Shown: positions 1 through 51,233 of the stretch, in pieces | Position numbering within the stretch: the first letter of the stretch is position 1 | Layout: each line of letters starts with the position of its first letter | Virus record (IMG/VR): IMGVR_UViG_3300020045_005825 | Span: 1-51,233 of that record | Direction: 5' to 3' (one strand) | DNA length: 51,233 bases | From: a virus | Lineage: Duplodnaviria > Caudoviricetes | Translations under genes and position numbers: made by a program | Notes under the pieces: model-generated | Seen by the model: only the letters and a program-made list of their open reading frames with translations | Databases searched by the model: none | What the model was told of the DNA's origin: nothing

Positions 1-14
1 AGCATTTATTTGTT

Positions 15-302
15 TTGGACGGTGGATATAAAGAGTTACGTTCAATACAAGGTAGGCAAACGGCTGAAATAGACTTGCAATATAGTTTTGAGTTGGCAAA
101 AACGGGCTTAACAACATCAGTAGTAGGTAATAACTATTTAGTTAAGTTCTCAAATAAGCTATCTGAAAATAAAGGACGTGGATTTGAGAAAAAGAGAGGT
201 AAAAAAGTATTTTATGCTTCAAAACAAGAACAAAAGCAAACACAAACTTTTATAGGAAAGACAATAGTAAAAGAATTAAAAAAGGCATTCGGAAATGTTT
301 GA
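15..302 (+). CDS. putative neck/tail completion protein, probably 5'-truncated
   Basis: ORF at window edge with TTG start; basic; overlaps next gene in a virion gene run. Confidence 0.4.
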   Translation: MDGGYKELRSIQGRQTAEIDLQYSFELAKTGLTTSVVGNNYLVKFSNKLSENKGRGFEKKRGKKVFYASKQEQKQTQTFIGKTIVKELKKAFGNV

Positions 303-729
303 TATAGAACTACCATTTACAGTACAAGGAATTGCAAAGTTGCAAGATAATAAACTTATTATCGGTAATTGTGCGCCTTTTTCAGAAGTGGAGTTTAACG
401 GACACGGTGCTTATATACGTGAGACTGGATTTGAACAACTTAACAAGGGTATCCAAGTAGAGTGTGATGAATACCAATATAAGGTAACAAAAGAGTATGC
501 ATTTGTTTACTTTGACTTTGTAAATAAGTACACTTTAGATTCGGTTAAAAAGACTGTTTTAAGCCAACTAAACCAAAAGTACATAACGGTAAAAAGTATT
601 AAGTACGATTTTGAAACTGTGAAAACTGAAGAAAGTTTAAAGATAAAAGACGGGTGTTTATTAAAGATAGTATTCGATTCGATAGAAGATTTTATTAACG
701 ATTGTGATGATTTAGTATGTCAGTGTTAG
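295..729 (+). CDS. hypothetical virion protein (tail-terminator-like position)
   Basis: 144 aa, coupled to neighbours. Confidence 0.5.
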   Translation: MFDIELPFTVQGIAKLQDNKLIIGNCAPFSEVEFNGHGAYIRETGFEQLNKGIQVECDEYQYKVTKEYAFVYFDFVNKYTLDSVKKTVLSQLNQKYITVKSIKYDFETVKTEESLKIKDGCLLKIVFDSIEDFINDCDDLVCQC

Positions 730-1088
730 AGATTTTAAATATAGTGTTTGTGGCTGAAACGTCCGCTTGTTTTGGACTGCTTTATTTCCTATCAATAGAG
801 AAAGAAATGGCACTTTCATTCATTGGAAAGGTTATACTAAAAGATGTTTGGGAAAACGAAGAAATAGAAAAGCATAATTTAGAACAAGAAGATGTAATTT
901 TTGAATTAAGAGATAAAAAGCCATTAATAAAGATACCGAAATGGAAAAAGCCATTAGGCGCATGTCAAACGTGTACTATTGTTTGGGTAGGTGTATTAAC
1001 ATACATTATATATCTTTATTGCCTGCCATTGTTTATTTTAATCTCAATAGTGAGTAACGGACTTTTAATATTTAGAAAAATAGCGTAA
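717..1088 (+). CDS. membrane protein with CxxC motif
   Basis: Hydrophobic segments flanking KPLGACQTC. Confidence 0.55.
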   Translation: MSVLEILNIVFVAETSACFGLLYFLSIEKEMALSFIGKVILKDVWENEEIEKHNLEQEDVIFELRDKKPLIKIPKWKKPLGACQTCTIVWVGVLTYIIYLYCLPLFILISIVSNGLLIFRKIA

Positions 1089-1089
1089 A

Positions 1090-1656
1090 ATGAACTGCTG
1101 TAGAAATACATACGATTTAGGGTGTTTCGATTCTTGTGATACGATAACCCTACCTTTTGCCTATGAGCAAAACGGAACGCATAAACTGCAATTTGAAACA
1201 CAGTTTCGATTTAAGTATAATATAACGGGTGTATTGGGTGAGGATATCGAACTTGACTTAACGATGTTTCCTGAAAATCAGTTAATATATTGGCGGTTAA
1301 TTAATCCTGACGGTACAACGTTTACTTATGCCGTTGGTTCATCATTATACGATTGTTTCTCAATGCGAGTAGATATTTACAAAGATGCAGACTATACACC
1401 AGTGACAAATGCTACAATAAACAGATGTTGTACACCTAAAATATACGCTATTTCAGGAACGGATACCAAGACTTTTGTACTTGCGGATTGGTCGGTATTT
1501 GGAGATATTCCTACCATAGATGTGTACTATAAAGACGGTGCGAGTTATATCACTATTCCCGTACAGCCTGTGTTTGATTCAATGCCAACACCAACAACTA
1601 TTACAATAACAATAAGCGGAATACCAACTGATGTTTGGTATATAAAATTAAGCTAA
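1090..1656 (+). CDS. Cys-rich putative virion protein
   Basis: 188 aa, beta-rich, starts MNCCRNTYDLGCFDSCD; TAATG coupling to next gene. Confidence 0.6.
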   Translation: MNCCRNTYDLGCFDSCDTITLPFAYEQNGTHKLQFETQFRFKYNITGVLGEDIELDLTMFPENQLIYWRLINPDGTTFTYAVGSSLYDCFSMRVDIYKDADYTPVTNATINRCCTPKIYAISGTDTKTFVLADWSVFGDIPTIDVYYKDGASYITIPVQPVFDSMPTPTTITITISGIPTDVWYIKLS

Positions 1657-3605
1657 TGAGTTTTCTCCCAAAATACCAATGGTTAACAGAATACGTTGCA
1701 CCTGCGTGTGGAACGGGTTGTGATATTGTACAAGTAGATGCGAGTGCAGATAAGAAATTTCAGGTATCATTTACACCTACTGAAGTATTAAATCAAGACT
1801 TTGACGGTAACGATATATTGTTACCAATGGAGCAAATATGGGTAGGTTTGGGTTCTTTTGGTAGTGGTTCAGGAACGGGTTTATATTACGGTATTACCTT
1901 TGATATTGACTTAACGGCAGATAGTCACTTTATAAATTCGTTTTCGTTCTTTTATGAGGGACAACCATACTGCTATATATTTCAAGCGAGTACAGCCGTT
2001 TTATCTGATTATGAGTTAACTGAATATGGCGGGTTTAGCTTAGTGAGTTTTGAGGGTAGTGATATTTATAATAAATACATTGAAGCGTTTAACTTTTATA
2101 TGAATCAGTTTGGAATAACTGCCGTAGGTAATGGCACACCAAGTATAACGGTATATGGATTCCCTGAAAATACGCAGGTAGAAACGGGCAATATCACACC
2201 TTATAACACAATAATTACTGAGGGTGTTGGAAGTAGAACAATAAATCTAAGCAACTTTTTAGCGTATAATAATCAGGCTTGCTATTTTAATATAAGTAGC
2301 CTTAGTGATGCAATAGGTGGGACTTGTACACCTGCTATATTCACAGAAGCAATTACCGTACCCGCAAACAAACGAATGATTTTTACAGTAAACTATACAA
2401 ATAATTTTGCGTTTACTGATATAGATATGGAGTTGAGGATTAGAGACGGTTCATTTGTTTTAATTGATACGGTTGTTGGAACGGTAGAACAAGGTACAAA
2501 TACTATAACTTTCAATTACGAAACGGGTGGTGCTTCGGCTGCTTATTACTTTGATTTTACATTATCTGATTTAGCGTGTGCGTTTAATGATGTTTACTAC
2601 GGCTTTTGTTTCAATCTAATTAAAATAGAAACAATAGCACGTTTAGATAGTATATCGGTAGAGGGTTGCACAACTGCAGACGTACCATTTACAGAGGAGT
2701 ATAACGATTATTACAACTCGCTTATCACAATGACAACAGGCTCTTTGCCTAATGGATTAATAACCACAGGTAAATGGAAACTAACTTTAACAGATGATGA
2801 AAGCAATACAGTAGAAACAATTACATACGAAACAATAGACGGTACATCATGCGTTATCAGAAACTTATTAAGATTAAAGTGGTGGAGTGATTGTGCATTT
2901 GCAAGTTTAGACTATACGGGTTTGCCTTTTGTAAACGATGTTTATGTAAAAGGGTATTCAGTAAGTCAGCCTTTAGATAACAAGGAACGGGTAATGAACG
3001 TACTTAGTACAGGGGAATTGGAAATGGTTTACAACTACTCTTTAGAGAAAGTAGAATTTACTTTAGGTATCTATACGGCTAATTTCTATAAAACCTTACA
3101 ACGTGCATTTGAACATAAGTACATAACCATAGACGGGACATACTACAAACAGGACACGGATAGTAAGTTAACAAAAAAGCCTGAGGGTGACAAGTATAGC
3201 GCAAAGATAGAACTTGCAGAAAGCGGTTCTGCGGTTATCAGTTCTAAGTGTTGCTGTGGAAGTGTTGCAGCAACAACAGAAGCATTAAATCAGATACTTT
3301 GTGGTTCGGCTTCATATAGCGGTTCAATAGAGATAACAAGCGCATCAACATTAAGCCTACAATACGCTAAAGACTATATATTTAACGGTACTACGGCAAC
3401 GTGGACGCTACCGTCTATAAGCGCATCAAAAATAGGCAGGAATAATTCAATCACTATTAAAAATCGTGGTACGGGAGCTATTACTCTAAACACATACGGC
3501 GGTGGTAATACTCTTTACACAACATTATTGGTAAACTCATTAACTATTAACGCAGGTGATTCATATTCTTTCATTCCTGACGGCACATACATAAATTTAG
3601 AATAA
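1656..3605 (+). CDS. putative tail/virion structural protein
   Basis: Likely start MSFLPKY at the TAATG overlap (1656); T/G/S/Y-rich beta content; C-terminal fibre-like domain (TWTLPS...ITIKNRGTGAITL). Confidence 0.65.
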   Translation: MSFLPKYQWLTEYVAPACGTGCDIVQVDASADKKFQVSFTPTEVLNQDFDGNDILLPMEQIWVGLGSFGSGSGTGLYYGITFDIDLTADSHFINSFSFFYEGQPYCYIFQASTAVLSDYELTEYGGFSLVSFEGSDIYNKYIEAFNFYMNQFGITAVGNGTPSITVYGFPENTQVETGNITPYNTIITEGVGSRTINLSNFLAYNNQACYFNISSLSDAIGGTCTPAIFTEAITVPANKRMIFTVNYTNNFAFTDIDMELRIRDGSFVLIDTVVGTVEQGTNTITFNYETGGASAAYYFDFTLSDLACAFNDVYYGFCFNLIKIETIARLDSISVEGCTTADVPFTEEYNDYYNSLITMTTGSLPNGLITTGKWKLTLTDDESNTVETITYETIDGTSCVIRNLLRLKWWSDCAFASLDYTGLPFVNDVYVKGYSVSQPLDNKERVMNVLSTGELEMVYNYSLEKVEFTLGIYTANFYKTLQRAFEHKYITIDGTYYKQDTDSKLTKKPEGDKYSAKIELAESGSAVISSKCCCGSVAATTEALNQILCGSASYSGSIEITSASTLSLQYAKDYIFNGTTATWTLPSISASKIGRNNSITIKNRGTGAITLNTYGGGNTLYTTLLVNSLTINAGDSYSFIPDGTYINLE

Positions 3606-3606
3606 A

Positions 3607-5202
3607 ATGGCATACGTAACTAAAAATATAATACAGGGTACTAATGATGCTGGAACGGCAACAAATATACCTGTAACGCAAGAGGGACATATGGAAGTTG
3701 CGATACATTCTCCACGTTTGCCTTTTGGTTCTATTCACACCGAGATTTTAACTCCTATATTTCAGACAGATGCGGTATATGGTTTAAATTCAGGACTTGT
3801 AACACCTACAACATCGGGTAGTGGTGCTGCAACAGGTACAAGTAATGTATTCAGGGTTGAAACGGGTACTACTATATATTCACAGTCAGTAATTCAGGGA
3901 CGTAAAAGACTAAGATATAGAGCAGGTCAGGGAATAGTAGGTAGATTTGCAGGATTCTTTAATGGTGGTGTAGCAAATAGTTATGCTATTGCAGGATTTG
4001 GCACGGCTTCAGACGGTGTTTACTTTGGCTACGGAGATACAAATAATTTATCAAATACTTCTTTTGGTATATTGTATGTTCGTGGTGGTGTACGTGAGGT
4101 AAAAACTTTAACAGTTAGCACGGGTGCAACATCAGCAAGTAATGCAACAGTAACGCTAAACGGTACTGCATTTACAGTTCCATTAACGGCAGCATCAAAC
4201 ATACAGAGAACGGTTTACGATATTGCGAACTATGCAGGTTACACAGGGTGGCAGGCATACGAAGCGAGTTCAACAACAGTAGTATTTGTAAGAGATTCAG
4301 CAGGTACAACGGCAGGTACACAATCGTATAGTGCAGGTACAACAGGAAGTGCAGCAAGTATAGCGGTTACTAAAGCAGGTGCAGCAAGTGTTGATACTTT
4401 TATTAGTCAATCATCGTGGAACGGAGATAAATTAGACGGCACGGGTGCGAGTGGTGTTACTGCGGATTGGACTAAAGGCAATGTTTTCCAAATAGGTATT
4501 CAATATTTAGGATTTGGTACTATATCATTTTCAGTAGAGGTTGTTTCTGATAACTCAAACAATGCAGACTTTGTAAATGTACATACTATAAAACTTCCGA
4601 ATACATTAACGGCAACATCATTTACAAACCCGTCATTCCCTTTTACAATGGCTGCATATTCAGCAGGCAGCACAGCTAATGTAGGTGTTAGTATTGGTTC
4701 TTTTGCGGGGTTTATTGAGGGTGTAAAATGTCTAATGGGTAATAGGCTATCTTACTTCAATCAGCTAACAACGGTAGGTGCATCAAACTTTCAGGCACTG
4801 ATGACTATTAAAAACGGACTTTATTACGGTGGTAAAGCAAATCAGGTAGTTATAAATTTAATATCAGTTTCAGGTGCAATCAAACATACATCGCCAGTAA
4901 TATTTTATTTAATAAAGAATGGTACTTTGGCGGGTAATCCGTCATTTGCTGCATTATCTTCTATATCGGCGAGTGTTTGGGACACGGCAGCAACAACGGT
5001 TACTTATTCAACAGGGCAGCAATTATTATGGACAGGGCATTTAGGTGATACGGGTGAAATAGACCACCATTTTGGTAATGGTTCTTTTAATGCTGAGGAG
5101 TTGACCTTACAGCCGGGTGAATGGGTTACGCTTGCGGCACGTGCATCAACAGGTACACCGTCATACGTTACAGGTTCTATCAATACAAGAGAAGACCAAT
5201 AA
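3607..5202 (+). CDS. putative tail fibre/lectin-like virion protein
   Basis: 531 aa, G/T/S/A-rich; RLRYRAGQG and WNGDKLDGTGASG motifs seen in aquatic phage structural proteins. Confidence 0.6.
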   Translation: MAYVTKNIIQGTNDAGTATNIPVTQEGHMEVAIHSPRLPFGSIHTEILTPIFQTDAVYGLNSGLVTPTTSGSGAATGTSNVFRVETGTTIYSQSVIQGRKRLRYRAGQGIVGRFAGFFNGGVANSYAIAGFGTASDGVYFGYGDTNNLSNTSFGILYVRGGVREVKTLTVSTGATSASNATVTLNGTAFTVPLTAASNIQRTVYDIANYAGYTGWQAYEASSTTVVFVRDSAGTTAGTQSYSAGTTGSAASIAVTKAGAASVDTFISQSSWNGDKLDGTGASGVTADWTKGNVFQIGIQYLGFGTISFSVEVVSDNSNNADFVNVHTIKLPNTLTATSFTNPSFPFTMAAYSAGSTANVGVSIGSFAGFIEGVKCLMGNRLSYFNQLTTVGASNFQALMTIKNGLYYGGKANQVVINLISVSGAIKHTSPVIFYLIKNGTLAGNPSFAALSSISASVWDTAATTVTYSTGQQLLWTGHLGDTGEIDHHFGNGSFNAEELTLQPGEWVTLAARASTGTPSYVTGSINTREDQ

Positions 5203-5568
5203 TCAGATGTTGTTGATATGGTAGTCAATTAGATTAATGGCAAAAAGGATATTATTAATAACCTTAATCTTTGCCTCATAGTTTCTCATTATAAACATCT
5301 CAAACGTAATAGCTGAATCCGATGGATTTATACCTCCCTTAACAGGTGTAAGTAGTCCGTATTCACGTAATAGACAAAGGTCAATATAATTATCATTGAT
5401 AAGTGAATCCAATTGCTCTATTAAATTAGCACGGCAAGTCTTTAAATACATTCCGATTTTAGGGCAATAAATATCATTGATTAATCTATAACGGGACGTA
5501 CCGTATCTATTCATTTTGTGGTGTGGCAAAACAATAGACAACGTTTTAATTAAATCCTTTTGTTTCAT
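5203..5568 (-). CDS. hypothetical protein
   Basis: 121 aa filling the gap between + genes, divergent from promoter at 5608. Confidence 0.6.
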   Translation of the reverse strand: MKQKDLIKTLSIVLPHHKMNRYGTSRYRLINDIYCPKIGMYLKTCRANLIEQLDSLINDNYIDLCLLREYGLLTPVKGGINPSDSAITFEMFIMRNYEAKIKVINNILFAINLIDYHINNI

Positions 5569-5607
5569 ATTTTGTAAAATAGCAAAATTACATTATAAAG
5601 ATAGTAA

Positions 5608-5615
5608 TAAATTTG
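5608..5615 (+). promoter_or_regulatory. Bacteroidetes -7 promoter box
   Basis: TAAATTTG (TAnnTTTG) just upstream of ATG 5620. Confidence 0.55.
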
Positions 5616-5619
5616 TACA

Positions 5620-5847
5620 ATGGAGTTAAATATTCTATCAAAATTAATAAAAAGTATTAATCCTAAACTTACTTATGAATATGAATTGATTGACGGCAAA
5701 GTAGAAACCAAAACAGGCAAAGACTGGATAGGTCATATACTTTCAATCAAAAAAGACATACCAAATGAAGAGGGACTAAAATTGATAGAATACTTTAAAA
5801 CACCTGAAAAAGAAAACCACAAACCAATAAAAAATAAAAATAAATAA
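5620..5847 (+). CDS. hypothetical protein
   Basis: 75 aa after promoter box. Confidence 0.55.
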   Translation: MELNILSKLIKSINPKLTYEYELIDGKVETKTGKDWIGHILSIKKDIPNEEGLKLIEYFKTPEKENHKPIKNKNK

Positions 5848-5850
5848 ACG

Positions 5851-6477
5851 ATGGCAAATTGCAATCCATGTGGTACAGAGTTCCCAGTTGAATACTTACC
5901 ACTACTTAACTGTAAAAATCAATTAAACACAAGACAGGCGGGTATTGCACAACTTGCCTTTATTAAGTGCGACCAAACGGTAACTTCTTTAACTTCCGCT
6001 TCCGAGTGGGACACTATCAGAGGGACGGCGGGTGCGTTAATCAGGACACCAAACGGATTAGGTTCTTGGGGAAAGCCAAACACAACGGATGCACAAATCG
6101 GGTGCCGTGAGCGAGTAATAACCGAGAAGACATTAACGCTGACATTTAAGACATACAAGTACGATAACGATACTTTCGCTGATGCTGACTTTATGTGTCA
6201 ATTAAACGATTCGTTTAGTGCTTATAATGTGATTTGGTTAGGATGCGATGGCAATCTGTACTACTCAAATGCATATACAACCGGCACAAATCCGGGCTTT
6301 GAAATGGAGTTACTAACTTCATGGGACGACAATCCTGAAAATGGTTTAATGTCTAAGAATTTTGAAATTACTATCGACATGATAGAAACTTGCTACTCTA
6401 TAATCGCACCAAGTGCTGCATTAGTAGCTGCAATATTTGAGGGTACTGCGAATACTTCAGGAGGTAGTGGAGTGTAA
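5851..6477 (+). CDS. putative major tail (tube) protein, phage segment A
   Basis: 208 aa; GIAQLAFIKCD, W..I, G.G.W.KP pattern typical of Bacteroidetes phage tube proteins; followed by terminator. Confidence 0.5.
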   Translation: MANCNPCGTEFPVEYLPLLNCKNQLNTRQAGIAQLAFIKCDQTVTSLTSASEWDTIRGTAGALIRTPNGLGSWGKPNTTDAQIGCRERVITEKTLTLTFKTYKYDNDTFADADFMCQLNDSFSAYNVIWLGCDGNLYYSNAYTTGTNPGFEMELLTSWDDNPENGLMSKNFEITIDMIETCYSIIAPSAALVAAIFEGTANTSGGSGV

Positions 6478-6489
6478 TACTTCTTACTA

Positions 6490-8241
6490 ATGAACAAGAA
6501 AAAGAAACATAGCAAATACGAAGCCTCTCTCGAAAAAAAGAGAGAGGTTTTTGTTTTAAGTCAGGTGATGTTCAACGGTGCACAACCTCGTGATATTCTC
6601 GAAAAACGCAGACCGTTAGAATCTAAGGATAATTGGACTATCGAATACCGTTTAGATAACGAGTATCCTGTTCAGGTATCTTTATTCAGACGTGCTATAA
6701 ATGACTATTTGCAGGTATTAAACAAGGCAGATATTCAGATATTAACGAGTAGCAAGTCAATGCAAGACTATTTAGCTACTAAAAAGATGTTCGTTAATAA
6801 TCGGTACTATTCTATTAAAGACTGGTTGTTTAACTATATTTCGGTAGAACGTCAAAAAGACCCTAACTCAATATTAGTTCCTATTGTTGGTTGGAACTTT
6901 CCTAAACGTTTTGATAACGGATTTACAAACGATACTGAAACGATTAACGGTATTCCGAGATTTGAGACATCGAATAAAAGTCCAGATATTGAAATACTCT
7001 ATTTAGATTATGATGATGCTATTGAGACATCAGAGAACTATATGAAAGTAGAAGTCGGGGAGTGGGTGTATGGTATCAACACAGAGGGGAAAGACTTAAA
7101 AGCAGACTTCTATTTGGAAGCCGACAAAGAGAACTTTTATCTTACAATTCCAGAATTAAAACCTAATTCAGACACTATTGAATATACTCGCTATCCTTAC
7201 TATTCACATATGTTGGGGCAAACTCCATTTGTGGCAATAGGTGGGGCTTCAATGAAAGAGAAAGTAGGTGATGACTATGTAGAATATAATGTTTCTGACT
7301 ATTACGGTGCTATTGCATACGCTTGTTATATGGTGGCCACAATGTCAGATAAGCAAGTTATAGAGGCAAGGAATAACTATCCTATTAAATACAAGTTTCA
7401 GGCTAAATGTACGGCTCATGGTTGTGAAAATGGATATTGTGGATTAGGTGATGACAGAAGTAAGTGTACAACTTGTGACGGTACAGGATATCAAAAAGAC
7501 ACAAATCCTTTTGGTGATTTTGTTTATGAAATGTCGGGTTCGTTCTTAGATGATTCGAGCAAACAAATGGCACAACCGATTAACTATGTTGTACCTCCAA
7601 TTGATGCGTTAAACTACATTTCTGCAAACTTCAAAGAATACATGACTTATGTAGCAAATGAGTTATGTGTTACAATGGAACAGAATATGACAAATCAGGC
7701 AGCTGAAGCTAAGCGTTATGACCTGATGAACAAGATAACATTAGTAACGTTTATCGTTGATGACATTTTAAGAGTTTCAGAGACTATTTTAGGGTTTGTG
7801 GAGTCATTGTTAGATAGTTCAGAATCTACATTGATTATTAAAAAGCCTCAAACGTGGGACGTTAAAAACAACGAGGATATATTATTTCAGATTTCAGAGG
7901 CTAAGTCAAAAGGTTCACCAGCATTTGTGATTAAGTCTTTGGTGCGTGAGTTACTTACTTCTGAATTGAAAGAAAATAAAGACGCTAAGTTTATAGTGGA
8001 CTTCATAATGAAGAAAGATAAGCTAATTACGTTTGGAACTTCAGATTTAAAGGATGCAAGGATTATTTATGGTCAGGATATTACGCAACGTGAGCAAGTA
8101 ATACACGATAACGGATTAGATATTATATTAGAACTAATGGAGAAAGGTGCAACACCACAAACATTAGACGCTTTATTTGAGGCTGAAATAGCTAAATTTA
8201 TTACACCGACTGAAAATATAACACCTGATGTTGGATTATGA
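6490..8241 (+). CDS. putative portal protein with Zn-finger insertion, phage segment A
   Basis: 583 aa; HMLGQTPFVAIGG, NQAAEAKRYD and CxxCxGxG insert; upstream of minor head and scaffold genes. Confidence 0.65.
   Translation: MNKKKKHSKYEASLEKKREVFVLSQVMFNGAQPRDILEKRRPLESKDNWTIEYRLDNEYPVQVSLFRRAINDYLQVLNKADIQILTSSKSMQDYLATKKMFVNNRYYSIKDWLFNYISVERQKDPNSILVPIVGWNFPKRFDNGFTNDTETINGIPRFETSNKSPDIEILYLDYDDAIETSENYMKVEVGEWVYGINTEGKDLKADFYLEADKENFYLTIPELKPNSDTIEYTRYPYYSHMLGQTPFVAIGGASMKEKVGDDYVEYNVSDYYGAIAYACYMVATMSDKQVIEARNNYPIKYKFQAKCTAHGCENGYCGLGDDRSKCTTCDGTGYQKDTNPFGDFVYEMSGSFLDDSSKQMAQPINYVVPPIDALNYISANFKEYMTYVANELCVTMEQNMTNQAAEAKRYDLMNKITLVTFIVDDILRVSETILGFVESLLDSSESTLIIKKPQTWDVKNNEDILFQISEAKSKGSPAFVIKSLVRELLTSELKENKDAKFIVDFIMKKDKLITFGTSDLKDARIIYGQDITQREQVIHDNGLDIILELMEKGATPQTLDALFEAEIAKFITPTENITPDVGL
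6521..6557 (+). terminator. intrinsic terminator inside 5' end of portal ORF
   Basis: AAGCCTCTCTC/GAGAGAGGTTT stem then TTGTTTT. Confidence 0.55.
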
Positions 8242-9055
8242 TGAACTTGAAGACGGCTTACAAAAGAAGATTGAAAAAATCACTAAGGAGTTTAATAAAA
8301 AGATAAATGCCTTAATACGTGAGTTTTCGGTCGGTGGCGGTTTAGAGCCAAATAAAGACCTTGTATTCCTAAATAAAAAGATACTCAAAGAACTTAAAGA
8401 TTCAGGTATTCAGGAATTATATGAATACATGGCTGGTATCTTTGCAAAGATAGACAGTCAAAACATAGGGTACTACTCTAAGATTTCAGCAATAAAACAA
8501 GATATTAGGACTTCTGATGCCGTTAAATATGTGGCTGAAAACCTTAGAAAGAATCTTATCGGTGTTGGATTAGAAACAGGATTAGCAGAGAAGATAAGCA
8601 ATACCATAAAACCTTATGTTTTGAGTAATTCAGACTTCAGGACCACTTCGGATATACTCGAAAAAGTCCTACCAAAAGAAATACACCGTTACACTACACA
8701 AATCACTAAAGGTGCGTTTAGTATTTATGACGGCGCTATTCAGAATACCATTAAGCAAAAATACAATCCTAAACGTGGTTACTATGTTGGTTCATTGGTT
8801 GAAAGTTCACGACCTTTTTGTATTCATATGAGAGACTTTTACGGAAACAAGCCTATCACAGTTGAGCAACTTCAAAAAAGTTTAGATGAATATTGCCCTG
8901 ATGGAATACCGAGTGATAAAACCATTGAAATAGATGGAAAGAGATTAAAGAAAGGTGCAGGAATGATTGAGGGTACAACGGTTCAAAACTTCGATATATA
9001 CAAAGGCGGTGCTACAAATAACTGCAATCATACTTGGAACTGGATAATAGAATAA
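8228..9055 (+). CDS. minor head / head morphogenesis protein (Mu gpF/SPP1 gp7-like)
   Basis: YYVGSLVESSRPFC...GG..NCNHTW C-terminal motif; follows portal. Confidence 0.65.
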   Translation: MLDYDELEDGLQKKIEKITKEFNKKINALIREFSVGGGLEPNKDLVFLNKKILKELKDSGIQELYEYMAGIFAKIDSQNIGYYSKISAIKQDIRTSDAVKYVAENLRKNLIGVGLETGLAEKISNTIKPYVLSNSDFRTTSDILEKVLPKEIHRYTTQITKGAFSIYDGAIQNTIKQKYNPKRGYYVGSLVESSRPFCIHMRDFYGNKPITVEQLQKSLDEYCPDGIPSDKTIEIDGKRLKKGAGMIEGTTVQNFDIYKGGATNNCNHTWNWIIE

Positions 9056-9092
9056 TTTACAAATTAGCAAAATATAGATATTGACAAGTATC

Positions 9093-9100
9093 TAAATTTG
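9093..9100 (+). promoter_or_regulatory. Bacteroidetes -7 promoter box
   Basis: TAAATTTG just upstream of ATG 9105. Confidence 0.55.
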
Positions 9101-9104
9101 TAGT

Positions 9105-9461
9105 ATGGAAAAGAAAGCTTATTTTTTAAAATGTCTGTCAAACGGCGCAATAATTCCGATTACAGACCAAACACGGAGATACTCCGAAAACATAGTAAAG
9201 AAACGTGCAGACCACGTGCTATTAGATGAAGATTATCAGATAATCGGAAACTTAGAACTTAATCCGTCAGAGGCGGAAGTCTTTGTAGAAGAGAAACTGA
9301 AGGATTTGATAGAACGTGAAACACGATTAGAATTAAGAGAGATTGCACTCGCAGAAGCGGAACAAGAATTAAAGGCTAAAATTGCAGATATTGAAAGCAA
9401 ATCATTTGCTACTGAAGTGGTCAAAGTTGACAAAAGAAAAAAGGAATTTAAAGAAAACTAA
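9105..9461 (+). CDS. hypothetical coiled-coil protein
   Basis: 118 aa, E/K-rich C-terminus. Confidence 0.65.
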   Translation: MEKKAYFLKCLSNGAIIPITDQTRRYSENIVKKRADHVLLDEDYQIIGNLELNPSEAEVFVEEKLKDLIERETRLELREIALAEAEQELKAKIADIESKSFATEVVKVDKRKKEFKEN

Positions 9462-9472
9462 ATAAATATTTT

Positions 9473-10279
9473 ATGGAATTAATTGAAAAAATCTTAAAAG
9501 AATTAGCCTTTAGTAAAGGTGAAATTGTAGACTTATTAGATGCGGAAAAAGAAGACAGTCGTTCTGAAATTCTATCGGCATGGTCGGCACGTTACAATGA
9601 AGTAATTTTAGACAAGCCTGAAGTTAAAGACAAGTTCAAAAAAGAATGGGAAGGCAAGTTAGGAAAAGAAACCGGCTATAAAGAAAGCGACACACGGCAT
9701 CAAAACCGTATTGAATATTTGCAAAAAGAATTGGAACGAATTAAGGAGCGCAGGAGCAAACAACCCAAAGAAAAAAAAGAATCTACAAGGGAAATACCCG
9801 ATGATGAAAAAGCCATTTTGGATGAAATAGAAAAAGAGCAAACTATTTGGGATGCAGAAAAAGATGCCGCAAGGCAATTCGCCAATGATTACGGTAAAAT
9901 GGAAACCGAAAGAAACAGGCAGTTAAAAAGAGTAGGCGAACTTAATAAGCAAATTGATACTTTACGCAAAGGTGAATTGCCCGAAGGTAAAAAGTTAGAA
10001 CCAAAAATAGATACCCCTGAAATTGAAGCATTGAAGGCTGAAAAAGATGCGCTTGAAAGTAGTGTACGGGCAAGTATTGCTCATGCAAAAAAGATGAAGG
10101 ATTTGGAAGCCGAATTACAGCGTTTGAAAGACAGGAAAGCAAAAGAACCTAAGGAAAGGATTATTCAATTCTGGGCATACGCCCCTCAAAAGTACGTAGA
10201 TTTGGTCGGTGGGAAGCTAAAGGCAGGTTCAATAGCGAGCAAGCTGTTTTGCGAAGTTGTAAAAGCGAGGTTAAATTAA
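9473..10279 (+). CDS. scaffold-like N-terminus fused to unrelated segments (probable chimeric ORF)
   Basis: Composition and codon style change near 9660 and near 10160. Confidence 0.4.
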   Translation: MELIEKILKELAFSKGEIVDLLDAEKEDSRSEILSAWSARYNEVILDKPEVKDKFKKEWEGKLGKETGYKESDTRHQNRIEYLQKELERIKERRSKQPKEKKESTREIPDDEKAILDEIEKEQTIWDAEKDAARQFANDYGKMETERNRQLKRVGELNKQIDTLRKGELPEGKKLEPKIDTPEIEALKAEKDALESSVRASIAHAKKMKDLEAELQRLKDRKAKEPKERIIQFWAYAPQKYVDLVGGKLKAGSIASKLFCEVVKARLN

Positions 10280-10291
10280 AACAAAACTAAA

Positions 10292-11548
10292 ATGAAAATC
10301 GATTTAGTAAAATCACTAAAAGAGCAAGGGATTGCAATCGAAGATGACCAAGTCAAAGTGCTTGACAATCTTTCTGCGTCAATCGAAAAGGCTATGGGCG
10401 ACCAAAAGACCGACTTTGAAACGGCTTTAACCAAAGCGGTTAACGATTCAATCGGCACTCTTGAGAAAGACGATGACGGTAAAACAATCAACCTTATGAC
10501 CCAACTTAAAGGCATTGCCGAAGGGTTGGAATTGTTGAAGAAAAACAGTACCGCCAGAATGGGCGAAGTTGAGAAATTCCAGTTGCGCAAGCTCGTGGAA
10601 AAGGAACATGCAAACATTGTTGAGGCTGTAAAAAGCGGCAAGAAATTAGAGTTCACGTTTAAAGCCGCAGCGATGCACATGACCAACAACGGGACTGTGA
10701 CAAACGCTGAAGGTTTGGATTACCCAGCAACGGACAACTTCATTGTAGACAATGATATTGCAAAAATCCGTTATCCTGAGAACTTTCTTTTGAACTACAT
10801 CCCGAACACGCAATCTTCAAAAGTGCCGGCTCAAATCATCAGAAAAGAGCAAGCGCCAAAAGAAGGTGCCGTAGCGGTAACAGCAGAGGGCGCAGTAAAA
10901 CCGTTGCTTCAATACAAGTTTGTTCGTACAACAACCTCACGTAAGAAATACGCGGGCCGTATCGAATGGACAGAAGAGTTTGAAATGGACTTCGAGGCTT
11001 TATTCCGCGAAATCGTTTTGCTTTTTGAAGAGGACGTTATCAGAACCTGGCAAGATGGTCTTTTAGATGAAATCATCGCAGACGCAGCACCTTACGTTTC
11101 ATCAGTACTTGACGGAACGCTTATGACACCGGATAACGGTTTGGCTGTTGTAGCTGGTCAATCACAATTGAACGCGCTCAACTACTATCCAGACTTGGTT
11201 ATTATGAACCCTGCCGACGTGACTACAATCATGTTCTCACAAGATACCGAAGGAAACTTGAGGTTGTCGCCATACATCGACATGGCGCGTGGAACCATCA
11301 ACGGTATGCGTTTGGTGACTACCAACAAAATTGACATTGGAACCGCGCTTGTTCTGGAAAGCAAATTGTACCGCGAGATTCACTCGGACTTCATTTTGCG
11401 TACCGGCCAATACAACGCACAGCTTATCGAAAACGAATACACGGCCATTGGCGAGGTCTTCTCTATCTTGAGGATTGCCGAACGCGACTTGGTTGGTGTA
11501 GTGGAATTGGATTTGGCAGCGGTTAGATCAGCACTTCAATCAGCATAA
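10292..11548 (+). CDS. major capsid protein, HK97 fold with N-terminal delta domain
   Basis: Coiled-coil N-terminus; VTAEGAVKP, KKYAGRIEWTEE, IMNPAD motifs. Confidence 0.9.
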   Translation: MKIDLVKSLKEQGIAIEDDQVKVLDNLSASIEKAMGDQKTDFETALTKAVNDSIGTLEKDDDGKTINLMTQLKGIAEGLELLKKNSTARMGEVEKFQLRKLVEKEHANIVEAVKSGKKLEFTFKAAAMHMTNNGTVTNAEGLDYPATDNFIVDNDIAKIRYPENFLLNYIPNTQSSKVPAQIIRKEQAPKEGAVAVTAEGAVKPLLQYKFVRTTTSRKKYAGRIEWTEEFEMDFEALFREIVLLFEEDVIRTWQDGLLDEIIADAAPYVSSVLDGTLMTPDNGLAVVAGQSQLNALNYYPDLVIMNPADVTTIMFSQDTEGNLRLSPYIDMARGTINGMRLVTTNKIDIGTALVLESKLYREIHSDFILRTGQYNAQLIENEYTAIGEVFSILRIAERDLVGVVELDLAAVRSALQSA

Positions 11549-11566
11549 CTTTAAAAAACAGAAAAC

Positions 11567-11821
11567 ATGCCAAAAGTAGAATTAAAAAAGTCTGGTAAAG
11601 ACTTAGACAAAACGGACGTAGTGATTGGAATTAACTCGAAAGACGACTACATGGTTGTAAAAGGCCTAAAAGGAAGTCACTTCGAGGGACAAACCAAAGT
11701 ACTGCATAAGATTGCAGGGCAAAAACTTGTTGACAAAAAACACGCAGAAGTAGCTAAGGCCGACTTCACTGTTTCGACAAGCAAGAACCGAAACTCAGTA
11801 GACATCGAAGAGAACAAGTAA
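11567..11821 (+). CDS. small basic protein downstream of capsid
   Basis: 84 aa, good AT-rich start context. Confidence 0.7.
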   Translation: MPKVELKKSGKDLDKTDVVIGINSKDDYMVVKGLKGSHFEGQTKVLHKIAGQKLVDKKHAEVAKADFTVSTSKNRNSVDIEENK

Positions 11822-11824
11822 AAA

Positions 11825-12478
11825 ATGATAATCAACAGCTCGTATTTCCAATCCAAAGAAACGTATATTCCCAATGCGGTGGCGCAGCCATCAATTGGGA
11901 GCAATACGCCAAATGCAGCCTCACAGTTGCAGATGGAAATCGATGGGCGAGAGTATGAGTTGTTGGTGTCTTTTTTAGGTAGCGTACAAGCGGACGAGTT
12001 GCTTGCTCAATTTGAGACGAATGGGACTTGGAAGCCAACCGCATTGCAGAAATGGAAAAACCTCGTTGACGGTGTTTTGTATACCAGCAACACAAAGAAA
12101 TGGAACGGACTTCGGTATACAATCGGAACTAAAAAAATTAGCCTGATTGCCGATTACGTATTTTTCCACTATTTGGCCGATGACTACAAATCATACAATA
12201 CACCAGGGATCCAAATAGCAAAGTCAGAGAATGCTATCAACCAAACGCCGAACGCGTCACAGGCAAAAGCATGGAATCGGTTTGCTATGCGTTACGGATA
12301 CAACAATGTCGGTCACGTCGATTACAGTTTCTTTAGGAATTGGAATGGACAGGGATTACGTTGGAACGCGTCGAACGGTAACGAGATTACGCTGTACAGG
12401 TTTATGACCGACAACGGCGAAGTTTACGATACGTCTTTCTTTACGCCGCAGGGACTTATAAGCGATACAAACCTATGA
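11825..12478 (+). CDS. head-tail adaptor / head completion protein
   Basis: Position after capsid; MIINSSYF, SLIADYVFFHYL. Confidence 0.65.
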   Translation: MIINSSYFQSKETYIPNAVAQPSIGSNTPNAASQLQMEIDGREYELLVSFLGSVQADELLAQFETNGTWKPTALQKWKNLVDGVLYTSNTKKWNGLRYTIGTKKISLIADYVFFHYLADDYKSYNTPGIQIAKSENAINQTPNASQAKAWNRFAMRYGYNNVGHVDYSFFRNWNGQGLRWNASNGNEITLYRFMTDNGEVYDTSFFTPQGLISDTNL

Positions 12479-12975
12479 TAGTCGTTGAGGAAAGATTAAC
12501 CGAAGCGTTTAGTCAGTTACCAGAGATTGACGGGTTTAAGCCTTTTTACGATTGGGGAAACAAATACCAGCTTATTAAGCAAATGGAATTGTTCTCTAAG
12601 GAAAGCAAAAGCATTTACCCGCTGATTTACCAAACCAGCACAGGAAGCAACCAGAATGAAGTTGCCAGGATTTGCGAGGCTAAATTGGTTTTGATATTGG
12701 CTTGCCAGAATGTGCAGGTTGATTTAACCAACAAAGAGCGATGGGCAATGAGTTACCGTAACATTTTGAATCCACTACTTATGAATATCGTAACGTGCTT
12801 CAACAAAGCAGGGATATTTAACTGGGACGGTAAATACCGAATCGACAACCTACCCAATTACGGGGACGGAGACAAAAATGAGACGGTTGATATTTGGGAC
12901 GCTATTCGCTTTGAGATCACAAGCAACAACGGCATAACTATAAATGATACATGCATTAACGAAATAAGATTTTAA
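12475..12975 (+). CDS. putative tail terminator / neck protein
   Basis: YPLIY motif, ATGA coupling, position before tail tube. Confidence 0.6.
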   Translation: MIVVEERLTEAFSQLPEIDGFKPFYDWGNKYQLIKQMELFSKESKSIYPLIYQTSTGSNQNEVARICEAKLVLILACQNVQVDLTNKERWAMSYRNILNPLLMNIVTCFNKAGIFNWDGKYRIDNLPNYGDGDKNETVDIWDAIRFEITSNNGITINDTCINEIRF

Positions 12976-12977
12976 AC

Positions 12978-13142
12978 ATGGCAAACGAAGAAATAAAAAA
13001 AGACGAACCTAAAACACAACAGTTTAAGGTAATTGCGAAAGGCGGTGTCACTATCGACAAGTTTTACGCATTTGGACAGAGAGTAGAGCTTTCTGACAAG
13101 AAACAAATCAAAGTATTAACAGAACAAAAACTCATTAAATAA
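12978..13142 (+). CDS. small hypothetical protein (54 aa, not in ORF track)
   Basis: MANEEIKKDEPKTQQFKVIAKGG...KLIK*; fills the gap and couples by TAATG to tail tube. Confidence 0.7.
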   Translation: MANEEIKKDEPKTQQFKVIAKGGVTIDKFYAFGQRVELSDKKQIKVLTEQKLIK

Positions 13143-14047
13143 TGGTACCACTATTAATGAATGTTATCGATTGTTCCGCACAAGGGGCTTTAGGTACGGG
13201 AATCGCAGGTTGCAGAACAAACAGAAAGAGGGTGCAAACCTTATACCTGTTCCCTGCTGGGTTTATATTCGATACGGACGTTATCGATAAAGACTACATG
13301 GAGGGCCTGCAGGTAGCTGGCAAACTTATCATTTTGGAAAACGTTGTTGATTTCGTAGATTCAACACCTGATGACAGCTATGCTACAAGAAACGGATCGG
13401 GCTTAAAAACTTTACTAACTCAATTTCCTTACGAGTACACCGCGTCTTTAGACAATGGGTACAGACAACAGGCGTCATTGGATTCGCTTTCCGGCAACGG
13501 AAATCTAAGTTTGGCTGTTGGGGACGTTGACGATGTGATTTGGTTTACGACCGATTCAGAAGGAAACGCCAAGCCATTTACGCTTACTGTTCACCAAGCG
13601 GGAAAATATCTTGGTGAGGACGGAACGAACCAGGCATCAGAAACGTTTTTCGTTCAATTGGCAAACAGAAAAGAGGTTGACCGTAGAATGGCAATGTTGA
13701 AACCGACTGATTTTGGGTCAACCGACTTGCACGGTATAAACGACGTTACCATTACGATTTTACCTGTTGCGGCTGCTGCTACGACATTGGTATTTAAACC
13801 GATGCTTAACGACGGAACGCACTTAGCAGAAGGGTTAGTTATTGCTGACTATGTATTTACAAAGAACGGTTCGCCAATTACGCCAACGGGATTAACAGTA
13901 GACACTACTGCAAAAACAGTAACCGTAACCGTTCCAACCGTAACCGCTGCCGACGTCTATACTTTGAAAATCGACGGTATTCAATTGGTGCCATCAGGTC
14001 TTCTATACAAAACCGTTGCGACCGCTTCAGTTATTGCGACAGCGTAA
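13142..14047 (+). CDS. major tail tube protein with C-terminal Ig-like domain
   Basis: 301 aa; T/V-rich beta C-terminus; terminator follows; upstream of tape measure. Confidence 0.75.
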   Translation: MVPLLMNVIDCSAQGALGTGIAGCRTNRKRVQTLYLFPAGFIFDTDVIDKDYMEGLQVAGKLIILENVVDFVDSTPDDSYATRNGSGLKTLLTQFPYEYTASLDNGYRQQASLDSLSGNGNLSLAVGDVDDVIWFTTDSEGNAKPFTLTVHQAGKYLGEDGTNQASETFFVQLANRKEVDRRMAMLKPTDFGSTDLHGINDVTITILPVAAAATTLVFKPMLNDGTHLAEGLVIADYVFTKNGSPITPTGLTVDTTAKTVTVTVPTVTAADVYTLKIDGIQLVPSGLLYKTVATASVIATA

Positions 14048-14068
14048 TACAATTTAGATCAACTATTT

Positions 14069-14099
14069 AAAAGCCGTTGCATTAGTAGCGGCTTTTTTT
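14069..14099 (+). terminator. intrinsic terminator
   Basis: AAGCCGTTGC/GTAGCGGCTT plus T run. Confidence 0.85.
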
Positions 14100-14105
14100 G
14101 AAAAT

Positions 14106-14540
14106 ATGCGAACCGTTAGGGATTATATCGACGCTTGTCAGTACGTTTTGGATAACATAGATTCCGAAACCGATCGCATACTTGCGGACAATAAAGAGGA
14201 AATACTCGACCTTAACCGAGAAAGGCAATTATTCGACAAAGGTATTGATTCGCTTGGTGACGCACTGAGACCATACGCGCGCATAACGATATTCGAAAAA
14301 CGACAGCGGGGATTGCCTTACAACCGAACGACGTTGTTCAATTACGGGAATTTTTACGAGGGTTTCGATTATCTTTTCAGGAGCAACAAATTGTCGATAT
14401 TTTCGCGAGATTACAAATCAGGCGAGTTGCAGGATAAGTACGGAACTTCTATCTTTGGATTAACGCCGGACAATGAACGTATATTGAATTACGAGATTGT
14501 AAAACCTGAATTAGACAACTTCATTAAAAAGTATTTATAA
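14106..14540 (+). CDS. neck/tail completion protein (HK97 gp10-like)
   Basis: LNRERQLFDKG, TLFNYGNFY, KYG..IFGLT pattern. Confidence 0.6.
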   Translation: MRTVRDYIDACQYVLDNIDSETDRILADNKEEILDLNRERQLFDKGIDSLGDALRPYARITIFEKRQRGLPYNRTTLFNYGNFYEGFDYLFRSNKLSIFSRDYKSGELQDKYGTSIFGLTPDNERILNYEIVKPELDNFIKKYL

Positions 14541-15196
14541 TGCAATACGGACAGAAACAAAAGACAGTGGCACTCGATCCCGCGAACCTTTACCGCAGCA
14601 TATCAGAAATGCCGCTATTCAATTTCGACCAATATAGACGAACGCTCAACAACAGTTGGTTTGTGGTCGGCTATGACGGCAGGCAAAAAGCGTTAAATCC
14701 AGATCTGATTAAGCCCATTGAGGAATTTGTCAATGAGGAATACTACACGCGGATAAATGACAGGTCTTTTGCTGTATTCATCAACAAACTAGCTAAGATT
14801 GAATCGTTCAAAATGAAGTATTTCGCCACGTCTACCATCGTTGAGCGCATGGCAAAAGGGTTCGGAAACGACGTGCAGCAGCAGTTAGTGCGCAAAAAGT
14901 ACATCGACGAGCTGGCAAAATACGGTTTCAAAATTGAGTTTATGGCGAATGTCGAGGAAGATTTAGCCGCATTATCCACCATATCCACGCAAATACAGGG
15001 CTACAAAACGCAAATCGAGCTGATTAAGGATGAATTGCGCAAGAAAGGCAACAAGGAATCACTCTCGTTGGGAAAACAGCTTAAAATCGTTTCTCAGGCC
15101 TTACGGTTGGGTTACCTGATAAACTCAAAAGATATTACCGTTTTGGATTGGATTGAATACACCGAGCAAATGGCCGACTTGGCTGTAAAGAATTAA
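14540..15196 (+). CDS. putative tail assembly chaperone
   Basis: Helical 218 aa directly before tape measure. Confidence 0.55.
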   Translation: MQYGQKQKTVALDPANLYRSISEMPLFNFDQYRRTLNNSWFVVGYDGRQKALNPDLIKPIEEFVNEEYYTRINDRSFAVFINKLAKIESFKMKYFATSTIVERMAKGFGNDVQQQLVRKKYIDELAKYGFKIEFMANVEEDLAALSTISTQIQGYKTQIELIKDELRKKGNKESLSLGKQLKIVSQALRLGYLINSKDITVLDWIEYTEQMADLAVKN

Positions 15197-15199
15197 GAT

Positions 15200-17965
15200 A
15201 TGAGCAATGCGATTGATATTGTAGTAAAAAAAGAGGCGGTTGATGGGGTTACGCAACTATTGGGCGTACTCACCCAAGTCGATGACCTGATTTTAAAAGT
15301 TTCATCCGATGCGCTAAAGTTCAACCAGAACTTATCGAGTATCAAAACCCCTGCTGACTTATCGGCTCAAACCACGCGTAACAAAGCAAGTGTTGATTCG
15401 ATGAACGCGGCTATGAAAGTGACCGATGACATTGAAAAACAGCTCGTTGTTACTACTGAAAAATTAGCTGCTGCGAATTCTGCGAACGCTAAGGAATTGG
15501 CGAAGTTGCGCGTTGAACTGGCTAATACCAACAAAGAAACCAAGAAACAAGCACAGGACGCACTCGGATTAATCAACAGCTACGATAAACTATCACAGGA
15601 GTTGATTGACCTTAGGCGTGAAGCAAAAGCCACTGCGGTAACATTCGGTATTGAAAGTGAGCAATTCAAAAAACAAGCGGTTGCGGTTCAGGAGTTGGAC
15701 GGTAAACTTAAAAAGATTGACCAAACTTTGGGGCAGTCGCAGCGGAATGTCGGTAACTATGGAAGTGGATACAATGCGCTCGGAACTTCTATATCGAGGC
15801 TATCACAGGAACTACCAAACTTAGGACAATCCGCTCAAATATTTGCTCTTTCTATTGGAAACAACTTCGGACAATTGAAAGACGCGGTTGACGGTTTGAT
15901 AGCTCAAAACAAAATACTGCAGGCCGAAGGAAAGCCAACGGTAAATATCTTTAAGCAAATATTTTCGCAGGTATTCTCTTTGAATACCCTATTTTATGTC
16001 GCTATTGCTTTATTTGTAACATTCGGAAAAGAAATAGGAGAATTTACATCGAAATTATTTTCAGGCTCAAAAGGATTAAATGCTTATACAGAATCAACCA
16101 AAGCGCTATCCGAAGCAACCAAAGAGGCTACGAAAAACAGCGCACAGGAATTGAATGCATTACAGGCTAACCTTGCTATTGCTAAAAACGCCAACTTACC
16201 ATTAAAAGAGCGTGAAATTGCATACAAAAACCTTAACGACCAATATCCGTTCTACTTTGAAAACCTTACCAAAGAGCAGGTTTTGGCAGGGGAAACGGCA
16301 GCAGCAGAAAGAGCGTTAACCGACGCTATTATAGCACGTGCCAAAGCCAACGCGATTGTTGCTAAGATTACAGAAAACCAAGGCAAAATCGTTGACTTGG
16401 AGCAAGAGCGCATTGACTTGCAGAACGAATTAACCGAAGCAATAAGGCAAAACAACGCAGCCGTTAAGCAAAGTATTGGTGACCGTTCTCGTGGCGATGC
16501 TGCGGGACTCCGTTCATTGCAAACCACCAAAAATATATCCACAGTTCAAAAGGAATTGCTTAAGAATCAACAGGCGATAAATGAACTTAATCGATTTAGT
16601 GATAGGTTGACTGCCGCCGCTTTGGTCAACCAAGAAAAAGCGATTGGCTTGGATTACAAGAAAGAGAAATCAGGCAAAGAAACTAAACGCGCCAAAGTAG
16701 AGGAAATCGACACCAACTTAAAAGCCGCAGAATCAACCAAAGGGTTAATCGAGCAGCTCGAGCTATTCATCAAAGAACTTGAAGCAGAACAGCGATTAAT
16801 CACAACAACCAAAGAGCAATTCGACGAGTACCAAAAGACTATTGATCGGGTTAAATTCTCTATTCAGGGATTGACTACGGGTTACAATGCGCTCAAGAAT
16901 GGCAGCAAGGAGTTTACTGATGAATTTACCAGGCAGACTAAAGGCGCGGAGAATTTAAAGAAATCGATTGCTATATTGAGGGAGGAAACAAACGCGTACT
17001 TGGAAACGTTCTCTAAAGATTTTGTGTCAAACGGCGCGTTAAGTGCTTTGACAACTTTTTTCGATGGTAGTTTTCAGAAACGACTTGCGGGGGCTTTGGA
17101 TGAATTCGGAAATCCTGATAATCTAAAACAGGCTCAAGTTTATTTCCAGACTATCGTTGAGTTTGCGCAACAGGCCTACAATTTAATAAGTGAGGCATCA
17201 CAAAAGAATTTTGACGCAGAATACGAAAGACTGGAAAGCCAAAAGAATATTGCCATTGCCTTTGCGGGTGAATCCGATGTAGCTAAAGCCGAAATCGAAA
17301 GACAGGCCGAGCAGCGCAGGAGAGAGATTGAAAAGCGCGAGCAAAAGGTAAAACAAGAGGCAGCTATTGTCAATACCGTTATCAATACGGCTCAAGCGGT
17401 AGTGTCGGCACTTGCAACGGCTAATAATATTTATGCGGGGATTGCGTTGGCCGCATTTGCAGCAGCAACCGGAGCGGCTCAAATTGCTATCATTAAGTCG
17501 CAGAAAGTATCAGCGTACTGGCAAGGCGGAACGCACGAGGGCGGGCTTATGCGCGTGAATGATGACCCAATGAGAGTGAAAGGCAGTAACTACAAAGAGG
17601 TGGTAAAAACGCCAGACGGTATAATCCACAGGCCGCAAGGTCGTGACGTTCTGATGAACGCTCCAAGAGGAACCGAGATTTACAAAGACGAGGACGCGTT
17701 TAAAAAATCATTGGACGTTATGCTAAATGATGCGGGTGTTGCGCCTATTCGTGAGTACGAGGGCAGGCAGTCGATTGTTGTTGCTCAACAACCAGCATTC
17801 ACACAAGCCCACGTTAACCAAATCGTATCGGCAATACACGCAATACCAGTAGCCGAAAACTATATTGAGGACGGCGATTTTAAGTTTGCGATAAAGAAAA
17901 GCAACACCCGACAGGAAATTATGAACGGACGCGCAACCCAAACAGGCAAAACAACACGTGGCTAA
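15200..17965 (+). CDS. tape measure protein
   Basis: 921 aa, A/K/E/Q coiled coil, QRNVGNY motif, hydrophobic stretches. Confidence 0.9.
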   Translation: MSNAIDIVVKKEAVDGVTQLLGVLTQVDDLILKVSSDALKFNQNLSSIKTPADLSAQTTRNKASVDSMNAAMKVTDDIEKQLVVTTEKLAAANSANAKELAKLRVELANTNKETKKQAQDALGLINSYDKLSQELIDLRREAKATAVTFGIESEQFKKQAVAVQELDGKLKKIDQTLGQSQRNVGNYGSGYNALGTSISRLSQELPNLGQSAQIFALSIGNNFGQLKDAVDGLIAQNKILQAEGKPTVNIFKQIFSQVFSLNTLFYVAIALFVTFGKEIGEFTSKLFSGSKGLNAYTESTKALSEATKEATKNSAQELNALQANLAIAKNANLPLKEREIAYKNLNDQYPFYFENLTKEQVLAGETAAAERALTDAIIARAKANAIVAKITENQGKIVDLEQERIDLQNELTEAIRQNNAAVKQSIGDRSRGDAAGLRSLQTTKNISTVQKELLKNQQAINELNRFSDRLTAAALVNQEKAIGLDYKKEKSGKETKRAKVEEIDTNLKAAESTKGLIEQLELFIKELEAEQRLITTTKEQFDEYQKTIDRVKFSIQGLTTGYNALKNGSKEFTDEFTRQTKGAENLKKSIAILREETNAYLETFSKDFVSNGALSALTTFFDGSFQKRLAGALDEFGNPDNLKQAQVYFQTIVEFAQQAYNLISEASQKNFDAEYERLESQKNIAIAFAGESDVAKAEIERQAEQRRREIEKREQKVKQEAAIVNTVINTAQAVVSALATANNIYAGIALAAFAAATGAAQIAIIKSQKVSAYWQGGTHEGGLMRVNDDPMRVKGSNYKEVVKTPDGIIHRPQGRDVLMNAPRGTEIYKDEDAFKKSLDVMLNDAGVAPIREYEGRQSIVVAQQPAFTQAHVNQIVSAIHAIPVAENYIEDGDFKFAIKKSNTRQEIMNGRATQTGKTTRG

Positions 17966-20630
17966 TATCAAACATTACTTAGATTTCGGCTCGAGCAGCT
18001 ACGGCAGGATTGAGATTTCCGAGGTGGTTAAATTCGACCAATTCGGTTATCGACTGTTCCAGGACGAGGGGCGTTTTGGGCGCGATAAAACCATTGGCGC
18101 AGAAAAGGCCGATTTGGTATTTTGGAAAGGATATTTCCAACACGCAGAGGCCGAGCGTTTTGGGATATACGGGCAAACTGTTTTTGAATTGACCCATTGC
18201 TTTGATGAACTTGTTGAGACGCGCCGCAAAGGGTTTGAGCAGATTGTTTATTACATCGTTTCCGATGGCGTTACAGAAGTGGTTAACGGCCAGCTGGATT
18301 TCCCAGAGAGCAAGACCGACGAGTTTAGCTATTTCTCGTGCGCTGTGGTGCAGGAATACACAAGGGCGGTTTTGGATCGTAAAGCAAATACCATTATCAA
18401 CACTATGGACTCGGTTGATACTAATGGCGACCCGATTGTTCCGATTGTGAAGCAGAAAGTGTTGATTAAGCCGTTTCCGATTGATGTTAAAAGTGATTGG
18501 AAAACGCAGTCGCCTCTTAATTTACCAGTTGCGTCAATCGGCCCTCAAAGTTATTTCCTTTACAATCCGTCTCAATCATTGGGTAAATATGCGGTTGAAT
18601 ATAGCTATACGCCATTTGATTCTGTACGAAATTCATCGTCTCCCGGCGAGGCGGAGGCTTATATTGCTAATTTTAGATACGTATATGCAAAAACTAAATT
18701 AACAGATGTAACAATTAAAATAAGGAATCTTAATGCCGCGTTAAATATATTTTCTACAAGCGCACCAATTGAAACTTTTTTGATTATAAGGTGGGGAAAC
18801 AGCTTTTTAGCTATTGACAGCTTAGCGGAAGTGCTGGCTTACCATTTGGGCTCATTTACAGAAACATCAGATTTTGATTTTACAATACCTGTGCTCGAGC
18901 AAAATCAATCGCTTTACATTTATTTCCTAACAACAAAAACGTTTGGTTCCGCGGCGTACACTATTGACATTACCTCAATGGACATAGAAATAACCGCAAC
19001 ATCAATTGGTATCGCCTCTGTTTCCGACGCAGCCCGTTACGAATACTTCATATCCAAAGGCGTAGAATCAGCGTGCGGACTACCGATAAACGCGCCCGAC
19101 CTAGTTACAGGAGAATATAAAGACCAATTCGTGTGGACTGGTAACGATATGCGTCAAAAGGCAGAATCATTGCCATTTGTGTGGAAAAACGAAAGCGAGG
19201 ACTTACGCGAAATGGGCGGGGACTGGCAGACGAATACCGATAAGGTGGAAATAGCGAAATTCGAGGACTTCTACCCCGATAATTTCCTAGGCCATTACGG
19301 TGACGTTGCGCCTACCGATTTCGAATATTTGCCATTCAATCCACGCGCAAAGGTTATCAACCTGAATAATTCCTATAAGAACTACGAAAAGGCCGACCAA
19401 TCAGTAGGGACAAATCAGTCATTCCACACCGAACTGCAATTGCTATTCCCAAACAATCAGGTTGAGAATGACATAAAGATACAGGTAAATCATACGCGAG
19501 ACCCGTTGCGTATTGAGAATACCAGGCGCAAGATTATTCTGCAAACCACAGCGCAGGAAACCGATAACGAGATTTTCATTGCGCCGTTCGTACCGATTGC
19601 GCCAGGAACACTCGGAGGCTTCACGGCAGGACTACAACACAATGTTTTGCCTGACGGTCGCGTTCAAATACTCAACCGCGCAGCAAGCGATGACAGTATC
19701 GGAAACTTTGACTGGACTTTGTTAGGATTCGGTTTAGGCAGCACGTTTTACTTTACGATATTCGGGACGCAATACACCTACACCGTATCGGCTCCATTGG
19801 ATAGGAATGTTTTAACACTTACGCCTGTTTCATTGCCTGTATCGGTTTTCATTGGGTTTACGATGACTAAAGTAGAGTATTACTTCACCAATGTATTGTA
19901 CCAAATCCAAACAAAAGAGTATTTCGACCAAGTATTGAACCTTAACCAACAAGGCGAGGGCGCGAATTTGTTATACTCGCAGAAACGAAACTTGTTGCGC
20001 TTGGGTTCGTTGTTACATACGATTTGCATGGATTCACTCAAGTACCCAACTTGTCAAATACAGGTTAAAGGATTCAAGAATAACGGCGCACTCACAACCC
20101 AATACAATGGCGGTGCTGTGATTCGTGAGGACGCACCGATATTAATGACGGACTTACCATTGCCGCGGATCACAACAGGTATGCTTAAGACCCGCGTACC
20201 GATGACAATAGCGCAGGGCAAGGATTTAATCGACCGCGCAACAGCTAGAAACGCAGACGGCACTATTGGCGGGTACATTACAACGCCTGATAAGTCGGGT
20301 AAAGCGGTTGCAGGGTACGTCAAAGAAATGAATATGGTATGGGCACAGGGCTTTATGGAGTTGATGTTAGAAACGAAATACGACCATACACCAACCACAA
20401 TTACCAAAGTCGGCACCGACATACTAATCCAACAAGCAGGATATCCCGCAGTCTCCACAGACGAAGCAAACGGCGGTTGGTTTGAAATACTCAATGGCTA
20501 TTTGGTGGTTTACAGTGCGAGTAGTAAACAATTGATTCGCCCCGTTCCATATCGAACAGTTAGCGTTAATAGTGTGCTGTATGATAATGAGGTGGATTTT
20601 GTTGATGCTTTGGGGGCGTTGTATGTGTAA
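17958..20630 (+). CDS. tail tip/hub structural protein
   Basis: 890 aa, GTG start overlapping tape measure end, beta-rich. Confidence 0.75.
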   Translation: MANIKHYLDFGSSSYGRIEISEVVKFDQFGYRLFQDEGRFGRDKTIGAEKADLVFWKGYFQHAEAERFGIYGQTVFELTHCFDELVETRRKGFEQIVYYIVSDGVTEVVNGQLDFPESKTDEFSYFSCAVVQEYTRAVLDRKANTIINTMDSVDTNGDPIVPIVKQKVLIKPFPIDVKSDWKTQSPLNLPVASIGPQSYFLYNPSQSLGKYAVEYSYTPFDSVRNSSSPGEAEAYIANFRYVYAKTKLTDVTIKIRNLNAALNIFSTSAPIETFLIIRWGNSFLAIDSLAEVLAYHLGSFTETSDFDFTIPVLEQNQSLYIYFLTTKTFGSAAYTIDITSMDIEITATSIGIASVSDAARYEYFISKGVESACGLPINAPDLVTGEYKDQFVWTGNDMRQKAESLPFVWKNESEDLREMGGDWQTNTDKVEIAKFEDFYPDNFLGHYGDVAPTDFEYLPFNPRAKVINLNNSYKNYEKADQSVGTNQSFHTELQLLFPNNQVENDIKIQVNHTRDPLRIENTRRKIILQTTAQETDNEIFIAPFVPIAPGTLGGFTAGLQHNVLPDGRVQILNRAASDDSIGNFDWTLLGFGLGSTFYFTIFGTQYTYTVSAPLDRNVLTLTPVSLPVSVFIGFTMTKVEYYFTNVLYQIQTKEYFDQVLNLNQQGEGANLLYSQKRNLLRLGSLLHTICMDSLKYPTCQIQVKGFKNNGALTTQYNGGAVIREDAPILMTDLPLPRITTGMLKTRVPMTIAQGKDLIDRATARNADGTIGGYITTPDKSGKAVAGYVKEMNMVWAQGFMELMLETKYDHTPTTITKVGTDILIQQAGYPAVSTDEANGGWFEILNGYLVVYSASSKQLIRPVPYRTVSVNSVLYDNEVDFVDALGALYV

Positions 20631-20659
20631 TAGATATTGTTTCTAAATAGTATTCTCCG

Positions 20660-20667
20660 TAGCTTTG
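20660..20667 (+). promoter_or_regulatory. Bacteroidetes -7 promoter box of moron cluster
   Basis: TAGCTTTG with TTG at 20637-20639. Confidence 0.7.
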
Positions 20668-20671
20668 TCAT

Positions 20672-20728
20672 TCGCTACAACTAACAATTTAAAGGGCATC
20701 TTTGTAGCGAGGGTGTCCTTTTACTTTT
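20672..20728 (+). promoter_or_regulatory. structured 5' leader: terminator hairpin with loop complementary to RNA 5' end
   Basis: TCGCTACAA 20672-80 complements TTGTAGCGA 20702-10 in the loop of stem 20691-700/20712-21. Confidence 0.6.
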
Positions 20729-20731
20729 ATT

Positions 20732-21127
20732 ATGGATATAATAACAGCTGCCAGTTCAATAAAGTGCGGGTCAATTCAAATTTGTTTGGATGACGATAAC
20801 GTTTTTTTATTAGAGAAAATACTTAAAAGAGCTTTTCCAAACGGACACCATTTCGATGAACGTGACAAATATTTCAGAAACACACCACAATCGGCAACGC
20901 TAATGGTTAATGGTTGCAAAAAGCCATTTAAAAACTTACAAATAGTAAACACGTCTACAATTCAAGACATTCAACTTTTAAAAGGGGAAAATGTTTTGGT
21001 TCATTTCGGCTGTAATTCTGGTTGGGTAAATGCCAGTTATTCAGGAATATTAAACGGAAAATGGGTTGTTGATATGGGCGGTGGAAGGCTTACGGATTCT
21101 TTTATTGACATTAAACACAATAAGTGA
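20732..21127 (+). CDS. hypothetical protein
   Basis: 131 aa after leader. Confidence 0.65.
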   Translation: MDIITAASSIKCGSIQICLDDDNVFLLEKILKRAFPNGHHFDERDKYFRNTPQSATLMVNGCKKPFKNLQIVNTSTIQDIQLLKGENVLVHFGCNSGWVNASYSGILNGKWVVDMGGGRLTDSFIDIKHNK

Positions 21128-21128
21128 T

Positions 21129-21482
21129 ATGGATGCAAAGGAATTGAGGATTGGGAATATTGTAAAGACCAAGAACGGCAATCTGAAATATTGGGAGGTT
21201 CAAGGTGAAGATTTGTCTTACATTGACGAAGTGCCTATGAATTATGAGCCTATCCCACTAACTGAAAAATGGTTGTTGAAGTTTGGGTTTGATAAACAAG
21301 AACACGAGGCGGGAGTATTTTACGCATTAAGTGAAATATATTTTGACGACAGATTTAAGTTGGCCATTCAGCAAGATTCAGGCTACGATTGGGTGTATGT
21401 AGGACTTGAATTGAAATACGTTCATTCTTTACAGAATATTTTTTTCGCATTGACTGGCGAGGAATTAACTTTAAAATCTTGA
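21129..21482 (+). CDS. conserved Bacteroidetes phage protein (ELRIGN family)
   Basis: Likely start MDAKELRIGN; PIPLTEKWLLKFGF and YVHSLQNIFFALTGEEL motifs. Confidence 0.75.
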   Translation: MDAKELRIGNIVKTKNGNLKYWEVQGEDLSYIDEVPMNYEPIPLTEKWLLKFGFDKQEHEAGVFYALSEIYFDDRFKLAIQQDSGYDWVYVGLELKYVHSLQNIFFALTGEELTLKS

Positions 21483-21484
21483 TT

Positions 21485-21997
21485 ATGAAACCATACGACC
21501 TATTATACAAATCAGGACATATAATTGTTCAAGCTGATTTTAAAGCCGATGAAAGTCAAATTAAAAGTAAAGACTTTTGGTTGAACCTTTGCTTACAAGG
21601 TAAGGCGCAATTCATAACCAACGCGTTTTGCATAGACGAAACTAAAACTACTCGAATCACTCACGTTCAAGTTACTCAAAAGCAAAAGTTTGACACGCTT
21701 ACCATTGATATTAAAAATCCAAAAGGCGTTATCTATATGTATCCTTGCGGTTCGCTAAACCTAGTGCATGACGACGGAGTTTTCAAAGCCTATCCGATTG
21801 AGTTTTATACAGTACTGCCGTTTGAGGGTAACACAGCAACAACTTCCGCGCAGAAAAGAATAATATTTCAAATAAAAAACGATTTCAAGGGCGAAGATTG
21901 TAATTACTATTCATCGAAATTCGATTTTAATCCAAATACGGATATAGACTATTATTTGAAACTTAGAGAACTAAAACCAAACACAGTAGCACCATGA
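21485..21997 (+). CDS. hypothetical protein
   Basis: Likely ATG start MKPYDLL; coupled to next gene. Confidence 0.65.
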   Translation: MKPYDLLYKSGHIIVQADFKADESQIKSKDFWLNLCLQGKAQFITNAFCIDETKTTRITHVQVTQKQKFDTLTIDIKNPKGVIYMYPCGSLNLVHDDGVFKAYPIEFYTVLPFEGNTATTSAQKRIIFQIKNDFKGEDCNYYSSKFDFNPNTDIDYYLKLRELKPNTVAP

Positions 21998-23154
21998 CCC
22001 CCCAACAAGCAATTAAACTATTAAAGAACGGCGAGGCGCAGTTGTATGTGGATTGTGATAGCCCTGCAACTGTAAGCATAATATTCAACAATGTATCAAA
22101 ACCAGACCCTTTTATTCGTGGAAGTTATATGCGAAAAACACTATTAGGATTTGAGGCGTATTTCCTTGATAAAACAGGATTACCAATCATAAAACTTTCC
22201 GAGATTGAAGAACAATGCGAGTGCCGAACTGAAGGAGATGCGCTATATCAATGCGATAATTGTTACGAAAAGGCAGTAAAAGACCACGTTTGCGATTACC
22301 ATTGTGACAATGGCGGCTTTTGTTTGAAACGTAGCGATGAAGCTGTGAAGCGGAATATTCGAGAAGTTAAATCATTGTTGCGACCGAATTACGGCCGAGT
22401 AGAAAAAACAGGCGAGTCAGAATATACTGTTTATTTGACAAACCCATTAAAAGTAGGGGAAACATTTAAACTTGATGAGCTATCAATTGAAAAGCCAAAA
22501 CTTAAAATATCAAAAGAAATGTTAGACTTTGGTAAATCGAATTGGTTTACTGGCGACTTGACTAATTTAGAATCACATATCCAATCACTAAAAACAACCA
22601 CCATGCAAGTAACAAACAACAACGGGGAAATCACCCTAAACGGAATTGTAATCGATAATGAAACCGCTGATAGAATTGTGGAGATAAGGAAGGAGCAGTT
22701 GGGTAAGCCTGTGTTAGAGACGGGGAAGTGGTATAAAGACAAGTACGGTAGGCTGTTTTATCCAACGAAAATACATAACGACCGCTCGTGCGATGCGTAT
22801 GGGTTTGGCTGGATTAAAAAAGAGTTTATTGCCGAAGACCATGGCCTTGTAGGATGGGAAATCAACGGCAGCGAAGTTCCCGCCACCGACCAAGAAGTAA
22901 CCGAAGCGTTGAAAAGCGAGGCGGTTAAGAGGGGACTTCACGAGGGTAGGCATCATTGGCCGGAAAAATCATATTTAGGAATTAGGCAAAGCGTATCAGA
23001 CTTTACTTATGACGATGTTTCTGGATATCCTCGCCTAACAAACTCCAACATGGAAAATGTATTCCAAAGTGGAAAATGGGCTGTTGCCGGATTGCCCACA
23101 TACACCCACGCGGAAATTGAAGCTAAGATTGGGGAGTTTAATTATAAACCTTAA
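21994..23154 (+). CDS. mosaic hypothetical protein with Cys cluster
   Basis: 386 aa; CECR..CDNC..CDYHC; internal start-like site at 22603. Confidence 0.65.
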   Translation: MTPQQAIKLLKNGEAQLYVDCDSPATVSIIFNNVSKPDPFIRGSYMRKTLLGFEAYFLDKTGLPIIKLSEIEEQCECRTEGDALYQCDNCYEKAVKDHVCDYHCDNGGFCLKRSDEAVKRNIREVKSLLRPNYGRVEKTGESEYTVYLTNPLKVGETFKLDELSIEKPKLKISKEMLDFGKSNWFTGDLTNLESHIQSLKTTTMQVTNNNGEITLNGIVIDNETADRIVEIRKEQLGKPVLETGKWYKDKYGRLFYPTKIHNDRSCDAYGFGWIKKEFIAEDHGLVGWEINGSEVPATDQEVTEALKSEAVKRGLHEGRHHWPEKSYLGIRQSVSDFTYDDVSGYPRLTNSNMENVFQSGKWAVAGLPTYTHAEIEAKIGEFNYKP

Positions 23155-23165
23155 ATATATAAATT

Positions 23166-23411
23166 ATGTTAAATCCAAAAACAGCAGCCAAACAATGGCG
23201 CAGAAGATTCAATGCCTCGGGCAAAAGAAAAGAATCAGCGGGATTCAAACCGTACGTTAAAGAGTTCAAAGAGCAAACGCTAAAAGAATCCTATTTACAC
23301 CCTGAAATACTTGCTTTGAAGTTGGCCGGCGAAAGAATGGCATCAAATACAAATCGCTTTTGGCAAGTCGCCAGAAACCGTTATTTCGATGGCCGAGTAG
23401 TCGCCGCGTAA
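23166..23411 (+). CDS. basic hypothetical protein
   Basis: 81 aa before terminator. Confidence 0.6.
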   Translation: MLNPKTAAKQWRRRFNASGKRKESAGFKPYVKEFKEQTLKESYLHPEILALKLAGERMASNTNRFWQVARNRYFDGRVVAA

Positions 23412-23439
23412 TACGATCCCAAAAAACACCACAATTATT

Positions 23440-23473
23440 TAATCCCAACCATCACAAGTTGGGATTATTTTTT
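23440..23473 (+). terminator. intrinsic terminator closing the moron cluster
   Basis: TAATCCCAAC/GTTGGGATTA plus T6. Confidence 0.8.
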
Positions 23474-23474
23474 A

Positions 23475-23482
23475 TATTTTTG
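23475..23482 (+). promoter_or_regulatory. Bacteroidetes -7 promoter box restarting tail genes
   Basis: TATTTTTG just before ATG 23488. Confidence 0.5.
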
Positions 23483-23487
23483 CCTTA

Positions 23488-24687
23488 ATGGTAACAAAGC
23501 GCATAATAGACAACGCATTCATCTTTCTAAAGCCCAGTTTAGAAGAAGTCTACCGCGCCATACAAGACCCTCAAATCGCTACCATACCCCGCTACGACTT
23601 CATTTGCCTTTCACCATACGAGAGATACCGCCAACAATCAAACAGCAGCGTTAACATTCAACTCGGGCAGGATTACGTTGTGCAGCTCGTTGACCATTGC
23701 GGCGTAGTACTCGCCACCGTAACCGATCGTGTATTCATCGAGGAATTCCAAGACAGCACGACTGGTTTAACCAACATTTACTTTGAAATGATAAACCTAC
23801 CCGCGCAGCCTGGTAAAGTTGTTCATTTGAAATTTACCGCGCCAATCCTATCAGCTAAGACCGCGTTCTATTCCAACCCGTTTGTAATTGAGCATAGGCC
23901 GAAAGACACTACCTTATTAGACTATTGGAGCAATGACGTATTCGATGGTGTTGATTATCCAACGACTGGTGCGTTGTTGCGTATCAGGGTGCTTGGGCAC
24001 TTCACGCAGCCAAAGCCACAGGAGCAAGTGCAGGTATACTCTCAAACGTCAGCAAGAGGCTCAGTAAACACGCAAATCGAATCAATAGGCACCGAATTGC
24101 AACCGTGGGCGTTTACTTGCGAGTATATTACCAACCATGGATTAAAAGCGTTCCAGTCATTTAGAAGAACGCCAATCAAGTATATCAACGGTATTCGCTG
24201 CACGTCGATGACCACTTCGTATGAGCCTGTGCTGGGCGCGTCTAACTTCTACCGCGCTGAATGGAGCGCGTTTATGGATGAAACGGAGGAATACACCGAT
24301 ACGCCACAGATTTATACGCCGTTTGCTTTGGTCTCATTGCAACCGACTGGCGTTAGAACATTGGCGGGCGTTGGTTCTACATTAACGGGGATATTCACTT
24401 CGGATATTACGCTCGGAACTGGCACTCTCACTATATACGATGATTCCGATGCGGTTATCGCTACCTTTACTGAAGCGGACGTGGTTGTTGCCGGCGCACA
24501 ATTCACCATAAATATTTCAGGTGTTTTTGTCGCAAATGGGAATTATTATTATAATTTTACGCTGGGGCTGTTTGAAGATATGTTTGGGGATAGTGTGGAG
24601 TTGACAGACGAGAGTCAAGAACTTGCAATAAACGATGGCGACTGGGACGGTTCAGATTTTGATAACGCAGACTGGTTTACAAATTAA
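23488..24687 (+). CDS. tail protein with C-terminal Ig-like (Big_5/SbsA-like) domain
   Basis: FYSNPF, LRIRVLG; C-terminal P...LTGIFTSDITLGTGTLTIY...FED pattern. Confidence 0.7.
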   Translation: MVTKRIIDNAFIFLKPSLEEVYRAIQDPQIATIPRYDFICLSPYERYRQQSNSSVNIQLGQDYVVQLVDHCGVVLATVTDRVFIEEFQDSTTGLTNIYFEMINLPAQPGKVVHLKFTAPILSAKTAFYSNPFVIEHRPKDTTLLDYWSNDVFDGVDYPTTGALLRIRVLGHFTQPKPQEQVQVYSQTSARGSVNTQIESIGTELQPWAFTCEYITNHGLKAFQSFRRTPIKYINGIRCTSMTTSYEPVLGASNFYRAEWSAFMDETEEYTDTPQIYTPFALVSLQPTGVRTLAGVGSTLTGIFTSDITLGTGTLTIYDDSDAVIATFTEADVVVAGAQFTINISGVFVANGNYYYNFTLGLFEDMFGDSVELTDESQELAINDGDWDGSDFDNADWFTN

Positions 24688-24692
24688 ATACT

Positions 24693-25193
24693 ATGAGTAC
24701 AAAAGCACAATTACAGACGCTTATAACCGCTTTCACGAACGGCGGAGCAAATACAGCTGCGGAGTTCAGGACGTTTGAAAACACTTTGTTGGATGAACTT
24801 TACGGAACAACCATCGACGAAACATCGGCAGCACCGTCAATCCTTACGCCAATTAGCGATACCAATTTTCCGTATGATTTATTCATAACTAAAAAAGGCG
24901 GTCAATTAACTATACAGGGTTGGGTTGGGAACAAAACGGGTAATTATGCGCCAAGCGGCCAAGTTTTCGCTACGTTTGACGCTGGCGAGTTTTTGCCAGA
25001 CCAAGACTATACATATAGGGCAGAAGCCATCAACGCCGTTACTCAAGAAAGAATCCGTTTACTTGTGTTTTACAATTCAGTAACAGGCAACATTGAACTG
25101 CGTTTGTCAGGCAGCGCAATGTCTGGCAGCGTTTCGGGTGTGAATAAGCAATACGACATTTATAATGCAATAATCGTTAAAACAGCAGCATAA
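24693..25193 (+). CDS. tail/fibre-associated protein
   Basis: 166 aa beta-rich, coupled gene run. Confidence 0.65.
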   Translation: MSTKAQLQTLITAFTNGGANTAAEFRTFENTLLDELYGTTIDETSAAPSILTPISDTNFPYDLFITKKGGQLTIQGWVGNKTGNYAPSGQVFATFDAGEFLPDQDYTYRAEAINAVTQERIRLLVFYNSVTGNIELRLSGSAMSGSVSGVNKQYDIYNAIIVKTAA

Positions 25194-26092
25194 TGGCTAC
25201 AACCCTACAAATGGTACAATTTCCTCAAATTAGTGCCGAATACAGCAAAAACCTATTGCCATTAGCCGCAAACTTTGAGGGTGAAATAACTTACGCTATT
25301 ACAGCGGGTGACGGCGGTGATTCTATTGTAGAGAACTCTACTTTGGAAAGTTTCGCGGGTCGTAAATCCTTGAGGGTTTTTAGCGATACGGCGTTTTCTT
25401 TAAATTTCAACGGCGGCGCAGCATTTAATCATACCGTTACCGAAGAAACACCCTTGTTTATGGCCTTAGCTATTAAGCACGGTAATTTAGCGGGTGACGA
25501 CCCGAGTTTGCAAGTGCAGGTTTTTACTAACGGGGCGCATACCGAAACGATGGTTGCTTCTATTTTCTACGAAGAACCACATATCGGGGTTTGGAATATT
25601 TCAGCAGGGCAAATACCAGCAAAAGAAATCGGGGACGTTTTGTCTTTTGCTTTTGAATTCATTTCAGGTAATGAGGACAGCGAAATATTTATTGACCGTT
25701 GGAAGTTGGAATATGACAATGCAAATCAAGGGTTGCCTACACGCTACGACTTGGTTGAGTTTGAAGTGCCAACCAATAATGGCGTTTATTTGTTGAATAT
25801 TACGGATGGAACCGCGACGTTTGCAAACGCAGATATAAGCGCAAGTGCTACACTAGATTTTGGATCAATAGCCTCTCACGATTTTGAGGACTTAACTATT
25901 GCACTAACAGGCGTTGTGTTAGGCGATACGATTGATTTAGGAATACCAGAGGCGTCGATGGTTGACCACGTGAATTATATTCCGTTCGTTTCCGATGTTG
26001 ATGAAGTTACGGTTCGCTGCCAGAATGTTGGAGGCGGTTCTGTTAACCCTGCTTCGGGCGTTTTTACCGTTTCTAAGAAAATATTATACTAA
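25193..26092 (+). CDS. putative tail fibre / carbohydrate-binding virion protein
   Basis: CBM-like N-terminal half; C-terminal SATLDFGSIA...TGVVLGD fibre-type domain. Confidence 0.65.
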   Translation: MATTLQMVQFPQISAEYSKNLLPLAANFEGEITYAITAGDGGDSIVENSTLESFAGRKSLRVFSDTAFSLNFNGGAAFNHTVTEETPLFMALAIKHGNLAGDDPSLQVQVFTNGAHTETMVASIFYEEPHIGVWNISAGQIPAKEIGDVLSFAFEFISGNEDSEIFIDRWKLEYDNANQGLPTRYDLVEFEVPTNNGVYLLNITDGTATFANADISASATLDFGSIASHDFEDLTIALTGVVLGDTIDLGIPEASMVDHVNYIPFVSDVDEVTVRCQNVGGGSVNPASGVFTVSKKILY

Positions 26093-26823
26093 TGCCAACA
26101 ACCCTACTCATAGTCAAAAATCAAGGGCAACCGTCGAATTGGAGCCACTACCGCAACAATTCGACCAATGCGCTGCACTTTTCCGCGTTCAGGATTTCTA
26201 TTGAAGCGGGCGATTTCCAGATTGAGAAGATCAATGCGGGAAAGTTGGACAAGGTTCTTTGGAGCAATGTGACGGTAATGGATGATAGTAGCGGGACACC
26301 AGTCACCTACACACCAACGTCACCCATCGACCTCGCTAATATTTTGGAGGGGTTGGGGTATCCGGCTTATAATACGGGCGGATACGAGAACAGATTCCTA
26401 GTCGTTAGAAGCATAAACGATGGGGATATGACTTTTGCGGCGGGTGACGAGAAAAGAAAGTTTTTAGTCACTAAAGGGTCGGGTGACGCTGATGCGGATT
26501 TGACCTTTACAATACCAAGTGGTGTATTCAAAAAAGGCGATGAACTGATGGTTTGGACTATTGGAGAGGGTGTTTCAAGTCTTTCTTACGGCGGCGGTTC
26601 GGTAAGTATTACCAAATTTACAACACAGTATTTCAACGACTTTACAATGGCTAGGATTCTTTGTTTCGATACGGACGTTTTCTGCATCACTTTTGAATCA
26701 GGCAACGCATTATCGGTCGATACGGCCAACGATTTCGCAAATGATGCGGCTGCGGCCGCGGGAGGCATACAAATAGGGCAAGGCTATCACAATAGCGGTG
26801 CCGCAAGGATACGTTTAACATAA
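26092..26823 (+). CDS. tail-associated structural protein
   Basis: C-terminal FANDAAAAAGGIQIGQGYH motif. Confidence 0.65.
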   Translation: MPTTLLIVKNQGQPSNWSHYRNNSTNALHFSAFRISIEAGDFQIEKINAGKLDKVLWSNVTVMDDSSGTPVTYTPTSPIDLANILEGLGYPAYNTGGYENRFLVVRSINDGDMTFAAGDEKRKFLVTKGSGDADADLTFTIPSGVFKKGDELMVWTIGEGVSSLSYGGGSVSITKFTTQYFNDFTMARILCFDTDVFCITFESGNALSVDTANDFANDAAAAAGGIQIGQGYHNSGAARIRLT

Positions 26824-26835
26824 AACAACAACACA

Positions 26836-27453
26836 ATGGCATACAATTTCACGGAATCAGGCAATTACATATATGTATCGGATTCAAACAGACCCGACGC
26901 GAATTACAACGGGGCGAAAAGCAAAGTAACGGGGTTCATTCTCGGAACAACACCCGACCCAGTTGTTAGACTAAATGGGATGCAGTCGGCACCGTCAACT
27001 GATTTACCAAACAATGGTATGTTGCTATCCGAGTGCGAAATCGGAGGCGTTGCAGCTACCGAGGAAACAATGACAACTTTCTTAGAGACGTACACAGGGG
27101 GAAAGTCTAGCGCCGGGGATTCGGCGTTGATTTACGAGGGGTATTTAGTGTCTCAAACAGATACGGACGCGCCAGTAGTTTCTTGGTTGGGTGCCGATGG
27201 CGGAATAACAATGGCTTATGTAACAGAGGGAGGATATGCTTTTCAGAAAACAGGGCTATTTGATTCGGCTAAAGTGTTTTTTGACACAACTCCTTTTGAG
27301 GGGGCAACTACCACCGCTTTATTTGTTTTGATTCCAGACTACGAGTCGCAGTCTCCAGACGGACTATACATTAAATGTCAAAAAATAACAGATGCAACAT
27401 TGCACGACAATGAAGTAAACAACGTCCGATTCAGGATAACAATTAAACAGTAA
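26836..27453 (+). CDS. tail-associated structural protein
   Basis: 205 aa; YLVSQTDTDAP motif. Confidence 0.6.
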   Translation: MAYNFTESGNYIYVSDSNRPDANYNGAKSKVTGFILGTTPDPVVRLNGMQSAPSTDLPNNGMLLSECEIGGVAATEETMTTFLETYTGGKSSAGDSALIYEGYLVSQTDTDAPVVSWLGADGGITMAYVTEGGYAFQKTGLFDSAKVFFDTTPFEGATTTALFVLIPDYESQSPDGLYIKCQKITDATLHDNEVNNVRFRITIKQ

Positions 27454-27472
27454 CTTTAAATTTTTCATAGGT

Positions 27473-27832
27473 ATGAGAAGATTTTTTTACGGTAACATTA
27501 GCCAAGACGGTGACAATTTACCAACGATTACAGGAAGCGGAGATTTTTGCATCACAGTAGAGCAAGCCGCTATTGAAGTGACCGAAAACGTATTTGAAAA
27601 CGTTGCAGGAAGCTTCTTTTTGCGAAGTGACGGTAATTTTGTCGAAGGACAATGTGGTGTTATTTTTCAAACATCACAAGGCGCTTACGGCTATCCTAAC
27701 GGGATTTACACCAACCACGACGACACGCCTAACAGGATCGCTTTTTTCACAGTTGATGAAAATGGGACGCCTCGTAACGAAATTGTAAAAGGCTCCGCTT
27801 TCATCGCATGGACTGATGTAGAAGTAGAGTAA
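27473..27832 (+). CDS. tail-associated protein
   Basis: 119 aa; ISQDGDNLP resembles VSQTDTDAP in the preceding gene. Confidence 0.6.
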   Translation: MRRFFYGNISQDGDNLPTITGSGDFCITVEQAAIEVTENVFENVAGSFFLRSDGNFVEGQCGVIFQTSQGAYGYPNGIYTNHDDTPNRIAFFTVDENGTPRNEIVKGSAFIAWTDVEVE

Positions 27833-27834
27833 AA

Positions 27835-28008
27835 ATGACCCACCGCAACCAACAACGGATAATCTACGCACTGGTGTTCTTGTGCTTTATGTTGATTGCC
27901 GTTGTGAATTGCAAGGGCGATACAAGACTTGACAACCCTTATAAAAACGTAATAGAAAATGGAAATGACATTAAAAAACGCAGTAATCCTGCAAGTGGAC
28001 AAGCCTAA
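27835..28008 (+). CDS. small putative lipoprotein (57 aa, not in ORF track)
   Basis: MTHRNQQRIIYALVFLCFMLIAVVN-CKGD signal/lipobox-like. Confidence 0.45.
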   Translation: MTHRNQQRIIYALVFLCFMLIAVVNCKGDTRLDNPYKNVIENGNDIKKRSNPASGQA

Positions 28009-28144
28009 AGCCGAACTAACCGAGCAGGATAGGTTGGACATTGACGCTCGAGTTGATGAATATTGGGAGAAAAACGATTTAGACGTGGTTGTGATTGATA
28101 GTGACCGAGTATTTATCGGCCAGAACCCCAGAAGTCACCAATGA
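27959..28144 (+). CDS. hypothetical protein
   Basis: 61 aa acidic, ATGA coupling to next gene. Confidence 0.55.
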   Translation: MEMTLKNAVILQVDKPKAELTEQDRLDIDARVDEYWEKNDLDVVVIDSDRVFIGQNPRSHQ

Positions 28145-28584
28145 ACCCGAAAACGTTCATAATAGCAATAGGGCTGATAATAATCTTATCGGCCTTTGTT
28201 AATTTAGGCAACTTCTGGGAGTATTGCTTTATGCTCGTGGACGTGATTTGCTGGGAGGTTGTTTACGTTGTATTGACCATTGCGTACATTCAGTCGGTCG
28301 GGCATAGAAACTGTCTTAAATGGGCTAATTTCGTTTATTCGGCTTTGTTGTCGATTATTCTGGCAAGCGGTTTGCTCGACATAGTGTATCAGGCATACGC
28401 AACAGTAGTAAGGATTGAAGTCGGCACGAACGTTCGCGGATGGGATTACTATTCCGAGGCCGCGCGATTGATTGATAAAGGACAGCCTTTGTATATTTGT
28501 TCGCATAACTTTACGTTGGGGTTGGTAGCGATTGTATTGTTCCTTTTCATTTTCTGCTCCGGTTGGTTGTATGGTAAGAAATAA
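28141..28584 (+). CDS. multi-pass membrane protein
   Basis: About four hydrophobic segments. Confidence 0.65.
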   Translation: MNPKTFIIAIGLIIILSAFVNLGNFWEYCFMLVDVICWEVVYVVLTIAYIQSVGHRNCLKWANFVYSALLSIILASGLLDIVYQAYATVVRIEVGTNVRGWDYYSEAARLIDKGQPLYICSHNFTLGLVAIVLFLFIFCSGWLYGKK

Positions 28585-28588
28585 TTCA

Positions 28589-28661
28589 TATATTTGAATC
28601 AGTTTCATGATTGATTTAAAATAGTTAGGGATTAAGCCGTTATTATGTAGCGGCTTTTTTT
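28589..28661 (+). ncRNA. candidate small RNA unit 1 (promoter, ~60 nt, terminator)
   Basis: TTG-N19-TATATTTG promoter, no + ORF, terminator AAGCCGTTAT/GTAGCGGCTT plus T run. Confidence 0.5.
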
Positions 28662-28662
28662 G

Positions 28663-28771
28663 TACATTTACAATCGGTTAAGCTGTGCAACAAGAATCGG
28701 GTATTTCCGATTCAGTTTCATTCGTTTGATTTACATTCATAGAATCCGCTGCTCCTACGTGGCGGATTTTT
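28663..28771 (+). ncRNA. candidate small RNA unit 2
   Basis: TACATTTA promoter variant, hairpin GAATCGG/CCGATTC, TCAGTTTCAT shared with unit 1, terminator AATCCGCTGC/GTGGCGGATT. Confidence 0.45.
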
Positions 28772-28811
28772 AATTTAGAATGGTTCTTTGGAAAGTATTT
28801 TGTAAATTTGC

Positions 28812-29033
28812 TTTGTTCTTATGTAAATCATAACACAAATCACTTTCTATCTGTGGGCTTCTTGAGACTTGCCCGATAGTGGTAGAGGAAAAATGAGTTG
28901 AGACCGAATTCCAATCGGGCGTTGTTTATGATTTTTCGGTCAAGCACAAATAATAGTTGGGGTTGGCGACCCATCAGCCGAACCATTGGAACGGCTAGGA
29001 ACCAAGCCCCTCGATTAATTTCAGGGGCTTTTT
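28812..29033 (+). ncRNA. candidate ~220-nt pseudoknotted structured RNA
   Basis: TAAATTTG at 28803-10; four long-range helices, two hairpins, terminator 29004-29033. Confidence 0.6.
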
Positions 29034-29055
29034 GCATTTATATGAATGGAATTTT

Positions 29056-29063
29056 TATCTTTG
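29056..29063 (+). promoter_or_regulatory. Bacteroidetes -7 promoter box
   Basis: TATCTTTG after terminator. Confidence 0.6.
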
Positions 29064-29089
29064 GGCATAATAACCTAAATAACAACGAT

Positions 29090-29149
29090 ATGAAAACGCA
29101 AGACACAGTTATTGGAGCAATCACTATCAACGACATAATCGACGGATAA
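29090..29149 (+). CDS. 19-aa peptide MKTQDTVIGAITINDIIDG
   Basis: First ATG in good context after promoter 29056; abuts next gene. Confidence 0.4.
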   Translation: MKTQDTVIGAITINDIIDG

Positions 29150-29150
29150 C

Positions 29151-29342
29151 ATGGGCTTAAATATCAAAAGGAAACGGAACTGGTTTACTGGAAAATTAGA
29201 GTGGAAATGGAACCTTACAGCCAAGAACCACAAGGTAATAATCCCTATGAGTGAGGGCTATAACAATGAAGCTGATATGGTTCATAATATTAAGATAAGT
29301 TCTGAAACATTGATTAATGAAATAAAAAGATTGTCGTTATGA
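29151..29342 (+). CDS. YegP/DUF1508-like protein
   Basis: WKWNLTAKNHKVI..SEGY.N..D....I pattern. Confidence 0.65.
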   Translation: MGLNIKRKRNWFTGKLEWKWNLTAKNHKVIIPMSEGYNNEADMVHNIKISSETLINEIKRLSL

Positions 29343-29701
29343 ATAGTCGCACACTACTACACGTATTAGTCGGAACTGCAGCCTGTTTCGATATTTTTTG
29401 CATTTTTGGATTCGTTACCGAATTCCCCGGGCTTGAAAAATGGATCGGTTCATTCCTGATATCGCTGGTACTCATTGGCGGCGCAGGTATGTATTGGGAA
29501 ATGAAGCTGCAAGACTTATTTGGGTCTAAATTCGATTGGCTTGATGTTTTGGCAGCTGCAGTTGTCGGGAATGCAGTCGGGGTCGTGTTAGGCAATTTGT
29601 GGCCTAGCAATATTTGGCTGCTATGGTCGTTAAACGTTGCCTCAATATTCTTTGTCGGGCGCGACTTGGTAAAATACTATAACATCAAACACAAAGCCTG
29701 A
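29339..29701 (+). CDS. membrane protein (holin-like)
   Basis: Four hydrophobic segments, FDWLD motif. Confidence 0.6.
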   Translation: MNSRTLLHVLVGTAACFDIFCIFGFVTEFPGLEKWIGSFLISLVLIGGAGMYWEMKLQDLFGSKFDWLDVLAAAVVGNAVGVVLGNLWPSNIWLLWSLNVASIFFVGRDLVKYYNIKHKA

Positions 29702-29784
29702 TGCCGATACTATTTGGAATAGCGATAATTTTAAGCGTTGTAATCGGCTGCGAGGCGGCTATATATTTTAAGAGAAAAGCATGA
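29701..29784 (+). CDS. 27-aa single-TM peptide
   Basis: MPILFGIAIILSVVIGCEAAIYFKRKA*, coupled on both sides (TGATG, ATGA). Confidence 0.55.
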   Translation: MPILFGIAIILSVVIGCEAAIYFKRKA

Positions 29785-30008
29785 TAATCGCCAAAGAAAA
29801 CATCAAGCCTATACTCGCGTTCACAATAGTAATATTGGGATTCGCTTATTTTTTCCTTACTACATTCACGGGCGTAAAGCCAAACGACCAGATACTAATC
29901 GCCATTGTTGGAACGATGGGGTTAGCCACAGGATATTACTTCGGTAATAGCTCGGGTAGTGCTGCGAAGGACGCAACCATTACCGATTTAACCAAAAAAC
30001 AAGAATAA
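29781..30008 (+). CDS. holin-like 2-TM protein
   Basis: GYYFGNSSGS..KD motif. Confidence 0.7.
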   Translation: MIIAKENIKPILAFTIVILGFAYFFLTTFTGVKPNDQILIAIVGTMGLATGYYFGNSSGSAAKDATITDLTKKQE

Positions 30009-30009
30009 A

Positions 30010-30177
30010 ATGCAAAAGACCACATTATTCGGAGCGATTTTAGGAGGTTTGGTATTTATCCAGACATTTACCGGAACCGAAGCGTTCGACATTTCAAAAG
30101 ATTGGCTTCAGCTAGTCGTTGGTGTAGGTATTGCCGTGCTTGGCTATGTAGCCAAAGACGACACGCCAGCCAAGTAA
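30010..30177 (+). CDS. holin-like 2-TM protein (55 aa, not in ORF track)
   Basis: MQKTTLFGAILGG...LGYVAKD. Confidence 0.7.
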   Translation: MQKTTLFGAILGGLVFIQTFTGTEAFDISKDWLQLVVGVGIAVLGYVAKDDTPAK

Positions 30178-30182
30178 CACCC

Positions 30183-30210
30183 AAGGCGCGTTCCTACTCG
30201 CGCCTTTTTT
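30183..30210 (+). terminator. intrinsic terminator
   Basis: AAGGCGCG/CGCGCCTT plus T run. Confidence 0.8.
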
Positions 30211-30231
30211 AATGCCTCAAACTACAACAAT

Positions 30232-30576
30232 ATGCCAAACAGTCCGAGAAGTTCATGGGATGCTTTATTTGAGTTTTTCGGTTTAAGCAATGGTCGAAAC
30301 AAGTTAAAGTTTGCCATATTCATTATAATAGCCCTTTGCGTTTTCGTAACTTGTAAGGTAGCGTTTTATGGACTTACAATAGTTGAAAAGTTCGTAGACA
30401 AAACAATAGACGACAACGCCAGGCTACGGCTTGAATTGAAAGAGAAAGATGCAACGATTGAAAAACAGGCCAATGACATTACAACCATTAAACTAAAATA
30501 CTTTGATTGCATGAGATCAAACAAGAAAATCGATACGCTGATTAAATACATCAAGGATGATAAGAAAAGCAATTGA
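30232..30576 (+). CDS. TM plus coiled-coil protein (holin or i-spanin-like)
   Basis: One TM then coiled coil, in lysis region. Confidence 0.6.
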   Translation: MPNSPRSSWDALFEFFGLSNGRNKLKFAIFIIIALCVFVTCKVAFYGLTIVEKFVDKTIDDNARLRLELKEKDATIEKQANDITTIKLKYFDCMRSNKKIDTLIKYIKDDKKSN

Positions 30577-30763
30577 AATATTATGTATTTTAGGGATGCT
30601 GTTTTTTCTTTGCAGCGATACCACCATTGATAAACTGGAAATACCAGTTGAGCCCGTTGTAATTCATCATGCACCAGGCGACAACATTAACGTTGAAATT
30701 AACCGACTTGAGCAGGAACGCGATCGGAAATTAACCGAGGCGTTGGAGCTTTTGTTTAAATAA
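30557..30763 (+). CDS. putative lipoprotein (o-spanin-like)
   Basis: LGMLFFL-CSD; overlaps upstream TM gene. Confidence 0.5.
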   Translation: MIRKAIEILCILGMLFFLCSDTTIDKLEIPVEPVVIHHAPGDNINVEINRLEQERDRKLTEALELLFK

Positions 30764-30769
30764 CCAAAG

Positions 30770-31162
30770 ATGGAACTAACAGTAAAAAGAACAACAGCCA
30801 CGAAACGCTCAACGATGGGCGAATTATACATCAACGGTAAATTCGAGTGCTACACACTCGAGGATGTTGAGCGGGCCGAAAAGATTAAAGGACAAACCGC
30901 AATATCTAAAGGCCGGTACGAAGTTAAAATAACGATGTCTAATCGCTTCAAAAAGGAATTGCCTATCTTGTTGAACGTTCCGAATTTTGAAGGCGTTAGG
31001 ATTCATTCTGGAAATACCTCTGAGCAGACCGAGGGCTGCATTTTGCTTGGCCGAACCAAATCAGCAGACTTTATCGGAGAGTCGCGTTTGGCAATGGATA
31101 CGTTTATGCCTAAACTAGCGGCAGCATTGAAAACCGAGCGGGTGTTTATTACGGTGGTGTGA
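30770..31162 (+). CDS. putative endolysin, DUF5675 family
   Basis: STMGELY..CYTLED..VPNFEGVRIHSGNT...TEGCILLG. Confidence 0.85.
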   Translation: MELTVKRTTATKRSTMGELYINGKFECYTLEDVERAEKIKGQTAISKGRYEVKITMSNRFKKELPILLNVPNFEGVRIHSGNTSEQTEGCILLGRTKSADFIGESRLAMDTFMPKLAAALKTERVFITVV

Positions 31163-31187
31163 TAACTGCCTTGCTTGTGTTTACTTC

Positions 31188-31213
31188 AACCACCTCAATC
31201 GGGGTGGTTTTTT
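31188..31213 (+). terminator. intrinsic terminator
   Basis: AACCACCTC/GGGGTGGTT plus T run. Confidence 0.85.
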
Positions 31214-31286
31214 ATTTGGAATGATTCTATATTACAAAATTAGTGGGCACGTTTTTGCGTGGGTACGGAAATGTTTTGTAGTTTTA
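31214..31286 (+). promoter_or_regulatory. early promoter region with Fur-like palindrome and GTGGGYACG direct repeats
   Basis: ATTTGGAATGATTCTATAT; GTGGGCACG 31243 and GTGGGTACG 31259; TAGTTTTA. Confidence 0.5.
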
Positions 31287-31314
31287 CGGTATCAAACTAA
31301 AAGATATAGAAATT

Positions 31315-31587
31315 ATGGAAACCTGCTTAAAAACAACAGTCCTTAAAGCCTCAAGAAAAGCAGCTTTGGACGTAGCTAATTCAGTAAGGCAATACAAACC
31401 GTTTCAAATAATCGAGGAAGGCAAAGATATTACGATAAAAGCGCCTCTAAAAGATAATGCCGGTACCTGGATTAAAAATGAGGAAACTGGTAAAATCAAA
31501 AGGTTTGTTATAATGGAGTACAAAGATAACAACGGGCTACCCACCTTAAAGTACAATCCAGAAGTAATCACTATCGAAATACAATAA
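31315..31587 (+). CDS. hypothetical protein
   Basis: First gene of early operon. Confidence 0.65.
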   Translation: METCLKTTVLKASRKAALDVANSVRQYKPFQIIEEGKDITIKAPLKDNAGTWIKNEETGKIKRFVIMEYKDNNGLPTLKYNPEVITIEIQ

Positions 31588-31589
31588 CC

Positions 31590-31799
31590 ATGAAACAACC
31601 ACCCAAACTCCTATTCGGCAAATATCGCTACTCCGAATCCGACATACAAAACCACGGCGGGCTTGCCAATCTTAAAAAGGCGATCCTTGCAGCGCGCAAC
31701 CTTGACAAAGACGAACTCGACAAACTAACAGCCCGCCTATCCAAATCCGCGCAACAGGAAGCGATGGAGAGGAGTGCGGCGGTTGATACTAACGATTAA
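31590..31799 (+). CDS. small hypothetical protein, possible autoregulator
   Basis: 69 aa; KYRYSESDIQNHGGLANLKK. Confidence 0.55.
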   Translation: MKQPPKLLFGKYRYSESDIQNHGGLANLKKAILAARNLDKDELDKLTARLSKSAQQEAMERSAAVDTND

Positions 31800-31810
31800 A
31801 AATAGGGATT

Positions 31811-32116
31811 ATGGAATTTAAACACGAAACAATAATAGAAACCTCTAAAAAAGAAACTGTAATACACCCTTCCGAATTCGATGCTTTCGGATTACCCGTG
31901 CCATCGCACAGGAAGCAAGCAGCTTACAAGTGGCTAAAGGATGAAATAGGGTTCAGCACTAAGCTATCACAATCTATAATAGGTAAAGCCGCGCATTTCG
32001 TAGAAAAGGACGAAACGGTTCATATAATTGGCGACGTAACATCTCTAGATGAAGATTTAAGGAATTTAGATTTAACTGGCAGATATAGATTATTATCGAT
32101 GCTTGTAACCAATTAG
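31811..32116 (+). CDS. hypothetical protein
   Basis: 101 aa. Confidence 0.65.
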   Translation: MEFKHETIIETSKKETVIHPSEFDAFGLPVPSHRKQAAYKWLKDEIGFSTKLSQSIIGKAAHFVEKDETVHIIGDVTSLDEDLRNLDLTGRYRLLSMLVTN

Positions 32117-32162
32117 CCGCCAACCAAAAAAAACAAATAATCAAATTTAAAATAGTAGAGAT

Positions 32163-32642
32163 ATGGAAACAACGGAAAATTTAAAAATAGTTCAGCGCCT
32201 TTTAGAATTGGCTAAAAACGAATTAGAATATAGCACTTATCCGAAGCCTTTTAAAGAAGAACATATTTTCTTACCGAACGTTTTAAATAGCGCGTTGAAA
32301 GATTTGGAAAATGAGTTTTCGGAAAAATTCAAACGTTGTGTCGGAGCGTATAAATCTACACTCAAAGAACAGAAAAAGGGTTACGGTTGGTTTCACTCAC
32401 CTGAAAATCTAATCTATATCAATATGAAAATTAACCAACTGAAATGGGTTGTTTACGGCGACCGGTTTGTTAGAGAAATTAGATTTAATGAGGAACTCGG
32501 AAATAAGGCATATAAAGACCTAATTGACCAAATTGATTGTACGGTATTGATGTCGGAAACAAAAAGAAAAGCACACGCTAAAAAATGTAATGAAATGGCT
32601 ATAAGAATAGTTAACGAGATTTTAGAAAAGGAAAAAGTTTAA
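32163..32642 (+). CDS. hypothetical protein
   Basis: 159 aa. Confidence 0.7.
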   Translation: METTENLKIVQRLLELAKNELEYSTYPKPFKEEHIFLPNVLNSALKDLENEFSEKFKRCVGAYKSTLKEQKKGYGWFHSPENLIYINMKINQLKWVVYGDRFVREIRFNEELGNKAYKDLIDQIDCTVLMSETKRKAHAKKCNEMAIRIVNEILEKEKV

Positions 32643-32676
32643 CCCACCTCCCTCAAAAGGATAAAACAAAACGAAT

Positions 32677-33042
32677 ATGAAAGATTTGAAGATTACGAAA
32701 GAAAAGGTCTATGCTGTTGAATATGCTGGATTTATTTTTATTCAGGTAGGCAAAAAATACGGAGACAGAAATCTATTGGATTTTGAGCAGGTCGGTGAAG
32801 AGCAAGCGACGGCAAATGCCGCTTTGTTTTTGGACGCCATATCAATCGCCAACGAAACAGGCAAAATGCCACAGGAGCTTTTGAATGAGCGTAATGAGTT
32901 GTTGGAGGCGTTGAAGGAATTACACTCTCAAACATTATACGCTATCGATGAAAACGATTCTCGGGCAGGATATACGCATAAGCCATCGGCATTGTTTGAT
33001 AAAGTTGACGGTTTAATCTCAAAAATAGAAAGCAATGAGTGA
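32677..33042 (+). CDS. hypothetical phage protein
   Basis: ANA..., P.ELL..RNELLEALK motif common in phage early proteins. Confidence 0.7.
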   Translation: MKDLKITKEKVYAVEYAGFIFIQVGKKYGDRNLLDFEQVGEEQATANAALFLDAISIANETGKMPQELLNERNELLEALKELHSQTLYAIDENDSRAGYTHKPSALFDKVDGLISKIESNE

Positions 33043-33430
33043 GTTACGCAAATTAATCCGTTCCGTGAAGTTTACAATTTTTGCCGATTGTAATGATTGT
33101 GGTCGTATTGTACCGACTGGCACGCCGTCTGACAGAACTACGCAGGAACTCGAACAAATCGCCCAATCCTACGCCGACAAGCAAAGCGAGAGAAATTGGA
33201 TTAGCGTTGAAGATAGGTTGCCTGAAATGGTAAAGAACAAAAATATTGATAATTGGCAAGAAAGTTTGCCGTGTGCTGTTCTCATTAAAAACAAAACTCA
33301 TGAAATCGGATTTTTAAACGGAAATATTGAAGACAATGGAGAAGGTATGTATCAAACTTGGTTTTGTCCTCAGACAGACGATATTATATTAGGTGTTACC
33401 CATTGGTTTCCACTTCCGTTAAACCTTTAA
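33035..33430 (+). CDS. DUF551 family protein
   Basis: WISVEDRLPE ... VTHWFPLP. Confidence 0.8.
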   Translation: MSELRKLIRSVKFTIFADCNDCGRIVPTGTPSDRTTQELEQIAQSYADKQSERNWISVEDRLPEMVKNKNIDNWQESLPCAVLIKNKTHEIGFLNGNIEDNGEGMYQTWFCPQTDDIILGVTHWFPLPLNL

Positions 33431-33468
33431 ATAAAAACAATTTACTATTCAAAAAAAAATCAATAGTT

Positions 33469-33747
33469 ATGGAAAGAAATTTAATTTTTGCAGCGAGAAT
33501 AAATGATTCTCAATTAACTGGATTAGTAGAAATAAAGCAAGGTTCTAAGACTTTACCAGAGGTTTACTGCTATTGTTCTGAAGAAGTGGCTAAAGAGATT
33601 TTATCTATGAAAGCTACTTCAAAAAAATGGGGTAAACTCGCCGAGGACATCGGCAAGTATTACGCCGAAAAAGATGAAGAAGATTTAGAGGACGGGAATC
33701 TATGTGATATTGGTAAAACTGCCGCAATGGCTTTTGGATATTTATAA
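33469..33747 (+). CDS. hypothetical protein
   Basis: Likely start MERNLIF; upstream extension overlaps DUF551 gene. Confidence 0.65.
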   Translation: MERNLIFAARINDSQLTGLVEIKQGSKTLPEVYCYCSEEVAKEILSMKATSKKWGKLAEDIGKYYAEKDEEDLEDGNLCDIGKTAAMAFGYL

Positions 33748-33749
33748 CC

Positions 33750-34274
33750 ATGCAACACCTCACCCAAACGAAAGTACCAGTTTTATTCGTCGCTGTACCG
33801 GAGGGCGCGAAAGACTTTAAATTGATTGATAATGAGTTGATTTATACAATTCACGTCGAAGCAAATATGAGTATCAACGACGGTAAAGGTTACGATACCG
33901 AAGAAAGTATTCAAGGCGATTTTGATGGCTTTCAAATCCTAGATTTCTCCGATTCACTAACTGACGACCAAAAGGAATTGATTGTAGAGTTCCTTGACTT
34001 TGGTTCCTATAAAGTTTACAGAAACTACGACAATCGCTATTCGTACTTCAAAGAAGATGGCAGAAACAAGGCATACGCCTCATTACTCCAACGTGAGCAA
34101 ATCTATTCGGTTAATCCGTTTGGGGAAGAACCAAACTTTTCATTACAATTCTTAGATAAAAGAGTTCCGTCAGATTATGAAATTAGCCATCGTGATTTAG
34201 ATAGTATTCGTGACCAATGGCAAACCGCCCAAACCCGAACAAAAACATGGCTGGTACTCGCGGCTGTAAAATAA
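33750..34274 (+). CDS. hypothetical protein
   Basis: 174 aa; VAVPEGAKDF. Confidence 0.7.
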   Translation: MQHLTQTKVPVLFVAVPEGAKDFKLIDNELIYTIHVEANMSINDGKGYDTEESIQGDFDGFQILDFSDSLTDDQKELIVEFLDFGSYKVYRNYDNRYSYFKEDGRNKAYASLLQREQIYSVNPFGEEPNFSLQFLDKRVPSDYEISHRDLDSIRDQWQTAQTRTKTWLVLAAVK

Positions 34275-34279
34275 GGATT

Positions 34280-34639
34280 ATGGAAAATAAAAATATACCC
34301 GAAGATTTAAAAGTTTATGTCGCTGTAATTCATAAGATTTTTATGGAGCGAGCGAAAAGAGACGCTGCCAATTTAAGCCGCGATTATTTCTGGAAATGGA
34401 CTTATACAGGCGACATTGCTAAAGGCGCTGGCGTTACAGTTGAGAAAGCGAGGCGAGACTTAACAAAGCTCGAAAAACTTGGAATTATCCACGCCAACCG
34501 CAGACCTAATTACATTTCGTGGGCTTATATAGCTGACGGATGGGGGCAGCACAAGTATGCGGACTATCTCTCCCAAATCCTAAAACAACCAATTAACCCC
34601 TCATCCCGTAATCGGCAGGTTTATAACCAGACACCGTAA
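34280..34639 (+). CDS. winged helix-turn-helix DNA-binding protein
   Basis: Likely start MENKNIP; TGDIAKGAGVTVEKARRDLTKLEKLGII. Confidence 0.7.
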   Translation: MENKNIPEDLKVYVAVIHKIFMERAKRDAANLSRDYFWKWTYTGDIAKGAGVTVEKARRDLTKLEKLGIIHANRRPNYISWAYIADGWGQHKYADYLSQILKQPINPSSRNRQVYNQTP

Positions 34640-34688
34640 AGCTGACTAATTCTGAACTGAAACATCTAAGTAGGAAGCGGGATTTTTT
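34603..34688 (+). ncRNA. candidate structured RNA containing a 23S rRNA helix-11 mimic
   Basis: GAACTGAAACATCTAAGTA at 34654-72 closed by TTCT/GGAA; outer stem ATCCCG/CGGGAT then T run. Confidence 0.55.
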
Positions 34689-34716
34689 AAAACAACCAAT
34701 TAAAAACCAATAACGA

Positions 34717-34944
34717 ATGAAAACTAAATCGAAATTAGAAATTGCAGAAGCAGTCAACAAAATAGGAATACCGGATATGCCTACACACGTTAAATACGCA
34801 AATCGGTTGGCAGAAATAGCAATAGAGGAATGGGCAACCGAAATGGCGAACTCACAGGATCACGAAAATCAAATAGGTTTAAAACAATTTATTGTAGATG
34901 CTATTTTAGAAGGCATTGAAATGTATAAATCTGATTTGCCGTAA
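34717..34944 (+). CDS. hypothetical protein
   Basis: 75 aa, good start context. Confidence 0.65.
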   Translation: MKTKSKLEIAEAVNKIGIPDMPTHVKYANRLAEIAIEEWATEMANSQDHENQIGLKQFIVDAILEGIEMYKSDLP

Positions 34945-35006
34945 CCTCCACTAACCCCAACACTCAAAAACCTAATCGCTATTATTTTAGCGGAAATTAA
35001 AAGATT

Positions 35007-35180
35007 ATGAAAGCAGTAGCACGAGTTAAAATAAAAACCGCAAGAAATCAAGATTACATCGGAGAAGTTGGCGTAGTCGACGGATATGTTTTTGACCAAC
35101 AATCAGGACAGGTCTACGCTATTGTTTTTGTTCGCGATTTTATAATAAAAGTTAAAATAGAAAACCTAGAAACCCTTTAA
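35007..35180 (+). CDS. small KOW/SH3-like protein (57 aa, not in ORF track)
   Basis: MKAVARVKIK...YIGEVGVVDG...LETL*. Confidence 0.6.
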   Translation: MKAVARVKIKTARNQDYIGEVGVVDGYVFDQQSGQVYAIVFVRDFIIKVKIENLETL

Positions 35181-35192
35181 AACATAACACCA

Positions 35193-36017
35193 ATGAAACC
35201 AACTATTGAAAACGAGAAAGATGCGCTCTACGATGACGCGGTTAAAGTTATAAAACGGCTAAAAATGGCGTCGGCGCCAATGCTACAAAAGCATTTAGTG
35301 ATTGGCTACATGAGGGCAAATAGAATAATTGATTCACTAGAAGTAAATGGCGTCATCGGAAAGTTCGACGGCGTAAATCCACGTGAAATCTTGATTGAAT
35401 GTAATACGCCACTTTCCCCATCGGCTTCAACACCTATTAGCGATTCGTTTATAGCAATGATTGATGAAGTTGCTGAGGATTTAAAGCCCCCTATTGAAAC
35501 AACGGATGTTAAAACAGCGGAAACGCCCACAGAAATGACGCACGAACAAGCCAAAGAATTTTGTAAAAGTTTAGAGTTTGGAGACATCCTTGTCAATCAT
35601 TGGGCGAGTGACGCAAACCCAAATAAAAGAGTGATTTTTATCAAGAAAACTGTTTTAGACGGCAGGCTTTCAATATATACCGTTTCAATATCAGGCAAAG
35701 GCGACGCATATTTTCATATTTCCAAAGGATTGAATATGACTAAAGACGGTAACGCTTTCGCCGCCCTCCAAACATCCTCAAAAGTTGATGGGATTGTTAG
35801 GGAGTTGGAAGTGTTGATGCTTAGAACGTTGATAAAGCCGAATACAAGCGATAAGAGTCAAGAGTTTATTTTAGGTTACGATAATTGCCAGACTAATATC
35901 GTAGAGGACATTAAAGAACTAATCAAAAAAATCAAAGATGAAATTGAAAAAGTGAATACCGAAACTAAGCCAGCAAACCTACAATCGCTCGGCTATGATT
36001 TTGATAAAGGAATGTAG
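35193..36017 (+). CDS. FtsK gamma-domain-containing protein
   Basis: DALYDDAVKVI...ASAPMLQKHLVIGYMRANRIIDSLEVNGVIG..DG..PREIL at N-terminus; no ATPase domain. Confidence 0.8.
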   Translation: MKPTIENEKDALYDDAVKVIKRLKMASAPMLQKHLVIGYMRANRIIDSLEVNGVIGKFDGVNPREILIECNTPLSPSASTPISDSFIAMIDEVAEDLKPPIETTDVKTAETPTEMTHEQAKEFCKSLEFGDILVNHWASDANPNKRVIFIKKTVLDGRLSIYTVSISGKGDAYFHISKGLNMTKDGNAFAALQTSSKVDGIVRELEVLMLRTLIKPNTSDKSQEFILGYDNCQTNIVEDIKELIKKIKDEIEKVNTETKPANLQSLGYDFDKGM

Positions 36018-36095
36018 TCACAGCGGAGTGCGTATTCTCCGCTATACAAATGCTGATGCGTGGGGATTGTTAACTGATTTGAAAAACTTAAGATT

Positions 36096-36320
36096 ATGAT
36101 ATACACCTTTACAATTAACGGAAATCCAAAAGCTATTAAAGCTGAAAGCCTAGATGACGCGATTGGAAAAATAATAAACAGACACTTATGGTCTTTTTGT
36201 GATAGGAAAATTAATTTTGTATGTAGCAATGACCCTAGCGCGCCAAAAGAAGAAATGGAGGTTTATACCAAAGGGCTATTTGATTGCACGCGCATGAGAC
36301 CACTATCAAAGCACTCGTAA
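36096..36320 (+). CDS. hypothetical protein
   Basis: 74 aa. Confidence 0.6.
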   Translation: MIYTFTINGNPKAIKAESLDDAIGKIINRHLWSFCDRKINFVCSNDPSAPKEEMEVYTKGLFDCTRMRPLSKHS

Positions 36321-36336
36321 CATTAAAATAAATAAT

Positions 36337-36720
36337 ATGAACCAACCATTTGCACACACAGAAAATGAATTAACCCCGACAATCACAATCACGAGAAAGG
36401 ATAAACTGCCGCCTAACTTTTGGCTTTTTCTGGCTATCTTAGTGCTCGTTGTCGTTGCCGGCCGAGTATTGTATAACGTTTACCAGGACGCGCAGACCGA
36501 AAAGAACAAGAAGGAATTACAACAAATACAAAAGCAAATTAAAGCCGTTTCAGACACTATTGAGGCTATTCCGGTACATATACGCAATAAGGCGCGGATA
36601 GTTGTGCATAAGCAGCGAGAATTGAATCAGGCGTATGCTGAGCCCGTTGTCGTTACTGTTATGACTGATAGCGGGGACGTGGCGTTTTTTTTGAGGGATT
36701 CAATAGTTAATAGGAAGTAG
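36337..36720 (+). CDS. TM plus coiled-coil protein, i-spanin-like
   Basis: One TM then coiled coil. Confidence 0.6.
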   Translation: MNQPFAHTENELTPTITITRKDKLPPNFWLFLAILVLVVVAGRVLYNVYQDAQTEKNKKELQQIQKQIKAVSDTIEAIPVHIRNKARIVVHKQRELNQAYAEPVVVTVMTDSGDVAFFLRDSIVNRK

Positions 36721-36722
36721 TC

Positions 36723-36920
36723 ATGGAACCAGACTTAAAAAAACTAACAATCAAAGGAATTTTCAACGATTACTTCACAAACTATGAGGATAAAGAAAGC
36801 AGCGTATCTATGACCGTTGACCTTAACAAAGATTGCGATTGTTCTCCTTATAAAATTTGTTGGATTCATCGCGACCCTGAAAAATACATTTTAACCGACA
36901 TAGAACCTAATACACCATGA
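36723..36920 (+). CDS. hypothetical protein with CxC..C..H
   Basis: CDCSPYKICWIH. Confidence 0.55.
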   Translation: MEPDLKKLTIKGIFNDYFTNYEDKESSVSMTVDLNKDCDCSPYKICWIHRDPEKYILTDIEPNTP

Positions 36921-37351
36921 AAAATCTATTACCTAACATTACCTTGTTTTACCTTTTATCAAGTATGTCGTTACTTGCTCAATCAAATGTAAACGGCTTT
37001 GTCCACCCAAACGGCAATATTGAAATCACACTAAATCGGGCGCGGGTGATTCACACGGCTTATCGGACGCTTGAACTGCGGTTGGATAAATGCGATACAC
37101 TCGTTTCTGGATTGAACGCTATTATAACGGATCAAGCGGCGTACATGACCAAAACAGCGGATTCGTTAACCACTCTACACGCGCAACTGAAGCAGCTGCA
37201 CGCAACAGAAGTAAAGCAAGCCGTCAAAGTAGCAACGCGTTCAAAACGTTACAGCATAGGTGTTGGCGTCGGGGCTACGTATTCAATCCCACGCAGTAAA
37301 ATCGAGCCTGTGTTTATGGTTGGTGTGATGCGTAATTTGTGGAGTTTTTGA
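36917..37351 (+). CDS. secreted coiled-coil protein with C-terminal amphipathic beta strands (spanin-like)
   Basis: Signal peptide ending LLA-Q; SIGVGVGATY...VGVMRNLWSF terminus. Confidence 0.6.
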   Translation: MKNLLPNITLFYLLSSMSLLAQSNVNGFVHPNGNIEITLNRARVIHTAYRTLELRLDKCDTLVSGLNAIITDQAAYMTKTADSLTTLHAQLKQLHATEVKQAVKVATRSKRYSIGVGVGATYSIPRSKIEPVFMVGVMRNLWSF

Positions 37352-37362
37352 CGCAAGTACTT

Positions 37363-37445
37363 GTTTAGAATGATTACAAATTAACGGTTTTCCGAAAAGA
37401 TTACCGTTTTTTATTTGCGTATTAAATTCGGTTTCCCGTAATTTG
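37363..37445 (+). promoter_or_regulatory. early promoter region with Fur-like palindrome and CGG-N4-CCG operator repeats
   Basis: GTTTAGAATGATTACAAAT; CGGTTTTCCG 37385 and CGGTTTCCCG 37429. Confidence 0.5.
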
Positions 37446-37473
37446 TTCTATCAAAATCAAACAACTAGAAATT

Positions 37474-37869
37474 ATGAAAACAATTACAAAGTCCCTTTAC
37501 TACATTAAAACAACAAATTCTTTGGCGATGGTAATCGATATAAAAGACGGTGTTGTTCACTTTTCGGCAGCAACTCATTTGCGCGATGTATTTACAACTG
37601 TTTCGCGCTATCAATGTTCGATAGGTGAATTTATTTCGGTTTGTAATCCCGTTAAATTAATGCGGTCTAACTTTCTAAAATATACTGAGATTCACGACGG
37701 TTTTTTTGATTCCATTAAAATAAAAGATTGGACGCCAAGGAACAACAACAGTAAGCCCTATCTTTTATCTACTGACTATAAATTACAGCACTCTGAAAAC
37801 GAGACGTACATTTTAAATCAGTACGAAAACATTAACAATAGATTTATTTGCACTCTTAGCGAATCTTAA
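37474..37869 (+). CDS. hypothetical protein
   Basis: 131 aa. Confidence 0.6.
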   Translation: MKTITKSLYYIKTTNSLAMVIDIKDGVVHFSAATHLRDVFTTVSRYQCSIGEFISVCNPVKLMRSNFLKYTEIHDGFFDSIKIKDWTPRNNNSKPYLLSTDYKLQHSENETYILNQYENINNRFICTLSES

Positions 37870-37883
37870 TTTAACAATAACCA

Positions 37884-38078
37884 ATGACAACCCAACAACT
37901 ACTAAAAGTTTTCGAGCAAACGCACAGCAAAGCCGAAATGTCAAAAATAACAGGTATTAGACTGGCTACTTTCTACGATTGGGAGTCGGGGCAGTCTATG
38001 AAATTCGACGCAGCCGTTAAGATTAGCAAGGCGCTAAAACTCAACCTAGGCAAAATACTAACCAACAACATCCGCTAG
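37884..38078 (+). CDS. Cro/XRE-like HTH regulator
   Basis: SKAEMSKITGIRLATFYDWESG...AVKISKAL. Confidence 0.8.
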   Translation: MTTQQLLKVFEQTHSKAEMSKITGIRLATFYDWESGQSMKFDAAVKISKALKLNLGKILTNNIR

Positions 38079-38096
38079 ATCGGCGGGCTTTTTTTT
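38071..38096 (+). terminator. intrinsic terminator
   Basis: CCGCT/GGCGG stem plus T8. Confidence 0.7.
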
Positions 38097-38115
38097 AATT
38101 TAATAATTTAGGATT

Positions 38116-38415
38116 ATGGAAAATAACTGTGCGTTTCAGTACGCGAAAATGGGTAACGGTATTTTTAGAAATACTGAATTAGTTTGCGATAAAACGTCGC
38201 TTACTATTGATGAAGCAAAAAAACTCTGGAACAAATACTTTCCAGATGCAGCGAAGTGGATTAAAAGTGGCGGCAGTGTTGAAATGGTTATTTGGATAAA
38301 CATGGAAACACCTGAATCATACGGCGACAGTCTACAATATATTTCAACTGACGCTGAAAGTGACGGCGTTAGGATTTGGGTGAACACAGTTAAACACTTT
38401 CCAAAAACCGTATAA
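38116..38415 (+). CDS. hypothetical protein
   Basis: 99 aa. Confidence 0.65.
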   Translation: MENNCAFQYAKMGNGIFRNTELVCDKTSLTIDEAKKLWNKYFPDAAKWIKSGGSVEMVIWINMETPESYGDSLQYISTDAESDGVRIWVNTVKHFPKTV

Positions 38416-38417
38416 CC

Positions 38418-38753
38418 ATGCAAACCAACCACGATCAATACAAAACAGGCGAACACGATTCAACAAGCCCAATGAACTGCGAACAACTACCGGCCGAACC
38501 AACACTCGTTGAGCAGTTGCAATTTGAGGTTGATGAATTGAACGGGAAATTGCGTAACGAGATTGAAATAAAACAAATGTACTGGGATAGATGCAAGGCT
38601 TACGAGGCCAAACAATCCGAAATTAAGCGCGTGGTGGAATATTTAGAAGCGATTGAACAATTACCATCGTTTAAGGTTTCGGGCGTTAATATGGATACGC
38701 AAATTAACTACTTGAAACAACGAGAGAGACTGTATAACTTATTGAATGATTAA
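38418..38753 (+). CDS. hypothetical coiled-coil protein
   Basis: 111 aa. Confidence 0.65.
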   Translation: MQTNHDQYKTGEHDSTSPMNCEQLPAEPTLVEQLQFEVDELNGKLRNEIEIKQMYWDRCKAYEAKQSEIKRVVEYLEAIEQLPSFKVSGVNMDTQINYLKQRERLYNLLND

Positions 38754-38755
38754 TT

Positions 38756-38974
38756 ATGAAAACCCAACTAGAAGAATACCAAGCGCAAAGAATCGAGGCG
38801 CAAGCAAAGGAAATAAGCCGCCTTAACGATGTCGTTGAGGAATTGCAAAACGCTTTACTTATCATTGAGGCTAAAGCGCAACAAGCGGCTAAAAAAGCGG
38901 TGATTAGCAATCCCGATTTTCTTAAGCCGATTAGTCACTTAGAAACAGTTTTTGAAATTATTAAACCCAGTTAA
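38756..38974 (+). CDS. hypothetical coiled-coil protein
   Basis: 72 aa; EYQAQRIEA. Confidence 0.65.
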   Translation: MKTQLEEYQAQRIEAQAKEISRLNDVVEELQNALLIIEAKAQQAAKKAVISNPDFLKPISHLETVFEIIKPS

Positions 38975-38985
38975 ATTATACAATT

Positions 38986-39501
38986 ATGGAACAACTAACC
39001 CATTGGAAAAAAAACAATGACTCGAAATATATTTCGGGTGAAGATTTGAAAAGTGGACTTCGCGGCCTGGAAGCTGAAATGGCCGTTGTTATCGAAAAGT
39101 TTGAGGACGCGGAAACATTCGACCAGAACAATCAGCAGAAACTTATCAGGACAGGCTTTTGGCTTAAGAAGCTGACAGGTGAAGCGATTTACAAACCGGT
39201 TATCTTAAACAACACCAACGCGAAGTTTTGCGTTAAAGAGTTTGGATCGGAATACATGGAGCATTGGATTGGAAAACCTCTCGTTTTATATGCTATGCCT
39301 GATAAGCGTTTTGGATTTGTAGCCCGTTTCAAAAAGTACGTACAACCGAATACTACATCGGATAAAAACGCAATCGCAACACTCGCCGCGTCAACTACAC
39401 TGGCAGAACTACAGGCGAATTGGAGCAAACTCACGCAGCCTGAGCAAGCACTGCCAACTGTTATCGCTGAAAAAGACCGCCTTAAAGCTATTTTGAAATG
39501 A
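38986..39501 (+). CDS. putative ssDNA annealing/binding recombination protein
   Basis: THWKK..YISGEDL, KPVILNNTNAK, EHWIGK; coupled to exonuclease. Confidence 0.55.
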   Translation: MEQLTHWKKNNDSKYISGEDLKSGLRGLEAEMAVVIEKFEDAETFDQNNQQKLIRTGFWLKKLTGEAIYKPVILNNTNAKFCVKEFGSEYMEHWIGKPLVLYAMPDKRFGFVARFKKYVQPNTTSDKNAIATLAASTTLAELQANWSKLTQPEQALPTVIAEKDRLKAILK

Positions 39502-40151
39502 TAGCGCATTATGGAATAGACCAACAAACCGAGGAATGGTTTCGGCTAAAGTGGGGGAAAATCGGAGGGACACGTTCCAAAGGGCTGTTCGTTAAATCCG
39601 ATACACTGCTAATTGAGTTGTTGGCCGAGATTACCGAAGAGTTCGACATAGACTATGAGGGTTACGCAAGTGACGATATGATACGAGGCAATGAAATGGA
39701 ACCGTATGCGCGCGCTGCGTTATCCGAGTACTTGGGAATTGAACTACATCAATGCGGTTGGCTTCAATCAACCGAGAACCCGTTATTAGGTATATCGGTT
39801 GACGGGATTAGCGCGTCGCAGGATGTTACAGCCGAAATTAAATGTCCTGCTGCAAAACGTCATATTTCGACGTGCTTAGGTAACGAGATTCCACTCGATA
39901 ACATTCACCAATCAATCCACTACTTTACCGTGAATCCAAAAATGCAACGGCACTACTTCGCGTCTTATCGGCCTGAGTTTAAATTAAAGCCGTTGTTTGT
40001 AAAAGAGTTGACCCGAACAAGCGAAGTGAATATAGGCACTAAAGCACGCCCTGTTATGGTAACGGTGAACGACGCGGTAAAAATGGCTAAAGATGCCGAG
40101 GTTGAACTAAGAAAGGACATTGAAAAATCACTAGAAACATTAAAATTTTAA
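39498..40151 (+). CDS. YqaJ / lambda-exonuclease family
   Basis: QQTEEWF..K.GKIGG, RGNEMEP.AR, GISVDG, EIKCP. Confidence 0.85.
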   Translation: MIAHYGIDQQTEEWFRLKWGKIGGTRSKGLFVKSDTLLIELLAEITEEFDIDYEGYASDDMIRGNEMEPYARAALSEYLGIELHQCGWLQSTENPLLGISVDGISASQDVTAEIKCPAAKRHISTCLGNEIPLDNIHQSIHYFTVNPKMQRHYFASYRPEFKLKPLFVKELTRTSEVNIGTKARPVMVTVNDAVKMAKDAEVELRKDIEKSLETLKF

Positions 40152-40153
40152 AT

Positions 40154-40423
40154 ATGCAAATCACAGGAAAAGTCCATTTAGTTGGCGAAACAGAAACAGT
40201 AGGAACCAGCGGATTCCGCAAAAGGTTAATCGTAATTGAGACAGCCGAACAATATTCACAAAAACTGCCGGTGGAATTCGTACAGGATAAAGTAGATAAA
40301 CTCGATTCAATCACAGTCGGCCAAAACGTCAAAGTTGATATCAACTTGCGCGGGTCAGAATATCAAGGCAAACACTACCTATCCGCTCAAGGTTGGAAAA
40401 TTGAAGTCGATATCTCATTCTAA
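40154..40423 (+). CDS. DUF3127 OB-fold / SSB-like protein
   Basis: FRKRLIVIET.EQY.Q...EF.QDK...INLRG.EY.GK.Y....GWKI. Confidence 0.85.
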   Translation: MQITGKVHLVGETETVGTSGFRKRLIVIETAEQYSQKLPVEFVQDKVDKLDSITVGQNVKVDINLRGSEYQGKHYLSAQGWKIEVDISF

Positions 40424-40432
40424 CATTCTAAC

Positions 40433-40458
40433 AACCCGCCGTCAAAAGCGGGTTTTTT
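40433..40458 (+). terminator. intrinsic terminator
   Basis: AACCCGC/GCGGGTT plus T run. Confidence 0.8.
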
Positions 40459-40469
40459 AAACCAATGAA

Positions 40470-40709
40470 ATGCACGAATTGATAACGATAACCGAGTTCC
40501 TGTCAAAGTACAATGTAGACTTCAACACGCTGCGAAACTCGTTAAGGTTCAATAAAATCGAAACATTTTCACTGCCATTGAATAAGAAGCAAAAATACAT
40601 AACCATTTGGCAGGAAGAAATCATAGCAGAATCATTGTATTTTGAAGGCGCGATAACCGAAGCAATAATACCCAGTTCGATAAACCATGAGCAAACTACC
40701 CAACATTAA
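40470..40709 (+). CDS. hypothetical protein, possible HTH
   Basis: LITITEFLSKYNVDFNTLRN. Confidence 0.55.
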   Translation: MHELITITEFLSKYNVDFNTLRNSLRFNKIETFSLPLNKKQKYITIWQEEIIAESLYFEGAITEAIIPSSINHEQTTQH

Positions 40710-41001
40710 AACACCATGCAAAGATTGTCCTTTTAGAAAAGACACTCAAAAGGGATGGTTAGGCAAAGAACGGATTGAAGAAATCCTCAATCAAAAATCT
40801 TTTGTTTGTCACAAAACAGTCGATTACAAAAACGGAGATATGAACGGTCGTTTACAATGCGCGGGACATATGCACATGCTTGATGGTAAAAACGAGTTCG
40901 TTGCGCTAGCCAGAATGCTAAACATCGATACCGGATTGACCGGACGCGAATTGGTTTTCAATAATCCCAAAGACTGTATCAAGCATCACAGCCATGACTA
41001 A
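40687..41001 (+). CDS. Cys/His metal-binding phage protein (DUF6283-like)
   Basis: PCKDCPFRKD, FVCHKT, CAG. Confidence 0.7.
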   Translation: MSKLPNIKTPCKDCPFRKDTQKGWLGKERIEEILNQKSFVCHKTVDYKNGDMNGRLQCAGHMHMLDGKNEFVALARMLNIDTGLTGRELVFNNPKDCIKHHSHD

Positions 41002-41251
41002 CACACCCCTATCAATAATCCATAACGATTTTTCAATACGGCTGCGTAGGTTCAACGGGTATAGTCGCACCGGTCGGATCAAGTACACCGCAAGGAAAAA
41101 TGTAACGCCGCATCAACTGGCTAAACTATTCACGGTTGATAAGGTGCAGTGGTGGTATGAAAAGGCATTGCACTCGAATAAGCCGTTTTCTGCTACTAAA
41201 AAGGAATGTTATAGGGTCGATTGGTATAGACGGTTTAAATCGCGGTGTTAA
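40994..41251 (+). CDS. basic hypothetical protein
   Basis: 85 aa. Confidence 0.55.
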   Translation: MTNTPLSIIHNDFSIRLRRFNGYSRTGRIKYTARKNVTPHQLAKLFTVDKVQWWYEKALHSNKPFSATKKECYRVDWYRRFKSRC

Positions 41252-41397
41252 TGGAAAGTTTTTCTTTAACATATTTAGAAGCTAAAATAACCGCCTTTTT
41301 ACATTGTTGTATGGATTAAGTTTTGTATTATTGTAACAAGTTAAGCCGCTGATTAAAGTCGGCTTTCTTTAACGAAAAAAAGTTAACATTTCTAACT

Positions 41398-41556
41398 ATG
41401 AGTAAAGTGATGAAAAAAGAGATTCGGCAGGATTTGTTTACCCAAACCGAATACGCCAAGAGAATAGGAAAATCTACAGCCTGGGTGAACCGGCTAATAA
41501 AAACACAGCAGGTAAATACAGTAACCGTAAATGGAGCTGTATTGATTAAGCTGTAA
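41398..41556 (+). CDS. small HTH/excisionase-like DNA-binding protein (52 aa, not in ORF track)
   Basis: LFTQTEYAKRIGKSTAWVNRLIK...VNGAVLIKL. Confidence 0.7.
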   Translation: MSKVMKKEIRQDLFTQTEYAKRIGKSTAWVNRLIKTQQVNTVTVNGAVLIKL

Positions 41557-41596
41557 TTTTTTGCCCTTTTTAGTAAATAAAATTAACCCCGAACAA

Positions 41597-43909
41597 ATGT
41601 TAGATAGAAACAAACTGCAAAAATTCCACGAACACTTTTCACTTTTAACGGTTGGCGAAGATAAAAAGCCGAACTTTAAATGGAAGCCTAACCAGAACGA
41701 CAAGTTACCATTCGATAAATTTTACAAGAACTTTGAGTACAAAGGAGGAATTAAGTTTGAGGACGGAACCGAACTACCTCCTACCACCAACTTTGGAATA
41801 ATTACGGGGTACGATCATTTGGAATGTATCGATGTAGATTTAAAGGTTTTCTCTACCGCTATTGAGCAGAAAGAGTTTTGGGAGGAATACATCGGACACC
41901 TCAAGGATAACATTCTTGATTTCGATGAAAAGATAGTCGTTTACAAAACTAAGAACGCCGGTTATCATTTGCTCTACAAATCAAAAAGGGTGCAGGGCAA
42001 TTTAAAAATTGCCGCTTTAAAAGGTCATACAGAAGCCGTTATAGAAACTCGCGGGATAGGAGGTTACATTTTTGTTTACCCTGAAAACAAGGTTAGTAAA
42101 AAGTCATATTTTGAAATAGATTATATTTCAGATCAAGACAGGGAAATTATAATGAGCTTTTCAAAAATGTATAATTACATCGATGAAAAGCCAGTCGAGC
42201 CGGTTAAAAAGAAAACCGAATATCAAGAAGGCGAGATTACGCCGTGGCAGGATTACAACGAAAAGACCGACATTTTAGAACTGATTGCCGATGAATTTTC
42301 AATACCGCCACGAGGTGTTAAAAGCAAGTTTACACTTGTAAAAAGGTTTGGCGCAACTTCGCCACACTCGGGTTATGTTTTTAAAGATAGTGGGTGCTTA
42401 TATCTTTTCTCTACCGGTACGATTTACGACCACCAGAAACTCATAACGCCGTTCATTGCCTACGCAACGAAATTTCACAATAAGGACTTTTCAGCAGCAG
42501 CTAAAGAACTTTACAATAAAGGATATGGGTCAAGGCTAAAAAAAGTTATTGAGGAAAAACAAAAATCTTTGCCATCAAACGAGGCCTTGATGACTGAGTA
42601 CAATTACAATAAATCAGACTTGGTTTTCCCGATTGAGATATTTCCAAAGCCAATACAAAGCTATATTTTGGAGTGTAATTCAAAGTTAGACGGTAATATT
42701 GATTTTATGGGATGCAGTATGTTGTGGTTAATATCACTATGTGTTGGCAACTCGATTGAAATTCAGATAAAATCGGGTTGGGTAGAAAAACCATGCGTTT
42801 GGATGGCCATGGTGGGAAAAGCCGGTATAGGTAAAACACCTTCAATAAATAACATAATATTTCCTCTAAAGAAAATAAACAGCAAGGAAATTAAAATGTA
42901 TTTAAAGGAGCTTGAAAAATTCGAGTTCTACGACAACTTAAAGGAAAAGGAAAAGGCAGATTATACCGAGGTCAAAAAACCAAAAAAGCAACAATTCATT
43001 GCCAATGATATTACGCTTGAGGCATTAATTGACCTGCACCAAGAGTGTGACAATGCGGTTGGTGTTTTTAAAGACGAGTTGGCCGGTTGGATGAAAGACA
43101 TGAATAAATATCGTGCAGGATCTGATAAAGAAACTTGGCTTTCTATGTGGGCAGGAGACGACATAAATCTAAACAGGTTAAGCAGGGCGGGGTCTTTTGT
43201 TGAAAATCCATTTGTACCGGTTCTTGGAGGAATACAGCCAGGGATTTTAAACGAATTTTATACCGATGAAAATAAGGATAACGGATTTATGGATAGGGTG
43301 TTGTTGTCTTTCCCTGACGCAAAAGTTGAATATTACAACGACGCTGAAATGGACGAGGACGTTTTATTGTGGTATAAGGAAAATGTAATTTTATTCTATG
43401 ACACGCTGAAATCTAAAATAAAACGCGATGACGAAGGTACAATAATACCGTTAAGGGCAAAACTTTCTCCAGAATCTTTAGTTGAATGGCGCAGGGTTTT
43501 TGACGAGTACACAAACTATCAAAACGCAGACGAAGAGAACGAATATTTAAAGTCAATGTATCCAAAACAAAAGGGATATTTAGCCCGGTTCGCTTTGTTG
43601 CTGCATATATTGAATGAGTTTTTTAGCGAAGGTATTGGCGGCGACACTCTTTTAGTGTCTAAAGAGGCAGTTTTAGGATCTGAAAAGTTAAGCAAATACT
43701 TTATTGCCACGGCTAAAAAGCTGAAAATAAATTCAGCAGAAGTAAATGGGATTAAGTCTACTTCTAAAACAGGCAAAACAAATGCAGACAAAATAAAGGC
43801 TATTTATGATGAAAATCCAGACTTTAACCGTAGCCAAACAGCAGAGGTTTTAGGAATCAGCAGGACGCAAGTAATTAGGATAGTAAACCAGATTAAAGAT
43901 GTAACATAG
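41597..43909 (+). CDS. primase-polymerase fused to DUF3987-type helicase and C-terminal HTH
   Basis: Prim-Pol motifs FGIITG, IDVD, GYH, ETRG.GGY; Walker A GKAGIGKT; DEL; RSQTAEVLGISRTQV; likely start MLDRNK. Confidence 0.85.
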   Translation: MLDRNKLQKFHEHFSLLTVGEDKKPNFKWKPNQNDKLPFDKFYKNFEYKGGIKFEDGTELPPTTNFGIITGYDHLECIDVDLKVFSTAIEQKEFWEEYIGHLKDNILDFDEKIVVYKTKNAGYHLLYKSKRVQGNLKIAALKGHTEAVIETRGIGGYIFVYPENKVSKKSYFEIDYISDQDREIIMSFSKMYNYIDEKPVEPVKKKTEYQEGEITPWQDYNEKTDILELIADEFSIPPRGVKSKFTLVKRFGATSPHSGYVFKDSGCLYLFSTGTIYDHQKLITPFIAYATKFHNKDFSAAAKELYNKGYGSRLKKVIEEKQKSLPSNEALMTEYNYNKSDLVFPIEIFPKPIQSYILECNSKLDGNIDFMGCSMLWLISLCVGNSIEIQIKSGWVEKPCVWMAMVGKAGIGKTPSINNIIFPLKKINSKEIKMYLKELEKFEFYDNLKEKEKADYTEVKKPKKQQFIANDITLEALIDLHQECDNAVGVFKDELAGWMKDMNKYRAGSDKETWLSMWAGDDINLNRLSRAGSFVENPFVPVLGGIQPGILNEFYTDENKDNGFMDRVLLSFPDAKVEYYNDAEMDEDVLLWYKENVILFYDTLKSKIKRDDEGTIIPLRAKLSPESLVEWRRVFDEYTNYQNADEENEYLKSMYPKQKGYLARFALLLHILNEFFSEGIGGDTLLVSKEAVLGSEKLSKYFIATAKKLKINSAEVNGIKSTSKTGKTNADKIKAIYDENPDFNRSQTAEVLGISRTQVIRIVNQIKDVT

Positions 43910-44136
43910 GTTACAGTAATGTTACACCCAATGTTACACCAGAAAATCAATAAACATAAAGGGTTCAAAGGTGTAACTGTAACATTTTTCAGATTTTAGA
44001 AAATAATTTTTTACTAAAAGATAAAAATAAAAATTAGGAATTTTTAAAATGTTACAGTTACAGTGAGCTTAACCCCCATAAACAAAGGAAAACAGGTGTA
44101 ACATATAGGTGTAACATATGTTACAGCGATGTTACA
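43900..44136. repeat. putative replication origin: 12 TGTAAC/GTTACA repeats around an AT-rich core
   Basis: Copies at 43900, 43910, 43921, 43933, 43972, 43978, 44051, 44057, 44097, 44110, 44120, 44131; 17-bp perfect inverted repeat 43972-88/44046-62. Confidence 0.8.
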
Positions 44137-44163
44137 GTAAAACTACTAAAAACGCATAAAATT

Positions 44164-44628
44164 ATGGAATGTACAACTTGCGATTTTAAATTTGCAAAGC
44201 AAGCCAAAAGTAACGGAGATTGGATGCTTAAACAGCAATGTTCAAAATGTGGACAAAGTGCCGGTAAAACATTTAAGTTTGAACTTATTGGCGGCAAGCA
44301 GAATTTACTTAAAATACCCTTGTTTGATGAAGAAAAATTACAGGGCTATTATGACAGACAGCAACAAAAACGACAGTCCGATTATGCTGTCGAGTTAAAT
44401 GAAAAACGAAAAGTTTATTATGAATATCTAAAATCTGACAAGTGGAAACTGAAACGCGACAAAGTTATGTTAAGGGATAAAAATATTTGTCAGGCATGCT
44501 TAACCAGAAACGCTACCGACGTTCATCATTTAACATACGAAAGAATTTATAACGAGCCGCTATTTGATTTAGTAGCTATTTGCCGACCATGCCATGAAAA
44601 GATACACGAGCTTGAGCGCGATGCGTAA
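44164..44628 (+). CDS. HNH endonuclease with N-terminal Zn ribbon
   Basis: YLKSDKWK.KR..V..RD...CQAC...VHHLTY...LVAICRPCHEKIH. Confidence 0.85.
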   Translation: MECTTCDFKFAKQAKSNGDWMLKQQCSKCGQSAGKTFKFELIGGKQNLLKIPLFDEEKLQGYYDRQQQKRQSDYAVELNEKRKVYYEYLKSDKWKLKRDKVMLRDKNICQACLTRNATDVHHLTYERIYNEPLFDLVAICRPCHEKIHELERDA

Positions 44629-44745
44629 TCTTTTACAACCCCAATTCGACCGCCAAACCGAACTATTCATATCAGGCGCAATACCATTGCAACTATATTT
44701 CGACATGGAACGACTATTTAATACCCGATCAAAACTATTCACCGT

Positions 44746-45345
44746 ATGCTTAAACTAAACAAAGAGATACTCAACAGGCTATACATGAAAGACCTGAGAG
44801 CGTCCTACCCAACGTTCCCAGAATACGCCTTACCCGAACGTAAATATTCAGATACAACCGCCAACGGATTAACCAAGTGCATAAAGGAATTCCTGAATTT
44901 CACAGGACACCAAGCCGAGCGAATCAATTCAATGGGACGTACAATTGACAACACGGAAGTTAGCGAAGACGTGTTAGGCCGAAAACGAATGATAGGGTCA
45001 AAGAAGTATATTCCAGGAACCGCAACGAATGGAACGGCAGATATTTCATCGGTCATCAACGGAATGTCTGTAAAGATTGAAGTTAAGATAGGCAAGGATA
45101 AGCAATCCGAAGATCAAAAGAAGTACCAAAAGGCCGTTGAAGATGCTGGCGGGATTTACCTAATCGCAAAGGATTTCGACGGGTTCATTCAATTGTATCG
45201 GGATTTGGTATTTAAGGATAAACGGGTTCGCGTGTCGCAGCTTGGCCGAGAGTTCGTGATAATATCCGAGGCACAACGAAAGATTCAATTCACAGACAAT
45301 TTAGAAGTTTTAATATTAACCGAAAAACAATACAGTAGATTATGA
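44746..45345 (+). CDS. PD-(D/E)XK nuclease (VRR-NUC/resolvase-like)
   Basis: GTADI...KIEVKIGKDKQSEDQ...AGGIY. Confidence 0.8.
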   Translation: MLKLNKEILNRLYMKDLRASYPTFPEYALPERKYSDTTANGLTKCIKEFLNFTGHQAERINSMGRTIDNTEVSEDVLGRKRMIGSKKYIPGTATNGTADISSVINGMSVKIEVKIGKDKQSEDQKKYQKAVEDAGGIYLIAKDFDGFIQLYRDLVFKDKRVRVSQLGREFVIISEAQRKIQFTDNLEVLILTEKQYSRL

Positions 45346-45542
45346 CACCAACACCAAAAGATTTAAAAAATGCTCAGGAGTTCGTACAGCGAAAAGAATC
45401 CAAAGCGATTAGCGATATGTTTTGCTACTATGATAACGGAATGCTGATATTCTGTTCGCTACATCAGTACCTCGCCAAATACCTCCTCCACGAAGTCGCC
45501 GCTGGAAGGGTTAAGTTTACTGGAAATAGGGAGGAGGTATGA
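45342..45542 (+). CDS. hypothetical protein
   Basis: 66 aa, ATGA-coupled both sides. Confidence 0.6.
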   Translation: MTPTPKDLKNAQEFVQRKESKAISDMFCYYDNGMLIFCSLHQYLAKYLLHEVAAGRVKFTGNREEV

Positions 45543-46477
45543 AACACATATCATTATTCTCAGGAATCGGAGGTTTTGATCTGGCTTCTGAGTGGATGGG
45601 TTGGGAAAACGTAGCCCATTGCGAGTGGAACCCATTCGGACAAAAAGTTTTAAAATATTATTGGCCTAACGCAATTTCATACCATGACATCACAAAAACA
45701 GATTTCACTATTCACAGAGGAACAATCGACATCATTACAGGGGGATTCCCTTGCCAGCCATACAGCCAGGCAGGAAAACGTCTCGGAAAAGAAGATGAAC
45801 GCCATCTCTGGCCGGAAATGCTTAGGGCAATTCGAGAGATTCAACCGCGCTGGGTTGTGGGCGAAAACGTTCGTGGCCTTACTAATTGGAATGGAGGGCT
45901 GGTATTCGACGAAGTGCAGTCTGACCTGGAGGCTATCGGCTACGAGGTCACACCGTTTTTACTTCCAGCTTGTGCCGTTGACGCACCCCATCGACGTGAC
46001 AGGATTTGGTTTGTTGCTTACTCCGACAATGATGGAAGACAGGAGAATACCAAATGGAGTAGAGCAACGAGACAAGAATTTAGAGAGCAATATGAATCTT
46101 TACACCTATATGAGTCTACTTCCGACCCCAATAGCAGGGGACTGGAAAGGACAACTGAGGTCAGACGGGACAGCTTCAATGTTAAGCGGGAAAGCGAGTT
46201 TGGGATTATTGCCGACACCAACAGCCGACGACAACCCAGCGAAGAACACAGGAAAGAGGAATCAGGACAGCTTGCAGAAAAGGGCATTCCAGGAAACTGG
46301 GAAAACTTCCCAACTCAATCCCCGGTTTGTAATGGAAATGATGGGATTTCCGCCCGATTGGACGGAATTACCTTTCCTAAGTGGCGAAACGAATCAATCA
46401 AAGCAGGAGGAAACGCAATAGTCCCGCAAGTCGCCCACCAGATTTTTAAAGCAATCCAACAATACGAAAACCTATGA
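45539..46477 (+). CDS. DNA (cytosine-5) methyltransferase, alpha polypeptide (motifs I-VIII and X)
   Basis: LFSGIGG, GGFPCQPYSQAG, ENV, PHRRDRIW, GNAIVPQ; no motif IX in this frame. Confidence 0.92.
   Translation: MKHISLFSGIGGFDLASEWMGWENVAHCEWNPFGQKVLKYYWPNAISYHDITKTDFTIHRGTIDIITGGFPCQPYSQAGKRLGKEDERHLWPEMLRAIREIQPRWVVGENVRGLTNWNGGLVFDEVQSDLEAIGYEVTPFLLPACAVDAPHRRDRIWFVAYSDNDGRQENTKWSRATRQEFREQYESLHLYESTSDPNSRGLERTTEVRRDSFNVKRESEFGIIADTNSRRQPSEEHRKEESGQLAEKGIPGNWENFPTQSPVCNGNDGISARLDGITFPKWRNESIKAGGNAIVPQVAHQIFKAIQQYENL
45684..46421 (+). CDS. nested +1-frame C5-MTase beta polypeptide (TRD repeats and motif IX)
   Basis: 245 aa fully inside the MTase gene; LLxTP three times; LNPRFVMEMMGFPPDWT. 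Confidence 0.75.
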   Translation: MTSQKQISLFTEEQSTSLQGDSLASHTARQENVSEKKMNAISGRKCLGQFERFNRAGLWAKTFVALLIGMEGWYSTKCSLTWRLSATRSHRFYFQLVPLTHPIDVTGFGLLLTPTMMEDRRIPNGVEQRDKNLESNMNLYTYMSLLPTPIAGDWKGQLRSDGTASMLSGKASLGLLPTPTADDNPAKNTGKRNQDSLQKRAFQETGKTSQLNPRFVMEMMGFPPDWTELPFLSGETNQSKQEETQ

Positions 46478-46627
46478 AAATCCCACCCCAAGCCCAACGC
46501 ACCACCCACCAAGGCAAACCCGCTTACATATCCGGTATACGATTGGAACACGCAACATCGTGGCCGTACAAAGTGACGGCGTATGAGATTATTTGCTGCG
46601 ATGGGGTGTTTTTTGAACGACTGGCAC

Positions 46628-46657
46628 TTGCACAGTAAAAATTATTTCGTAAGTTTG
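46628..46657 (+). promoter_or_regulatory. promoter for terminase operon
   Basis: TTG-N19-TAAGTTTG. Confidence 0.75.
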
Positions 46658-46662
46658 CGGGT

Positions 46663-47058
46663 ATGGCTGATGATAAGAACCTAGGAGGCAGACCGCCTAT
46701 TTACGAACCAACAGAGGAAAACTTTGCTAAGGTGGCCTTACTCTGTGATTCTTATTTCAGAACACTAGAAAATGAATTACGACCTCCAACCGTTACCGGA
46801 CTAACTCTACACTTAGGTTTTGAATCAAAAGATACCCTTTACGCTTATTCAAAAAAGGATGGGTTTTCGTACCCGATAAAAAGAGCTTTGTTAAATATCG
46901 AGGAATACCACGAGATTGCAACGGCTCAAGGGGATAAATGCACAGGCAATATTTTCATTCTTAAAAACTTTGGATGGAAAGACACCCAGTCGGTAGATCA
47001 CTCAGGTAACATATCAAGCCTTCCACCGCAAATCACCTTTGTCGATGCCGATGAATAA
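46663..47058 (+). CDS. terS: terminase small subunit (P22 gp3-like)
   Basis: GGRPPIY, PTVTGLTLHLGF, IFILKNFGWKD. Confidence 0.85.
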   Translation: MADDKNLGGRPPIYEPTEENFAKVALLCDSYFRTLENELRPPTVTGLTLHLGFESKDTLYAYSKKDGFSYPIKRALLNIEEYHEIATAQGDKCTGNIFILKNFGWKDTQSVDHSGNISSLPPQITFVDADE

Positions 47059-48338
47059 TGAAATTCTCAAAAAAGTATAAGCCACTATTCGCACTGCTTA
47101 AAGGCGAATATCCCGAAGTTGATACTGTCATACTTACAGGAGGCAGGGGAAGCGCCAAATCATTCGTTATTGCCGTACTATCACTAACAGCTTTGGTCTA
47201 TCACTTCTGGAATATTCTATATACCAGATTTACCAACGTTTCGATTGTAGATTCTATTAAGCCTGAAGTAGACGATAAGATTGAATTGCTCGGGCTAACT
47301 GACTTCGTTACATCCACTACAAGCCATATAGAGCGATTAGGGAACCGAATAGCGTTCAAAGGCCTAAAGACCGGAAGCAAGCAGCAAACAGCTAATTTAA
47401 AATCCTTATTCGGATTCAATATGTTTGTTATTGATGAAGCTGAAGAAACACCCGACTATGAAACCTACGAAAAGGTTTTCCTGTCAATTAGGAGTAAGGA
47501 TAAGCGAAACCTTACGATATTGATTCTTAATCCCGCTAGCGCAGACCATTGGATTCACGATGAGTTTTTTGATAAGCGCGAGGTTGAAGACGGCTGGAAC
47601 GGGGTTAAGCAAAACGTTATGTACATTCACACTTCGTACTTAGATGTTCCAAAAGAATACATTGCCGACAACATTAGAAAGTACTACGAACGCCTGAAAG
47701 AAGAAAACCCAATAAAGTACGACCAGATTGTATTGGGTGGTTGGGTGACAGAGCCAGAAGGCGTATTACTTCCACTGAGCAAATTGAAATTCGCCAATCT
47801 AGATGACATTCCAGAAGAAAACATAGTTTATAAATTCTCGGTTGGTGATCCTGCTGATAAAGGTGGCGACTGCTTCTCGGTTCCGTTTATGCACGTGGTT
47901 GTAGTTGACAATCAACTGAGCGTGTTCGTTAAAGACGTTTTGCACAACAAGGACGGGATTGAGGCCAACAACGATAGAATTATTGACAAGTGCCGACTTA
48001 ATTACATTGAGGATGCTTATCTTGAGGTTAATGGTGTTGGAACCGCTTCATATTTGCTATTGAAAAGAGATTTAGCAAACCACGCGAAAGTAAAGCCGTT
48101 TACCGTATCAATTCCAAAAGAGACGCGAATATTGTCACACTATGAATTTGTGGAACGATACTTTATTTTCGACGAAAACTACAAATCAAACCCTGAATAC
48201 TGGCAATTCATAAAGCACGTGACGGGATACCAAAAAGACGATGACAAGGAAAACAAGAATAAAAAAGACGCTATAGATTCTTTATGTTCTGCTGCCAACA
48301 TCGTAAAAATCAAGTACAAAAACATCTTGTACGGATAG
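47058..48338 (+). CDS. terL: terminase large subunit (PBSX-like)
   Basis: TGGRGSAKS, IDEAEE, LNP, GDPAD, DAIDS. Confidence 0.92.
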   Translation: MKFSKKYKPLFALLKGEYPEVDTVILTGGRGSAKSFVIAVLSLTALVYHFWNILYTRFTNVSIVDSIKPEVDDKIELLGLTDFVTSTTSHIERLGNRIAFKGLKTGSKQQTANLKSLFGFNMFVIDEAEETPDYETYEKVFLSIRSKDKRNLTILILNPASADHWIHDEFFDKREVEDGWNGVKQNVMYIHTSYLDVPKEYIADNIRKYYERLKEENPIKYDQIVLGGWVTEPEGVLLPLSKLKFANLDDIPEENIVYKFSVGDPADKGGDCFSVPFMHVVVVDNQLSVFVKDVLHNKDGIEANNDRIIDKCRLNYIEDAYLEVNGVGTASYLLLKRDLANHAKVKPFTVSIPKETRILSHYEFVERYFIFDENYKSNPEYWQFIKHVTGYQKDDDKENKNKKDAIDSLCSAANIVKIKYKNILYG

Positions 48339-48342
48339 CAAT

Positions 48343-48376
48343 AAAAAAACCCGCCGTATCACTACAAGCGGGCTTT
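48343..48376 (-). terminator. probably bidirectional terminator between convergent genes
   Basis: A7-CCCGC...GCGGG-CTTT. Confidence 0.7.
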
Positions 48377-48397
48377 ACCAACTAAAAACCAATTCTT

Positions 48398-48829
48398 TTA
48401 ATTTTTCCTAACGAGTGCGCGGCTAACGATTCGTGAGCTTTGAGTCCCTGATGGTGTTACCAAAACCCTGTAATATTGGTAGAGACTAGGGATTGAATAA
48501 AACGAACAGTTCTGGCTTGACACATCGGTAAGGGTAAAAGTTCCCGCGCCAGGCACATCATTGTAAACAACACCGTCGATGCTGCCTTGTAATTTCACAG
48601 TACCGGCAACAGTTCCTGTAACCTTTGTGATAATACACTGCACCGTTACAGATTGGTTCACGCCCTTGATGATTGCGTACTGCGACTTAGCTGTTGCGTC
48701 GGTAATCGTGTCGGTTGTTGCGTGCGTCGGCGTCGACAGCAAATTGCCTAAGTTTGTGATAGCTGGTCCTGTGACCTGTGCGTTGCATACCCCAGCGAAT
48801 AGCAATAGGGCAAATAATAGTTTTTTCAT
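48398..48829 (-). CDS. secreted beta-sandwich protein (moron)
   Basis: Signal peptide MKKLLFALLLFAGVCNA-Q; KLQGSIDG..Y, YQYYRV. Confidence 0.8.
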   Translation of the reverse strand: MKKLLFALLLFAGVCNAQVTGPAITNLGNLLSTPTHATTDTITDATAKSQYAIIKGVNQSVTVQCIITKVTGTVAGTVKLQGSIDGVVYNDVPGAGTFTLTDVSSQNCSFYSIPSLYQYYRVLVTPSGTQSSRIVSRALVRKN

Positions 48830-48905
48830 TTTGTTTATATTTTAAAGTTGGGGTAAAAATAGCAAAGTTTTTCGTATGTTTGTTATCCAACTAAAAATAA
48901 ATCAA

Positions 48906-49166
48906 ATGGAAATCAAAAGAGTAAACGAGTTCTTGATTAGTGATGTTGCAGAACACCCAATAATCAGGATTGACGAAATTGTGTTTATTGACAGGGATAT
49001 AATGAGAAATAATATATCATTCTGTTTAAAAGACAAAGAATATCTCACATGGGGATTTGACGAAACAATGTCTACTACTATTGAGGAATCTTACGAGCAA
49101 ATCAAATCGCAACTAACCAAAGTGATAGTTTCTGGTTTAGACGCAGACACCGAAAGAATAAAATAA
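48906..49166 (+). CDS. hypothetical protein
   Basis: Likely start MEIKRV; the ATG at 48876 lies in promoter box TATGTTTG 48875-82. Confidence 0.65.
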   Translation: MEIKRVNEFLISDVAEHPIIRIDEIVFIDRDIMRNNISFCLKDKEYLTWGFDETMSTTIEESYEQIKSQLTKVIVSGLDADTERIK

Positions 49167-49201
49167 ATCCCCAACATTTACATTTATTCAAAATTTATTT
49201 A

Positions 49202-49312
49202 TAAGTTTGCGCATAGCTGGTGAAGATGCCAGCCTCCCCGAATGAGCAACACGAACGAAAATACTAACCAAGCCTTATCGCATAACTGCGGTAGGGCTTT
49301 TTTATTGGTGAG
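49202..49312 (+). promoter_or_regulatory. portal operon promoter and attenuator-like leader
   Basis: TAAGTTTG; hairpin GCTGGT-GAAGAT-GCCAGC; 13-bp terminator 49270-99 plus T run, before ATG 49318. Confidence 0.65.
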
Positions 49313-49317
49313 TTAAG

Positions 49318-50574
49318 ATGGCGTGGTACAATCCAAAAACGTGGGGCAAAGGATATTCGTTATCCGAGCAGGACAACACGGGGCAATGGATGGTGTATTT
49401 TAATCAATACGTCAACCAAAAAGGAATTAAAGAGTTTGCTTGCAAGGATGCTTACGCTCTTGCAGGAACAATAGCCGAAATATTCCTACCCATTGATACA
49501 ATAGCAGACGCTTGCGCTTCTTTGACATATAAGACGGTAGACAAAAACACATTGAAGGATGTTGAAATCAGCAATTCAAACTTAGCACGTTTAATTAAGC
49601 AGCCGAATCCATTCGATAAGTTTTCTGATTTGGTTTATAAAGGGGTTTTCAACAAGCTATCTGATGGGAATTGCTATGATTACACAAAGATTCCTGATAG
49701 CTATAAAAACCCAAACATTGATCTAATCACAAACGTTTGGACTTTGCAGCCCGACGTAACGGATTCAGTTATAAAGAAAGTAATACCGCCTCCGTTCGCT
49801 ATTAAAAGTCCATCGGATTTGATTGATTATTACAAAACGTTCTTTTTTTACAGCCAGACTATTGACCCGCGTTATATCCTACACTCAACATCGATGGGGA
49901 TTGGCAAGATGGGAAAAGCCGAAAGCCCGTTAAAATCCGTTGAGAAAAACATTAATAACCTTTTGGCGGTTTATTCCGCTAGGTTTAATGTTTACGATAA
50001 GAATATGAATGGTGGGATTTTAAGTAAGGCCCCAAGTTCTGCGGGTTCGTCATTACAAGAGGCGGTAGACCCAACGACAAGGGACGCAATGATGAAAGAC
50101 TTATCCGAGCGCAACGGATTGACTGGGAATAAGAATTTCATCGGGGTTTCTGCAATACCGTTGCAGTTTATCAAAACGATTGCCAGCATTCAGGAATTGC
50201 AGCCGTTTGATGAAACAGAGGCTGATGCGGTAGCGATTGCGTCGATATTCGGAATGGATTCGGATATGGTGCCGAAAAGAAACAGTAGCAAGTACGCAAA
50301 TAAGATTGACGGGGAGAGAAAATTGTGGCAAACCGTAATAAAATCCCAAGCAATCGAAAGGGGAATGGAATTATCAAAGGCTTTTTATTTACCGGACAAC
50401 GTTATTTTCTACCCTGATTTTACAACGGTTGAAATATTGCAAGAGGATAAGAAAACCAGCTACGAAGCTGATAAGATAATGATTGAGAATTTGGCGGCGT
50501 TAAAAGAGAACGGACAAACAGTTGATGACAATTTCGCCAAGATTAAGGAAAAATACGATGGGTTAATGATGTAG
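49318..50574 (+). CDS. portal protein, HK97 family
   Basis: IDTIAD, LIKQPNPF, DGNCY, ESPL, IASIFGM, KYAN. Confidence 0.9.
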   Translation: MAWYNPKTWGKGYSLSEQDNTGQWMVYFNQYVNQKGIKEFACKDAYALAGTIAEIFLPIDTIADACASLTYKTVDKNTLKDVEISNSNLARLIKQPNPFDKFSDLVYKGVFNKLSDGNCYDYTKIPDSYKNPNIDLITNVWTLQPDVTDSVIKKVIPPPFAIKSPSDLIDYYKTFFFYSQTIDPRYILHSTSMGIGKMGKAESPLKSVEKNINNLLAVYSARFNVYDKNMNGGILSKAPSSAGSSLQEAVDPTTRDAMMKDLSERNGLTGNKNFIGVSAIPLQFIKTIASIQELQPFDETEADAVAIASIFGMDSDMVPKRNSSKYANKIDGERKLWQTVIKSQAIERGMELSKAFYLPDNVIFYPDFTTVEILQEDKKTSYEADKIMIENLAALKENGQTVDDNFAKIKEKYDGLMM

Positions 50575-50579
50575 GAATT

Positions 50580-50693
50580 ATGGAAAAGAAAGAACTAAAT
50601 AAAATAGCTAAAAAAACAACTAACGAAAAGTTGAAAAAGTCTATTTCTGAAAAACAAAAAGCATTAACGGACAACAAACCTGTTAAAAAATGA
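50580..50693 (+). CDS. 37-aa Lys-rich protein
   Basis: MEKKELNKIAKK...NKPVKK*, ATGA-coupled to protease. Confidence 0.55.
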   Translation: MEKKELNKIAKKTTNEKLKKSISEKQKALTDNKPVKK

Positions 50694-51151
50694 TAAAAGC
50701 AATTGAGTTTCCAAATAGGGTATTCGCCAATAAGCAGGAATTATTTTCCGAGCTTAAGAAAAACGAAGCTAAAATTATCGATTTGAAAAAATCGCAAGTT
50801 TACGAGTCTCACAAAAAACACCAGTTTTCTTTTTTGAATGCAGACAAAGCTTTTTCAGGCTCAAGCAAATCTACTTTTGAGGCAAAAGAAGGATACATCT
50901 ACCCTATTATTTCTACCACAAATTATTTAGACAGCCACAAAGACGTTCATTTTAACGGATGCTTTACAAAAACAATTAAAGAACAGCAAGGTAAGGTAGT
51001 TTATGCGCTAGATCACGAATTGAAATATGATTCAATTATAGCTTGGAAAAAAGATGTCAATATGTTTTCGTCAATGATTGACTGGGCAATGGTTGGGAAA
51101 TCATACGATGGGCAAACAGAAGCTTTAGTTTTTGAAATAGCAAAAGACAAG
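50690..51151 (+). CDS. prohead protease, 3'-truncated at chimeric junction (not in ORF track)
   Basis: MIKAIEFPNR...ISTTNYLDSHKDVHFNGCFTKTI...ALDH; follows portal; frame open to window end. Confidence 0.75.
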
Positions 51152-51233
51152 ATAGGGCAAATAATAGTTTTTTCATTTTGTTTATATTTTAAAGTTGGGG
51201 TAAAAATAGCAAAGTTTTTCGTATGTTTGTTAT
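51152..51233 (+). repeat. exact 82-bp copy of 48805-48886
   Basis: ATAGGGCAAATAATAG...GTATGTTTGTTAT identical at both sites. Confidence 0.95.

Follow-up and report, generated by a model that had tools for sequence, protein, structure and literature searches.

A candidate small RNA gene with two competing predicted folds in the tail-to-lysis interval of a presumed Flavobacteriaceae phage

The stretch of DNA analysed here, referred to as the window, is a virus record of 51,233 bases that is 82% complete. PHROGs identify its terminase, portal, major head and tail genes. Among 48 records, the tail-region protein encoded at 23488-24687 matches only phages of Flavobacterium and Olleya, which makes a member of the Flavobacteriaceae very likely as the host on sequence grounds. 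Several features of the window lie away from the locus studied here. At 20632-23487, non-structural genes accompanied by a TAnnTTTG box (20660) form a block inserted amid the tail genes, and only short pieces of it match the related phage L006. The N-terminal part (about 95 residues) of the tail-region protein encoded at 26092-26823 is 81-91% identical across nine relatives and its C-terminal parts are unrelated, a pattern suggestive of a modular receptor-binding-like protein. Direct and inverted TGTAAC/GTTACA repeats cluster at 43890-44140, after the primase-helicase gene, where they probably mark a replication origin. Finally, the last 82 bases of the record (51152-51233) are repeated exactly at 48805-48886, inside the terminase-portal region. 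This copy overlaps a minus-strand ORF (48398-48829), and the repeat is either an assembly artefact or a duplication.

In the tail-to-lysis interval, a block devoid of convincing genes, about 500 bases long, separates the end of a membrane-protein gene (28584) from a DUF1508 gene (29151-29342). The membrane-protein gene is an orphan and a singleton, and the ESM Atlas gave no match of 0.9 or more for the protein upstream of the block. Downstream of the DUF1508 gene come genes that are probably holin-like, as judged from hydrophobic sequence and position, and a DUF5675 gene, whose product we take to be an endolysin. The proteins flanking the candidate RNA described below are singletons in a collection of 15 billion. 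In three syntenic phages (L009, Harreka_1 and lillamy9-1) the tail-to-lysis interval is packed with genes and shows no comparable gap. Therefore, the block, candidate RNA included, is probably an accessory cassette.

The block may hold three promoter-terminator units in a row. A box at 28589-96 stands ahead of a terminator at 28634-56. Behind a degenerate promoter box (28663-70), a plus-strand unit of two hairpins, with a terminator-like stem at its end, occupies 28676-28772 (z -5.3, 0 of 300 shuffles); folding predictions point to a second candidate small RNA. A contig from sequencing run X4 carries an intact box at the 28663-70 site and keeps the first bases of this unit. The remaining unit is the subject of this work, and the features of its RNA given below all lie on the plus strand.

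Its promoter box, TAAATTTG (28803-28810), comes after a terminator-like stem and corresponds in sequence to the TAnnTTTG box of the Bacteroidota primary sigma factor. Over 29 nt, the context of the box shares 86% identity with an intergenic sequence in the Olleya phage Harreka_1. No clear TTTG element was found upstream of it at the usual distance, and TAnnTTTG boxes are not enriched in the genome (75 matches for 64 expected). In Flavobacterium, according to PMC9723704, the box occupies positions -12 to -5, so that G28815 is the predicted +1. An intrinsic terminator lies at 29004-29033. It has an 8-bp stem (29004-11/29023-30) followed by a short T run and a pairing probability of 0.96, and was not listed by a simple terminator scan. 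Promoter and terminator together predict an RNA of about 215-220 nt, terminator included, at 28815-29033. The GC content is 44% over 28815-29003 as compared to 24-33% in three flanking spacers, and 28815-29033 contains no sense ORF of 50 amino acids or more. On the minus strand, an ORF of 65 codons (28840-29037) was called in the source collection. It is a singleton without a family, it retrieved only itself when used as a protein query, and no minus-strand TAnnTTTG box occurs between 26620 and 31235. This antisense ORF is probably spurious.

The two ends of the predicted RNA can pair with each other. The 5′ arm GTTCTTA (28815-28821) is complementary to TAGGAAC (28996-29002), which stops one base before the terminator stem. 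The resulting closing helix of 7 bp, P1, has a probability of about 0.9 for its first four pairs and was matched in 123 of 20000 shuffles. P1 does not figure in a preliminary description of this locus. Because the ends are set by promoter and terminator, independently of the helix, P1 as predicted is the strongest individual indication that the RNA gene is a discrete one. Taken together, these features make it probable that 28815-29033 is a real, uncatalogued phage small RNA gene.

The preliminary description had proposed that a 37-nt strand (28914-28950) pairs with four separate upstream segments, and all four pairings do exist in the sequence. The strand carries the 3′ arms of helices C, B, D and A. 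Helix C joins GCCCGAT (28871-77) to ATCGGGC (28914-20) by seven Watson-Crick pairs, to which a U-G pair between 28870 and 28921 is added (arms 28870-28877 and 28914-21). Helix B pairs AAATCATAA (28825-33) with TTATGATTT (28926-34) over nine base pairs and, beyond a bulged C, continues with four more between ACAA and TTGT (arms 28825-28838 and 28922-34). Helix D has seven pairs between GACCGAA (28902-08) and TTCGGTC (28935-41), with a ViennaRNA probability of 0.66-0.94. It crosses C and B, and is therefore a pseudoknot if C or B forms and the stem of a plain hairpin otherwise. The alternative helices, the two small 3′ hairpins, P5 (28958-28973) and P6 (28976-28996, adjoining P1), the terminator and the promoter box described at the same time were all found as well. 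Helix A, TTTGTTCTT (28812-20) with AAGCACAAA (28942-50), exists as a pairing with one mismatch, but its formation is excluded by P1, with which it shares bases. Its probability is 0.19 or less, and the calculated energy is -39.3 kcal/mol with P1 as compared to -36.3 kcal/mol with A, that is 3 kcal/mol better with P1. Moreover, three of the nine bases of its 5′ arm lie upstream of the predicted +1, and the arm pairs better with 28996-29002. Because P1 competes with a better energy and three bases of A precede +1, helix A probably does not form and is to be dropped from the model.

Positions 28812-39 and 28921-51 are diverged copies of one palindrome of about 28 nt, whose right arm is the 5′ arm of helix B. 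Such copies would alone give helices A and B, which may thus be by-products of two diverged palindromic repeats. The motifs TTGAGAC, GGGC and TTATG are also present twice in the stretch. This pattern of duplicated palindrome and motifs may be a switch by design, or else what is left of a duplication.

We then compared the helices with chance expectation; all shuffle and genome tests, that of the closing helix included, were framed after the helices had been seen and are post hoc. Three perfect helices of 7 bp or more, tiled along one strand, arose in 8 of 5000 local shuffles, and the genome also has such tilings at 8 places in 2042 windows. Two crossing GC-rich helices of 7 bp, as in C and D, were obtained in 3 of 5000 shuffles and at two loci in the genome, both strands considered. 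Of the 145 non-nested triples in 1.63 Mb of phage sequence (again with both strands considered), nine score as high as that of the candidate RNA; these nine are the candidate itself and eight rows from four distinct loci. By summed helix score, the candidate window ranks 24th of 2555 plus-strand windows. This score was equalled by 9 of 1000 shuffles for 28812-28950 but by 124 of 1000 for 28817-29003, the significance being lost once the 3′ part is included. The nested minimum free energy is at shuffle level (z -0.62, 56 of 200 shuffles), with z values of 0.21, -0.09 and -1.11 for three choices of boundaries. Overall, the helix set is partly beyond chance.

The core of the RNA has two competing predicted folds. 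ViennaRNA, which folds nested structures only and leaves pseudoknots outside its model, favours a fold with two hairpins, from which two of the four helices are missing; in nested folds the pair probability is 0.02 or less for helix C and 0.14 or less for helix B. The nested core consists of an alternative hairpin, H1 (28840-28890; GGGC/GCCC core, -14.5 kcal/mol), which excludes helix C, and of D as a hairpin stem, and reaches -45.7 kcal/mol. The pseudoknotted core, P1 with B and C and with the D strands left free, gives the above -39.3 kcal/mol, and the D stack contributes -13.5 kcal/mol before the pseudoknot penalty. Such penalties are roughly 7-13 kcal/mol. In these calculations the two cores lie within error of each other and the pseudoknot is not clearly better. 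Helix D is common to both folds, and H1 is predicted to form first during transcription, ahead of the synthesis of C's partner. If B, C and D were all formed, the 5-nt linker 28909-13 would have to reach from the outer end of B to the inner end of C, over a distance of 21 bp. In A-form geometry, 21 stacked base pairs span about 55 angstrom whereas a 5-nt linker covers about 40. Because the linker is too short for this span, we infer that B, C and D together would be strained in such a model, so that either the 4-bp part of B opens or the B/C junction bends sharply. The notion of an undescribed phage noncoding RNA is supported in part: an uncatalogued RNA gene is likely. The four-helix fold, as modelled, is not established, because of the low probabilities of B and C, the displacement of A, the bend needed by B, C and D together and the fact that no homologue was found in the collections searched. 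We give the use of the pseudoknot somewhat less than an even chance.

The sequence 3′ to the candidate RNA has a history of its own in the sequencing runs. A plus-strand module at 29004-29091, comprising the terminator, a TATCTTTG promoter (29056-63) and a leader, is found with 100% identity amid other flanks. In three of the four sequencing runs examined, contigs match it over 88, 92 and 59 identical bases. These short, low-depth contigs cover part or all of 29001-29092 with no differences. Upstream of the module all three carry other DNA, ending in C/A-rich CACCAC-like runs, and two of the three continue into other downstream DNA. In run X1, nothing of 23400-31600 is covered besides the module. 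By analogy with known cassettes, this suggests that 29004-29091 is a mobile PeSL-like terminator-promoter module. Because the module occurs behind other upstream DNA, the downstream genes would be independent of the RNA. A 19-codon ORF (29090-29149) lies directly behind the shared module; in run X2 its ATG is kept but the frame that follows differs. No contig of the sequencing runs lies across the body of the RNA, which has no bearing on its expression.

Relatives of the RNA body were searched with 28812-29003 as the query. In blastn against 50,697 phage records, only the terminator or the promoter matched among the matches listed; matches to the RNA body concerned eight records, all at E 2 or worse. 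Among 72,556 plasmids, a single record matched, at E 7. Pattern scans of IMG/VR gave four matches, which are one coding locus, and otherwise 0, 17 (none homologous) and 11 (no family). One pattern had no match in metagenomes and another had 20 to the promoter module, none homologous; the GTDB pattern scan had none. Two single-sequence models, R1 and R2, found nothing in 50 virus records each (0/50). Applied to 86 sources, such models retrieved the candidate alone, or the candidate and seven AT-rich sequences with E values of about 1 or worse. Searches at the DNA level hit one of 50 records, by its promoter only, and none of 38 records. Scans anchored on neighbouring genes yielded only fragments without the interval or chance matches. 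A control model, 6S-Flavo, matched nowhere and is uninformative on the sensitivity of the models. Since pattern scans detect exact matches only and models built on one sequence have little power, diverged relatives may be missed; and since the flanking proteins are singletons too, the missing relatives point to a poorly sampled phage as much as to rarity.

Other candidate structures came to light in these searches. A leader of about 100 nt was found, through its promoter match, in Flavobacteriaceae phages, namely Harreka_1, elemoF and two IMG/VR records (L148 1505-1616, L150 596-725, L022 5770-5882 and L046 103-213). It has a promoter box and a GTGGWGG motif whose partner, CCWCCAC, lies in the terminator loop; one compensatory change was seen in this pairing. 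The leader lies near replication genes in the two isolates, and Rfam matched it with no family at threshold. A 9-mer is common to the Harreka_1 leader and the candidate RNA, but the leader belongs to a distinct family. The alignment score between the two was reached by 382 of 2000 shuffles, and a model of the Harreka_1, elemoF and L022 copies, run without filters, matched nothing in 28815-29033 at E values up to 5. A long GC-rich hairpin with kissing-loop potential lies directly behind the DUF5675 stop codon and ahead of a terminator in another phage (L007 6386-6477; z -1.9, no Rfam match). Though similar to the eye, it was rejected as a relative, its score of 32-33 being within the bulk of the background (90th percentile 35) and its pairing topology being different. 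In a further phage (L013 7770-7860), a tRNA-like sequence with a T-arm and an odd body lies downstream of the lysis genes, and Rfam did not find it.

The candidate was also compared with known RNA families. tmRNA has a tRNA(Ala)-like domain with a G3-U70 pair, a T-loop, an NCCA end and a tag frame. ARAGORN found no gene; T-loop, NCCA and tag frame are absent, and the third pair of P1 is U-A rather than G-U. In RNase P RNA the conserved regions CR-I and CR-V form P4. Both motifs are absent here and Rfam shows no match. The core motifs of hammerhead and twister ribozymes are likewise absent, with no Rfam match, and for HDV-like and pistol-like ribozymes the 5-mers CCGAA and GGCGT are present in the wrong order and spacing, again with no Rfam match. 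A group I intron was rejected as well: the R and S elements are absent, only 24 nt separate C from D, and the unit has its own promoter and terminator. Overall, Rfam 15 gave no match in the window at the gathering threshold; over 28560-29120, 14 weak matches up to E 10 were all far under threshold. Six short motifs had no match in supplementary files 3-6 of PMC10690425. Searches of Rfam, the literature and these files brought up no comparable structured RNA for Flavobacteria phages.

Three functions had been put forward for the RNA, of which ribozyme and switch found no support and decoy is possible. The reading that we prefer, tentatively, is that of an independent accessory gene for an RNA of about 215 nt, which in its folded state would serve in trans to decoy a host RNA-binding protein. 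Transcription by the host RNA polymerase would be driven by the box (28803-10) and stop at the terminator (29004-30). Its ends are predicted to pair into P1, and the core would take either of two folds of similar modelled energy, H1 with D, or B and C with D as a pseudoknot. Helix D, hairpins P5 and P6 and the terminator are also predicted to form. The RNA would then act in trans, possibly by occupying, in analogy with other phage decoys, a host RNA-binding protein such as an RNA-gated anti-phage nuclease. This reading draws on an architecture that is closed and paired with itself, on a transcription unit of its own, on the accessory position and on precedent in other phages. No cognate partner was found among 13 phage proteins in PADLOC or 46 in Pfam. 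A bolder version, in which the locus represents a new class of compact ornate phage RNAs, with a closed four-way junction and a pseudoknot domain of two helices that flips between two folds, expressed from small-RNA cassettes that Flavobacteria phages swap by means of identical terminator-promoter modules, and disarming an RNA-gated defence, is rather improbable.

An ordinary small RNA, made of the nested hairpins P1, H1, D, P5 and P6 and pairing through its linkers with host mRNAs, is a rival that we hold doubtful, with roughly one chance in four. B and C would then be accidental, the twice-occurring motifs accounting for the cross-pairings. The fold preferred by ViennaRNA is indeed nested, H1 can form before C's partner exists, and Flavobacterium has independent sRNAs with predicted mRNA targets (PMC9723704). 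However, the crossing pair C/D is rare by chance and nested folds alone are no better than shuffles. The longest antisense match of the RNA within the phage is 12 nt. Because of this, and because the ends are clamped and most of the sequence pairs internally, a protein-binding RNA is slightly favoured over a base-pairing one.

Slightly less probable still is that no functional structured RNA exists, the locus being a decayed or neutral insert, or an antisense ORF, between mobile modules, with chance helices. The lack of homologues in the collections searched, the nested energy z of about 0, the unremarkable rank of the helix score, the near-chance frequency of TAnnTTTG boxes and the calling of a minus-strand gene are all compatible with it. 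In contrast, the closing-helix and pseudoknot statistics coincide within one promoter-terminator unit and the GC content is raised. Moreover, the antisense ORF lacks a family and a promoter, and the flanking proteins are singletons as well, so that missing relatives reflect poor sampling.

A new class of ribozyme, self-cleaving or otherwise catalytic, built on the B/C/D pseudoknot, is quite unlikely in our modelling. The multi-helix pseudoknot, the purine-rich linkers and the crossing order of C and D, which is that of P3 and P7 in group I introns, would suit it. However, Rfam gave no match, core motifs of known classes are absent or out of order and spacing, and self-processing is needless for an RNA with its own promoter and terminator.

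Equally unlikely is a cis-acting attenuator or riboswitch gating read-through into DUF1508 and the lysis genes. It could draw on two mutually exclusive folds and on GGGCTT (28855-60) and GGGGTT (28959-64), which are able to pair with the 5′ arm of the terminator. Within nested folds, however, the tested antiterminator has a probability of 0.0. Control in cis is disfavoured, given a stable terminator and a promoter box that belongs to the following genes themselves, in a module that also occurs behind other sequences.

Finally, an RNA anti-CRISPR (Racr), a special decoy mimicking a Bacteroidota type II-C or VI-B guide and defined by homology to the host repeat and, for Cas9, to the tracrRNA, is very improbable: a 12-mer of P6 (28980-91) is identical to part of a Bacteroides II-C repeat (PMC6390457 and PMC5609589), 28921 begins GTTGT as do both F. 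columnare repeats in PMC8092290, and rAcrIIA1 is a precedent (10.64898/2026.06.03.729762), but the 12-mer match is weak, was singled out among many repeats and sits in the 3′ part of its repeat, the host is very likely of the Flavobacteriaceae rather than Bacteroides, the strand resembling the repeat is placed 3′ to its partner, the reverse of the order in a Cas9 guide, and Rfam shows no CRISPR or tracrRNA match up to E 10.

Returning to the trans-acting decoy, phage counter-defence by RNA decoys is a class that is still small but growing, and, if real, the present unit would show that small-RNA genes move as cassettes. A short unit with predicted ends and two defined folds makes expression, fold and activity cheap to test; being a single sequence limits the weight of the finding.

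Among known RNAs, tmRNA and RNase P RNA have a stem between 5′ and 3′ ends that closes around a pseudoknotted interior. The candidate resembles them by its closing helix with an adjacent 3′ hairpin, its long-range helices and a crossing helix near the 3′ end. Among phage RNAs, pseudo-ToxI of phage phiTE is a phage-borne RNA with 36-nt tandem repeats that each fold into a pseudoknot (PMC3594212), and rAcrIIA1 is a decoy RNA beside an anti-CRISPR gene (10.64898/2026.06.03.729762). Like both, the candidate would be an intergenic, promoter-driven phage non-coding RNA, and like pseudo-ToxI it may be a pseudoknot. It differs from pseudo-ToxI in having neither 36-nt tandem repeats nor homology to a known antitoxin; among the matches listed in a repeat scan, no repeat family occurs in the stretch and only a 7-nt motif recurs at 36-nt spacing. 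Unlike rAcrIIA1, it showed, beyond the 12-nt match to the Bacteroides repeat, no homology to a known repeat or tracrRNA, and no adjacent anti-CRISPR gene was found; no antitoxin or CRISPR family matched it significantly. ROOL, GOLLD and raiA are orphan ornate RNAs; ROOL and GOLLD occur in prophages and ROOL averages 581 nt (PMC5737381). The candidate, a single sequence without covariation, is much shorter than ROOL and has no tRNA nearby, and shares with these RNAs a predicted multistem junction and pseudoknot. PeSL, finally, are terminator-promoter cassettes of T4-like phages (PMC4122927). Unlike these, 29004-29091 has a promoter of the Bacteroidota type and is present in one copy in the genome, and the likeness concerns the border of the RNA rather than the RNA; like them, it unites a terminator and a promoter common to otherwise unrelated flanking DNA.

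What the first reader, a model, noticed from the sequence alone, without database searches (positions are those of the whole stretch)
34603..34688. Phage RNA element containing a 23S rRNA helix-11 mimic
Seen: TTCT-GA-ACT-GAAACATCTA-AGT-A-GGAA at 34650-34676. Known: GAACUGAAACAUCUAAGUA is the conserved helix 11 of bacterial 23S rRNA, and a similar motif occurs in group IIB intron domain I. Here 19 nt match but the closing stem differs while still pairing, which suggests selection on structure rather than a captured fragment. It sits in a multibranch fold (ATCCCG/CGGGAT, TCGGC/GCTGA, GGTT/AACC) ending in a T run. No other rRNA or intron sequence is adjacent. Inference: a decoy or regulatory RNA using an rRNA tertiary module, possibly a conditional terminator.
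Basis: partly seen in the sequence, partly recalled or inferred. Interest (0 to 1): 0.7.

Follow-up and report, generated by a model that had tools for sequence, protein, structure and literature searches.

The report
Phage RNA displaying ribosomal helix 11
A bacterial virus carries a short, likely recently inserted stretch holding an exact 28-base copy of helix 11 of bacterial large-subunit ribosomal RNA on a predicted three-armed fold; unrelated phages mount the same helix on other stems, likely as bait for a host protein that normally recognises this part of the ribosome.

Summary
The 19-mer is real (34654-34672) and is the apex of 23S helix 11 (H11). Its closing stem is not novel: 28 nt match Apibacter 23S exactly, ending at the H11 boundaries. 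In IMG/VR, 7 of 9 exact hits lie outside rRNA, all in sense orientation, non-coding and on stems (after genes, inside phage tmRNA, before a tRNA). Two control rRNA patterns gave 2 of 12 hits outside rRNA. One whole-element homologue (L369) lies in a 130-kb phage that shares one protein with this one. It keeps the three-way junction (AA, CUAA and 0-nt linkers) and the U6 tail, with compensatory changes in P1 and P2; this rests on n=2. A 16-bp perfect direct repeat brackets the element, suggesting recent insertion. The group IIB intron link and the GGTT/AACC helix were not supported. Best reading: a terminator-like cassette that presents H11 as bait for a host H11-binding factor. A protein-sensing attenuator is the main rival. 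Expression, binding and termination are untested. This scan noted similar phage copies of other 23S helices (H13, H11-13, GTPase centre) on other DNA before; my paper searches found none described.

The parts
34280..34639 (+). Upstream helix-turn-helix-like ORF (119 aa); its last codons run through P1 5' strand and P2
   Evidence: weak Pfam HTH_DeoR E 0.003, below cut-off; HTH-type clusters in ESM Atlas; tail after the conserved DY is 23 aa versus 4-7 in 19 of 22 homologues
34581..34596 (+). Direct repeat, copy 1 (16 bp, perfect)
   Evidence: the only exact repeat of 14 nt or more with spacing under 600 nt in the 51-kb window
34603..34609 (+). P1 5' strand (pairs with 34677-34683)
   Evidence: pair probability 0.80-0.97; homologous P1 in L369 with different sequence
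34610..34611 (+). Junction J1/2, AA
   Evidence: identical in L369
34612..34645 (+). P2 arm (34612-34616 with 34641-34645; variable distal part; TAACC in the loop in both copies)
   Evidence: register supported by L369, not by the single-sequence MFE
34646..34649 (+). Junction J2/3, CTAA
   Evidence: identical in L369, also before the stem in L005
34650..34676 (+). P3: copy of 23S rRNA helix 11 (4-bp stem plus 19-nt apex with the GAA/AGUA bulged-G module); 34650-34677 identical to Apibacter 23S
34677..34683 (+). P1 3' strand, directly adjoining P3 (no linker)
34683..34688 (+). T6 run directly after P1 (terminator-like)
   Evidence: sequence; also after P1 in L369 and after the long H11-capped hairpin of L003; not called by the terminator scan, which allows loops of 3-8 nt only
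34688..34703 (+). Direct repeat, copy 2; start of the A-rich leader of the next gene
34717..34944 (+). Downstream 75-aa ORF of unknown function

Best explanation
The element is a phage cassette carrying a verbatim copy of 23S rRNA helix 11 on a predicted three-way junction closed by a helix and a U run, and it likely acts as bait that binds a host factor recognising helix 11. Shown: the H11 copy with native boundaries; recurrence of H11 on six different scaffolds in nine phage records; a second copy of the whole junction in an unrelated phage; the bracketing 16-bp repeat. Inferred: H11 was captured from a Bacteroidota-type 23S gene and the cassette entered this genome by recombination at an A-rich gene leader. 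It would be transcribed with the surrounding small-ORF region, and P1 plus the U run would give a partly terminated, protected 3' end that leaves H11 exposed. The exposed helix would titrate a host protein: an H11-binding ribosomal or assembly protein (bL28 is a recalled candidate, as the positional counterpart of eL15), or an rRNA-directed defence nuclease.
For: 7 of 9 exact viral hits lie outside rRNA, against 2 of 7 and 0 of 5 for control 16S and 23S patterns. 24 variant 19-mers gave 5 independent hits: four lie in frames open for 116-272 aa, and the fifth is the homologue L369. Closing stems pair in 93.8% of cells with two-sided changes at 3 of 4 pairs; 0 of 500 shuffles reach the covariation score and slid registers score far lower. 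18 of 19 apex bases are invariant in 8 aligned copies; the one change (C to T) occurs at the same position in 3 of 56 matches in Bacteroidota genomes. In the part of IMG/VR scanned (21 of 64 parts), stems of 8 bp occurred only with the native AAACAT cap, so a generic bulged-G hairpin does not explain it. All 9 copies are in sense orientation between same-strand genes or in or next to tmRNA and tRNA; stable-RNA hosts suit an abundant decoy. The L369 junction geometry is met by 276 of 25,636 background sites at the loose threshold. H11 is a protein contact (eL15, wheat ribosome preprint passages) and an inter-domain contact (H11/H37, PMC9935924 passage).
Against: No expression, binding or phenotype data. 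The whole-junction model rests on two sequences, and energy models prefer other registers for P2 in both (z -0.65 and -1.02). The stem covariation largely mirrors native 23S stem variation (26-28 nt exact matches to fetched rRNAs for 7 of 8 copies), so it may be inherited from separate captures rather than selected in phages. One variant hit inside a long frame (L013) also has a 4-bp stem. No H11-directed defence protein or bacterial H11 leader turned up in my searches. The direct repeat suggests a recent arrival that might be neutral here.
Confidence: 0.4

Rival explanations
1. Cis-acting protein-sensing attenuator: binding of a free ribosomal protein to H11 would stabilise the junction so that P1 plus U6 terminates, tying expression of the downstream phage genes to the host's ribosome-assembly state, as ribosomal leaders do. 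A ribosome reading the upstream ORF through P1 would add translational coupling.
For: U run directly after the outer helix in both whole elements and in L003; same-strand gene 40-44 nt after the H11 apex; stop codons of an upstream frame inside the element in both; alternative folds that break the H11 stem or shift P2; an archaeal eL15 leader resembles the bulged-G module of its rRNA site (PMC7247131 passages).
Against: Copies in tmRNA (L004, L006), before tRNA-Gly (L009), and in L001, L002 and L005 have no U run within 40 nt. Downstream genes are unrelated to each other and none was identified as a ribosomal protein. P1 is predicted to form with or without a ligand (p about 0.97).
Confidence: 0.25
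2. Neutral or selfish captured rRNA fragment: short H11 pieces are picked up from host 23S genes and persist on hairpin cassettes that spread by recombination at A-rich leaders, with no function of the H11 sequence.
For: Identity to native 23S includes the stems; 16-bp direct repeat; removing one repeat unit gives a compact stop-to-start junction and a tail of 12 aa, close to the 11 aa of the nearest homologue; same element in phages that share one protein.
Against: Control rRNA patterns gave no isolated, stem-mounted captures. Identity stops at H11 ends and upstream flanks do not align to H10 (12 of 60 shuffles score as well for the window). In L369 the apex keeps 18 of 19 bases while P1 and P2 have changed almost wholly. 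One copy per record in every record searched. L369 has no flanking repeat.
Confidence: 0.18
3. Partner-free structural cap: H11 is a compact self-folding bulged-G hairpin used to rigidify terminators and stable RNAs or to block 3'-5' decay.
For: Always at the apex of a helix, often just after a stop codon or in a stable RNA; sarcin-ricin-type motifs are recurrent modular units (PMC8450098 passages).
Against: The whole 19-nt apex, not just GAA/AGUA, is kept; other caps were not seen on long stems except one 6-bp case (L141) among 76 distinct hits.
Confidence: 0.12
4. Relic of a group II intron domain I.
Against: No Rfam group II hit near the element even at E 10; no 19-mer within 6 mismatches in 10 group II D1-D4 loci; none of 119 metagenome or 94 genome exact hits was an intron.
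Confidence: 0.03

Closest known systems
Helix 11 of bacterial 23S rRNA (Rfam RF02541, domain I; about E. coli 183-213, numbering recalled)
   Same: 28 nt identical to Apibacter 23S; stem, GAA/AGUA bulged-G module and AAACAU cap all kept
   Different: Stand-alone in a phage spacer; no H10, H12 or H13 beside it; mounted on a new three-way junction with a U tail
rRNA-imitating ribosomal leaders, especially the eL15-Euryarchaeota candidate (PMC7247131, passages read)
   Same: A piece of rRNA-like structure placed upstream of a gene, with terminator-like features; eL15 binds H11 in eukaryotic ribosomes (10.1101/2023.05.22.541707, passages)
   Different: In phages, not before ribosomal-protein genes; a verbatim copy rather than a loose imitation; the same module also sits in tmRNA and tRNA arrays
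Sarcin-ricin (loop E, bulged-G) motif (PMC8450098, passages read)
   Same: GAA/AGUA strands present; LSU H11 is a listed instance
   Different: The motif is generic; here the full H11 cap is conserved
Phage decoy RNAs such as pseudo-ToxI of phage PhiTE and RNA anti-CRISPRs (recalled, not checked here)
   Same: A phage copies a short host RNA to engage a host protein
   Different: The copied RNA is ribosomal; target unknown; single copy, not an array
Phage copies of other 23S helices noted earlier in this scan (H13 hairpin e1-5320406; H11-13 RNA e1-5511748; GTPase centre e1-6082432, e1-9816151); AI notes
   Same: One conserved 23S helix grafted on varied stems, tRNA arrays and tmRNA
   Different: H11 alone; junction-plus-U-tail scaffold in a small phage without tRNA genes; direct repeats

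Membership tests
23S rRNA gene or decayed rRNA gene | Homology extending beyond one helix (H10 upstream, H12/H13 downstream) | tested here: not met
23S helix 11 module | 19-nt apex GAACUGAAACAUCUAAGUA | tested here: met
23S helix 11 module | Closing stem of native type | tested here: met
   4 of the native 5-6 bp kept
23S helix 11 module | Three-dimensional bulged-G fold | not testable with these tools
   inferred from sequence identity; PMC8450098 lists H11 as an S/R motif
Ribosomal leader (r-leader) | Lies upstream of ribosomal-protein genes | tested here: not met
   downstream ORFs have no such family
Ribosomal leader (r-leader) | Binds a ribosomal protein and represses downstream genes | not testable with these tools
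   needs pull-down and reporter
Intrinsic terminator | GC-rich helix directly followed by a U tract | tested here: met
   P1 7 bp plus T6
Intrinsic terminator | Short loop (3-8 nt) | tested here: not met
   67-nt branched interior; not listed
Intrinsic terminator | RNA 3' ends at the U tract | not testable with these tools
   no sequencing run was listed
Group II intron (IIB) | Domains I-VI, D5 hairpin, RT ORF nearby | tested here: not met
Antisense RNA to 23S | Transcribed strand complementary to rRNA | tested here: not met
   all 9 copies are in the sense of flanking genes, tRNA or tmRNA; the transcribed strand is inferred from gene orientation
Insertion element with target duplication | Direct repeats at both ends | tested here: inconclusive
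   16 bp in the window, none in L369
Insertion element with target duplication | Empty allele in a relative | tested here: inconclusive
   no close relative found; protein tail length fits only

The most novel reading that the evidence does not exclude
Bacteroidota phages exchange a small mobile RNA cassette that displays 23S helix 11 to neutralise an undiscovered host defence or quality-control factor aimed at this helix; with the H13 and GTPase-centre copies seen elsewhere, phage rRNA look-alikes would map which ribosome sites bacteria attack or monitor during infection.
Probability: 0.25. Interest if true: 0.86.

Novelty: new variant of a known kind. Interest (0 to 1): 0.63.

Why it matters
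rRNA imitation is known from bacterial ribosomal leaders. A verbatim 23S helix grafted by unrelated phages onto terminator-like hairpins, tmRNA and tRNA arrays implies a host factor that reads H11 outside the ribosome. The 86-nt element is a ready bait to find that factor, and could expose an rRNA-directed defence or a phage sensor of ribosome assembly.

Tried and rejected
Rfam: nothing at gathering score in the window, three chance hits at E up to 10 near the element. No tRNA or tmRNA in the window. H10 relic upstream of H11 (a CACCGTAA resemblance): rejected, 12 of 60 shuffles score as well. Group IIB intron motif: not found in 10 intron loci, whose subclass I did not determine, nor in paper searches. 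Further whole-element homologues: none beyond L369 in a junction-pattern scan of IMG/VR (12 hits: L369 itself and 11 without an H11 apex), in GenBank phages or in 401 Bacteroidota genomes (not found in those searched). All 119 metagenome and 94 genome exact hits were rRNA (116 and 91 by signature, 3 and 3 by eye); the metagenome scan covered 1 of 64 parts and was swamped by rRNA. The 21 GenBank phage-collection hits look like host rRNA or chromosome contigs by their titles and sizes; the 557 plasmid hits were not classified. Orthologous loci of the upstream gene: none in viral contigs; the G011 phage lacks that gene. Sequencing runs: none was listed, which is no evidence on expression. A covariance model of the hairpin found no second copy in any record searched. 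H13 motif in five records: one 2-mismatch hit, not followed. No TAnnTTTG promoter motif (recalled Bacteroidota consensus) within 500 nt upstream of either whole element. Papers PMC8250186, PMC6125677, PMC6795143 and 10.1101/2021.05.21.445086: passages read, irrelevant. No supplements were read; those of PMC7247131 may show the eL15 site's helix number.

Full report
Observation. The 19-mer GAACTGAAACATCTAAGTA lies at 34654-34672, once in the window, with 0.02 hits expected by chance at up to 3 mismatches. The Rfam bacterial LSU alignment of a true rRNA hit shows that it is the apex of the hairpin between H10 and H12/H13, drawn as a 6-bp stem, a 5x6 internal loop and a GA/UC pair of pairs around AACA. 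PMC8450098 (passages) lists LSU H11 as a sarcin-ricin-type motif; the GAA/AGUA strands are its signature (assignment of strands from my own knowledge). The 86-nt element folds no better than shuffles (z -0.65). Rfam finds nothing else in the window.

Host and setting. The window is a phage genome (terminase, portal, tape measure, primase-helicase), listed as 82% complete. Only 1 of 53 long ORFs has an SD-like site and 32 have A at -3. The primase matches Cellulophaga phages among others. Together these point to a Bacteroidota host (the initiation rule is recalled). The element sits between an HTH-like ORF (34280-34639) and a 75-aa ORF of unknown function (34717-34944), in a region of small same-strand ORFs.

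The stem is native. A scan of 185,579 species genomes for the motif with a TCT/RGA stem gave 94 hits, all 23S genes and many from Bacteroidota; Apibacter adventoris matches the window over 28 nt, 34650-34677. The other phage copies likewise match some fetched 23S over 26-28 nt, except L009 (24 nt). Identity ends at the H11 boundaries; an apparent H10 relic upstream is not significant (12 of 60 shuffles).

Recurrence in phages. IMG/VR holds 9 exact hits: 2 rRNA (L007, L008) and 7 outside rRNA. L001 and L002 are related and carry an 8-bp stem after a small ORF, with tRNAs downstream in L001. L003 has H11 capping a long hairpin (z -4.4) with a U run after a stop codon. L004 and L006 carry it inside a phage tmRNA, about 285-290 nt from its start. 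L005 has it in a gene spacer and L009 directly before tRNA-Gly in a tRNA array. All are in the sense of their neighbours and outside long sense frames. Controls: a 16S 19-mer gave 7 hits, 5 in rRNA; a four-fold degenerate 23S pattern gave 5 hits, all rRNA or rRNA fragments. Nine variants at two positions gave 6 loci (4 independent), all inside frames open for 116-272 aa, one with a 4-bp stem. Fifteen more variants gave one new locus, L369. At 5 hits per 24 variants, 5 independent families have P about 3e-6. A scan with a free cap (21 of 64 parts covered, 118 loci parsed, 76 distinct) found 8-bp stems only with AAACAT, and one 6-bp stem with another cap. Over 8 aligned copies (L006 left out as a near twin of L004) 18 of 19 apex bases are invariant. 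The 4-bp stem pairs in 93.8% of cells with two-sided changes at 3 of 4 pairs, 0 of 500 shuffles reach the score, and slid registers are far lower. Much of this variation mirrors native stems, so it shows repeated capture of the intact helix as much as co-evolution in phages.

A whole-element homologue. L369 lies in a complete 130-kb phage (G011) that shares one protein with the window; the element is the best DNA match between them. Both fit one model: P1 ending in U.G, an AA linker, P2, a CUAA linker, P3 (H11), no linker back to P1, then six T, an A-rich leader and an ATG 40-44 nt after the apex. Near the junction P1 reads C-G, C-G, G-C, U.G in the window and C-G, G.U, G-C, U.G in L369. P2 reads U-A, C-G, G.U, G-C, C-G against C-G, C-G, A-U, A-U, A-U, U-A. 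That gives four two-sided changes in register. This geometry occurs at 276 of 25,636 background sites at the loose threshold (P2 at least 5, P1 at least 4), and at 0 with L369's own, post hoc, lengths. L369's one apex change (C to T) also occurs in 3 of 56 matches in 91 Bacteroidota genomes, whose rRNA context I did not check. Against: n is 2, and with the apex held unpaired the partition function keeps P1 (p about 0.97) but shifts P2 in the window and pairs P2's 3' strand with the H11 stem in L369. Energy models lack the bulged-G module, so this may be artefact or a real switch.

Insertion signature. A perfect 16-bp repeat brackets the element (34581-34596 and 34688-34703); it is the only exact repeat of 14 nt or more at short range in the window. 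Leaving out one unit makes the upstream ORF end after 108 aa at the TAA at 34711-34713, three bases before the next ATG. The tail after the conserved DY would be 12 aa instead of 23. The closest homologue (64%) has 11, 19 of 22 aligned homologues (22 of 46 found were aligned) have 4-7, and two have 18 and 21. This fits a recent gain by recombination at an A-rich leader, but no empty allele was found and L369 has no such repeat.

Mechanism. What all copies share is the intact H11 apex exposed on a helix in sense RNA. H11 contacts a protein (eL15 in plant ribosomes; 10.1101/2023.05.22.541707, passages) and H37 during 50S assembly (PMC9935924, passage). An archaeal eL15 leader partly resembles the bulged-G module of its rRNA site (PMC7247131, passages). 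That bL28 takes eL15's place in bacteria is recalled. I favour bait for a host H11-binding factor (0.40), because tmRNA and tRNA-array copies lack a U run and cannot be attenuators, and because the cassette sits among small ORFs and appears mobile. A protein-sensing attenuator (0.25) fits the three copies with a U run. Neutral capture (0.18), a partner-free cap (0.12) and an intron relic (0.03) follow. Expression, folding, binding and termination are all untested.

Novelty. Paper searches for the sequence (8 papers, none on phage RNA by title or abstract start), for helix 11 with group II introns and for phage rRNA mimics or decoys found no description; the library lacks most subscription papers. 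The scan's own notes report phage copies of H13, H11-13 and the GTPase centre on other DNA, but no look-alike of this element. It works like an rRNA-imitating leader or a decoy RNA but is not a ribosomal leader by gene context: a new variant of a known kind, interest 0.63.

Noticed in passing
window 45539-46477 and 45684-46421: Two long overlapping ORFs in different frames on the same strand both match DNA methyltransferase families (phrog_363, phrog_1008), like the two-polypeptide C5 methyltransferases with a nested frame (M.EcoHK31I, recalled).
   Followed up: no
window 43894-44150: Cluster of TGTAAC/GTTACA direct and inverted repeats just after the primase-helicase gene; likely replication origin.
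   Followed up: no
window 48805-48886 and 51152-51233: Exact 82-nt repeat, the second copy at the contig end; assembly overlap or a duplicated promoter region.
   Followed up: partly
window 27242-27265, 36262-36285, 44546-44569: Three copies of a GCTATTTGATT-containing motif in spacers; possible phage promoter or operator.
   Followed up: no
L004:118-523 and L006:111-522: Phage tmRNAs whose region 3' of the tag frame carries the H11 hairpin where pseudoknots usually lie.
   Followed up: partly
L001:435-495 and the matching stretch of L002: A conserved segment of about 60 nt (CTGATGTGAGCGGATATTCATACTTCCGATAAA core) follows the H11 hairpin in two related phages; no Rfam hit.
   Followed up: partly
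L352:10037-10111 (G005, 365-kb phage): tRNA with CUA anticodon, suggesting amber read-through or a recoded stop.
   Followed up: no
L360 (104.7-kb viral record): Interior fragment of about 100 nt resembling eukaryotic LSU rRNA in an AT-rich setting.
   Followed up: no
window 35193-36017: Phage protein with an N-terminal FtsK gamma (KOPS-reading) domain, two genes downstream of the element.
   Followed up: no
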